Assembly: GCF_019464535.1 (NCBI RefSeq)
Contig: NZ_CP080507.1
Location: 1,950,001 to 1,982,000, forward strand
Origin: Horticoccus luteus
Lineage (GTDB): Bacteria; Verrucomicrobiota; Verrucomicrobiia; Opitutales; Opitutaceae
Direction: 5' to 3'
DNA length: 32,000 nucleotides
How positions within the stretch are numbered: the stretch's first letter is position 1; each line of letters begins with the position of its first letter. The translations under genes and the position numbers were made by a program. The notes under the pieces were generated by a model that ran no database searches, was not told the DNA's origin, and worked only from the letters and a program-made list of their open reading frames with translations. Shown here piece by piece: positions 1 to 32,000 of this stretch.

Positions 1-138
1 CATTGTCCGCCGGGGCGGACGCTGGGTTTTTATCCATACAAAAATTGAGAAACGCACGTCCCGCTTGACGCTTGAAACTTCGAGCGGGATAAGTCGCGCG
101 TTATCCGCGCCTCTTAACCCCTAGAATCAGCCACCATC

Positions 139-2097
139 GTGACCGACCAGACGATTACCTCAGTTTCCCGGGAACACCGGGTGTTCAGGCCTTCGGCCGA
201 GTTCAAAGCCCAAGCCAACCTTGGGAGTGAATCCACCTACAAAAGGCTCTACTCCGAATCTGTCAACTCCCCAGAAAAATTCTGGGACCGAATGGCGAAG
301 GAGCATCTGGTGTGGCGCAAGCCTTACAAGAAAGTCCTCAACTGGAAGCCGCCGCACGCCGAGTGGTTCGTGGGTGGGAAGCTGAATGTGGCGGAAAACT
401 GCCTCGACCGGCACCTCGGAACCGCGCGCGAAAACAAGGCGGCGCTGATTTTCGAGGGCGAGCCCGGCGATGTCCGCACGATCACTTACAAGCAGCTGCA
501 TTTTCACGTCTGCCGGCTCGCGCAGATCTTTCAAAACATGGGAATCGGCAAAGGTGATCGCGTGGCGATCTACATGCCGATGATCCCTGAGGCGGTGATG
601 GCCATGCTGGCGTGTGCGCGCGTCGGTGCCATCCACACGGTCATCTTTGGCGGTTTCAGTCCGGAGGCGTTGAAAGACCGGATCAACGACTGCCAGGCGA
701 AGCTCGTCATCACGGCCGACGGCGGCTGGCGGCGCGGGAAGGTCATCGAACTGAAGGCCAATGTTGATCGGGCGGTCGAGGGCACGCCGAGCGTGCACAC
801 CATGATGGTCGTCAAACGGTGCGGCAACCCGGTGACCATGGTCGAGGGACGTGACGTATGGTGGCGCGAGGCGTGGGAAGGCGCCCCGAATTACCATGAG
901 GCGAAGGCGTTCGACGCGGAACACCCGCTCTTCATTTTATATACATCGGGTTCGACGGGGAAGCCGAAGGGCGTGCTGCACACGAGCGCCGGCTATCTGC
1001 TCGGTTGCAAAATGACGTCGCAGTATGTCTTCGATCTGAAGGAAAACGACCGCTACTTCTGTTCTGCCGACATCGGTTGGATTACCGGTCACAGTTACGT
1101 CGTTTACGGTCTGCTCTCGAACGGCGCGACGATCTTCATGTATGAAGGCGCACCGAACCAGCCGGAGCCGGATCGTTTCTGGCAAATGATCGACCGGCAC
1201 GGAATCACGATCCTCTACACGGCGCCCACCGCGATCCGCGCGTTCATGCGCTGGGGCGATAATTTCGTGCTGCGACACCGGCTCGATTCCTTGCGCCTGC
1301 TCGGCTCAGTCGGCGAACCGATTAATCCGGAGGCCTGGATGTGGTATCACAAGATGATCGGAAAGAAGCGTTGTCCCATCGTCGACACGTGGTGGCAGAC
1401 GGAAACCGGCGGCATCATGATTTCGCCGTTACCGGGCGTGACCCCGACGAAACCGGGTTCGGCGACGAAGCCCTTTTTTGGTGTGGCCGCCAAGGTGGTC
1501 GACGATCAAGGCAAGGAAGTGCCGCGCAACACCGGCGGCAAACTCGTCCTCACGCAACCATGGCCATCGATGCTGCGGACGCTGTGGGGCGACGATGACC
1601 GGTTCAAGCGGCAGTATTTCAGCGAATTTCCGAAGCATCCCGACTATTACTTCACGGGCGACGGCGCGCGGCAGGATGAGGATGGATACTTTTGGATCGT
1701 GGGCCGCATTGACGATGTGCTCAACGTCTCCGGGCACCGCATCGGCACCGCGGAAGTGGAAAGCGCGTTGGTTTCGCATCCGGCCGTAGCGGAAGCGGCG
1801 GCGGTTGGCCGTCCCGACGAACTCAAGGGACAGGCGCTCGTCGTGTTCGTATCGCTGAAAGCGGGCCACACCGCCAGCGACGAACTCAAGGAGGCGTTGC
1901 GCAACCACGTGGGGAAAGAGATTGGTTCGCTCGCGAAACCGGACACGATTCGTTTCGCGGCGGCGCTGCCCAAGACGCGCAGCGGAAAAATCATGCGCCG
2001 CATTTTGAAGGACATCGCCGCCGGCGCGACCGTGAAGGGCGACACCAGCACGCTCGAAGATTTCTCGGTGGTGGCCTCTTTACAAAGCGAGGAATAA
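139..2097 (+). CDS. acs: Acetyl-CoA synthetase (AMP-forming acetate--CoA ligase)
   Basis: 652-aa ORF with GTG start. AMP-binding signature [20 protein letters not shown] and C-terminal [11 protein letters not shown] motifs typical of Acs. Full-length architecture. Confidence 0.95.
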
Positions 2098-2127
2098 GCA
2101 CAGACCGCGCGCGTGACGCTCAACGCC

Positions 2128-2157
2128 GGAGCGAGCCACCTGAGTGGCTCGCGCTCC
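2128..2157 (+). terminator. GC-rich hairpin downstream of acs (possible terminator, no U-tract)
   Basis: ggagcgagccac-ctga-gtggctcgcgctcc gives a 9 bp + 3 bp stem with a 2-nt bulge and a tetraloop, 31 nt after the acs stop. It is not followed by a T run. Confidence 0.3.
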
Positions 2158-2236
2158 CGCTTGGAAGGCGGCGAACGGGAAGTGGCGCAATACGCTTCCC
2201 CTCGCGCGACGCGCGACGTAGTGAGAGCGGCTTAAT

Positions 2237-3667
2237 ATGAAGATCTACTTCATGGGCATCGGTGGCACGGCGATGGGCAACGCGGCGTTACTCACGCGGG
2301 CGGCCGGGCACGACGTGCTCGGCGCCGATTTAGGCGTTTATCCACCGATGAGCACCGTGCTGGCCGAGGCCGGGATCACCGCGCACGAAGGATATGATCC
2401 GGTGCGGCTGGCGGCGCTGGCACCTGATTTGGTCGTGATCGGAAACGCGATGTCGCGCGGAAATCCCGAAGTGGAATGGCTGTTGGACGAACGGGCGATC
2501 GCGTTTACGTCGCTCCCGGCGTTGCTGTCCGACTTCGTCCTCCGAAGGCGAAAGAATATCGTGGTGTGCGGCACCCACGGAAAGACGACGACGACTTCAC
2601 TCGCAGCGTTCTTGCTGCGGGCCAACGAACGTGACCCTGGTTTCCTCATCGGAGGCGTGCCGCAGGATCCCCCGGTCGGGGCGCACTTGGGCGCGCTCGC
2701 AGACCCGTTCGTGATTGAAGGAGACGAATACGACAGTGCCTTCTTCGACAAGCGATCGAAGTTCATCCACTACGCGCCGCACATCGCGGTGTTGAATAAT
2801 TTGGAATTCGACCACGCGGACATTTTTCGCGACCTGGCCGATGTCCAGCGGACGTTTGCACACCTGACGCGCATCGTGCCACGGAGTGGCTGCGTCGTGA
2901 TGAATGGCGACGATGAAAACCTGCGGGCGCTCGGCGATCTGCCGTGGACGCGGGTCGTGCGGGTGGGAATGACGGAGGTGAACGATTTGCGCATCGTGGG
3001 ATTTACGGAAGCGGTCGAAGGTGCGCGATTCGAGCTGTGGTGGCGCGGCGAGAAATGGACCGACGTGCACTGGGCGCTGCCGGGGCAGTTCAACGCGCGA
3101 AACGCCGCGATGGCCGCATGCGCCGCGGGGCTCGCGTTGACGGGCGCGCAGGGCGACCCGCGAGGGCTGCGGCTCGAGGCATTGGCGCAGTTTCGCGGAG
3201 TAAAACGCCGACAGGAAATTCTCGTGCGGGGGCCGGAAGTCACGGTGATCGAAGATTTCGGCCATCATCCGACCGCGATTGCGGAAACGCTGCGTTCACT
3301 CCGCGCGCGCTACCCGGGCGCGACGTTGACCGCGGTTTTCGAGCCCCGCAGCAACACGGCCCGGACGAAAGCGCTGCAAGCGGATTTTGTGAGTGCGCTT
3401 GCGGGGGCGGATGAGGCTTACATCGGGCCGGTCAGCCGCGCGGATAAGTTGAAACCGAGTGAGCGATTTGAAGCGGGTGTGGTCATGTGCGATCTGCAGA
3501 AAGCGGATGTCTCGGCGCACACCGCGGAGACAAATGCGCAACTTCTGGAAAAACTTCTCGCGCAAACCCTGCCGGCGCCGGGCCCGCGCGTCGTGGTGTT
3601 TTTCACCAATGGGAGCTTCGACGGCATTATCGCACGTTACGCGGCGGCCGTCCGCGCAGCGCAGTAG
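2237..3667 (+). CDS. mpl: UDP-N-acetylmuramate:L-alanyl-gamma-D-glutamyl-meso-diaminopimelate ligase (murein peptide ligase)
   Basis: N-terminus MKIYFMGIGGTAMGNAALL...VYPPMST resembles E. coli Mpl. Mur-ligase P-loop GTHGKTTTT and central/C-terminal Mur ligase domains are present. Confidence 0.88.
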   Translation: MKIYFMGIGGTAMGNAALLTRAAGHDVLGADLGVYPPMSTVLAEAGITAHEGYDPVRLAALAPDLVVIGNAMSRGNPEVEWLLDERAIAFTSLPALLSDFVLRRRKNIVVCGTHGKTTTTSLAAFLLRANERDPGFLIGGVPQDPPVGAHLGALADPFVIEGDEYDSAFFDKRSKFIHYAPHIAVLNNLEFDHADIFRDLADVQRTFAHLTRIVPRSGCVVMNGDDENLRALGDLPWTRVVRVGMTEVNDLRIVGFTEAVEGARFELWWRGEKWTDVHWALPGQFNARNAAMAACAAGLALTGAQGDPRGLRLEALAQFRGVKRRQEILVRGPEVTVIEDFGHHPTAIAETLRSLRARYPGATLTAVFEPRSNTARTKALQADFVSALAGADEAYIGPVSRADKLKPSERFEAGVVMCDLQKADVSAHTAETNAQLLEKLLAQTLPAPGPRVVVFFTNGSFDGIIARYAAAVRAAQ

Positions 3668-3724
3668 CCGCCACCGTCGATATCAAACGCCCGGTATTGC
3701 GGTGACGAGCGCACCGCCCCGCGA

Positions 3725-4297
3725 TCAACCTGTTGCGGCAAGCGTTCGGGCGGGCGCCATGGCGACGGAGCGTTCGTGTTCGAGGAGCTGCCGTTTGATG
3801 TTTTCGCCAAACGCGAAACCGGTGAGCGAGCCGTCTGCGCCGATGACGCGGTGGCAGGGCACGATGAGACAAATCGGATTCGTGGCGTTGGCGCGCCCGA
3901 CGGCGCGGGGCGCGGTGCCGAGCGCACGGGCGAGGTCGCCGTAGCTGCGCGTTTCGCCAAATGGAATCGAACGCAGCGCCGACCACACGCGTTGTTGAAA
4001 CGCACTCCCAATGGCTGCGAGGGGCAGATCGAAGTCGCGCCGCTCTTCCGCGAAATATGCCCGCACTTCCTCAACCCAAGGTGCCACCCTGCACTTATCG
4101 CCGATCAAGTGATAACTGGTCGCTCCCTCAGTCGCGCCAACGGAGGAATTGTCATCCAACCGCTGGCAGGATTTCAGGCGCCCGTGGAGAGCAGTGGTGT
4201 CGCCAAAGGCGGTGGCCACGAGCGCCCCGGTGGCGTCGACGCAGAGGGAAAATGGGCCGCAGGGCGTGGAAAGAGTGGCGCAAAAATAGGTGTTCAT
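3725..4297 (-). CDS. ogt: Methylated-DNA--protein-cysteine methyltransferase
   Basis: Active-site motif [15 protein letters not shown]. The internal start MNTYF at 4297 forms an ATGA overlap with the upstream ada-alkA stop. The 54-aa Arg/Ala-rich extension in the track ORF is unlikely to be real. Confidence 0.85.
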
Positions 4298-5715
4298 GGC
4301 GCAGGTTGATTGAATTGCCAGAGGTGCGCAGTCGCGAGGCTGCGGTAAGGGGAAAAGACGGCCATGAGCCGCCGCGTGGCATCGACGTCGGGGCGCTGCT
4401 CCAGTTGCAAGAGCGCCTGCAAACCGCTCGTGACGCCCGTATCGCCGAGGGGCACACAATCGGCGAAGCCGAGCGCGCGCATCATGACGTAGTTGACGGA
4501 CCAGGGACCGAGTCCGCGGATCGCGAGAAGGGTGCGTTCAGCGCGCGTGGCGGACAAGGTGGGCAGCGCGACGAGATCCAGGCGGCCACCGGCAATCATG
4601 CGCGCCGTGGTGATGAGATAGTCGGCTTTGGAGCGGGAGAATTGGAGCGGAAGCAGGTCGGCCGGCTCCAGCGCAGCGACGGCTTCGGGCGAGGGCGGCG
4701 CAGAGAGACCGTCGCTTACCGGCGTGCCCGTGCGCTCGATCAATCGGCGGCGCAGCAAGCACGCGAACGGTAGATTGATTTGCTGGCCGATGATGGACCA
4801 TAGGACGCCGTCGAACACCGAAGGAATTTGCGCGAGCCGTAATTCAGGCCGGCCGGCGACGAGGCGCGAGAGCCCGAGTTTACGGGCGAGACGGGCGAAC
4901 CCGGCGGCGTCTTGTTCGAGGCCAAGAATGCCAGTCACCACGCGATGGGCGTGCACGCCGGAAGTGTTTTCGACCGCCACCTCGATTTCGTTTTCGCGCA
5001 GGCGGAGACGCAAGAGCGCCGGGCCGTGCGGCGAACGGAACGCTGTGACATAGCGATCGCCTTCAAGTCGTTCGGTGATGCTGTGCGGATCGCGGCTCAG
5101 AGCGCGGCGCAGATACGCCAGAGGATAGCCGACGGGTAACGTGAGCGTAAACGAAGACGTCCGCGGGAGTTCGCGGTAGGCCGCGGGAGTGAGGCCATGA
5201 AAGCGGCGGAAGTGATCGTGAAACGCGGAAAGCGATTCGAAGCCCGCTCCGCCTGCCACGCTGGCGAGCCCGTCCGCGCTCGCGAGTAGTTGGGCCGAAG
5301 CCAGGTGCGCGCGAGCGCGCGTGAGAATTTCGGCGGGCGTGGCGTGATAGTGTTGGCGGAAAAGCTCGAAGAGACGCGTTGAGCCGAAGCCGGAGCGGCG
5401 GACGATTGCGGCGACATCGGCGAAAGCGGCGGGGTGGGTGCGAATTTCCGCCACCAGCGTTTCGATGGATTCGAGCACGGGATCGGCTCCGCGGGCAAAA
5501 TCGTCGGGGTGGCATTTTCGACACGGGCGCAGCCCGGCGTCGCGCGCGGCCTCGCACGTGGGGAAGAAGCGAACATTGGCGAGCTTCGGTTTGCGCGCTT
5601 TGCACGACGGCAGGCAATAGATGCCGGTGGTGAGCACGCCGGTGAAAAAGCGCCCGTTCCACTCGGGATCACCGGCCAGCACGCGCGCATACATTTGCGC
5701 ATTCGTCATTCGCAT
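4294..5715 (-). CDS. Bifunctional Ada-N (Zn-Cys4 methylphosphotriester sensor + AraC HTH) / AlkA-type DNA-3-methyladenine glycosylase II fusion
   Basis: N-terminal Cys4 cluster (CLPSC...PCRKCHPDD). AraC-type HTH ([22 protein letters not shown]; [23 protein letters not shown]). C-terminal HhH-GPD ([14 protein letters not shown]...PLGDTGV). Confidence 0.85.
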
Positions 5716-5816
5716 GGGTGCACGTTAGCACATTCGCCAGATGGCGTCGTCCGGAGAATTTCGGTGCAATTTTTCAGCCGCTGGACATCGGCCCGGTCAC
5801 CGCGCATGATGCGATC

Positions 5817-6266
5817 ATGTCTGCGATCTACGCCCAGCTCCGCGCTGATATTGTCACCGCCATGAAGGCCCGCAACCAGGCCACAACGACTGCGCTGCGG
5901 ACGGCCGACGCCGCCATCAAGCGCGCGGCGATGGACACCAATCAGGAGATCGATGACGCGTTGACGATCACGGTGCTGCGCAAGGCGGTTAAAAATCTCA
6001 CTGATGCGCGCGAAGAGTTTGCCAAGGGGGGACGCGCCGACTTGGTCGCGGCAAACGATGCCGAGATTATTTTGCTCGCAAAATATCTGCCGCAATCGCT
6101 TTCGCCCGATCAACTGGCAGCCGTGGTGAGCGAGGCGATCCAAACGGCCGGCGCGACGACCAAGAAAGAAACCGGCAAGGTGATGGCGGTGCTGAAGCAG
6201 CGGCCGGACGCGGGCACGATCGATTTCGGGGCAGCGAGCAAATTGATCCAGGCCAAGCTGGCCTGA
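5817..6266 (+). CDS. GatB/YqeY domain-containing protein
   Basis: 149 aa from the internal ATG (MSAIYAQLRADIVTAMKARN...EIILLAKYLPQ...GKVMAVLK), the typical YqeY length and motifs. The upstream 33 codons of the track ORF overlap the ada start region. Confidence 0.75.
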   Translation: MSAIYAQLRADIVTAMKARNQATTTALRTADAAIKRAAMDTNQEIDDALTITVLRKAVKNLTDAREEFAKGGRADLVAANDAEIILLAKYLPQSLSPDQLAAVVSEAIQTAGATTKKETGKVMAVLKQRPDAGTIDFGAASKLIQAKLA

Positions 6267-6314
6267 AGCGGGCGCGGGCCAACGCGATCAACGCTTCACC
6301 CGGCCGGGCGCGTG

Positions 6315-7265
6315 TCAGACGCGGTTGGCCGATCGCCGGGCGCGGAATTGGCGAAAGCCCACGGCGGCGCTGGCGGCGAGCAGCGCGCCCACCAGCGCGC
6401 TGGTGGCCGGCTCGGGAATGGCGGTGGCGAATGCCATGCCGCCGGGAGTCGCCAAGCCGGAGATAAGCGCCGCGTTGATGACGTGGCCGTTCAACAAATC
6501 GTATTGTCCCACCGTGCCGTCGTTGCTGTTTACGAACAGGCTGGAGCCGTAAACCGCGAGATCGGTGGGACCACCGTTCAATCCCGCGATAAATGACGCG
6601 TTAATCGTCGCGCCAGTGGTGACATCATATTGGCCCACCGTTCCGGTGTCGCCATTGATGACGAACAGGCTCGTTCCGGCAACGGCGAGTCCGAGAGGAT
6701 GGCTCAGCCCGGAGATGAACGCCGCGTCAGTGATGCCGCTGCCTAAATCGTGGTGCCCAATCTGACCGGTGAAGTAGTCGGAGACGAAAATGTTGGCTCC
6801 CGACACGGCGACTGAAACAAGGCTGTGCGAGCCGGGGACGGGCAGGGTGGCAATCGCGGTCCCCGTGGCGGCGTCGTAGCGGCTGATAACGCCGGTATTA
6901 TATTCGACGACGAAAAGATCGGAGCCGGCTACCGCCAAGGCGTCCGGATGATTCAAGCCGGAGACGAAGGTGGAATTGATGAGGTGACCATCGTTCAGGT
7001 CGTAGCGACCGATCGTGCCGTCAGTAAACGAAGCGACAAACAACGAGTTGCCGTAGGCGGCGAGGCCAATCGGATCGTTCACGCTGGAGATGAACGAGGC
7101 GTTAGCAGGAGTGCCCGTGGCGGCATCATACTGGCCGACGCGTCCGCCATTATATTCTGCCACGTAGAGTTGCGAGAAGGCACCGGGCGCCAGCGCCAAG
7201 CCGCACAAAACCGGCAGCGTAAAACGACGCAGACTGCGCAGCGGAGAAACGGGAAGGGCGAACAT
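6315..7265 (-). CDS. Secreted six-bladed beta-propeller-like repeat protein with PEP-CTERM sorting signal
   Basis: N-terminal signal peptide. Six ~42-aa repeats (LFVxxxxxGxVGQYDxxxGxxxxxxFIxGLxxPxGLAVxGxx). C-terminal IPEP motif + hydrophobic helix + Arg-rich tail (AIPEPATSALVGALLAASAAVGFRQFRARR). Confidence 0.85.
   Translation of the reverse strand: MFALPVSPLRSLRRFTLPVLCGLALAPGAFSQLYVAEYNGGRVGQYDAATGTPANASFISSVNDPIGLAAYGNSLFVASFTDGTIGRYDLNDGHLINSTFVSGLNHPDALAVAGSDLFVVEYNTGVISRYDAATGTAIATLPVPGSHSLVSVAVSGANIFVSDYFTGQIGHHDLGSGITDAAFISGLSHPLGLAVAGTSLFVINGDTGTVGQYDVTTGATINASFIAGLNGGPTDLAVYGSSLFVNSNDGTVGQYDLLNGHVINAALISGLATPGGMAFATAIPEPATSALVGALLAASAAVGFRQFRARRSANRV
6417..7169 (-). repeat. Six diverged tandem ~126-bp coding repeats (propeller blades)
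   Basis: Blade starts at aa 33, 75, 117, 159, 200 and 243 of the 316-aa protein (periods 42, 42, 42, 41, 43 aa). Confidence 0.7.
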
Positions 7266-7447
7266 CGTGATAGGGAGGAGTTAAGCTGAACCTCGGGGCG
7301 CAGCAGGTAAGGAACCGGCCTCGCATTGAGGCAAGCTCGTTTACGCGGCGGCGGATTCGAGGCGCGAGCGCCCGAGGCAGGTCCGGAGCCTGTGGTGAAT
7401 GTGAATTGGGGGCCGCCGCAGCCGCCGTCGGGCAACCGGTGGACGCC

Positions 7448-8791
7448 TTACATGCCGGGAAAGCCGCCTTTGCCGCGCATGGCTTCCATCTGGCGCATCA
7501 TCTTTTTGCCGCCGCCACCCTTCAGCATCTTCATCATCTTCTGCATTTGCTGAAACTGCTTCAGGAGTTGGTTAACCTCGACGATCTTCACCCCGGCGCC
7601 GTTGGCGATGCGCTGGCGGCGGTTGCCGTTCAGGATCTCGGGCTTCCGGCGTTCTTGAATGGTCATGGACTTGATGATCGCCTCGGTGCGGCCCATCTGC
7701 CGCTCGGCATCGTCGGGCAAAGCCACGCCGCTCATGCCGGGCATCATGCCGATGATGCTCTGCATGGATCCCATTTTCTTCACCTGCTGCATCTGGGAGA
7801 GGAAATCCTCGAGGTTGAAGTCCGCTTTGCGGAGCTTCTCGGCCATTTTCTCGGCTTCCTTCTCGTCGATCGTTTCCTGGGCTTTTTCGACGAGGGAAAC
7901 GACGTCGCCCATGCCGAGGATGCGCGAGGCGAGGCGATCAGGATGAAAGACTTCGAAATCGCCCGTCTTTTCACCGGTGCCGACGAATTTGATCGGCACA
8001 CCGGTGATGGACTTGATCGAGAGCGCGGCGCCGCCGCGAGCGTCGCCGTCGAGTTTGGTCAGAATGAGGCCGGTAAGGGAGAGGGCGTCGTGAAACGTCT
8101 TGGCAACGTTGACCGCTTCCTGGCCCAAGGCGCCGTCAACGACGAGCAGCACTTCGTCGGGCTGCACGCGCGCGCGGAGTTTCTTCACCTCTTCGATCAG
8201 ATCGGCGTCGATTTGAAGGCGGCCGGCGGTGTCGAAGATGATGCAGTCGGCGGTGGCGGTCTGCGCGGCGGTGAGGGCGGCGACGCCGATGGCGGGCACG
8301 TCCTTGGAATTTCGGTCCGCGTAAAAGCCGAGCTCTTCCTGGCGGGCGAGAATCTCGAGCTGGTCGATGGCGGCCGGGCGGTAGACATCGCACGCGGCGA
8401 CGAGGGGGCGATAACCACGTTTCTTGAGAAGCTTGCCGAGTTTGGCCGTGGAGGTGGTTTTACCCGAGCCGTGCAAGCCGACCATCATGATCTTCAGCGG
8501 CCGCGCGCCGGAAAGCTGGGTGGTGCCTTCACCAAGGAGGCGCACCAATTCATCGTGGATGATTTTGACGACCTGCTGGCCGGGCGTGACCGATTTGGTG
8601 ACCTCTTGTCCGACGCATTGGGCTTGGACGCGTTCGGTAAATTCGCGCGCGACTTTGAAATGGACGTCGGCGGAAAGGAGGGCGGTGCGCACCTCCTTGA
8701 GTGCGTCGGCCATGTTTTCATCGGAGAGTTTGCCAACGCCGCGGAGGTTGCGCAGGGCCTGGCCAAGTTTGTCGGTGAGCGATTCGAACAT
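7448..8791 (-). CDS. ffh: Signal recognition particle protein Ffh
   Basis: 447 aa from [16 protein letters not shown]. GTPase motifs [14 protein letters not shown] and [10 protein letters not shown]. Met-rich M domain at the C-terminus. The 61-aa N-terminal extension in the track is rejected. Confidence 0.93.
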
Positions 8792-9035
8792 GAGAACGGC
8801 GAGTGAAACGACTCCGGGAAACTTATGAAAACAAATTCTGGGGCAAGCGGGTGACGCCGCTGATCTCGCGCTGACGGACCGCGCGACCGGCGGTTTGCGC
8901 GACGACGCCCGGGCCGCGCGAGGCGGTGTTTCCGTCGCTTGAGTGTCATACGGACCTCCGATCGCCGGAGGCACGTGAGAGGCACCAAATTCATTCTCGT
9001 CAAAGCCGAAACGTTACCGGATAAGGGCCGTCCCT

Positions 9036-9524
9036 ATGAACCCTGTTCTGAAGCTGTTGCTCGAAGGCGGTGGACTCACGACGGCGCAAATTGCGCAAGT
9101 CGCGGGCCTCACCGAGGTCGAAGTGAACCAGCACCTGGAACAGTTGAAGAAAGATAAAATCTTCCTCGGCTGGCGTCCAGTGCTCGATCTCTCGCGCGAG
9201 GCCGCCGCCGCCGCCGCCGTGCGCGCCGTGATCGAGGTCAAGGTCACGCCGGAACGGGGTGGTGGGTTCAACCGGTTTGCGGAACGCATCGCGCGTTTTG
9301 ACGAGGTCGAGTCGTGCTACCTCATGTCGGGCGGCTACGATCTGCTCGTGTTCGTGAAAGGCGCGTCGTTGCAGAAAGTGGCGTCGTTCGTTTCGGAGAA
9401 GCTCTCGACGATCGAGGGGGTGTTGTCCACCTCCACGCACTTCATGCTGCGTTCCTACAAAGAGCAGGGTTTCCTGCTGGAAAGCGACGAAGGGCCGGTC
9501 ACGCGGCTCAACGTCGCCCCGTAA
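9036..9524 (+). CDS. Lrp/AsnC family transcriptional regulator
   Basis: N-terminal wHTH (LTTAQIAQVAGLTEVEVNQHLEQLKKDKI) followed by an AsnC-type ligand-binding (RAM) domain (AVIEVKV...CYLMSGGYDLLVFV). Confidence 0.85.
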   Translation: MNPVLKLLLEGGGLTTAQIAQVAGLTEVEVNQHLEQLKKDKIFLGWRPVLDLSREAAAAAAVRAVIEVKVTPERGGGFNRFAERIARFDEVESCYLMSGGYDLLVFVKGASLQKVASFVSEKLSTIEGVLSTSTHFMLRSYKEQGFLLESDEGPVTRLNVAP

Positions 9525-9540
9525 CGGAAAGGCGACTCCC

Positions 9541-10725
9541 ATGAGCACCGATCCCCAACGTTGGGTGGCGGGGCATGTTGCCTCGCTGCCGAAGAGCGGC
9601 ATCCGCGATTTCTTCGAACTGGTGGCCAAAATGAAGGGCCAGGACGTGATTTCGCTCGGCGTCGGCGAACCGGATTTCGTCACGCCCTGGCATATTCGCG
9701 AGGCGGCGATATTCGCGCTCGAGCGCGGCAAGACTTACTACACGTCGAACCTCGGTTTGATCGAGCTGCGGCGAGCGATCGCGACTTACGTCGAACAGCA
9801 TTTCAACGTCACCTACCGTCCGGAGGATCAGATCCTCGTGACCGTCGGCGTGAGCGAGGCGCTCGATCTGGCCTGCCGCGCGTTTGTGAATCCCGGCGAC
9901 AAGGTGATGTTTCACCAGCCGTGCTACGTGAGTTACCACCCGAGTATTTCGCTCGTGCACGGGCAGGGAATCGCGGTGCCGACCTACGCCCGCGACAATT
10001 TCGCTCTCACTGCCGAGGCGCTTCGCGCCGCATGGCAGCCGGGGGCGAAGATGCTGATGCTGAACCTCCCGTGCAATCCCACGGGCGGCACTTGCAGCAA
10101 AGAGCAGTTGGACAAGATCGCCGCGTTTTGCCGGGAAAAGGATCTGCTGGTCCTCACGGACGAGATTTACTCCGAGCTCTCGTTCGACGGCGCGCACACC
10201 AGCATCGCGTCGCTGCCCGGAATGGCGGAACGCACGATCTTCCTGCACGGTTTCTCGAAGGCGTTCGCGATGACGGGCTGGCGGATCGGTTATGCATGCG
10301 GTCCGGCGCCACTCGTCGACGCGATGATGAAAGTGCATCAATACTCGATGTTGTGCGCGTCGATCATCGCACAAGAGGCCGCCCTTGAGGCGCTCCTGCG
10401 CGGCTGGGACAGCGTGCTGAAAATGCGGGAGCAATACCACCGGCGCCGCGATCTCGTCGTGCGACGTTTCAACGAGATCGGCCTCAAGTGCCATTCGCCA
10501 CGGGGCAGCTTCTACGCGTTTCCCGACGTGACTCCGACGGGGCTCACAGAGAAGGAGTTCGCGGTCGGCTTGCTTGAAAAGGAGAAGGTCGCCGTCGTCC
10601 CCGGCACCGCCTTTGGAGAAAACGGCACCGGTCACGTGCGCGCCTGCTTTGCGACGAGCTACGAGCAATTGATCGAGGCCTGCAACCGCATGGAGCGGTT
10701 CGTCGGCGGGGCCCGCCGCGCATAA
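9541..10725 (+). CDS. Pyridoxal-phosphate-dependent class I/II aminotransferase (AlaT/YugH-like by context)
   Basis: Motifs LGVGEPDF, NPTG and the PLP-lysine motif [13 protein letters not shown]. Starts 16 nt after the AsnC regulator. Confidence 0.9.
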   Translation: MSTDPQRWVAGHVASLPKSGIRDFFELVAKMKGQDVISLGVGEPDFVTPWHIREAAIFALERGKTYYTSNLGLIELRRAIATYVEQHFNVTYRPEDQILVTVGVSEALDLACRAFVNPGDKVMFHQPCYVSYHPSISLVHGQGIAVPTYARDNFALTAEALRAAWQPGAKMLMLNLPCNPTGGTCSKEQLDKIAAFCREKDLLVLTDEIYSELSFDGAHTSIASLPGMAERTIFLHGFSKAFAMTGWRIGYACGPAPLVDAMMKVHQYSMLCASIIAQEAALEALLRGWDSVLKMREQYHRRRDLVVRRFNEIGLKCHSPRGSFYAFPDVTPTGLTEKEFAVGLLEKEKVAVVPGTAFGENGTGHVRACFATSYEQLIEACNRMERFVGGARRA

Positions 10726-10742
10726 CGGCGCGTGTAGCACGC

Positions 10743-10789
10743 AGCGGGCGGCGGCCCTCCGGTGGAGACTGGCCGCCCGCCGCTTTTCT
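10743..10789 (+). terminator. Rho-independent terminator candidate after the aminotransferase
   Basis: agcgggcggcggcc...ggccgcccgccgct gives a 7 + 5 bp GC stem with a 2-nt internal mismatch and a 14-nt loop. It is followed directly by ttttct. Confidence 0.5.
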
Positions 10790-10828
10790 ACTCGCTACTC
10801 ATCCGCCGCTGCCCGCTACTTTTCCGTC

Positions 10829-12331
10829 ATGAATCGCACCGTTGCCATCGTCGGCCGACCCAATGTCGGCAAAAGCCGGCTCTTTAACCGGCTGGCGCGG
10901 AAGCGCATTTCCATCGTCCACGACCAGCCCGGCATCACGCGCGACGTGATTTCCGCGGAAGTCGAAGATGGGCATTACACGCTGCTCGACACGGGCGGCT
11001 TGGGCTACAAAGGCGAGGATACGCCGGCGCGGCTGACGGCGGCCTCGGAGGCGCAGGTGGATTTTGCGATGGCGACCGCGGCGTTGATTCTGTTCGTGGT
11101 GGACGGGTTGTCCGGGGTATCAGCGCTCGATGAGAAGATCGCGGCGATGCTGCGACGCAGCCGGAAAAAAGTCCGCCTCGTGGTAAATAAAGCGGATTTC
11201 GACGACGAAAAAATCCAGCTCGACGACATTTACCGCCTGGGGCTGGGCGAACCGTTGCGGGTGTCCGCCGAGCACGGACGGGGCGAAGCGGATTTGCGCG
11301 ATGCCATTCTGGCCGAGTTGGGACCGGCGCCGGGCGACGACAGCGACGAAGCGGAGGCGGAGCGCCCATTGGGCGTGTGCTTCATCGGTCGGCCGAACGT
11401 AGGCAAATCCTCGTTGAGCAACCGCCTGCTGCAGAGCGATCGCCTGATTGTGAGCGACGTGCCGGGGACGACGCGCGATGCGATCGAGTTGCCGTTCCAA
11501 TTCAAGGGGCGCAACGGCAAGTTGTATCCGTTTCGCTTGATCGACACCGCCGGCATCAAGGCCGCCACGAAGCTGGCTTCGCCCGTGGAGTATTTTTCGC
11601 GGCTGCGTTCGCTCGATGCGATCAAGAACACCGACGTCGTTTTCCTCGTGCTCGACGCGATGGAGGGCGTCACGCAGCAGGACAAGGCCATCGCGGGCGA
11701 AGCGATCAAGGAGAAGAAGCCGATCGTGATCGTGGTCAACAAGTGGGACCTTGTGCACAAAGAGTTTCGCAAGGGCGACGGCGTGCGCGGTTACAAGACG
11801 GAGCGGGAATATCGGGAAAAGTACGAAGCGGCGCTGTTTGACCGGCTGTTCTTTACGCCAGGCGCGCCAGTCGTGTTTGTGTCGGCGATGAGCGGTTACG
11901 AAGTGGATCGCATGCTCAACGCGGCGGTGAAACTCAACCGGATGCTCGACGCCAAGCTGCCCACAGCGAAGCTCAACCGGACGATCGAGCGCCTCGCGGA
12001 TCAAAATCCGCCGCCGGCGATCGGGGGAAAAAGATTTCGCGTTTATTACGCCACGCAAACGGGCACACGGCCGTTTCGCATTAAACTGTTTTGCAATCGC
12101 GAGGAAAAGCTCACGGAGCAATACCGCCGTTATCTGGAGGCTGGCCTCGTGGAGGAATTCGGGTTGAATGGATGCCCGATGTATTTCGATTTGGTCGGCA
12201 AAGAAAAACATGAGCCGGGGACGCCGTATTCAGGCAAGGAGGCGCGGGGAATCGCGCCGACTCCGCGTTGGCGCGCCGGGGAGGAACAGCTTGCGGCCGA
12301 CGATGAGACTCATGAAACCATCGAAGACTGA
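10829..12331 (+). CDS. der: Ribosome-biogenesis GTPase Der (EngA)
   Basis: Two tandem GTPase domains (GRPNVGKSRLFNRL / DTGG / NKAD and GRPNVGKSSLSNRL / DTAG / NKWD) plus a KH-like C-terminal domain. Acidic C-terminal tail of about 40 aa. Confidence 0.93.
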   Translation: MNRTVAIVGRPNVGKSRLFNRLARKRISIVHDQPGITRDVISAEVEDGHYTLLDTGGLGYKGEDTPARLTAASEAQVDFAMATAALILFVVDGLSGVSALDEKIAAMLRRSRKKVRLVVNKADFDDEKIQLDDIYRLGLGEPLRVSAEHGRGEADLRDAILAELGPAPGDDSDEAEAERPLGVCFIGRPNVGKSSLSNRLLQSDRLIVSDVPGTTRDAIELPFQFKGRNGKLYPFRLIDTAGIKAATKLASPVEYFSRLRSLDAIKNTDVVFLVLDAMEGVTQQDKAIAGEAIKEKKPIVIVVNKWDLVHKEFRKGDGVRGYKTEREYREKYEAALFDRLFFTPGAPVVFVSAMSGYEVDRMLNAAVKLNRMLDAKLPTAKLNRTIERLADQNPPPAIGGKRFRVYYATQTGTRPFRIKLFCNREEKLTEQYRRYLEAGLVEEFGLNGCPMYFDLVGKEKHEPGTPYSGKEARGIAPTPRWRAGEEQLAADDETHETIED

Positions 12332-13226
12332 ATATCGCGGCGGTGAGGCACTCGTGTTCAACACGGGGGCGATGGAGTTTGTGGTCACGACGGCGGTTGG
12401 CCCGCGGGTCGTTTCGCTACGTTCGCTCGCCGGCGAGGGGCGGAACGTGTTCCTGGAGTTCCCTGCGAGCGAGAAGCCCTTCCACGGCTTCATGCTGCGC
12501 GGCGGCCATCGCCTGTGGCACGCGCCCGAGGATATCGTGCGCTCATATCAGCCCGACAACTCGCCGCTCGGCGTGAAGTTGCTGGCCAACGGCGTGGCGC
12601 TGACGCAGCCGACGGAAGAAAAGACCGGCGTCCAAAAAGGCATGAGGTTGGAAGTGCTCGCCGATCGCACGATCAAGGTGACGCACACCCTGACGAACCG
12701 CGGCATGTGGGCGATCGACGTGGCGCCGTGGGCGCTGACGATGTTCAAACCCGGTGGATTTGCGGCGATCGGGTTGGAGCCGAAAGGCGACCACGCGAAA
12801 GGCGACTTGCTGCCGACCTACGCGCTCGTGCCGTGGACGTTTACGGACCTTTCGCTGCCAGTCTGGAAATTTGGGCGGAATTTTATCGGCGTGAACGTGG
12901 CGGCGGCGAAGCAGGCGCAGAAACTGGGTCTCACCAACTATCCGGGCTGGGCTGCTTACTGGATCGGCGGCACGACCTTTGTGAAATATGCAAAACCGGT
13001 GCGAGGGGCGACGTATCCGGACCTCGGGAGTTGCTTCGAAGTGTTCACGAACGGAAAGATGATCGAGTTGGAAACACTCGGGGCGCTCGCCAAACTGGAG
13101 CCGGGCAAGACCGCGACGCATGTGGAGCATTGGACGCTGTTCGACGACCTCCCGAAGCCCGTCACCAATCAAGCGGTGGATGGCGCGCTGGCACCGGCTG
13201 TGGCCGCATGGATCCGCGGCTTGTGA
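12312..13226 (+). CDS. Hypothetical protein, DUF4380 / mutarotase-like beta-sandwich (tentative)
   Basis: Coherent ORF with a GGHRLWHAPE motif that I associate with DUF4380-type proteins. Start chosen at MKPSK (12312; alternative 12303), overlapping the der 3' end by 20-29 nt. Confidence 0.6.
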   Translation: MKPSKTEYRGGEALVFNTGAMEFVVTTAVGPRVVSLRSLAGEGRNVFLEFPASEKPFHGFMLRGGHRLWHAPEDIVRSYQPDNSPLGVKLLANGVALTQPTEEKTGVQKGMRLEVLADRTIKVTHTLTNRGMWAIDVAPWALTMFKPGGFAAIGLEPKGDHAKGDLLPTYALVPWTFTDLSLPVWKFGRNFIGVNVAAAKQAQKLGLTNYPGWAAYWIGGTTFVKYAKPVRGATYPDLGSCFEVFTNGKMIELETLGALAKLEPGKTATHVEHWTLFDDLPKPVTNQAVDGALAPAVAAWIRGL

Positions 13227-13323
13227 GACAGGCGGGCGCGACCGATGCCAGATCGGCCTCCCGGCCGCCACTCGCAGCCGACGTGCTCCGTGAGGGCAGG
13301 ACACTGAGCCAACCGTTTTCGCG

Positions 13324-14319
13324 ATGAGTGATCGCGCACGTATTGTTTTTCTCGGGTCGGATGCCATTGCGCTGCCGATGCTGGAATGGTTGATCGCCGA
13401 AGGCAGCGCGTGGGCGGAAGTGGTGGCGGTTTTCACGCAGCCTGATCGGCCGACGGGTCGCGGGCAGAAAGTCGCGCCCAACGCGATCAAGCAGTGGGGC
13501 GAACGTCGCGGGTTGCCCGTGCTCCAGCCGGACAAGTTGACGGAATCGACGCAAGCTGAGCTGGCGGCGCTGCGTCCAGATCTGGCGCTCGTGATGGCGT
13601 ACGGGCATATTTTACGGGAGGCGTTTATCGCGACGCCGCGTCTCGGCACAGTGAATCTGCATGCGTCGATTTTGCCGGAATTTCGCGGCGCCTCGCCCAT
13701 TCAAACGGCGATCGCGACGGGCCGGCGAGAGACCGGTGTAGCGCTCATGCGGATCGTGCGCCAGTTGGATGCCGGTCCCGTCGCCGAGGTGGAACGCGTG
13801 TCCATCGACCCACTCGACACTGCGGTCGAAGTGGAGGGGAAACTGGCGGCGGCGTGTGTGCCGTTGCTACAGCGGACTCTGCCTGCGCTGGTGCAGGGTC
13901 GCTTGGAGTTCAACCCGCAGGAGGACGCGCGAGCGACATTTTGCCGGCGACTGGTGAAAGCAGACGGCGTCGTGGATTTTGCGGATACAGCGGCGCTCGT
14001 GGCGGCCCGGATCAACGGGCTTTTCCCGTGGCCGGGATGCGCGATCGAAATCGCCGGTCAGTCGGTGAAACTGGGTTTGGCCGATGCGTTGCCAGCGAGC
14101 GACAACCACGTGGTGCCCGGGACCGTGTTGGGCGCGGACTCTGAGGGCCTGCAAGTCGCGGCAGCCGACGGCGTGGTGCGGTTGCGGCGGTTGCAACGGC
14201 CGGGCGGGCGGATGCTGCCAGCGGAGGAATTTCTGCGCGGTTTTGCCGTGCCGGCGGGGACAATATTGCCCTCGCAACCGATGCCGCCGCTTGTGGCCGC
14301 GGCGCCGTTTCGGCGGTGA
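13324..14319 (+). CDS. fmt: Methionyl-tRNA formyltransferase
   Basis: IVFLGSD...VFTQPDRPTGRGQK...NLHASILPEFRGASPIQ (formyltransferase catalytic core) plus the C-terminal Fmt domain. Confidence 0.92.
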   Translation: MSDRARIVFLGSDAIALPMLEWLIAEGSAWAEVVAVFTQPDRPTGRGQKVAPNAIKQWGERRGLPVLQPDKLTESTQAELAALRPDLALVMAYGHILREAFIATPRLGTVNLHASILPEFRGASPIQTAIATGRRETGVALMRIVRQLDAGPVAEVERVSIDPLDTAVEVEGKLAAACVPLLQRTLPALVQGRLEFNPQEDARATFCRRLVKADGVVDFADTAALVAARINGLFPWPGCAIEIAGQSVKLGLADALPASDNHVVPGTVLGADSEGLQVAAADGVVRLRRLQRPGGRMLPAEEFLRGFAVPAGTILPSQPMPPLVAAAPFRR

Positions 14320-14368
14320 GACGCACATGCCGCTTGTTTTCGCGGACGGGGTTTCGCAAGCTCGGCCG

Positions 14369-14944
14369 ATGTTGCGGAGGATCGTAATTCTCATGGTCTG
14401 CGGGCTGGCAGCCGCATTGGCCGCGCGCCCGGCCAACGCCCAAATCGAGCTCGCGAATTTACGGGAAGACGTGCGCGGACTCAGTCAGCGCGTGGGCGAG
14501 TTGCAGTTGCGTGTGGAGCAGCTGGAGCGGGAAAACGCGGACCTTCGCAGCCGTTCGGCGTCCGCGGAGAAAGGCTTTGTCACGCTCAGTCAGTTGAACG
14601 ATGCGATCGCGGACGTGAACCGCACGTTGCGCTCGGGCGATGCCTCAGTGAAGGCCGATGTGCTCCAGCAGGTCGGCACGCAAATGGAGAAACTGGCCAA
14701 ACAGACGAATGCGGCGCTCGACTCGCTCGCAAAAGGAATGGCGACCCGCCCGCCGGTGCAGACGACGTTTGCGAACGACTACGCCAAGGAGGGCATCAGT
14801 TACACGGTGCAAAAAGGCGACACCGTGGCCTCGATCGCGAAGAAAACCGGGGCGCGTGTGTCGGATATCGTGAACGCAAACAAGCTTTCGGATGCATCCC
14901 GCATCGATGTGGGACAAACGTTGTTCATCCCCGGAGGAAAGTAA
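14369..14944 (+). CDS. Secreted coiled-coil protein with C-terminal LysM peptidoglycan-binding domain
   Basis: Signal peptide MLRRIVILMVCGLAAALAARPANA. Heptad-like region (LREDVRGLSQRVGELQLRVEQLERENADLR). LysM (YTVQKGDTVASIAKKTGARVSDIVNANKL...GQTLFIP). Alternative start at 14327. Confidence 0.75.
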   Translation: MLRRIVILMVCGLAAALAARPANAQIELANLREDVRGLSQRVGELQLRVEQLERENADLRSRSASAEKGFVTLSQLNDAIADVNRTLRSGDASVKADVLQQVGTQMEKLAKQTNAALDSLAKGMATRPPVQTTFANDYAKEGISYTVQKGDTVASIAKKTGARVSDIVNANKLSDASRIDVGQTLFIPGGK

Positions 14945-14949
14945 TTTTT

Positions 14950-15876
14950 ATGGCGACCGCCCCCAAATCTCGACTCGGTCGAGGACTCGGCAGCCTCATC
15001 GCTGCCGGCAAACCAGCTGCGTCCGCTCCGGCCGCCGCCGCTGCCACTCCGCCCGCGGCGGCGCCGGGTGCGCCGGGCTATCAAGAGATTGCGGTGACGG
15101 CGGTGGTGCCGAGCCCCTACCAGGCACGGCGCGAGATTCCGCCGGAACAGCTCAACGAACTTGCCGAGAGCATCCGGGCCGAGGGACTGTTGCAGCCGAT
15201 CGTCGTGCGCAAGGTGGGAGAAAAATATGAGCTGATCGCGGGCGAGCGTCGCTGGCGGGCGTTCCAACAGCTCAAAATTAAAAGCATCCCGGCGCGAATC
15301 GTGGAGGCGAGCAACGCGTCGTCGGCCGCGCTCGGGCTGATCGAAAATCTGCAGCGCGAAGGATTGAACCCGCTCGAAGAAGCGCACGGTTACGCGAGTT
15401 TGATCCGCGATTTCGATCTGACGCAGGAAACGGCGTCGCAGCGGGTCGGCAAGGGGCGCGCTTCGGTGGCGAACGCGTTGCGCCTGTTGTCGCTCGATGC
15501 GGAAATCCAAGGGTTCGTGGCGAAGAGCCTGCTGAGCGTCGGCCACGCCAAGGTGTTGTTGAGCATCGAGGATCCTGCCCAACGGACGGTGCTGGCCCGG
15601 CGCGCGATCGAAGAAGGGCTCAGCGTGCGCGCGATGGAAAAAGTCGTGCAAATGCGGAAGTCCGCCGGGGTGGCAGCGGCGGCGCCCGGCAAGCGTTTGC
15701 CGAAGATGTCCGCGCAGGACAACGCGACGGTGGCGAGTGTGGAGAAGAAGCTCACGTCACATCTGGGAGCGAGAGTGGCGGTTTTCCACGCGCCGAAGAA
15801 GGGCCGGATCGTGATCGAATACCACGGCAACGAGGATTTGCAGCGGGTGTTGGAGAAGCTGGGCGTGCAAATGTGA
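14950..15876 (+). CDS. parB: Chromosome partitioning protein ParB/Spo0J
   Basis: N-terminal RLGRGLGSLI box, CTP-binding box GERRWRA, HTH region (QETASQRVGKGRASVANALRLL) and C-terminal dimerisation domain. Confidence 0.9.
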   Translation: MATAPKSRLGRGLGSLIAAGKPAASAPAAAAATPPAAAPGAPGYQEIAVTAVVPSPYQARREIPPEQLNELAESIRAEGLLQPIVVRKVGEKYELIAGERRWRAFQQLKIKSIPARIVEASNASSAALGLIENLQREGLNPLEEAHGYASLIRDFDLTQETASQRVGKGRASVANALRLLSLDAEIQGFVAKSLLSVGHAKVLLSIEDPAQRTVLARRAIEEGLSVRAMEKVVQMRKSAGVAAAAPGKRLPKMSAQDNATVASVEKKLTSHLGARVAVFHAPKKGRIVIEYHGNEDLQRVLEKLGVQM

Positions 15877-15940
15877 GGCGGGCCACGCTGGAACCCGCCA
15901 TTGACAAGCCCCGCCGCGCCCTGATTGCCTTGTCGTTTCC

Positions 15941-16339
15941 ATGAACATCTTGATCGGTATTTTGACGTTCGTCCTGATCCTCGTTTCGCTTTTCCTCATC
16001 CTCGTGGTGCTGGCGCAGAAAGCCAAATCAGACGGCGGCATGGGGGCGGCCATCGGCGGCGGCATGGCGGAAACGGCGTTCGGCGCCGACACCAGCAACG
16101 TGCTCACCAAGATGACGATCAATGCCACGATCGCCTTTTTCGTGCTGACCTTCGCTCTTTATCTCGGCCACGTTTACCGCCGCAGTCACGCCCACGCGGC
16201 GAGCGGCGCGCTGCCGACGATCACCGTGCCGGTCAAGCCGACCGCGGCGCCTGCCGCCACGACTCCCGTGAAAGCCCCGACGGCTCCGCTTGCGACGCCG
16301 ACGGGCACGGCCACCACCACCGAAGCGTCGAAGCCGTAA
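15941..16339 (+). CDS. secG: Preprotein translocase subunit SecG with Ala/Thr/Pro-rich C-terminal extension
   Basis: Two TM helices flanking the Gly-rich loop ([20 protein letters not shown]), as in SecG. About 50 extra residues ([34 protein letters not shown]). Confidence 0.85.
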
Positions 16340-16347
16340 CCGGCCCG

Positions 16348-17232
16348 ATGAGATCGCCTCGTTTCACGCCCGCCGTTTTTTGGCGGGCGTTTTTTGTTTT
16401 CCTCGCGGTCGGAGCGGCCGGTTTGCACGCGCAGCCGGCATCGCGCGGCATCCCGCCGCCGAGCGGGTATGGTCATTTCGGGCAACCTGACCCGGCGGAA
16501 GGGCGCAAGGCGCTCGAGCAATTCCGCGCGGCTGGCATTCAAGGGAGCTATTACTTGGAGTTCACGTTGCGATTGATGCCTCGACGCGGACCCGAAAAGC
16601 GCGTCGCCGGGCGGATGTGGGGCACGCGTAACCACGCTGGGCCCGTTTCCCGAGTAGCGCTGCAGGACGACGACGAAACGCGTTTGCTCGTGCAAAATGG
16701 CGCCGATGCCGCGGTCTGGCGGAGCACGCGGACGGCACCGGATCCCGCAAAGGTGGCGGTGCAGGCCTTGTTTGAGCCCATTGCGGGAACGACCTTGGCT
16801 CCGTTCGATCTGCAGATGCCGTTTCTTTATTGGAACGATTTCGTTTACGAAGGCTTGGGACGGGTGCGGGGACGACCCGCGTATCGGTTTCGCATGTTGC
16901 CGCCGAAGGAATTTGCCCAGCAGTTCCCCGCGTTGTCAGCCGTGCGGATCTCGCTCGACAGCCAATTTTCCGCGTTGGTGGAAGCGGAGTTGCTCGACGA
17001 AAAGGGGCGGCCCATGAAGTCGATCTTGGTGGACGAACTGAAGAAGGTTGGGGACCAGTGGATGGTGAAAGCGGTGGACGTGCGCAATGAGGGCACGCGC
17101 GACAAAACGCGATTTGAGGTCACGGCGGTCGCGTTAGGATTGGATCTGTCGCCCCGCCTGTTCGCCGTCGCGGCTCTCGCAGATGAAATTACTCCGCCTG
17201 AGGCAGCGCGGATGGTGCGGTTCGAACCGTGA
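16348..17232 (+). CDS. Secreted hypothetical protein, LolA-like / outer-membrane lipoprotein-sorting fold (tentative)
   Basis: 294 aa from MRSPRFTPAVFWRAFFVFLAVGAAGLHA (signal peptide). The function call rests on weak resemblance only. The track ORF extension upstream overlaps secG in another frame. Confidence 0.55.
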   Translation: MRSPRFTPAVFWRAFFVFLAVGAAGLHAQPASRGIPPPSGYGHFGQPDPAEGRKALEQFRAAGIQGSYYLEFTLRLMPRRGPEKRVAGRMWGTRNHAGPVSRVALQDDDETRLLVQNGADAAVWRSTRTAPDPAKVAVQALFEPIAGTTLAPFDLQMPFLYWNDFVYEGLGRVRGRPAYRFRMLPPKEFAQQFPALSAVRISLDSQFSALVEAELLDEKGRPMKSILVDELKKVGDQWMVKAVDVRNEGTRDKTRFEVTAVALGLDLSPRLFAVAALADEITPPEAARMVRFEP

Positions 17233-17891
17233 ATAGGGAAAGTCGCACGCGAGGTATCGTGTTCGACCTCGACGGCACGCTGGTCGACAGCATGCCCCTC
17301 GTGTTGAAAGCGTTTGCGCACGCAGTGGCGCCTTTCTGCGGCCCGGTGAGTGACGAAGAGTTGTTCACCCGTCTCGGCGGCCCGCCGGAGCGGACTTTCG
17401 CCGGCTGGCTGCGAGGTGCGGCGGAAACGGCGCAAGCGATGACGCGGTTGCGCGACTACAGCCTGACGCATTGGAAACTGATCCGACCCTTCGACGGCTG
17501 GGAATCTCTCTTTCAAACCTTGCGGCAACGAGAGCTCGCGATGGCGGTCTGGACGGGCCGCGAACGCGAATCGGCGCAATGGCTCTTCAGCGAATACGCC
17601 ATCGCTCCTTATCTGCGCGCCTGTGTGTGCGGGGATGATCTACCGAGCCACAAGCCGGATCCGGAGGGGTTGCAGCGGATCGTGGACGAATTGCAGCTGA
17701 CGGCGGACGACGCGCTCTTTGTCGGTGACGCTGACGTCGACGTGCTGGCAGGTCATGCGTGCGGCGTCCGCACGCTTCTGATCAGGCACGGTCGAGCGGT
17801 CGACGAGGCTGTGTTGCGCAAGGCCTGGCGCGTGGTGGAAACGCCGGCGGAGGCCTACGCGCAGATCCTGCAAGATACGAACGGACTCTGA
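17229..17891 (+). CDS. HAD-IA family hydrolase (phosphoglycolate phosphatase-like)
   Basis: Motif I VFDLDGTLVDS, motif II VWTGRER and motif III/IV HKPDPEG...FVGDADVDVLAGHACG. The GTG start overlaps the upstream stop (GTGA). Confidence 0.85.
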   Translation: MNRESRTRGIVFDLDGTLVDSMPLVLKAFAHAVAPFCGPVSDEELFTRLGGPPERTFAGWLRGAAETAQAMTRLRDYSLTHWKLIRPFDGWESLFQTLRQRELAMAVWTGRERESAQWLFSEYAIAPYLRACVCGDDLPSHKPDPEGLQRIVDELQLTADDALFVGDADVDVLAGHACGVRTLLIRHGRAVDEAVLRKAWRVVETPAEAYAQILQDTNGL

Positions 17892-17926
17892 GTTTCCGTT
17901 GGCAGAGACGGGGGCGCAGCGACCAC

Positions 17927-19057
17927 TTACTTCAAGACCTGCTCCGTCGTCGGATCGAAAAGGTGGGCGCTTTCGATGGCGAACACGACCTTCACCTTCT
18001 GCGCCACCTCGAAGCGATCGGTCGGACGGACTCGCGCGATGAAAGAGTGGGCGCCGGTGTCGAGGTAAAGATACGTTTCCGCGCCCATCGGTTCAGACAC
18101 TTCAACGGTGACCTCGGCGGTGTGCAACGGGTCGGCTTGCGGCACACTCAGGACGTCATGCACGTCCTCAGGGCGGATGCCGAACACGATGGGCTTGTCC
18201 ACGTGTTGGGCGGCTTGTCGGGCCAACGTTTCGTTGAGGGCGATCGTCAGCGGCTGGTCTTTGGTGTTTTTCTCGACAAACGCCAGATGGTTGCCGGCGC
18301 GTTTGATGGTGCCGTGAAAGAAATTCATCGGCGGACTGCCGATGAAGCCGGCGACGAACATATTCTCGGGATGATTATAAAGGTTCAGCGGCTCGGCGAC
18401 CTGCATGATATTGCCATCTTTCATCACGCAAATGCGGTCGCCCATCGTCATCGCTTCGACCTGATCATGCGTCACATAGATCATCGTGGCTCCGAGGCGG
18501 GCGTGGAGCTTGGAAATCTCAGTGCGCATCGAGACGCGCATTTTGGCGTCGAGGTTGGAGAGCGGTTCATCGAAGAGAAAAACCTTCGGTTTCCGCACGA
18601 TCGCACGGCCGACGGCGACACGCTGCCGTTGTCCGCCAGAGAGGGCTTTGGGTTTACGATCGAGATATTTTTCGAGACCGAGCATGGCGGCGGCGTCGCG
18701 CACGCGGCTGTCGATTTCGGCTTTGGGAAACTTCCGCAGCTTCAGGCCGAACGCCATGTTCGCATACACCGTCATGTGCGGGTAGAGCGCGTAATTCTGA
18801 AACACCATGGCGATGTCGCGATCCTTCGGCAGGACGTTGTTCACGACTTTGCCGTCGATGGCGATCGTGCCGCCGGAAATTTCCTCCAGACCGGCGATCA
18901 TGCGCAGGGTCGTGGATTTCCCGCAGCCGGAAGGTCCGACCAGAACCATGAATTCCCGGTCAGCGACGCTGAGACTAACGCTGTTAACCGCGCGAACGCC
19001 AGGGCCGCTCTTTTCGGGGTAAATTTTGACGAGATTATCGATAACGACGTTGGCCAT
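17927..19057 (-). CDS. ABC transporter ATP-binding protein, MalK/UgpC/MsmK-type (carbohydrate importer ATPase)
   Basis: Walker [11 protein letters not shown]-loop, signature [15 protein letters not shown], Walker [13 protein letters not shown], and a C-terminal TOBE-like regulatory domain. Confidence 0.92.
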
Positions 19058-19206
19058 GGAAAGTGCAGGGGTCGGGGAGGCGGAACGAACATCCGAGGTG
19101 GAAAAGTGCAGTCAATTCTATACCGCCCGAAATTTTTCGTTGCCGCATGGAGCGACTCTAGCCCTGCTCTCATAGGTCCTCAGCCCTCCAGCCGCTTCGA
19201 CTAATC

Positions 19207-19545
19207 ATGGCCTCGAAATCCGCTTCCACCCCTGCGCCGCTGACTTTTGACCTCCCGGCGACGCTTATCGACAAAGTCCAGTCAGCCGTGCGCTCAAATG
19301 GGCCCGGTCCCAAGAGCGTGAGTGAAGTGGTCCGGCTTGCCGTCACCGAGTTCGATTTCGACACGTTCAATCCGGTCCGGGAACCCCATCGACAGATTTC
19401 GGTGCGGTTGCCCGGCGACTTGCGCACGTTGCTCAATCGCACCGCCCGGCGCAAACGCGCGAGCTTGGGCGAACTCGTGCGGGCAGCGCTGGAAGCGCTG
19501 CCGATGGTGAGGCCACGCAAGGCACCAGCGAAGAAGCGTCGCTGA
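19207..19545 (+). CDS. Small DNA-binding protein with two tandem ribbon-helix-helix-like modules and a basic tail
   Basis: Module 1 is [19 protein letters not shown]...[13 protein letters not shown]. Module 2 is [35 protein letters not shown]. Tail is [11 protein letters not shown]. Pattern-based call, with no family match verified. Confidence 0.6.
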
Positions 19546-19548
19546 ACG

Positions 19549-19569
19549 CGAACGCCACGTCGGCGTTCC
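19549..19569 (+). terminator. Hairpin just after the RHH gene (possible terminator/attenuator, no U-tract)
   Basis: g-gaacgcc-acgtc-ggcgttc-c gives an 8-bp stem and 5-nt loop, 4 nt after the stop codon. Confidence 0.3.
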
Positions 19570-19705
19570 TCGGAGAGGTATTGCGGTCGCAAAGTTTGTG
19601 CGCGAACGCGGCGACATGCCGCTGGCGGAGGCGCGGGACGGATGCGGATTTGTGACGGCAAACGGGATTGCCTTCGATCGTGGGCGCAATTTTGTTCGGC
19701 GATTC

Positions 19706-20899
19706 ATGAGCACTCCGCCGCTCCCGCTTTCCACTTGGGCCCGCAATATTGCGCCGTCGCCGACGCTCGCCGTCGATGCGAAGGCGAAGATGCTTCAGGC
19801 GGCAGGGGAGGACGTGTGCGGTTTCGCCGCTGGCGAGCCGGATTTCGACACGCCAGAACACATTAAAGACGCCTGTATCGCGGCGCTGAAGGCAGGAAAG
19901 ACGAAATACGCGCCGACACCCGGCATCGAGCCGTTGCGCCAAGCCATCGTCGAGCGCTATGCGGCCGACTATGGCCTGACGATCGCGGCCAACCAAGTCA
20001 TTGTCTCCCCGGGCGGGAAATTCTCCTGCTATCTCGCGGTATTGGCGACCTGCTCGCCCGGCGACGAGGTGATCGTGCCGGCGCCTTTTTGGGTGAGTTA
20101 TCCGGAGATGGTAAAGCTGGCGGGAGCCGCGCCAAAATTCGTGCTGTGCGATGACCGGGCGGGCTTCAAACTTTCCCCGGCTCAACTCGAAGCGGCAATC
20201 ACGCCACGGACGCGGCTGGTGATTCTCAACTCCCCGTCGAATCCGACGGGGGCGGTCTATACGCGGGATGAACTGGCCGCGATCGTCGCGGTCGCGACCA
20301 AGCATAATCTCTACATCCTCTCCGACGAGATGTATGAGCATCTCGTTTACGACGGCACCACGCCCACGTGCGTGGCGACGTTGAGCGACGACGCGAAAGC
20401 GCGCACGATCGTGGTCGCCGGGTTTTCGAAGACCTACGCGATGACGGGATGGCGCATAGGCACCACCGTCGCGCCGGTGCCGATCGCCAAGGCGTTGACC
20501 GACCTGCAGAGCCAGATGTCTTCGAACGTGACGACGTTTGCCCAATACGGGGCGCTCGCGGCATTGAAGGAGAAGGAAAAGACCGCGGCCGCGCTCAAGG
20601 TAATGATGACAGCCTTCGACCGCCGTCGGAAGTTTTTGCACGCGCAGCTCAACAACATCCCCGGCGTGACCTGCCTGCTTGCCCAGGGAGCGTTTTACCT
20701 CTTCCCGAATATTTCCAGTTTCGGCATGAGCGACAGCGATTTCTGTGCGCGCCTACTCGATCAGGAAAAGGTGGCCGCGGTGCCGGGCAGCGCCTTCGGA
20801 GCGGAAGGCTATTTGCGTTTAAGCTACGCGACGAGTGATGAAATTATTCAAAAGGGCGTCACTCGATTGGCGAAATTCTGCGCATCGCTAAGAAAATAG
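19706..20899 (+). CDS. Aspartate aminotransferase (class Ib PLP-dependent)
   Basis: 397 aa from MSTPPLPLS. Motifs [42 protein letters not shown] and the PLP-lysine motif [12 protein letters not shown]. Confidence 0.9.
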
Positions 20900-21074
20900 G
20901 CGGAGAGGTGGTCAGGGACCAATGCGGGCTCGTCGTTGACCCGGCGACGACGAAAGGCGGTTAGAGGAAACGGGCGGAGAATGGTGGAGAAAGTTCTGCG
21001 CAGTCTGTCCTTTTTCCGCACGGACGTTCGTTGTAGAGAGATCACGCTTCACCTCGTCCTCTCCACCACCGCCC

Positions 21075-21497
21075 ATGAACACCGAGTCTGCGACCGCGAA
21101 TCCGTATCTGCTTTTTTTCCGCAACACCGGGCCTGAGAATCATCAGCGCCTGTCGGCCGATGAGCGGCAGGCCCTGGTGATCCGATGGAACGCTTGGTTC
21201 GAGGAACTGCTCGCCACGGGCAAAGCAGTCGAAGGCCAGCCCTTGGAAATGGAGACGCGAGTCGTGTCAGGCGCCGGCGGCGAACGCGTGACGGACGGTC
21301 CGTTTCCCGAGGCGAAAGAGGCGGTCGGTGGCTACGTGCGCCTGATGGTCAGCGGGCTTGAGGAAGCGACGGAAATTGCGCGCCGACATCCCGGGTTGGC
21401 CTACGGCATGAAGATCGAGATCCGGCCACTCACGCCGCATTGTCATCTCGGCGTCACGACAAGGGCTGCGCCCGCGGCACAGACGGCAAGTCGCTGA
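21075..21497 (+). CDS. YCII-related DGPF-domain protein
   Basis: Contains the eponymous TDGPFPEAKE motif, and GGYVRLMV...EATEIARRHPG, in a protein of about 120-140 aa. Lies 4 nt upstream of an ECF sigma gene. Confidence 0.8.
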   Translation: MNTESATANPYLLFFRNTGPENHQRLSADERQALVIRWNAWFEELLATGKAVEGQPLEMETRVVSGAGGERVTDGPFPEAKEAVGGYVRLMVSGLEEATEIARRHPGLAYGMKIEIRPLTPHCHLGVTTRAAPAAQTASR

Positions 21498-21501
21498 CGG
21501 C

Positions 21502-22833
21502 ATGCGTGAGTTCGCGACAGCCCCGACCGTCTCGCCATCGGCGGCGCAATTGGCGGAGCACTTTTTTCGGCACGAAACGGGGCGGTTGCACGGGGTTTTA
21601 ATCCGCCGTTTCGGCGTGGAGAACCTTTCGTTGGTGGAAGACGTGGCCCAAGAGGCGCTGCTCAAGGCGCTGCGCACGTGGTCGATGGGCGGAGTGCCGC
21701 CGAATCCGTCAGCATGGGTGACCCGGGTAGCGATGAACCTTGCGCACGATGCATTGCGCCACCGCACGATGTCGGCAGGCAAGGAGACTGATATCGCCCG
21801 GCATTTTGAGCAGTTGAGGCCGGCGGAGGATTCGCCCGGGATGGAAGAACGAGCGATCCGCGACGACGCTCTGCGGTTGATGTTCGTCTGCTGTCATCCC
21901 GCTCTGGCGTCGGACGCGCAAGTCGTGCTCGCTTTGAAAGTCTTGTGCGGCTTCAGCACAACCGAGATTGCGGAAGCGTTTCTGAGCACCGAAGCCGCGA
22001 TCGAAAAACAGATCACGCGGACGAAGCGACGAATTCGTGAAGCGGGCATTGGCTTCGATCTTCCGCACGGCGACGGATTGGCTGTACGGCTCGATGGCGT
22101 GCTCGGCGTGTTGTATTTACTTTTCAATGAAGGTTACAAGGCGTCGGATGGGCCGCGCCTCTTGCGTGAAGATCTTTGCCTGGAAGCGGTGCGGCTGATG
22201 TCACTCTTGGTGCAGCACCCGGCGGGCGATGTCCCGCGCAGCCACGCGTTGCTGGCGTTGATGCTGTTGACGGCGGCCCGCTTTCCCGCCCGCGTGGATG
22301 CGCAAGGTGGACTGCTGCGACTCGACGGACAGGATCGCACCAAATGGGATGGCGCCATGATCGACCGCGGGCTGCAGCACCTCGGGCACGCGGCGCAGGG
22401 CACGGAGGTGAGCGCATATCATCTGCAGGCGGGCATCGCGGCGATCCACTGCACGGCGCCCGATTACGCGGGAACGGATTGGACACGCATTCTTCAACAT
22501 TACGATGAACTGCACCGGTTGAAGCCGTCGCCCGTGGTCGAGCTCAATCGCGCCGTGGCTTTGGCGCAGTTACGCGGGCCGCAAGCGGGGTTGGACGCCA
22601 TCGCGGCGATAACGGCGGCCGGGAAACTCGAACGTCATTACCTCCTGCATGCGGTCCGCGGCGAATTGCACTGGCGGCGACGTGATGATCAGGCGGCGGC
22701 GCAATGTTTTCGCCGCGCGCTGCAACTTGCCCGAGTCGGACCTGAGCAGCTTTATCTCACCCGGTTGCTGGAGCGGTCGGCGGATGCCGTGTTCGACGAC
22801 ATCACATTGCTCGAAGGCCGCCCGCCCGAGTGA
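21502..22833 (+). CDS. ECF sigma factor with long C-terminal TPR-like extension (ECF42-type)
   Basis: Sigma region 2 (VEDVAQEALLKALRTW) and region 4 (LCGFSTTEIAEAFLSTEAAIEKQITRTKRRI) are followed by about 230 extra residues. No adjacent anti-sigma gene. Confidence 0.85.
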   Translation: MREFATAPTVSPSAAQLAEHFFRHETGRLHGVLIRRFGVENLSLVEDVAQEALLKALRTWSMGGVPPNPSAWVTRVAMNLAHDALRHRTMSAGKETDIARHFEQLRPAEDSPGMEERAIRDDALRLMFVCCHPALASDAQVVLALKVLCGFSTTEIAEAFLSTEAAIEKQITRTKRRIREAGIGFDLPHGDGLAVRLDGVLGVLYLLFNEGYKASDGPRLLREDLCLEAVRLMSLLVQHPAGDVPRSHALLALMLLTAARFPARVDAQGGLLRLDGQDRTKWDGAMIDRGLQHLGHAAQGTEVSAYHLQAGIAAIHCTAPDYAGTDWTRILQHYDELHRLKPSPVVELNRAVALAQLRGPQAGLDAIAAITAAGKLERHYLLHAVRGELHWRRRDDQAAAQCFRRALQLARVGPEQLYLTRLLERSADAVFDDITLLEGRPPE

Positions 22834-22874
22834 AAGTGGCGTTCGGTGGGGCAAGGCGCCCGTGGCGCGTGGCT

Positions 22875-23792
22875 TCAGCAAACGCGGCCGCGTTTGCCGG
22901 CGCGCGTGTTCGCAATGGGGTTCGCGCCGATCCAGCGTTCATCGATGGGCTCGCTCGCGCGTTGATAGCGAGTGTCGGATGACAGGCGGACCCGAGCGGT
23001 CTGATTGTCGAGACTGCCATGCACCAGGGACATTCCAAACGTGATGAAATCTCCGATTCGCCATTCGGGCGCTGTGAGCCAGCGCCCGCCTAATTTTTCG
23101 CGCAAGGACACGGGGTTCTTCGTGAGAAATCCGGGATGGCTCCAACCGCCTTGGTTCTTCACGCGTTCCACTTCGCGGGGGCGGTTTTCGCAGTAGGAGT
23201 CGACGTCGATTTCCAGATAGTGCCGCAGGCGCTCGGACTTTTTGTGCGAATCTTCGAGGAGCATCACCCCGCCGACTTCGAGCGGCACGTCGCCATAAGG
23301 GATCCAGCAGGTGAGCAGTTGGTGCGTGCCGCGACCCATGTAAACAAGATCGCAGTGAGGCGTCGACCCTTGGCCGCGACTCATGGCGCGAAACCATGTG
23401 TAATCGAAATGCCGAACGGGCTCGCCGAAGAGCGCGGTGTAAAAGGCCACGAGCTCCGGGCCGTAAACCACACGCGCGACTTCCGGGTTGCCCACGGCCA
23501 AATCGCCGCGGTAGCCGGATGTTTTGTCCGGGTGCCCGATCGCGTCCATCACGGGGAACGCGGGGTCGAGCGAGCCTTCCGCCGCCAGGCGCGCGGTCAC
23601 GGATGCGCGCGCTGCGAGGATGAGATCACGCGAAAAAAATCCCGGGACGTAAAGGTAACCGTCCACAGCGAGACGTTGACGCAATTCGTCAGGGCGTTCC
23701 AAACAGTCCGCGGAAGAACGAATCTCGCCAAACGCCTCGGGCGAGGAGTCGATTTCGTGCCCGCAGGAAAGAAGAGGGAAAGTAACGTTCAT
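22875..23792 (-). CDS. Phytanoyl-CoA dioxygenase (PhyH) family Fe(II)/2-oxoglutarate oxygenase
   Basis: N-terminal DGYLYVPGFF, an HxD iron motif (PHCDL), a distal His (LVHGS) and a DTRYQR tail typical of the PhyH superfamily. Confidence 0.82.
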   Translation of the reverse strand: MNVTFPLLSCGHEIDSSPEAFGEIRSSADCLERPDELRQRLAVDGYLYVPGFFSRDLILAARASVTARLAAEGSLDPAFPVMDAIGHPDKTSGYRGDLAVGNPEVARVVYGPELVAFYTALFGEPVRHFDYTWFRAMSRGQGSTPHCDLVYMGRGTHQLLTCWIPYGDVPLEVGGVMLLEDSHKKSERLRHYLEIDVDSYCENRPREVERVKNQGGWSHPGFLTKNPVSLREKLGGRWLTAPEWRIGDFITFGMSLVHGSLDNQTARVRLSSDTRYQRASEPIDERWIGANPIANTRAGKRGRVC

Positions 23793-23906
23793 CGAAGAAG
23801 GTGGCGTGCGCCGATAGAAACGAAGGCGTTACCGTAACACGACGGGCAGCGCGAAGGAATGGTTGTTCTGGTGCCGCGCATGTGTATTTTGGTTTAGCCC
23901 TTCACG

Positions 23907-24761
23907 ATGACCACACGGTGGACAACCCGTTCTCTGCCGACCGCCGGCACGCCCACGCGACTGGGATCGTTGACTCTGGCGGGGCAATCGCGACTCAACC
24001 GAGGCATCGCACGGGATAGCATGCGCGTCTTGGGCAGCTACGCCTTGGTTTACGTGCTGGCTGGCCGGGCGCAGTTCGGCGATGCCACGGGACTGAAGCG
24101 AGAAGTCGTGGCCGGGGACGTATTCTTTCTGTTTCCCGAAGTGGCGCATTTCTACGAACCAGGAGCGTCCGGGCCTTGGGACGATGTCTGGTTGGTGTTC
24201 CAAGGGCCCGTGTTTGACCAATGGCGACGCGAGCGACTGCTCGATCCGGCAGATCCGGTGTGGCACGTCGAGCCGGTGGACGTGTGGCGAAAGAAGATCA
24301 TGCGCGTCCTCACCGGAGGCAGCACGGGCGGGGCGGCCGCGCTCGTGGAGGTGACACGATTGCTGGCGCTGCTCGCCGAAATGAGAGCAGCGGCGCGTGG
24401 CGAATTTGAACACGACCAACGGCCCGCCTGGCTGCAGGAAGCGTGTCGCCGGCTGGAAAGCGCGGCCGCCGTGCCGGATTGGGAGCGATTCGCGGGTGCT
24501 TTCGGGTTCTCGTATGAGCAATTCCGTCGAAAATTCAGCGAGGGGATGGGGGAGGCGCCTGCGCGCTATCGGCTGGCGCGTCGCATTGATCGGGCTGCGG
24601 CACTGTTGCAGGCGGAGGAACGGCCGTTAAAGCAGATCGCGGCGGAGCTCGGTTTTTGCGACGAGTTTCACTTCTCGAAGCTGTTTAAGCGGCGGACAGG
24701 GTTGTCGCCCTCCGCGTATCGGCGGCAGTGGCGAGCGAGCGAGCGGGCGGCGCGGAGCTAA
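23907..24761 (+). CDS. AraC family transcriptional regulator with N-terminal cupin-like sensor domain
   Basis: C-terminal double HTH (FGFSYEQFRRKFSEGMGEAPARYRL...LGFCDEFHFSKLFKRRTGLSPSAYRR). Divergent from the PhyH gene. Confidence 0.85.
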   Translation: MTTRWTTRSLPTAGTPTRLGSLTLAGQSRLNRGIARDSMRVLGSYALVYVLAGRAQFGDATGLKREVVAGDVFFLFPEVAHFYEPGASGPWDDVWLVFQGPVFDQWRRERLLDPADPVWHVEPVDVWRKKIMRVLTGGSTGGAAALVEVTRLLALLAEMRAAARGEFEHDQRPAWLQEACRRLESAAAVPDWERFAGAFGFSYEQFRRKFSEGMGEAPARYRLARRIDRAAALLQAEERPLKQIAAELGFCDEFHFSKLFKRRTGLSPSAYRRQWRASERAARS

Positions 24762-24880
24762 CGTTCAGGTGCGATGGTCGCTCCGTGGCGGAAGGCGGCC
24801 AGGCGCGCAGTGGACCAACGAAGGGGAAAATTTTGAGTTGGATTTTCCCGGCGGACCCTGCACGTTTCCCCGCTTCGTTC

Positions 24881-24955
<75 letters not shown>

Positions 24956-25053
24956 CGTTTCAAATAGCGGCGGTGATGCCGCGGTATGAGAAGGAGACGT
25001 GTTGCTTCTGGTTGCGTTGCACCGGCCGAAATGGTGCGGATCGCCGGGCGACG

Positions 25054-25776
25054 TTAAAGCACTTCGTCGACACGGGCGGACTCGCCTCCGCCGACCAAGG
25101 CAAACGCATAACGCGCATCGGACCAAGTGGCGACGGCGTTGCGGGCAAAATGTGCGAGACTCGCGGAAACATCGGCGGGGCCACCATCGAGAGCGCACAC
25201 GTAAAGATGGTATTCGCCGCCGGCGCGGCTGAAGCACACCTCCCAGACGTCGCGGCCGGCAAAACGAAGGGTGCGGCAATGAGCGGGTTTTACTCGTGCC
25301 CAATCAAATGTGGGTGTAGCGGCGAGATGAAAGTTGGGATTGGCGAGATCGGCGCGCAATTCCACCGAGGCGTCCGCAAGGCCGATGTGATGGCCGCGTC
25401 GCACGTCTGCCGCGGCCCAACTCGCGAGTTGCGGCAAGAGGAAAGCGTCGGCGGACGGTGCAAAGCGATGCCATGAAAACACGCCGAGGAGCGTGAGGCT
25501 GGCAGCGATGGCGAGGATCACGGGCCACCGCCAAGAGGTAACGCGGGGCTCAAGCCGTGCGCCGGACAATATCGAATCGCGCAATCCCGGCGGCGGAGTG
25601 AGGGCGCGAACGTGCTCGGCGAACGCGGCATCCCATGCTTGCTCACGGGCTTGCCACGTCCGAAGAACAGGGTCGCGTTCGGCGCACGCCAGTGCTTCGC
25701 GGAAGAGGGGATCTGTCGCGTCTTGCCCGCTGGGACGATAGGCGCGCAGACGGAATTGGGCGTCTTGGTTGTTCAT
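25054..25776 (-). CDS. Single-pass membrane anti-sigma factor (putative) with periplasmic Cys/His-containing domain
   Basis: ATGA overlap with the upstream ECF sigma gene. Helical cytoplasmic N-domain of about 70 aa, one TM helix (WRWPVILAIAASLTLLGVFSW) and an extracytoplasmic domain of about 130 aa. No ZAS HxxxCxxC motif. Confidence 0.7.
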   Translation of the reverse strand: MNNQDAQFRLRAYRPSGQDATDPLFREALACAERDPVLRTWQAREQAWDAAFAEHVRALTPPPGLRDSILSGARLEPRVTSWRWPVILAIAASLTLLGVFSWHRFAPSADAFLLPQLASWAAADVRRGHHIGLADASVELRADLANPNFHLAATPTFDWARVKPAHCRTLRFAGRDVWEVCFSRAGGEYHLYVCALDGGPADVSASLAHFARNAVATWSDARYAFALVGGGESARVDEVL

Positions 25777-26312
25777 GGCGTCTGCTTTTTAGCCGGCAAA
25801 ACAAAGGGGACGACGGGCGCGGCGGCGCGACGATCCGCAAGCGCGGCCCGCAACTGGCTTTTGCCGCGCGCGAGGCGGGACATGACCGTGCCGATGGGGA
25901 CGTTGAGCGTCGTCGCGATCTCCTGATAGGATAGTTCTTCGAGGTAAAACAGCGTCAGCGGCGCGCGAAAAACTTCATCGACCCGCGTGAGTGCTTCCCA
26001 TGCGACGGCGGCATCGACGCGTCGCAATTGGTCGACATCCTGATCACTGAGTTCGGCCTCCGGAGCGTCTTCGAGGGCGGTCTCGCGCGCACCGCGGCGA
26101 CGGCCGCGGAGAAATTCGCGATAAAGCGTGGTGAAGAGCCACGTTTTAACCTTCGCCACATCGCGGAGACTGTGGCCCTTGCGCGCCCAAATATAGAACG
26201 TTTGCTGCGTGAGATCGCACGCGTCCGCGGTGTTGCGGGCGAGGCTGAGCGCGAACCGATAGAGACCGGTGTAGTGCTGGTCGACGAGCGCGGTGAAGAC
26301 GTCCTCAGACAT
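25773..26312 (-). CDS. ECF (sigma-24/group IV) RNA polymerase sigma factor
   Basis: 179 aa. Region 2 (YRFALSLARNTADACDLTQQTFYIW) and region 4 HTH (LSYQEIATTLNVPIGTVMSRLARGKSQLR). Confidence 0.9.
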   Translation of the reverse strand: MSEDVFTALVDQHYTGLYRFALSLARNTADACDLTQQTFYIWARKGHSLRDVAKVKTWLFTTLYREFLRGRRRGARETALEDAPEAELSDQDVDQLRRVDAAVAWEALTRVDEVFRAPLTLFYLEELSYQEIATTLNVPIGTVMSRLARGKSQLRAALADRRAAAPVVPFVLPAKKQTP

Positions 26313-26335
26313 GGGAAGGGGAGGGAGCGGACGCG

Positions 26336-26800
26336 TCAGGAGGATTTAGCGGCGGTGGAGGCGGAAGGGCGCGCGAACCACGTGTCGAGGGAGAAGAAGC
26401 CCGGGCCAAATGCGAGAACGATCAAGGCCGTGAGCAGAAAGAGAAAGGGCGTCGCTGAGGTACAGGCGTCAGGGTCGTTCCATAGGCGGGTGACAGAGGC
26501 GCGTTCGGCAGTGGCATAGGCCACACTCATGACGCCAATCAGCGGCAGGGCGGCGGGGCGCGCGAAAAGGCCCAGAGCGAGCAGGGCGCCGCACAGCAAC
26601 TCCGTGGCGCCGGCCGCCGCGGCATTCAGCATGGGCCACGGCACACCCAGGCTGCCGAAATACGCGGCGGTGCGGTCGAGATGGTGTAGTTTGCCCCATC
26701 CGGTGAAGACGAAGCCGATGCCCCAGTAAAGGCGGAGCGCGAGAAGTAGCGGCGACTGGAGCCACTCCCCGCATGTGCGGAACACGTTCGGTTGACGCAT
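26336..26800 (-). CDS. DoxX family inner-membrane protein
   Basis: 154 aa from MRQPNV. Four predicted TM helices with DoxX-like motifs (LALRLYWGIGFVFTGWGKL; ELLCGALLALGLFARPAAL). The longer track ORF start would overlap the upstream gene. Confidence 0.8.
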   Translation of the reverse strand: MRQPNVFRTCGEWLQSPLLLALRLYWGIGFVFTGWGKLHHLDRTAAYFGSLGVPWPMLNAAAAGATELLCGALLALGLFARPAALPLIGVMSVAYATAERASVTRLWNDPDACTSATPFLFLLTALIVLAFGPGFFSLDTWFARPSASTAAKSS

Positions 26801-26828
26801 GGTAACGATAGAGAAAGACGCGGGGAAT

Positions 26829-27770
26829 TTATTCCCGCGCGCACAACCAGCCGAGGCGCGTCCAATGCTCAAACCACTCGCGGATCAAGGCGGCTTGTTC
26901 TTCGGCGCACGTCCGGGAAGAACGAAAGGCCGCGCCGCAGGCGTCAGCAAGCGGCTGACCTCTTGCCAGCGCGCGCAAGAGGCGGAATTCGGAGGGAGCA
27001 AGGCGCCGGAAATATATTTGATTTTGAAACCGGTGCACGGCGAGGAACGTGGTCGCGGCGCGGAGCCGCGGACCGGCGAGGCCCTTGGCGGTGCGGCGGC
27101 CGGGACGCACTGTCTGGCTCGCCGCAGTGCGCAAAGCCGAGTCGTGCTGCTTCAAGGCGAGCAAGTAATCGTCGACCGCGAAGGACAGACGGAGCAGGGT
27201 GAGACACGGTTGCAGGGCGAGGCGGAGCGTGAGAGGATCCGCAGTGCGCATTCGCCGAACCGAAACGGGCGCGCGCGCGGCGGCATCGAAGGCGACGATC
27301 TGCGCCCACTCGAACGCTGCAAGATTGCGCGCTGCGGCCGTATGCGGTGCCGTGTGGCGTGGTTGCGCCGCGATGAAGCGTGGCAGGTGACGGCCGAGAT
27401 CGCGCAGAGTGAACGAACGAGAGGGATGGGTTGCGATGTAGGCTCGGGCGAGACGCAGAAATCGCGCTTCACCCAAATGCATCCTCAGCCCGGGAAAGTC
27501 TTCGCCGAGGGAATCGAGCAGGCGAAACCAATACATGCGGTTGTAGATTTCGATGCGATCGAGCGCCGACAAGCGGCCCGTGTCGCGCGCAAAGGTTTTT
27601 ACCACGGCGTGCGTGGCGCGTCCATCAACCCAGCGGCGTTGCGCGCGATCCTGCGCCGAGAGCGGGCGACTGACGGCGGCAAACATCACGCGCTGCAACG
27701 AATGCAAGTCATGCAGTGACTGAATCCGGCCGGGGGCCGCCGCAGGCAAGGGGCGCACACTTCGAGGCAT
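26829..27770 (-). CDS. DUF2063 domain protein (MbnC/HvfC/BufC-like partner of DUF692 enzymes)
   Basis: N-terminal DUF2063 pattern (LQRVMFAAV...IEIYNRMYWFRLLDSLGEDFPGLRMHLGEARFLRLARAYIATHPSRSFTLRDLGRHLPRFI). Starts 2 nt after the DUF692 stop. Confidence 0.8.
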   Translation of the reverse strand: MPRSVRPLPAAAPGRIQSLHDLHSLQRVMFAAVSRPLSAQDRAQRRWVDGRATHAVVKTFARDTGRLSALDRIEIYNRMYWFRLLDSLGEDFPGLRMHLGEARFLRLARAYIATHPSRSFTLRDLGRHLPRFIAAQPRHTAPHTAAARNLAAFEWAQIVAFDAAARAPVSVRRMRTADPLTLRLALQPCLTLLRLSFAVDDYLLALKQHDSALRTAASQTVRPGRRTAKGLAGPRLRAATTFLAVHRFQNQIYFRRLAPSEFRLLRALARGQPLADACGAAFRSSRTCAEEQAALIREWFEHWTRLGWLCARE

Positions 27771-27772
27771 GA

Positions 27773-28636
27773 TCAGGAGCGCGCGATCGCAGTCGCCGGG
27801 GCGGTGACGGACGAGAGAAAGCGATCAGCCTTCAGTGCTTCCGCATGCACTTCTTCGAACGAGGGAATGCGATCATCCCATTCGAGCAACGTGGCCGTAG
27901 CGCCGCAGCGCCGGACGGCGCGGTCGTAAAGTTTCCACACGGGATCGATCACCGGATGGTCGTGCGTATCGAGGACGTAGCGCTCGAATTTGGTGTGGCC
28001 GGCGATGTGAATCTGCGCGACCCGTTCGGCCGGCACCGCATCGATGTAGGTGCGCGGATCGAAGTCGTGGTTGCGGGAAGAGACGTAAATGTTGTTCACG
28101 TCCAGCAGCACGCCGCAATCGGCCTGGTCGACGACTTCGTTGAGAAACTCCCACTCGGTCATTTCCGAGGCCGTGAATTCGGTGTAGCTGCTGACGTTCT
28201 CCACGCAGATCGGCACTTCGAGAAAATCCTGCGCCTCGCGAATCTTCGCGGCGGCGTGCTGGGCGGCGATTCGGGTGTAGGGAATCGGGAGCAAATCGTG
28301 CGTGTAGGTGCCGTCGATGCTGCCCCAACAAAGGTGGTCGCTTAGCCAAGGCGTTTTTGTCCGGCGGACCAGCGCTTTCAACCGGCGGAGATGGTCGCGG
28401 TTCAGACGATCGGCCGAGCCGAAATAGAGCGACACGCCGTGCTGCACGACACGGTATTGCTCCAGAATCTGATCGAGCACTTCCAAGGGCCGACCTCCGT
28501 CGACAAGGTAGTTTTCAGAGATGATCTCAAACCAATCGACCGTCGGCTTCTGCCGCAGGATGTGCTGGTAGTGCGGCACGCGCAGTCCGATGCCGATGCC
28601 GTAGTCAGTGAAGTTGTTGAAGCGATTCGCAGGCAT
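27773..28636 (-). CDS. DUF692 / UPF0276 family multinuclear non-heme iron oxidase (MNIO, MbnB-like)
   Basis: 287 aa, TIM-barrel family hallmarks: GIGLRVPHY, WFEIISENY, QHGVSLYFGS, PWLSDHLCW, ENVSSY, LLDVNNIYVS, IHIAGH, LDTHDHPV and LLEWD. These include the candidate iron-ligand His/Asp/Glu positions. Confidence 0.92.
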   Translation of the reverse strand: MPANRFNNFTDYGIGIGLRVPHYQHILRQKPTVDWFEIISENYLVDGGRPLEVLDQILEQYRVVQHGVSLYFGSADRLNRDHLRRLKALVRRTKTPWLSDHLCWGSIDGTYTHDLLPIPYTRIAAQHAAAKIREAQDFLEVPICVENVSSYTEFTASEMTEWEFLNEVVDQADCGVLLDVNNIYVSSRNHDFDPRTYIDAVPAERVAQIHIAGHTKFERYVLDTHDHPVIDPVWKLYDRAVRRCGATATLLEWDDRIPSFEEVHAEALKADRFLSSVTAPATAIARS

Positions 28637-28662
28637 GGGCGGACAACGCGGCGGGCTGGCAC

Positions 28663-28693
28663 GAGCGGCGCGATCAGTGCGACCGCGCCGCTC
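28663..28693 (-). promoter_or_regulatory. Intercistronic 10-bp perfect GC hairpin between precursor gene and DUF692 gene
   Basis: On the minus strand, GAGCGGCGCG-gtcgcactgat-CGCGCCGCTC. It lies 19 nt after the precursor stop and 27 nt before the DUF692 ATG, with no U-tract. Confidence 0.5.
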
Positions 28694-28711
28694 GGAGGCG
28701 AGAGACGAGGC

Positions 28712-29023
28712 TCAGCCTTGTTTGGCGGGCGCGTCTTTGCCTTTGCAGGAGTCTTTCGCTTTGCAGGATTCCTTGGCCTTGCAGGACTCTTTCGCTTTGC
28801 AGGAGGCCTTGTCTTTACCGTCCTTGGCAGCGTCGGCCTTGGCCGGATCCGCTTTCGCAGAGCAGCCATCCTTGCCGTTGCAGGACATTTTGTCGCTGGC
28901 GTGCTCGGCCGTGGCCGGCTGGCCGGGAGCCGCTTCGGCGGAAAAGGCGCGTGGGGTCGAAGCGCCGGCGTAAATGCCCGCAAGGGCGGCGACGGCGAGG
29001 AGAGTTTTGGCGTGGTTCGTCAT
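28712..29023 (-). CDS. Secreted Lys/Cys-rich repeat peptide, putative RiPP (bufferin/oxazolin-like) precursor
   Basis: 103 aa. Signal peptide MTNHAKTLLAVAALAGIYAGA. Six Cys at positions 48, 54, 75, 81, 87 and 93, and four consecutive SCK[AG]K[EDED] hexapeptides. First gene of the DUF692 operon. Confidence 0.75.
   Translation of the reverse strand: MTNHAKTLLAVAALAGIYAGASTPRAFSAEAAPGQPATAEHASDKMSCNGKDGCSAKADPAKADAAKDGKDKASCKAKESCKAKESCKAKDSCKGKDAPAKQG
28733..28804 (-). repeat. Four tandem 18-nt coding repeats (TCCTGCAARGSNAARGAN), each encoding S-C-K-[A/G]-K-[D/E]
   Basis: Direct reading of the minus strand gives tcctgcaaagcgaaagag / tcctgcaaggccaaggaa / tcctgcaaagcgaaagac / tcctgcaaaggcaaagac. 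Confidence 0.9.
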
Positions 29024-29214
29024 ATAGTCGAGAACGGGAACTGAAGAGCGTCGGTCGCCGCCGCCCAGGAGGGCAGCGAGGAAGCGCCGACGGGATAGGA
29101 GAACGCATAAATGCTTCTATTCCCACAATTTTTGACCGCCGCGTCGTCGTGGCTGGGGTGGGCTGTCAAAATTTCATTTGGTCAACGCGCCGGGTGCGCG
29201 TTTTATTACGCCGC

Positions 29215-30033
29215 ATGGCAGACTCCGAACTTCACTCCCGCATTGCGCAGGGCCGGCGGGCAGTGCTCGCCCAAACCGACCTCTTACACGAAGGGTTTGG
29301 GCGGGTGGCCAGCCAGTGGAAAACAGATGGGACGCGCGTGACCGCGGTGGATCTGGCGATCTCCGAAAACATCATGCGCGCGGTGCAGGCGGAGTTTGAT
29401 GATGATTTTTTCAGCGAGGAGCTGACGCTGGCGAGTGGACCGGTGCCGCTGACCAAACGTTTCGCGTGGGTGCTCGATCCGATCGATGGCACCAATAATT
29501 TCGTGACCGGGCTCGCGCATTGCGCCATTTCGCTGGCGCTGCTCGACGCCGGCGAACCGGTTTATGGATTCGTTTATGACTTATCGCGCCGCACGTTGAT
29601 CGAGGGCGGACCGGGTTTCGGAGTTTCGGATGGCGAGCGGCGGACGGAAGTGGTGCAGACGGTCCCCGACCCGCAGAGCTTGATCGGATTTCACAGCCCA
29701 TATGACCGGAACTTCGCGCGACATGCAGCGGTGCTGGCGGAGAACTTCAAGATTCGCGCACTCGGCAGCAGCACCTTGCACCTGGCCTACGTGGCGACGG
29801 GCGCACTCGCCGGCGTGGTGGACCACAACGTGAAGATATGGGATATCGCGGCAGCGGTGGCGTTGTTGCGAGGCGCGGGTGGAGAAATTGCGTTTCTCAA
29901 CGGCGAACAACTTCCGCTGCGCCACTTCGATTTGCACATGGGCCGCATCTTCTACGTTGCGGGCAACGCGGCGATGACGACGCGGCTGCGACAACTGATG
30001 GCGTGCGGATCGCAGGACGTTGGTCAGACCTGA
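29215..30033 (+). CDS. Inositol monophosphatase family protein (SuhB/CysQ-like)
   Basis: 272 aa from MADSELHS. Motifs FSEE, WVLDPIDGTNNF and WDIAAAVALLRGAGG. The upstream part of the track ORF lies in the intergenic/antisense region. Confidence 0.85.
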   Translation: MADSELHSRIAQGRRAVLAQTDLLHEGFGRVASQWKTDGTRVTAVDLAISENIMRAVQAEFDDDFFSEELTLASGPVPLTKRFAWVLDPIDGTNNFVTGLAHCAISLALLDAGEPVYGFVYDLSRRTLIEGGPGFGVSDGERRTEVVQTVPDPQSLIGFHSPYDRNFARHAAVLAENFKIRALGSSTLHLAYVATGALAGVVDHNVKIWDIAAAVALLRGAGGEIAFLNGEQLPLRHFDLHMGRIFYVAGNAAMTTRLRQLMACGSQDVGQT

Positions 30034-31382
30034 TACGTTTGCAGGGGCACGGGATCGAGCACCCGCGCGTTGGGCATCAGAGTGGCGAGTTGCTCGGCGA
30101 ACCACGCGCGGGCAGGCGGATCGCCATGAGTGAGGACGACGCTGCGCGCACCCGTCTGGACCGCGAACTCGACGAGCTGCTCGCGATCCGCATGTCCGGA
30201 GAGTTCGAAGCGCTCGATGCGGGCCTTCACCTTCGCTTTAACGTGCACCGTCTCGAAAAGAAACGTGTCTCCGGGCTTGGCGAGCTGGAGCTGGCCGCCG
30301 GGGGTGTCGGGATCGCAGTAGCCGACGAAGCCAATCGTGTTGCGCGCGTGACCGACCATGCCGGAGGCCAGGGTGTAGCTGGGCGTGCGCTCCACGAGCA
30401 TGCCCGAGCTGATGATGTAGAGCGCGTTTTGCTGGGGATCTTCGCCGGCGTTCAACTTGCGCGGCGTGGGCTTGATTTTGAGCTCTTTTATGATGCCCCG
30501 GTTGAACTGCACGTGCTTGGTCTTGCGGCTGATTTCGTCGAAGTAGTCGGCCAAGTCCATCCCGAGTCCGGACGCGTAAATCGGACATTCGATGAGCCGG
30601 CCGAACTTTCGCGCGTCGTAGATGATCGTGAGAATTTCCTGCATGCGGCCGAGCGCGAAGACGGGGATCACGAACGATCCGCCGCGTTGAATGGTGTCGT
30701 TGATGCTTTTCACGAGGCGGTCCAGCTCCGCGCTGCGGCTTTTGTCGGCCGGGCGCTCAGTGGTGCCGCGGGTCGTCTCGGTGACGAGGGTGTCAAAATG
30801 CCCAGCGGGAAACTCCGCACCTTTCAAGGTGCGTTGGTCATCGAAGAGAACGTCGCCGGTAAAGAAGATGGCGCGATGTTTGTGGCGAAGTTCGACGCCG
30901 GCGGCACCGGCGACATGCCCGGCGCGATGAAGAATGATTTCGATTTCATCTTTCGCCGTGTGAAACTTCTTGGCGTGCCCGAACGGCAACCCGACAAAGC
31001 GCTTCGCGCACCGGTCGATTTCCTCGTGCGTGAAGAGCGGATAGTCGGGAATGTTTTCATCTTCGCGCTGACGCAGCATCACGCTGGCCGAATTATGCAG
31101 CATGCGTTCGATGATGATCCGGCTCGAGGTGGTCATGAGCACCGGCGTATCCGGGTGCTCTCGCATCACGACGGGCAGACTGCCGATGTGATCGAGATGG
31201 CAGTGCGTGATGATGATCAAATCCAGAGTGACGCCTCGGAGCGGTGCCAAATCCGGCGAGGCAAGACGCCCGACTTTTTTCGGATTGAGTCCGGAATCGA
31301 TCAGGATGTTGAGGTCGCCAATTTGGACGAAGAGGGAATTGGCGCCAATGCCGCCGTCACGGTTCAAGTCAGTAAGCTTCAT
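30024..31382 (-). CDS. MBL-fold beta-CASP family hydrolase (RNA-metabolising metallo-beta-lactamase)
   Basis: HxHxDH motif (ITHCHLDHIGSLP), beta-CASP region and a C-terminal HGD motif (VLTHGDP). Start taken at MKLTDL (alternative 31406). Confidence 0.85.
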   Translation of the reverse strand: MKLTDLNRDGGIGANSLFVQIGDLNILIDSGLNPKKVGRLASPDLAPLRGVTLDLIIITHCHLDHIGSLPVVMREHPDTPVLMTTSSRIIIERMLHNSASVMLRQREDENIPDYPLFTHEEIDRCAKRFVGLPFGHAKKFHTAKDEIEIILHRAGHVAGAAGVELRHKHRAIFFTGDVLFDDQRTLKGAEFPAGHFDTLVTETTRGTTERPADKSRSAELDRLVKSINDTIQRGGSFVIPVFALGRMQEILTIIYDARKFGRLIECPIYASGLGMDLADYFDEISRKTKHVQFNRGIIKELKIKPTPRKLNAGEDPQQNALYIISSGMLVERTPSYTLASGMVGHARNTIGFVGYCDPDTPGGQLQLAKPGDTFLFETVHVKAKVKARIERFELSGHADREQLVEFAVQTGARSVVLTHGDPPARAWFAEQLATLMPNARVLDPVPLQTYQV

Positions 31383-31431
31383 GTGCTGCCGCGAAGAGAG
31401 CGGCAAACCGCCACGAGAACCAGTTCGATTT

Positions 31432-31821
31432 TCAGGCGTCGTGCGGAATCACGAGGTCAAACGGGGGCAGCACCACGTGGACGCGCCGGTTCATTTCATC
31501 GACGCCGTGAAAGCTGCCGAAGGCGCGCGCGGCACATCCGGTGACGTGGTAGCTGTTGTAGGAGAATTGCTCGCCCGGGGGCAGGCGCGGCGTTTCGCCG
31601 ACGATGCGATCTCCCTCAATCACAAGGCGCGTGCCGTCGCTTTGTTCGATAATCCACTTGCGGCCCAGCAGTGTCACGGTGCGGGGTGAGCGATTTTGAA
31701 TCGTGATGAAGTAGACGAACGCGTGCGGCTTGTCGGCGGGCAGACTCGCGCCGCCGTGATGGTAGCAAAGTTTGTCCAGATGGGCGGTAAGCCCGGGCAC
31801 GTGTTCAGAGCTGCAAGACAC
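31432..31821 (-). CDS. apaG: ApaG (DUF525) protein
   Basis: FVYFITIQNRSPRTVTLLGRKWIIEQSDGTRLVIEGDRIVGETPRLPPGEQFSYNS matches the ApaG pattern in a protein of about 125-130 aa. Confidence 0.85.
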   Translation of the reverse strand: MSCSSEHVPGLTAHLDKLCYHHGGASLPADKPHAFVYFITIQNRSPRTVTLLGRKWIIEQSDGTRLVIEGDRIVGETPRLPPGEQFSYNSYHVTGCAARAFGSFHGVDEMNRRVHVVLPPFDLVIPHDA

Positions 31822-31930
31822 GCTGGATACCAGAACTCAGAAACGCGGGCGAGCAAGTGGCGAGCGGTGATGCGGGATGAAAGACAAAGGACTTGCTGCG
31901 CATGGCGGTCGCGCGCAAAACCCAGCACCT

Positions 31931-32000
31931 ATGGCGAAATTCGCTCTCCTTTCCGTTAGCGACAAGAGTGGCCTGGCGGCTTTTGCGACGAAGCTGGTGC
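31931..32000 (+). CDS. purH: 5' end of bifunctional AICAR transformylase/IMP cyclohydrolase (partial, runs off the window)
   Basis: ATG at 31931 followed by MAKFALLSVSDKSGLAAFATKLV, the MGS-like N-terminus typical of PurH (LxSVSDKxGLxxFA). Only 23 codons are visible. Confidence 0.55.
   Translation, partial: MAKFALLSVSDKSGLAAFATKLV

Follow-up and report, generated by a model that had tools for sequence, protein, structure and literature searches.

The window, a 32-kb stretch of DNA from a verrucomicrobial host, contains a six-gene operon of the bufferin/captophorin type, which is a known kind. At roughly 75% probability, we read it as a Buf2-type bufferin (captophorin) cluster that makes a thiooxazole copper peptide and carries an autoregulating ECF sigma/anti-sigma pair acting through two promoters, P1 and P2. 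The ORF listing of the window placed all six genes on the minus strand, and their assignments in a preliminary description (MNIO/DUF692, DUF2063, DoxX, ECF sigma and anti-sigma) were borne out by HMM searches:

28712-29023, minus strand: precursor gene (bufA2-like), 103 aa (ORF listing)
27773-28636, minus strand: MNIO (DUF692) maturase, BufB type, 287 aa (ORF listing and HMM)
26829-27770, minus strand: DUF2063 partner (BufC/PME1 type), 313 aa (ORF listing and HMM)
26336-26800, minus strand: DoxX-family membrane protein (BufD/HvfX-like), 154 aa from ATG (ORF listing and HMM)
25773-26312, minus strand: ECF sigma factor, 179 aa (ORF listing and HMM)
25054-25776, minus strand: single-pass anti-sigma, 240 aa (ORF listing)

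The tight packing described earlier was confirmed from the ORF coordinates, the intergenic gaps being 75, 2, 28 and 23 nt and the sigma and anti-sigma genes overlapping by 4 nt (ATGA); the DoxX ORF is also listed with an alternative longer TTG start at 26872. As proposed, the gene order is that of buf/hvf clusters. The same six genes recur in the same order in loci L078 and L081/L082 and in 21 of 55 assessable metagenome loci, so the arrangement is not due to chance.

The MNIO matched Pfam PF05114 with 365 bits and passed the NCBIfam MNIO_BufB model (NF050167, 356.6, cutoff 310). Assignment to the HvfB type (score 259, under the cutoff of 360) or to the MbnB type (only 44 bits, cutoff 325) was rejected. 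The partner protein also matched its Pfam family significantly (PF09836, 62.6 bits, cutoff 27.2), while scoring 57.6 against HvfC (NF050145), under the cutoff of 142. The DoxX protein gave 71.7 bits with PF07681 and 62.9 with HvfX (NF050144), under the cutoff of 80. In the alignment, E252-W-D254-D255 of the MNIO corresponds to E-R-D-F of 3BWW, so that Asp255 directly follows the catalytic-base Asp254 at the position held by Phe in this Lys-Cys enzyme. Section 14 of PMC13097082 reports an Asp at this position in Cys-Lys MNIOs, and a contact between it and the Lys following Cys has been proposed.

Two features lie within the precursor gene:

28940-29023, minus strand: Sec-type signal peptide, residues ~1-28
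28733-28816, minus strand: 18-nt tandem repeat encoding SCKAKE / SCKAKE / SCKAKD / SCKGKD (Tandem Repeats Finder, 4.7 copies, 77% matches)

The Sec-type N-terminus noted earlier was supported, and of the 75 residues in the core behind it, 6 are Cys and 16 are Lys. The Cys are at residues 48, 54, 75, 81, 87 and 93 (spacings 6, 21, 6, 6 and 6), mostly in C-x5-C spacing, and two of the six lack a following Lys. The hexapeptide repeat that had been called perfectly periodic is real, but exact periodicity is limited to the Cys spacing in the last four units, the sequences of which vary. Profile HMM searches of Pfam and NCBIfam gave no match past E=0.01 for the precursor, and the BufA2 model NF050166 failed (13.4 bits, E=0.07, cutoff 60). 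AF2 predicted disorder, with a pLDDT of 46; Caulobacter BufA2 is reported to fold. Examination of 80 genome loci with MNIOs 73-82% identical to that of the window revealed, in nearly all, the order precursor-MNIO-DUF2063-DoxX with BufA2-like 6-Cys precursors. Relatives contain 6-12 Cys in such 18-nt repeat units, and some precursors are hybrids in which a window-type SCSGKDGCS module is fused to a canonical BufA2 core. Because of the six mostly C-x5-C Cys, the hybrids with the BufA2 core and the MNIO Asp typical of Cys-Lys systems, the precursor is classed, on sequence grounds, as a divergent member of the Buf2 or BUF_6/12Cys group, termed 'Cys-Lys'. The C-x5-C spacing and CK motifs of this group are already published (PMC11626156, PMC13097082), and the claim that such a precursor lies outside described systems therefore does not hold.

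By analogy, the product is most likely a periplasmic, post-translationally modified, metal-binding peptide, as had been suggested. The oxazolone/thioamide chemistry then expected is out of date: every MNIO-DUF2063 system characterised so far is now expected to yield 5-thiooxazole, and the structure of oxazolin, once given as oxazolone/thioamide, has been revised (PMC13097082). The BufB-type MNIO and its DUF2063 partner would thus most likely convert core Cys to 5-thiooxazoles (-4 Da each), and the best candidates are the Cys in the four SCK(A/G)K(E/D) repeats. In Buf2, which also has CK motifs, modification in vivo is limited to four of the six Cys, and the other two form a disulfide (PMC11626156); therefore, the modification pattern of the window precursor is not fixed by analogy. 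The modified peptide would be exported to the periplasm and sequester Cu(I) there, with DoxX probably serving as the usual accessory membrane protein of bufferin clusters. Bufferins are reported to be induced by copper, to protect against it and to have thiooxazole chemistry (PMC11626156, PMC13097082), with buf operons being induced by Cu and not by Fe, Zn or Mn (PMC11626156).

The sigma factor contains Sigma70_r2 and r4_2 domains (TIGR02937, 63 versus a cutoff of 42.9). A sigma 59-70% identical to it lies directly upstream of the anti-sigma homolog in 78 of 80 metagenome loci; in the other two, the anti-sigma gene is ~100 nt from the contig end. In the anti-sigma, a helical anti-sigma domain at the N-terminus is followed by one TM helix (~residues 83-105) and then by an unannotated ~135-aa periplasmic domain, with C167, C181, H190 and W218 invariant among 81 representatives. 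HMM searches gave no Pfam match and only a weak NCBIfam match (NF052375, 23.8 bits); its relatives match DUF3379 weakly and only in the N-terminal half. The AF2 model (pLDDT 77) retrieved only weak RseB-like matches in a fold search (E ~7e-3), and the periplasmic domain had 114 matches among 1.84 billion representatives, nearly all of the same architecture. Identity with NrsF was rejected, as the protein does not match PF06532 and has one TM helix, not six, followed by the folded periplasmic domain. An ECF sigma/anti-sigma pair built into the 3' end of such an operon had been regarded as lying outside the described systems. However, SigF/NrsF adjoins buf1 and controls buf1 and buf2, and sigma-70 family genes occur in 9-23% of MNIO neighborhoods. 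Both novelty claims were thus overstated, and the undescribed part is limited to this type of anti-sigma and to the fact that it is joined to a cluster of Buf2 type.

Four putative regulatory features lie within or just ahead of the operon:

29095..29123, minus strand: P1, ECF-type promoter motif GGAATAG-N15-CTCCTAT, ~100 nt ahead of the start codon of the precursor gene
29050..29091, minus strand: 5'-leader hairpin directly downstream of P1, predicted -27.5 kcal/mol
28663..28693, minus strand: GC-rich hairpin in the precursor/MNIO spacer, 10-bp perfect stem, no T-run
26808..26835, minus strand: P2, ECF-type motif GGAATAA-N15-CTCTAT, starting 35 nt before the DoxX ATG

P1 and P2 are the only two matches to GGAATAR-N14-16-BCTC in the window (0.05 expected), and each lies at the start of a gene, on the strand of the operon. 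No sigma-70-type promoter turned up when the region was scanned with a consensus, and the upstream stretch described as AT-rich differs only slightly in composition from the rest (GC content of 54% at 29100-29200, compared with 62% window-wide). Across all loci, the motif GGAATAA-N15/16-CTC gave 95 matches, compared with 8 in shuffles, and it was absent from the acidobacterial loci among the related loci scanned. It was present at -91 to -107 in 14 of 14 related loci attached to a biosynthetic cluster, and at -33 to -44 upstream of sigma in 42 of 45 free-standing sigma/anti-sigma loci, the same distance to the ATG as for P2. Placement directly upstream of a sigma gene is the classic layout of ECF autoregulation. 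In L005/L006 the motif precedes both precursor and sigma, and among 18 distinct attached loci it lies upstream of DoxX in 13 and also upstream of sigma in 6, with P2 absent in L078 and L096. Because the -35 element of P2 lies across the stop codon of the DUF2063 gene (…R-E-stop), selection on the protein could account for some of the conservation of this element. The motif also precedes Buf2 operons without a nearby sigma (L010, L029, L036, L037, L043, L044, L045, L050, L058 and L066) and, in related loci, genes for DoxX, DUF1223, a signal-peptide MsrA, an MsrP-like Oxidored_molyb protein and a BufA2 precursor. Several of these genes have counterparts in the sigmaF regulon of Caulobacter, to which the two DUF692 operons, DoxX and YedY belong (PMC3511200).

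The leader hairpin has no Rfam match. Among 13 leaders, 92.3% of its cells were paired, compared with 26-55% when partner columns were slid; five pairs showed compensatory changes, and the covariation score was reached by none of 500 shuffles. The 75-nt precursor/MNIO spacer folds at -34.2 kcal/mol, and hairpins with z < -2 were present there in 64 of 86 related loci, many followed by a T-run. With this strong hairpin 3' of the precursor gene and a second promoter motif at the DUF2063/DoxX junction, the single transcription unit initially proposed is probably two nested units.

The closest known systems each share part of this organization. Caulobacter vibrioides buf2ABC has a precursor with a Sec signal, six Cys, C-x5-C spacing and Cys-Lys motifs, a BufB-type MNIO, a DUF2063 partner and ECF sigma control (putative in the window). 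By contrast, the window precursor fails the BufA2 HMM, has Cys arranged 2+4 instead of 3+3, is built from 18-nt tandem repeats and is predicted to be disordered; the window operon, from a verrucomicrobial host, includes DoxX and the sigma/anti-sigma genes, whereas buf2 lacks DoxX and its sigma pair lies elsewhere. In Caulobacter sigF-nrsF beside buf1ABCD (and in the GIG-type loci of Cupriavidus and Legionella), genes for an ECF sigma and for a membrane-bound anti-sigma with two conserved periplasm-facing Cys adjoin precursor-MNIO-DUF2063-DoxX, and the regulon comprises bufferin operons, DoxX and YedY/MsrP-type genes, as predicted from the motif for the window. Apart from the different anti-sigma, the window differs in having a precursor that is not DUF2282, sigma genes that close the operon at its 3' end, and two motif copies. 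Oxazolin (HvfABCD), fontiphorin and gonophorin, the EGKCG-repeat 'Lys-Cys' captophorins, likewise have repeat-built, Lys-rich, probably unstructured Sec-signal precursors of variable copy number, the same gene order including DoxX, and an expected product with several Cu-binding 5-thiooxazoles. However, their repeat is a pentapeptide in Lys-Cys register, unlike the Cys-Lys hexapeptide of the window, the window MNIO falls under the HvfB cutoff with Asp instead of Phe after the catalytic Asp, and the published descriptions examined contain no internal sigma/anti-sigma pair. Methanobactin MbnABC also uses an MNIO on Cys of a ribosomal peptide to form a copper ligand, but with MbnC in place of DUF2063 and a leader peptide in place of the Sec signal; its product is an oxazolone-thioamide for copper acquisition, induced by copper starvation.

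Several other readings were weighed. It is quite improbable that the small ORF is unmodified or no MNIO substrate at all, but a secreted Lys-rich low-complexity protein binding metal by plain thiolates, like metallothionein. The predicted disorder and the failure of every curated precursor model would fit such a protein, and FonBC left the three test substrates with a charged residue after Cys unprocessed; however, nearly all 80 related loci have a signal-peptide ORF rich in Cys at this position, hybrid forms link the subfamily to canonical BufA2 in a graded series, the MNIO has the Asp proposed to contact Lys, and Buf2, which has CK motifs, is modified in vivo. Very improbable, in our view, is that the sigma pair is a mere neighbor controlling unrelated genes while another factor uses the motif. 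Although 34 of 55 assessable homologous pairs are free-standing, with no MNIO cluster within 8 kb, this reading is at odds with the 23-nt DoxX-sigma gap, the 4-nt overlap, the occurrence of the motif before stand-alone sigmas, before attached precursors and before both in L005/L006, and the lack of a sigma-70-type promoter in the consensus scan.

Unlikely, though to be taken more seriously, is a response to oxidants or reactive chlorine in which the pair detects oxidised thiols or methionines in the periplasm and the peptide is mainly a sacrificial redox buffer alongside MsrA, MsrP, DoxX and DUF1223. MsrA and MsrP as regulon members are as indicative of stress from oxidants or HOCl as of copper, the motif in related loci also precedes DoxX and the thioredoxin-like DUF1223, the invariant sensor residues are Cys, Cys and His, and oxidative stress induces these clusters in addition to copper and gold (PMC13097082). 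Against this, every characterised bufferin or captophorin binds copper, and the induction of buf operons by copper and the protection they give against it favor the metal. The two readings are not mutually exclusive, because both responses overlap in known systems.

Under the copper-peptide reading, a stress signal, probably copper or a thiol-reactive oxidant, would act on the periplasmic domain of the anti-sigma, with the Cys167/Cys181/His190 trio as the probable sensor, and release the sigma. The released sigma would transcribe from P1, ahead of the precursor gene and the leader hairpin, and from P2, which probably yields a leaderless doxX-sigma-antisigma transcript, and the hairpin 3' of the precursor gene probably holds precursor mRNA in excess over enzyme mRNA. 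The sigma pair thus appears, from the motif positions, to activate its own expression along with that of the operon through two matching putative promoters, an arrangement that looks new; the response would be self-amplifying and should reset after the stress is buffered.

ORF listing of the window returned all six minus-strand reading frames proposed for the operon:

28712–29023, minus strand: precursor peptide
27773–28636, minus strand: MNIO (DUF692 maturase)
26829–27770, minus strand: DUF2063 protein
26336–26800, minus strand: DoxX
25773–26312, minus strand: ECF sigma factor
25054–25776, minus strand: anti-sigma factor

The tight packing given in the preliminary description was reproduced, with spacers of 75, 2, 28, and 23 nt and an ATGA overlap of the sigma and anti-sigma genes; the upstream region described there as AT-rich is so only mildly, with a GC content of 54% compared with 62% for the window. 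The listing also offered a longer TTG start for DoxX at 26872; the ATG at 26800 agrees with the 154-amino acid DoxX of the syntenic metagenome contig L081 and with the promoter geometry. The operon is flanked by a tRNA-Met gene on the other strand (24881–24955, plus strand), which converges with the anti-sigma gene at its 3' end, and by a divergent inositol-monophosphatase gene (29215–30033). Flank synteny with the window was found only in the metagenome contigs L081 and L082. Judging by the named loci whose accessory proteins and signal peptides resemble those of the window most, the host is probably an Opitutales-like member of the Verrucomicrobiota. A sigma-70 promoter scan found none, and terminator-like sites were at chance level. 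Elsewhere in the window are a second, unrelated ECF-type sigma factor of 443 amino acids, about 2 kb off the operon (21502–22833, plus strand), with Sigma70_r2 and r4_2 and a long C-terminal DUF6596 extension (122 bits), and, farther away, a 435-amino acid protein with a LolA_like domain (15925–17232, plus strand).

The operon is of a known kind, a bufferin/captophorin cluster. Pfam searches upheld three of the assignments, with the MNIO matching PF05114 (MbnB_TglH_ChrH; 365 bits, cutoff 25) over profile positions 1–261 of 263, the DUF2063 protein, encoded 2 nt after the MNIO gene, matching PF09836 (62.6 bits, cutoff 27.2), and DoxX matching PF07681 (71.7 bits, cutoff 23.6). In NCBIfam, the MNIO passed the BufB equivalog NF050167 (356.6 bits, cutoff 310) and stayed below the cutoffs of the HvfB (259 vs 360), ApyH, ChrH, and MbnB models. 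The DUF2063 protein missed the HvfC equivalog NF050145 (57.6 vs 142), DoxX missed the narrower HvfX model NF050144 (62.9 vs 80), and a sequence search for a solved homolog of the DUF2063 protein found none. When aligned with 3BWW, an enzyme of the Lys-Cys type, the window enzyme reads E252-W253-D254-D255 (...LLEWDD...) where 3BWW has E-R-D-F (...LLERDF...). Replacement of Phe by Asp right after the catalytic-base Asp has been reported for Cys-Lys MNIOs (FonB D249-F250; BufB2 D251), and this Asp has been proposed to contact the substrate Lys (PMC13097082). Judged by its sequence, the window MNIO is a BufB-type, Cys-Lys enzyme by virtue of Asp255. Membership of the HvfB/oxazolin subfamily was dropped in view of the HvfB score below cutoff and the presence of Asp, not Phe, after the catalytic Asp. 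Also dropped was oxazolone/thioamide as the default product, an expectation outdated by the revision of MNIO–DUF2063 chemistry to 5-thiooxazole (PMC13097082). A genome scan with the MNIO gave at least 588 relatives, of which the top 80 were 73–82% identical and came from Acidobacteriota and Verrucomicrobiota, and nearly all of these 80 loci contained the arrangement precursor–MNIO–DUF2063–DoxX.

The hexapeptide repeats of the precursor were recovered by Tandem Repeats Finder as an 18-nt period at 28733–28816 (4.7 copies, 77% matches), encoding SCKAKE, SCKAKE, SCKAKD, and SCKGKD. The peptide, whose gene immediately precedes that of the MNIO, contains six Cys; a Lys comes after four of these, and the distance from one Cys to the next is six residues in four of five cases. 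Its N-terminus, MTNHAKTLLAVAALAGIYAGASTPRAFS/AE, has by inspection, without a predictor, a Sec-like layout of n-, h-, and c-regions. Nothing in Pfam or NCBIfam matched it at E ≤ 0.01, including the Buf1 family DUF2282 (PF10048), and the best model at E ≤ 10, NF050166 for BufA2, gave 13.4 bits (E = 0.07), below the cutoff of 60. Canonical-looking acidobacterial and verrucomicrobial relatives likewise fell below this cutoff, at 34–41 bits. With neither a KC dyad nor an EGKCG unit, and with repeats that are SCKAKE hexapeptides, the precursor is not of the Buf_EGKCG/oxazolin "Lys-Cys" type. The AF2 prediction, made from a shallow 14-sequence alignment of a low-complexity sequence, had a pLDDT of 46 and no secondary structure, a disordered outcome that carries no information on the fold. 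A folded small-protein core has been reported for Caulobacter BufA1 and BufA2; if the disorder prediction is right, the precursor would be physically closer to the EGKCG-repeat captophorins than to folded Caulobacter BufA2.

Among the best 80 MNIO-relative loci, the precursors consist of a signal peptide and a core exemplified by KHACKGQNSCKGKGGCKSSDNGCKGKNSCKGKGGC. This core has Cys in C-x5-C spacing, six in all, together with Cys-Lys dyads, features that correspond to the published Buf2/BUF_6/12Cys or "Cys-Lys" group (PMC11626156, PMC13097082). Used as a protein query, the window precursor returned 17 relatives of two sorts, pure hexapeptide-repeat forms with 6–12 Cys, such as P0002 (SCKGKEGCKAKE repeated), and hybrids in which a window-type SCSGKDGCS module stands ahead of a canonical BufA2 core; both sorts are also present in six-gene loci. 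The occurrence of hybrids and pure-repeat forms among the relatives suggests that the window peptide is a divergent, repeat-built Cys-Lys member and not a new class, and the Asp after the catalytic Asp of the MNIO agrees with this placing. The precursor is best described as a divergent member of the BufA2/"Cys-Lys" group, and the earlier view that it is not covered by described systems is not supported. Close relatives differ in their number of Cys-hexapeptide units, from 6 to 12 (the precursor-relative proteins P0002, whose array is among the near-perfect ones, P0004, and P0005, and the related loci L029, L036, L096, and L109), which suggests that the 18-nt repeat has expanded and contracted.

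The ECF sigma assignment was likewise supported, with a TIGR02937 score of 63 (cutoff 42.9) and both Sigma70_r2 and r4_2 above their gathering scores; no named NCBIfam equivalog was reached. The sole match of the anti-sigma factor was a generic anti-sigma model (23.8 bits). It has no Pfam match to PF06532 (NrsF/DUF1109) and lacks the six transmembrane helices of NrsF; its structural model has a single transmembrane helix (residues 83–105) followed by a beta-rich periplasmic domain. By domain search and model, the protein is not NrsF. DUF3379 (PF11859, gathering score 33.2) did not match the window anti-sigma; eight of twelve anti-sigma relatives matched it, scoring at most 21 bits and confined to profile positions 18–118 of 232, the N-terminal half, and a literature search on DUF3379 gave nothing useful. 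An extreme rarity of the anti-sigma factor, based on eight proteins in a word-indexed search, was rejected after a metagenome scan gave 317 relatives. The periplasmic domain alone, searched against 1.84 billion representative proteins, gave 114 matches, almost all of 240–250 amino acids and the same architecture, and C167, C181, H190, and W218 were invariant across 81 of these sequences. In the secondary-structure register of the model, C167, C181, and H190 would lie on three neighboring strands. Two conserved periplasm-facing cysteines are needed in NrsF (PMC3511200). A fold search with the anti-sigma model gave RseB/MucB as the best match (E about 7e-3, TM 0.23) and none at E ≤ 1e-3, and we treat this similarity as a weak lead only.

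Sigma genes are known neighbors of bufferin clusters: sigF-nrsF adjoins buf1 and controls both buf operons (PMC11626156, PMC3511200), and frequent MNIO neighbors include sigma-70 family genes and NrsF. The association of an ECF sigma/anti-sigma pair with such a cluster, which the preliminary description had regarded as outside the described systems, is therefore not new. A published survey of the MNIO landscape places sigma and NrsF genes in Buf1 clusters and reports them absent from Buf2 clusters. At least 24 loci show such a joining of the sigma/anti-sigma pair to a Buf2-type cluster. The sigma gene was directly upstream in 78 of the 80 metagenome loci found with the anti-sigma, and in the remaining two the contig ends about 100 nt from the anti-sigma; 21 of the pairs follow DoxX, the arrangement seen in the window, 34 are free-standing, and for 25 the sequence is too short to decide. 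In seven Acidobacteriaceae loci with canonical Buf2-type clusters (L001, L002, L004, L008, L009, L012, and L072; about 8250–8880 in each), a different sigma, 27–30% identical to that of the window, follows DoxX, and a homolog of the anti-sigma was looked for and not found. These sigma genes, too, run against the published statement of sigma-free Buf2 clusters.

By comparing upstream sequences from the window, from its relatives, and from the free-standing sigma/anti-sigma pairs, we derived a bipartite motif, GGAATA(A)-N15/16-CTC(y)(t)A(T), which has exactly two copies in the 32-kb window (0.05 expected; two copies in 0 of 100 shuffles):

29095–29123, minus strand: motif copy P1, ~100 nt before the precursor ATG
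26808–26835, minus strand: motif copy P2, with its start 35 nt upstream of the DoxX ATG and a -35 element that overlaps the stop codon of the DUF2063 gene

The fetched loci together gave 95 matches, compared with 8 in shuffled sequence. The motif precedes the precursor in all 14 attached loci, and among 18 distinct attached loci an internal copy is found before DoxX in 13 and a copy before the sigma gene in six. In 42 of 45 loci with a free-standing pair, it precedes the sigma gene at -33 to -44, a spacing that implies very short or absent leaders. It is also found ahead of verrucomicrobial Buf2 operons with no sigma gene within 6 kb, and is absent from acidobacterial loci, including the seven Acidobacteriaceae clusters with their own sigma gene. 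Locus L064 (3385–8464) is rearranged, in the order sigma, anti-sigma, DoxX, BufA2 precursor, MNIO, an extra insert, and DUF2063, with motif copies before DoxX and before the precursor and none found before the sigma gene.

Further motif copies precede genes for a signal-peptide MsrA and an MsrP-like Oxidored_molyb protein. The motif-preceded MsrA (L043, 10790–11425) and MsrP/YedY-like molybdoenzyme (L045, 159–1181, minus strand) genes lie a few kb from motif-bearing Buf2 operons. A divergent DoxX-like gene directly follows the anti-sigma gene of free-standing pairs in 10 loci (L093, L094, L099, L103, L104, L105, L108, L110, L143, and L162), with a motif copy ahead in seven by strict motif scan; four of the 10 (L103, L104, L108, and L162) also have a divergent DUF1223 gene, which a motif adjoins in the first three. 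The MsrP/YedY-like gene behind the motif echoes YedY in the Caulobacter sigmaF regulon, with which the motif-associated gene set overlaps (PMC3511200). The layout looks like that of an ECF sigma that regulates its own gene along with a small set of periplasmic-stress genes, and the operon's own ECF sigma very probably uses the motif.

Directly after P1, a leader hairpin (29050–29091; predicted free energy -27.5 kcal/mol) is conserved in 13 leaders, with 92% of cells paired vs 26–55% in slid controls and five compensatory pairs; the sole Rfam match over the region was tRNA-Met, with none for this hairpin. The precursor–MNIO spacer contains a perfect 10-bp GC stem (28663–28693) without a T-run, and a hairpin in this spacer was significant in 64 of 86 related loci, often with a T-run after it. 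In many relatives (L029, L036, L045, L066, and L005), the spacer hairpin with its T-run is intrinsic-terminator-like. RiPP clusters usually keep the precursor transcript in excess by means of a hairpin in this position. The roles of the leader and post-precursor hairpins are putative.

In the mechanism we propose, the product would be a Buf2-type metallophore that derives from Cys, is modified by the MNIO, and is exported by Sec; 5-thiooxazole is the modification to be expected. The cis-encoded ECF sigma would drive the operon from two promoters, P1 and P2, and the single-pass anti-sigma would restrain it until a periplasmic signal, which may be copper or a thiol-reactive oxidant; P2 would provide positive feedback on doxX–sigma–antisigma, whatever attenuation follows the precursor gene. 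A bolder reading, which we hold only tentatively and rate at roughly three chances in ten, is that the periplasmic domain is a new, architecture-restricted sensor, with about 114 representatives and without a Pfam model, that senses Cu(I) or thiol-reactive oxidants directly through the invariant Cys-Cys-His trio; it would thereby resemble, by convergence, the two-cysteine mechanism of NrsF, an unrelated protein with six transmembrane helices. If so, the induced bufferin would remove the sensed ligand from the periplasm, and the six-gene unit would therefore form a self-contained sense/amplify/buffer/reset circuit, with a capacity tunable by the number of 18-nt repeats.

Undescribed in the literature consulted are the anti-sigma family with its Cys-Cys-His periplasmic domain, the physical joining of the sigma/anti-sigma pair to a Buf2-type cluster, the GGAATAA-N15/16-CTC promoter motif with its predicted regulon, and the conserved leader hairpin after P1. 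Bufferins/captophorins are a very large, recently recognized class of bacterial copper-stress peptides, and Caulobacter SigF/NrsF is the one model in which their regulation has been elucidated. The locus qualifies the published generalization that Buf2-type clusters have no sigma genes, and offers a compact six-gene cassette for heterologous study, with sensor, amplifier, and product together. Its promoter motif is readable directly from sequence and predicts a regulon comprising the bufferin operon, DoxX, MsrA, an MsrP-like protein, and DUF1223, which makes the regulon testable in uncultured Verrucomicrobiota. The locus represents a second regulatory solution for bufferins, in a different phylum and built on an unrelated anti-sigma factor.

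What the first reader, a model, noticed from the sequence alone, without database searches (positions are those of the whole stretch)
28712..29023. Atypical precursor: six Cys at strict 6-residue spacing in a Lys/Asp/Glu-rich, low-complexity core built from 18-nt tandem repeats
Seen in sequence: after the signal peptide (likely cleavage after IYAGA) the 82-aa mature region has no aromatic or large hydrophobic core. It has about 19 Lys and many Asp/Glu/Ala. The six Cys sit at 48/54 and 75/81/87/93, each preceded by Ser or Gly (SC, GC, SCx4). The last four lie in four consecutive S-C-K-[A/G]-K-[D/E] units encoded by near-identical 18-nt repeats (28733-28804), which suggests recent unit duplication and an expandable number of modification sites. 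The DUF2282-type precursors I recall (EKCYG / EGKCG-like motifs within a folded small domain) look different. The count of six Cys is reminiscent of the 6/12-Cys bufferin class, but I cannot assign it from sequence alone. An alternating Lys/acid scaffold carrying regularly spaced modified Cys would be a polyvalent, highly charged metal chelator.
Basis: partly seen in the sequence, partly recalled or inferred. Interest (0 to 1): 0.8.

Follow-up and report, generated by a model that had tools for sequence, protein, structure and literature searches.

The report
Repeat-built copper-peptide precursor, Cys-Lys bufferin class
This small gene encodes the secreted, cysteine-rich starting peptide of a known kind of bacterial metal-binding natural product (a bufferin/captophorin); it is an unusual low-complexity, repeat-built version of the known "six-cysteine" type rather than a new kind of system.

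Summary
The ORF (28712-29023, minus strand, 103 aa) is real, and the Cys positions and four S-C-K-[A/G]-K-[D/E] units are as described. It is the first gene of a bufA-bufB-bufC-doxX-ECF sigma-anti-sigma operon. The next gene passes NCBIfam's BufB (MNIO bufferin maturase) cutoff.

The peptide fails the DUF2282 and BufA2 models (13.4 vs 60 bits). It is still a divergent relative of BufA2/BUF_6/12Cys, shown by profile and shuffle tests and by hybrid peptides. The 6-residue Cys spacing is inherited: canonical relatives next to 73-82% identical BufB enzymes have spacing [6,6,7,6,6].

It fits the published "Cys-Lys" captophorin group. Four of six Cys are followed by Lys, and BufB has the Asp-Asp dyad (EWDD) reported for that group.

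About 50 similar repeat-type peptides were found, with 2-10 Cys. Two close orthologue pairs differ by whole units, so copy number does vary. However, repeat units differ at synonymous sites, so the repeats are maintained by selection and are not simply recent.

New here is a conserved ECF-type promoter (GGAATA-N15-16-[G/T]CTC) upstream of the precursor and of doxX-sigma.

Verdict: a new variant of a known kind, of modest interest. The chemistry and metal binding are inferred.

The parts
29099..29123 (-). Promoter P1, ECF-type: GGAATA-N15-TCTC, 76-100 nt upstream of the precursor ATG
   Evidence: The pattern GGAATA-N15-16-[GT]CTC occurs twice in the window, against 0.04 expected by chance. The same motif lies at -61 to -104 upstream of the precursor in L001-7, L013, L044, L051, L052, L057, L071, L073 and L085, and in the held-out loci L088, L089 and L090. 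All 22 matches in 1.24 Mb of locus sequence (both strands counted) are on the operon strand.
28712..29023 (-). bufA-like precursor peptide gene (103 aa, stop codon included)
   Evidence: ORF. Homologues sit in the same position upstream of MNIO-DUF2063-DoxX. GC3 is 0.74.
28940..29023 (-). Predicted Sec signal peptide, residues 1-28 (MTNHAKTLLAVAALAGIYAGASTPRAFS). The h-region is unusually conserved across the family and may also serve as the recognition sequence for BufBC.
   Evidence: Alignment A1: A12, A13, A15, G16, Y18, A19 and G20 are invariant. The cleavage site is inferred from the aligned A-x-A/S sites. [quoted passage not shown]
28862..28885 (-). N-terminal Cys pair module SCNGKDGC (Cys48, Cys54). 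It is the most conserved core motif of the lineage and aligns to CysI-CysII of the canonical BufA2-type triad.
   Evidence: K45, S47, C48, K51, G53 and C54 are invariant in A1. hhalign aligns DKxSCxGKDGCKAK with DKGKHxCKGKNxCKGQGGCK.
28805..28861 (-). Ala/Lys/Asp-rich linker without Cys (SAKADPAKADAAKDGKDKA). Its length varies between relatives.
   Evidence: The gap between the Cys blocks is 21 here, 18 in P0025 and 10 in P0003.
28733..28804 (-). Four tandem hexapeptide units S-C-K-[A/G]-K-[D/E] (18-nt period). These are the predicted main modification sites (the Cys-Lys dyads).
28662..28694 (-). GC-rich hairpin (14-bp stem, 5-nt loop) in the 75-nt gap between bufA and bufB. Probably an attenuator or mRNA-stabilising element.
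   Evidence: Fold. Comparable hairpins lie directly after the precursor stop codon in 17 of 18 related loci, often followed by a T-run.
27773..28636 (-). bufB, the MNIO maturase (287 aa), with the E252-W-D254-D255 motif
   Evidence: NCBIfam NF050167 MNIO_BufB scores 356.6 bits (cutoff 310). PF05114, E 2.6e-109. EWDD compared with ERDF in 3BWW.
26829..27770 (-). bufC, the DUF2063 partner protein (PME type 1)
   Evidence: PF09836 scores 62.6 bits (cutoff 27.2). The C-terminal NGO1945_C match is weak (E 0.012). HvfC scores 57.6 bits, below its cutoff of 142.
26811..26835 (-). Promoter P2, the same ECF-type motif, overlapping the bufC stop codon and ending 10 nt before the doxX ATG
   Evidence: The analogous motif lies directly upstream of the sigma gene in L012 and L013 and upstream of doxX in L071.
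26336..26800 (-). doxX (bufD), 154 aa from the ATG at 26800
   Evidence: PF07681 scores 71.2 bits. The start is set by the homologues' alignment start and by the position of P2.
25773..26312 (-). ECF sigma factor
   Evidence: TIGR02937 scores 63 bits (cutoff 42.9). Sigma70_r2 and r4_2 domains are present.
25054..25776 (-). Single-pass anti-sigma factor (not NrsF). Its start overlaps the sigma stop codon by 4 nt. Its periplasmic domain has two invariant Cys.
   Evidence: Weak NF052375 match, E 3.9e-5. No Pfam hit. Alignment of six homologues, TM segment at residues 86-102. ATGA overlap.

Best explanation
**What it is.** This is the precursor gene (bufA) of a bufferin/captophorin gene cluster of the Cys-Lys (BufA2-related) class. 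The host is probably an Opitutales-like verrucomicrobium.

**How it most likely works**
1. Envelope stress (metal or oxidative) acts on a single-pass anti-sigma factor and frees the co-encoded ECF sigma factor.
2. The sigma factor transcribes bufA-B-C from promoter P1, and doxX-sigma-anti-sigma from P2 (which makes it autoregulatory).
3. A hairpin after bufA probably raises the amount of precursor message relative to the enzyme genes.
4. In the cytoplasm the BufB(MNIO)-BufC complex binds the precursor, probably including its conserved signal peptide. It then oxidises Cys residues to 5-thiooxazoles, a loss of 4 Da per Cys.
5. The four Cys-Lys dyads of the hexapeptide repeats are the most likely targets. 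The Lys would sit against BufB Asp255.
6. The Sec system exports the peptide and the signal peptide is removed near AFS|AE.
7. The product is a highly charged, probably flexible peptide of about 75 residues that chelates Cu(I)/Cu(II) in the periplasm. If there are two thiooxazoles per Cu, it would bind roughly 2-3 Cu.

**Origin of the architecture.** The 6-residue Cys period comes from the C-x5-C-x5-C triads of the BufA2-type core. In this lineage the Gly/Asn-rich triads have been replaced by S-C-K-x-K-D/E units, whose number changes between relatives.

**Shown versus inferred.**
- Shown here: gene identities, synteny, homology, motif statistics and copy-number variation.
- Inferred from published work on relatives: the modification chemistry, which Cys are modified, export, metal binding and the inducing signal.
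For: - BufB passes the equivalog cutoff (356.6 vs 310). DUF2063, DoxX, ECF sigma and anti-sigma follow on the same strand.
- Homologous peptides occupy the same position in independent contigs.
- 80 genome loci have BufB at 73-82% identity. Most carry canonical 6-Cys peptides with spacing [6,6,7,6,6], and some are hybrids, for example L036 with [6,6,6,6,6,6,7,6,6].
- Core-only profile comparison of window-type vs canonical peptides: 96% probability, E 2e-9.
- The window core scores 18.8 bits against a canonical-core HMM. It is reached by 0 of 2000 full shuffles and 1 of 2000 shuffles with Cys positions fixed.
- Four CK dyads and no KC dyads.
- BufB has EWDD where the Lys-Cys-type 3BWW has ERDF, and LRV where 3BWW has YRR. 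These match the Cys-Lys determinants described in PMC13097082.
- Promoter motif statistics and its position upstream of the sigma genes.
- Hairpin conservation.
- Literature: in Buf2, four of six Cys are modified at -4 Da each, absorbance is at 305 nm, and the peptide protects against copper (PMC11626156). All characterised MNIO-PME1 clusters install 5-thiooxazoles, and fontiphorin with 7 thiooxazoles binds up to 4 Cu (PMC13097082).
Against: - The peptide fails the BufA2 HMM cutoff (13.4 vs 60 bits). It lacks both CxGxxxCxGxGGC triads.
- No experimental data exist for any repeat-type Cys-Lys peptide.
- In Caulobacter Buf2, CysI and CysVI stay unmodified. A Lys after Cys is therefore not a proven predictor of modification.
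- The mapping of FonB Asp249/Phe250 onto D254/D255 goes through 3BWW, not through FonB or BufB2 themselves.
- Metal specificity is unknown, and other metals or oxidative stress are possible (PMC12452194 discussion).
- AlphaFold gave no usable structural information.
- The organism is not identified directly.
Confidence: 0.8

Rival explanations
1. It is simply an ordinary BufA2 / BUF_6/12Cys bufferin precursor. It would have six Cys, a folded small domain, an outer disulfide and four inner thiooxazoles, and nothing would distinguish it.
For: - Six Cys, BufB equivalog, Cys-Lys dyads and homology to canonical cores.
- Even clearly canonical Acidobacteria and Opitutaceae peptides miss the NCBIfam cutoff (38.6-41.4 vs 60 bits). 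Failing the cutoff is therefore weak evidence of difference.
Against: - It scores 13.4 bits, against about 40 for canonical relatives.
- It has no triad motifs. Its spacing is [6,21,6,6,6] rather than [6,6,7,6,6].
- After the signal peptide, Met46 is the only aromatic or large hydrophobic residue (F, W, Y, I, L, M, V) in 74 residues.
- Relatives of this type have anywhere from 2 to 10 Cys. That does not fit a fixed folded 6-Cys domain.
Confidence: 0.12
2. All six Cys, including the SCNGKDGC pair, are converted to thiooxazoles. The peptide would then work as a disordered multi-site copper sponge that aggregates on loading, like the EGKCG peptides.
For: - The N-terminal pair is the most conserved motif of the lineage.
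- It aligns to the first two Cys of the canonical triad.
- In repeat-type EGKCG captophorins every repeat Cys is modified, and copper causes aggregation (PMC13097082; PMC12538549).
Against: - Cys48 and Cys54 are followed by Asn and Ser, not Lys.
- In Buf1 and Buf2 two Cys remain unmodified and form a disulfide (PMC11626156).
Confidence: 0.3
3. The peptide is a decaying or unmodified remnant. It would be either a low-complexity ORF drifting after loss of the canonical core, or a metallothionein-like peptide that binds metal through free thiols without MNIO modification.
For: - Low-complexity composition.
- No curated family match.
- AlphaFold gives low confidence.
Against: - The Cys, the S-C-K context and the 6-residue period are conserved across about 50 cluster representatives.
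- Differences between units are synonymous here. They include a TCC/AGT serine switch in P0002. This indicates purifying selection.
- The peptide always sits directly upstream of an intact BufB carrying the matching Asp dyad.
- A dedicated conserved promoter sits in front of it.
Confidence: 0.05
4. The cluster responds to, and protects against, a stress other than copper. Candidates are another thiophilic metal, oxidative stress or sulphur stress.
For: - The window contains no copper-specific gene (no cop or cus genes, no CopS-like kinase).
- DoxX proteins are linked to oxidative and sulphur stress, and 'gig' operons are induced by gold (PMC12452194 discussion).
- The anti-sigma factor is not NrsF, and it has two conserved periplasmic Cys that could sense redox state.
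Against: All characterised products of MNIO-PME1 clusters bind copper. Buf1 and Buf2 are induced specifically by copper in Caulobacter (PMC11626156; PMC13097082).
Confidence: 0.25

Closest known systems
BufA2 / BUF_6/12Cys bufferins (Buf2 of Caulobacter vibrioides; NCBIfam NF050166). Leprevost et al. 2024, PMC11626156; Antoine et al. 2025, PMC12452194.
   Same: - Sec signal peptide and six Cys with a C-x5-C period.
- Cys followed by Lys.
- Gene order bufA-bufB-bufC(-doxX), with a BufB-type MNIO.
- Detectable sequence homology of the core.
   Different: - Fails the HMM cutoff (13.4 vs 60 bits).
- No CxGxxxCxGxGGC triads. Spacing is [6,21,6,6,6] instead of [6,6,7,6,6].
- The core is built from S-C-K-x-K-D/E hexapeptide repeats, and Cys number varies (2-10) among relatives.
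- ECF sigma and anti-sigma genes lie in the cluster. The 2025 survey reported these for Buf1 but not for Buf2 clusters.
'Cys-Lys' group of captophorins (Gadgil et al. 2026, PMC13097082)
   Same: - Defined by multiple Cys-Lys motifs in a Cys-rich precursor next to an MNIO-PME1 pair.
- The MNIO has Asp at the FonB-Phe250 position and has lost the second Arg.
- All of these are met here.
   Different: - The group is defined by motif, and only BufA2 has been examined experimentally.
- The hexapeptide-repeat architecture and the Verrucomicrobiota lineage are not described. The survey held only 33 Verrucomicrobiota clusters, 6 of them from Opitutales.
- Searching the held supplement text of both survey papers for this peptide's repeat and signal-peptide strings (e.g. 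SCKAKESCKAK, CKGKDGCKAK, AGLYAG) found nothing.
Lys-Cys / Buf_EGKCG captophorins (oxazolin, fontiphorin, gonophorin, bulbicupramide precursor MmrA)
   Same: - Repeat-built, low-complexity cores with a variable number of Cys units between relatives (5-8 in Microbulbifer, up to 58 elsewhere).
- Same enzyme pair, and copper binding by several thiooxazoles.
   Different: - The motif is E-G-K-C-G (Lys before Cys, Gly after). Here it is S-C-K (Lys after Cys), with no KC dyad and no EGKCG.
- The enzyme has Phe, not Asp, after the catalytic Asp.
- FonBC does not process substrates with a charged residue after Cys.
BufA1 / DUF2282 bufferins
   Same: Signal peptide, the same enzyme pair, and ECF sigma/anti-sigma regulation of the cluster.
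   Different: - No DUF2282 match.
- Four Cys in a folded domain.
- The anti-sigma factor there is the multi-pass NrsF. Here it is a single-pass protein with no NrsF match.

Membership tests
Bufferin/captophorin gene cluster (MNIO + PME1 + Cys-rich Sec precursor) | BufB-type MNIO enzyme encoded directly downstream of the precursor | tested here: met
   NF050167 MNIO_BufB equivalog scores 356.6 bits against a cutoff of 310. PF05114, E 2.6e-109.
Bufferin/captophorin gene cluster (MNIO + PME1 + Cys-rich Sec precursor) | DUF2063 (PME type 1) partner gene after the MNIO gene; gene order A-B-C(-DoxX) | tested here: met
   PF09836 scores 62.6 bits (cutoff 27.2). DoxX PF07681 scores 71.2 bits. Same strand and order. 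The C-terminal RRE-like domain has only weak support (PF22106, E 0.012).
Bufferin/captophorin gene cluster (MNIO + PME1 + Cys-rich Sec precursor) | Sec signal peptide on the precursor | tested here: inconclusive
   The sequence shows a basic n-region (K6), a 15-residue hydrophobic stretch and A-F-S|A or A-G-A|S cleavage sites. No signal-peptide predictor was available.
Bufferin/captophorin gene cluster (MNIO + PME1 + Cys-rich Sec precursor) | Cys converted to 5-thiooxazole (-4 Da, 305 nm absorbance); product binds copper | not testable with these tools
   Needs expression, mass spectrometry, NMR and metal titration.
BufA2 / BUF_6/12Cys | Match to the family HMM above its curated cutoff | tested here: not met
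   NF050166 scores 13.4 bits, E 0.07, against a cutoff of 60. Canonical relatives from Acidobacteria and Opitutaceae also miss the cutoff but score 38.6-41.4 bits with E about 1e-10.
BufA2 / BUF_6/12Cys | Six (or twelve) conserved Cys in the family's arrangement: two C-x5-C-x5-C triads, spacing [6,6,7,6,6] | tested here: not met
   There are six Cys, but the spacing is [6,21,6,6,6] and no CxGxxxCxGxGGC triad is present.
BufA2 / BUF_6/12Cys | Sequence homology of the core to family members | tested here: met
   hhalign of cores: 96.2% probability, E 2.1e-9 over 25 columns. 18.8 bits against a canonical-core HMM, reached by 0 of 2000 full shuffles and 1 of 2000 Cys-fixed shuffles. Hybrid peptides L036 and P0006-P0015 link the two types.
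BufA2 / BUF_6/12Cys | Small folded domain with an outer CysI-CysVI disulfide | tested here: inconclusive
   AlphaFold2 gives mean pLDDT 46.0 for the window peptide. The control with a canonical core (P0014), at the same alignment depth, gives 43.6. The test cannot discriminate.
Cys-Lys captophorin group (PMC13097082) | Multiple Cys-Lys motifs in the precursor | tested here: met
   Four CK dyads, no KC dyads.
Cys-Lys captophorin group (PMC13097082) | MNIO has Asp at the position of FonB Phe250, next to the catalytic Asp; the second Arg (FonB Arg16) is not conserved | tested here: met
   The window BufB has E252-W-D254-D255, against E-R-D-F in 3BWW, and G-L-R19-V20 against G-Y-R-R. EWDD is present in 84 of 87 related loci. 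The mapping to FonB numbering is inferred through 3BWW.
BufA1 / DUF2282 | Match to Pfam DUF2282 | tested here: not met
   No Pfam family at E <= 0.1.
Buf_EGKCG / oxazolin (Lys-Cys group) | Repeated E-G-K-C-G motifs | tested here: not met
   No EGKCG and no KC dyads.
'CxxxxC' precursor family (PMC12452194) | Conserved C-x4-C motifs (the authors' HMM is not available) | tested here: not met
   No C-x4-C occurs in the peptide; the spacing is C-x5-C. The HMM itself could not be tested.
ECF sigma factor | Sigma-70 regions 2 and 4 only; match to the ECF superfamily model | tested here: met
   TIGR02937 scores 63.0 bits (cutoff 42.9). PF04542 and PF08281 are present.

The most novel reading that the evidence does not exclude
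The S-C-K-x-K-D/E repeat peptides would form a distinct subclass of captophorins with three properties:
- The core is intrinsically disordered rather than a folded 6-Cys domain.
- Every Cys-Lys unit becomes a thiooxazole, so metal capacity is set by a repeat number that changes between close relatives.
- Expression is controlled by a previously undescribed ECF sigma factor and a two-cysteine single-pass anti-sigma sensor, through the GGAATA-N15-16-(G/T)CTC promoter.

If true, this would give the Cys-Lys class its own tunable 'copper sponge', parallel to the EGKCG peptides, plus a new envelope stress sensor in Verrucomicrobiota.
Probability: 0.4. Interest if true: 0.5.

Novelty: new variant of a known kind. 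Interest (0 to 1): 0.35.

Why it matters
Bufferins/captophorins are a recently recognised and very widespread family of ribosomal metal-binding peptides. Almost all experimental work is on Pseudomonadota, and on either folded (DUF2282, BufA2) or EGKCG-repeat precursors.

This locus shows three things:
- The Cys-Lys branch also has a low-complexity, repeat-built form with variable unit number. It occurs in Verrucomicrobiota.
- Curated HMMs miss this form, and they under-score even the canonical Acidobacteria and Verrucomicrobiota peptides.
- The form comes with a dedicated ECF sigma/anti-sigma pair whose promoter can be read directly from the DNA.

This is useful for annotation and genome mining. 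It also offers a compact test system: four near-identical Cys-Lys sites plus two non-Lys sites on one peptide, which allows a test of the proposed Asp-Lys specificity rule of these enzymes. It does not change what this kind of system is understood to be.

Tried and rejected
- **AlphaFold2 on the peptide** (pLDDT 46). I rejected this as evidence for disorder, because a control with a canonical core at the same alignment depth was equally poor (43.6).
- **Searching the published supplements** of both survey papers for this peptide's repeat and signal-peptide strings (e.g. SCKAKESCKAK, CKGKDGCKAK, AGLYAG). No hits. The held text may be incomplete, so this is weak evidence that the peptide is uncatalogued.
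- **Sigma-70 promoter scan** of the operon region. No sites. The ECF-type motif was found only by comparing loci.
- **The beta-CASP metallo-beta-lactamase gene upstream** (30024-31406). I considered it as a cluster member because Lactamase_B_2 genes accompany the 'CxxxxC' family. I rejected it because it is separated by an opposite-strand inositol monophosphatase gene and is absent from the related loci.
- **A second precursor-like ORF in the window.** None found; other ORFs with C-x5-C are off-frame artefacts of GC-rich DNA.
- **Identifying the organism through the exact peptide.** Only a 4.4-kb unnamed contig from a sequencing run was found. The Opitutales-like origin is inferred from the shared signal-peptide sequence, the promoter motif and the sigma pair in named MAGs.
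- **Failed scripts.** Several hmmsearch calls failed, apparently because of the option combination used (--max with --nobias, negative -T values). They were rerun correctly.
Full report
**1. The observation**

The minus-strand ORF at 28712-29023 encodes MTNHAKTLLAVAALAGIYAGASTPRAFSAEAAPGQPATAEHASDKMSCNGKDGCSAKADPAKADAAKDGKDKASCKAKESCKAKESCKAKDSCKGKDAPAKQG. Cys are at 48, 54, 75, 81, 87 and 93, each preceded by Ser or Gly. The last four lie in the units SCKAKE, SCKAKE, SCKAKD and SCKGKD, encoded exactly at 28733-28804. Tandem Repeats Finder reports an 18-nt period with 4.7 copies and 77% matches. Four of the five Cys-Cys gaps equal 6. Random placement of six Cys gives this 30 times per million.

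Some details need correcting:
- There are 16 Lys in the mature part, not about 19.
- The two Cys blocks are 21 residues apart.
- The 18-nt units differ at 1-4 of 18 positions. Units 1 and 2 differ at four positions, all synonymous.

The gene is real rather than a GC-rich artefact. Its GC3 is 0.74, like its neighbours, and it has positional homologues in many genomes (see section 3).

**2. Context**

Directly downstream on the same strand lie:
- an MNIO enzyme that passes NCBIfam's BufB equivalog cutoff (356.6 vs 310 bits);
- a DUF2063 partner protein;
- DoxX;
- an ECF sigma factor;
- an overlapping anti-sigma factor.

The rest of the window is chromosomal housekeeping: acetyl-CoA synthetase, Mur ligase, Ada, Ffh, Der, Fmt and ParB. 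A tRNA-Met marks the far end of the operon. This is the bufABCD layout of bufferin clusters (PMC11626156, PMC12452194).

**3. What the peptide is related to**

It has no Pfam hit, so it is not DUF2282. It scores 13.4 bits against the BufA2 model, whose cutoff is 60. A sequence search found 17 homologues. Those I traced lie directly upstream of MNIO-DUF2063-DoxX, and in some loci an ECF sigma/anti-sigma pair follows.

Using the window's BufB, I fetched 80 genome loci with 73-82% identical enzymes. They come from Acidobacteriota and Verrucomicrobiota, and I extracted the upstream ORF from each.
- Most carry a very regular 6-Cys peptide, HxCKGxNxCKGxGGCKxxDNGCKGKNSCKGKGGC, with spacing [6,6,7,6,6].
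- These peptides score about 40 bits (E about 1e-10) against BufA2. They are BufA2 relatives that the curated cutoff under-calls.
- The window peptide has spacing [6,21,6,6,6], P0003 has [6,10,6,6,6], and P0007 has seven Cys all 6 apart.
- Hybrids exist. The Opitutaceae MAG locus L036 has a window-type N-terminal part fused to a canonical core, [6,6,6,6,6,6,7,6,6].

Homology holds when signal peptides are removed.
- Profile-profile comparison of the cores gives 96% probability, E 2e-9. It aligns DKxSCxGKDGCKAK with DKGKHxCKGKNxCKGQGGCK.
- The window core scores 18.8 bits against a canonical-core HMM. None of 2000 full shuffles and 1 of 2000 Cys-fixed shuffles reach that score.

The 6-residue period is therefore inherited from the BufA2-type core. 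It was not invented here.

**4. Fit to the published classes**

Gadgil et al. (PMC13097082) divide precursors of MNIO-PME1 clusters into DUF2282, Lys-Cys (EGKCG) and Cys-Lys groups. BufA2 belongs to the Cys-Lys group. They report that Cys-Lys enzymes carry Asp where FonB has Phe250, next to the catalytic Asp249, and have lost the second Arg near the N-terminus.

The window peptide has four CK dyads and no KC dyads. Its BufB reads LLEWDD where the Lys-Cys-type 3BWW enzyme reads LLERDF, and GLRV where 3BWW reads GYRR. EWDD is present in 84 of 87 related loci. Enzyme and substrate therefore match the Cys-Lys rule. The residue mapping goes through 3BWW and is an inference.

**5. Size and variability of the repeat-type group**

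A profile of seven window-type peptides, searched against 1.84 billion cluster representatives, gave 654 hits at E <= 1e-3 and 69 at E <= 1e-10. I pooled the 150 best hits with the earlier homologues and the window peptide and classified them:

| Class | Number | Cys count |
|---|---|---|
| No canonical triad (window-type) | 52 | 2-10; 68% of gaps equal 6 |
| Hybrid or extended | 28 | 7-15 |
| One triad | 24 | 3-11 |
| Canonical, two triads | 61 | 6 |

P0025 has the closest architecture: [6,18,6,6,6], with a near-identical N-terminus.

Copy number changes between close relatives.
- P0003 and P0019 are 88% identical and differ by exactly one hexapeptide unit.
- P0005 and P0020 share an identical N-terminal half but have 9 vs 6 Cys.

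The repeats are not merely recent, however. In P0002 four 36-nt units encode the same 12 residues but differ at synonymous sites, including TCC vs AGT for Ser. This argues for selection on the peptide sequence.

**6. Regulation (new, and outside the original coordinates)**

Comparing the upstream regions revealed the motif GGAATA-N15-16-[G/T]CTC.
- In the window it occurs exactly twice (0.04 expected by chance), both times on the operon strand. One copy is at 29123-29099, 100 nt upstream of the precursor ATG. The other is at 26835-26811, ending 10 nt before the doxX ATG at 26800.
- Across 1.24 Mb of locus sequence (both strands counted) there are 22 matches, all on the operon strand.
- They lie 61-104 nt upstream of the precursor in Verrucomicrobiota loci, directly upstream of the sigma gene in L012 and L013, and upstream of doxX in L071.
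- Three loci fetched afterwards (L088, L089, L090) also carry it, about 100 nt from the true start.

A motif in front of the sigma gene itself is the signature of an autoregulated ECF sigma factor.

The anti-sigma factor is single-pass, has no NrsF match, and has two invariant periplasmic Cys. The 2025 survey reported sigma/anti-sigma genes for Buf1 but not Buf2 clusters, so this pairing is a small addition.

A 14-bp GC hairpin follows the precursor stop codon (28662-28694). Similar hairpins, often with a T-run, follow the precursor in 17 of 18 related loci. This suggests attenuation or transcript stabilisation that favours the precursor message.

**7. Mechanism and its status**

- *Shown here:* gene identities, order, homology, enzyme-substrate motif match, promoter statistics and unit-number variation.
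- *Inferred from characterised relatives:* BufB-BufC converts Cys to 5-thiooxazoles at -4 Da each. In Buf2 four of the six Cys are modified and the outer two form a disulfide. The peptide is exported by Sec and protects against copper (PMC11626156). All characterised MNIO-PME1 clusters make 5-thiooxazoles, and fontiphorin with seven binds up to four Cu (PMC13097082). The signal peptide may be part of the recognition sequence (PMC12452194), which would fit its unusual conservation here.
- *My prediction:* the four Cys-Lys units are modified, the status of Cys48 and Cys54 is open, and the product binds roughly 2-3 Cu.

Structure prediction was uninformative. The peptide gave pLDDT 46, and a canonical-core control gave 43.6.

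**8. Verdict**

The finding is real and correctly described in its main points. It is a divergent, repeat-built member of a known class (Cys-Lys bufferins/captophorins), not a new kind of system. Variable-number Cys repeats are already known in the sister EGKCG class (PMC12538549). Interest is modest, at 0.35. The value lies in annotation, in a convenient test substrate for the Asp-Lys specificity rule, and in the ECF regulon.

Noticed in passing
window 29099-29123 (-) and 26811-26835 (-); L012 1216, L013 1202, L071 889/1727/2234, L089 310, L090 925: A conserved ECF-type promoter motif, GGAATA-N15-16-[G/T]CTC. It lies upstream of the precursor, of doxX-sigma, and (in L012 and L013) of the sigma gene itself. 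It occurs twice in the window against 0.04 expected, and all 22 matches in the loci are on the operon strand. Where it precedes sigma or doxX it ends only 6-10 nt before the start codon, which suggests near-leaderless transcripts.
   Followed up: yes
window 25054-25776 (-): The anti-sigma factor is single-pass (TM at residues 86-102), has no NrsF or zinc-finger anti-sigma match, and has two invariant Cys about 15 residues apart in its periplasmic domain across six homologues. It may be a redox or metal sensor. The 2025 survey reported sigma/anti-sigma genes in Buf1 clusters but not in Buf2 clusters.
   Followed up: partly
window 28662-28694 (-); intergenic regions of L001, L009, L011-13, L036, L043, L044, L051, L052, L065, L073 and others: A strong GC-rich hairpin lies immediately after the precursor stop codon in 17 of 18 related loci examined. 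In many of them (but not in the window) a T-run follows. It looks like a conserved attenuator or terminator between bufA and bufB.
   Followed up: partly
L008-L087 (e.g. L009, Edaphobacter aggregans DSM 19364, precursor at 2605-2898): Clearly canonical 6-Cys BufA2-type precursors from Acidobacteriota and Verrucomicrobiota score only about 39-41 bits against NCBIfam NF050166 (cutoff 60). The annotation pipeline probably leaves them unnamed.
   Followed up: partly
L043 (Opitutia MAG), P0110, P0121, L020, L072: Other departures from the 6-Cys plan. L043 has nine Cys (three triads). P0110 and P0121 have eight Cys. L020 and L072 have two triads separated by a 21-residue linker, with Gly replaced by Ala. 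The core is modular at the triad level as well.
   Followed up: no
L017, L023, L055, L066, L086, P0126, P0161: Some relatives have a Cys at the end of the signal peptide in a lipobox-like context (for example LAGC, TGCS). This fits the reported roughly 16% of Buf2 precursors that have lipoprotein signal peptides.
   Followed up: no
window 30024-31406 (-) and 28951-30033 (+): A beta-CASP metallo-beta-lactamase (RNase J-like) gene and an inositol monophosphatase gene lie upstream of the precursor. The same arrangement is in L088 but not in the other related loci, so they are probably unrelated to the cluster.
   Followed up: partly
window 21502-22833 (+): A second ECF-like sigma factor with a DUF6596 C-terminal extension lies a few kb away and has no obvious link to the cluster. 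An AraC-family regulator (23907-24761, +) and a PhyH-like dioxygenase (22875-23792, -) lie between it and the operon end.
   Followed up: no
L088 (Logan SRR34023387 contig, 4394 nt): The exact 103-aa peptide is also encoded on a short contig from a public sequencing run, with the same gene order. Its DNA is not identical to the window, so it comes from a closely related strain.
   Followed up: partly
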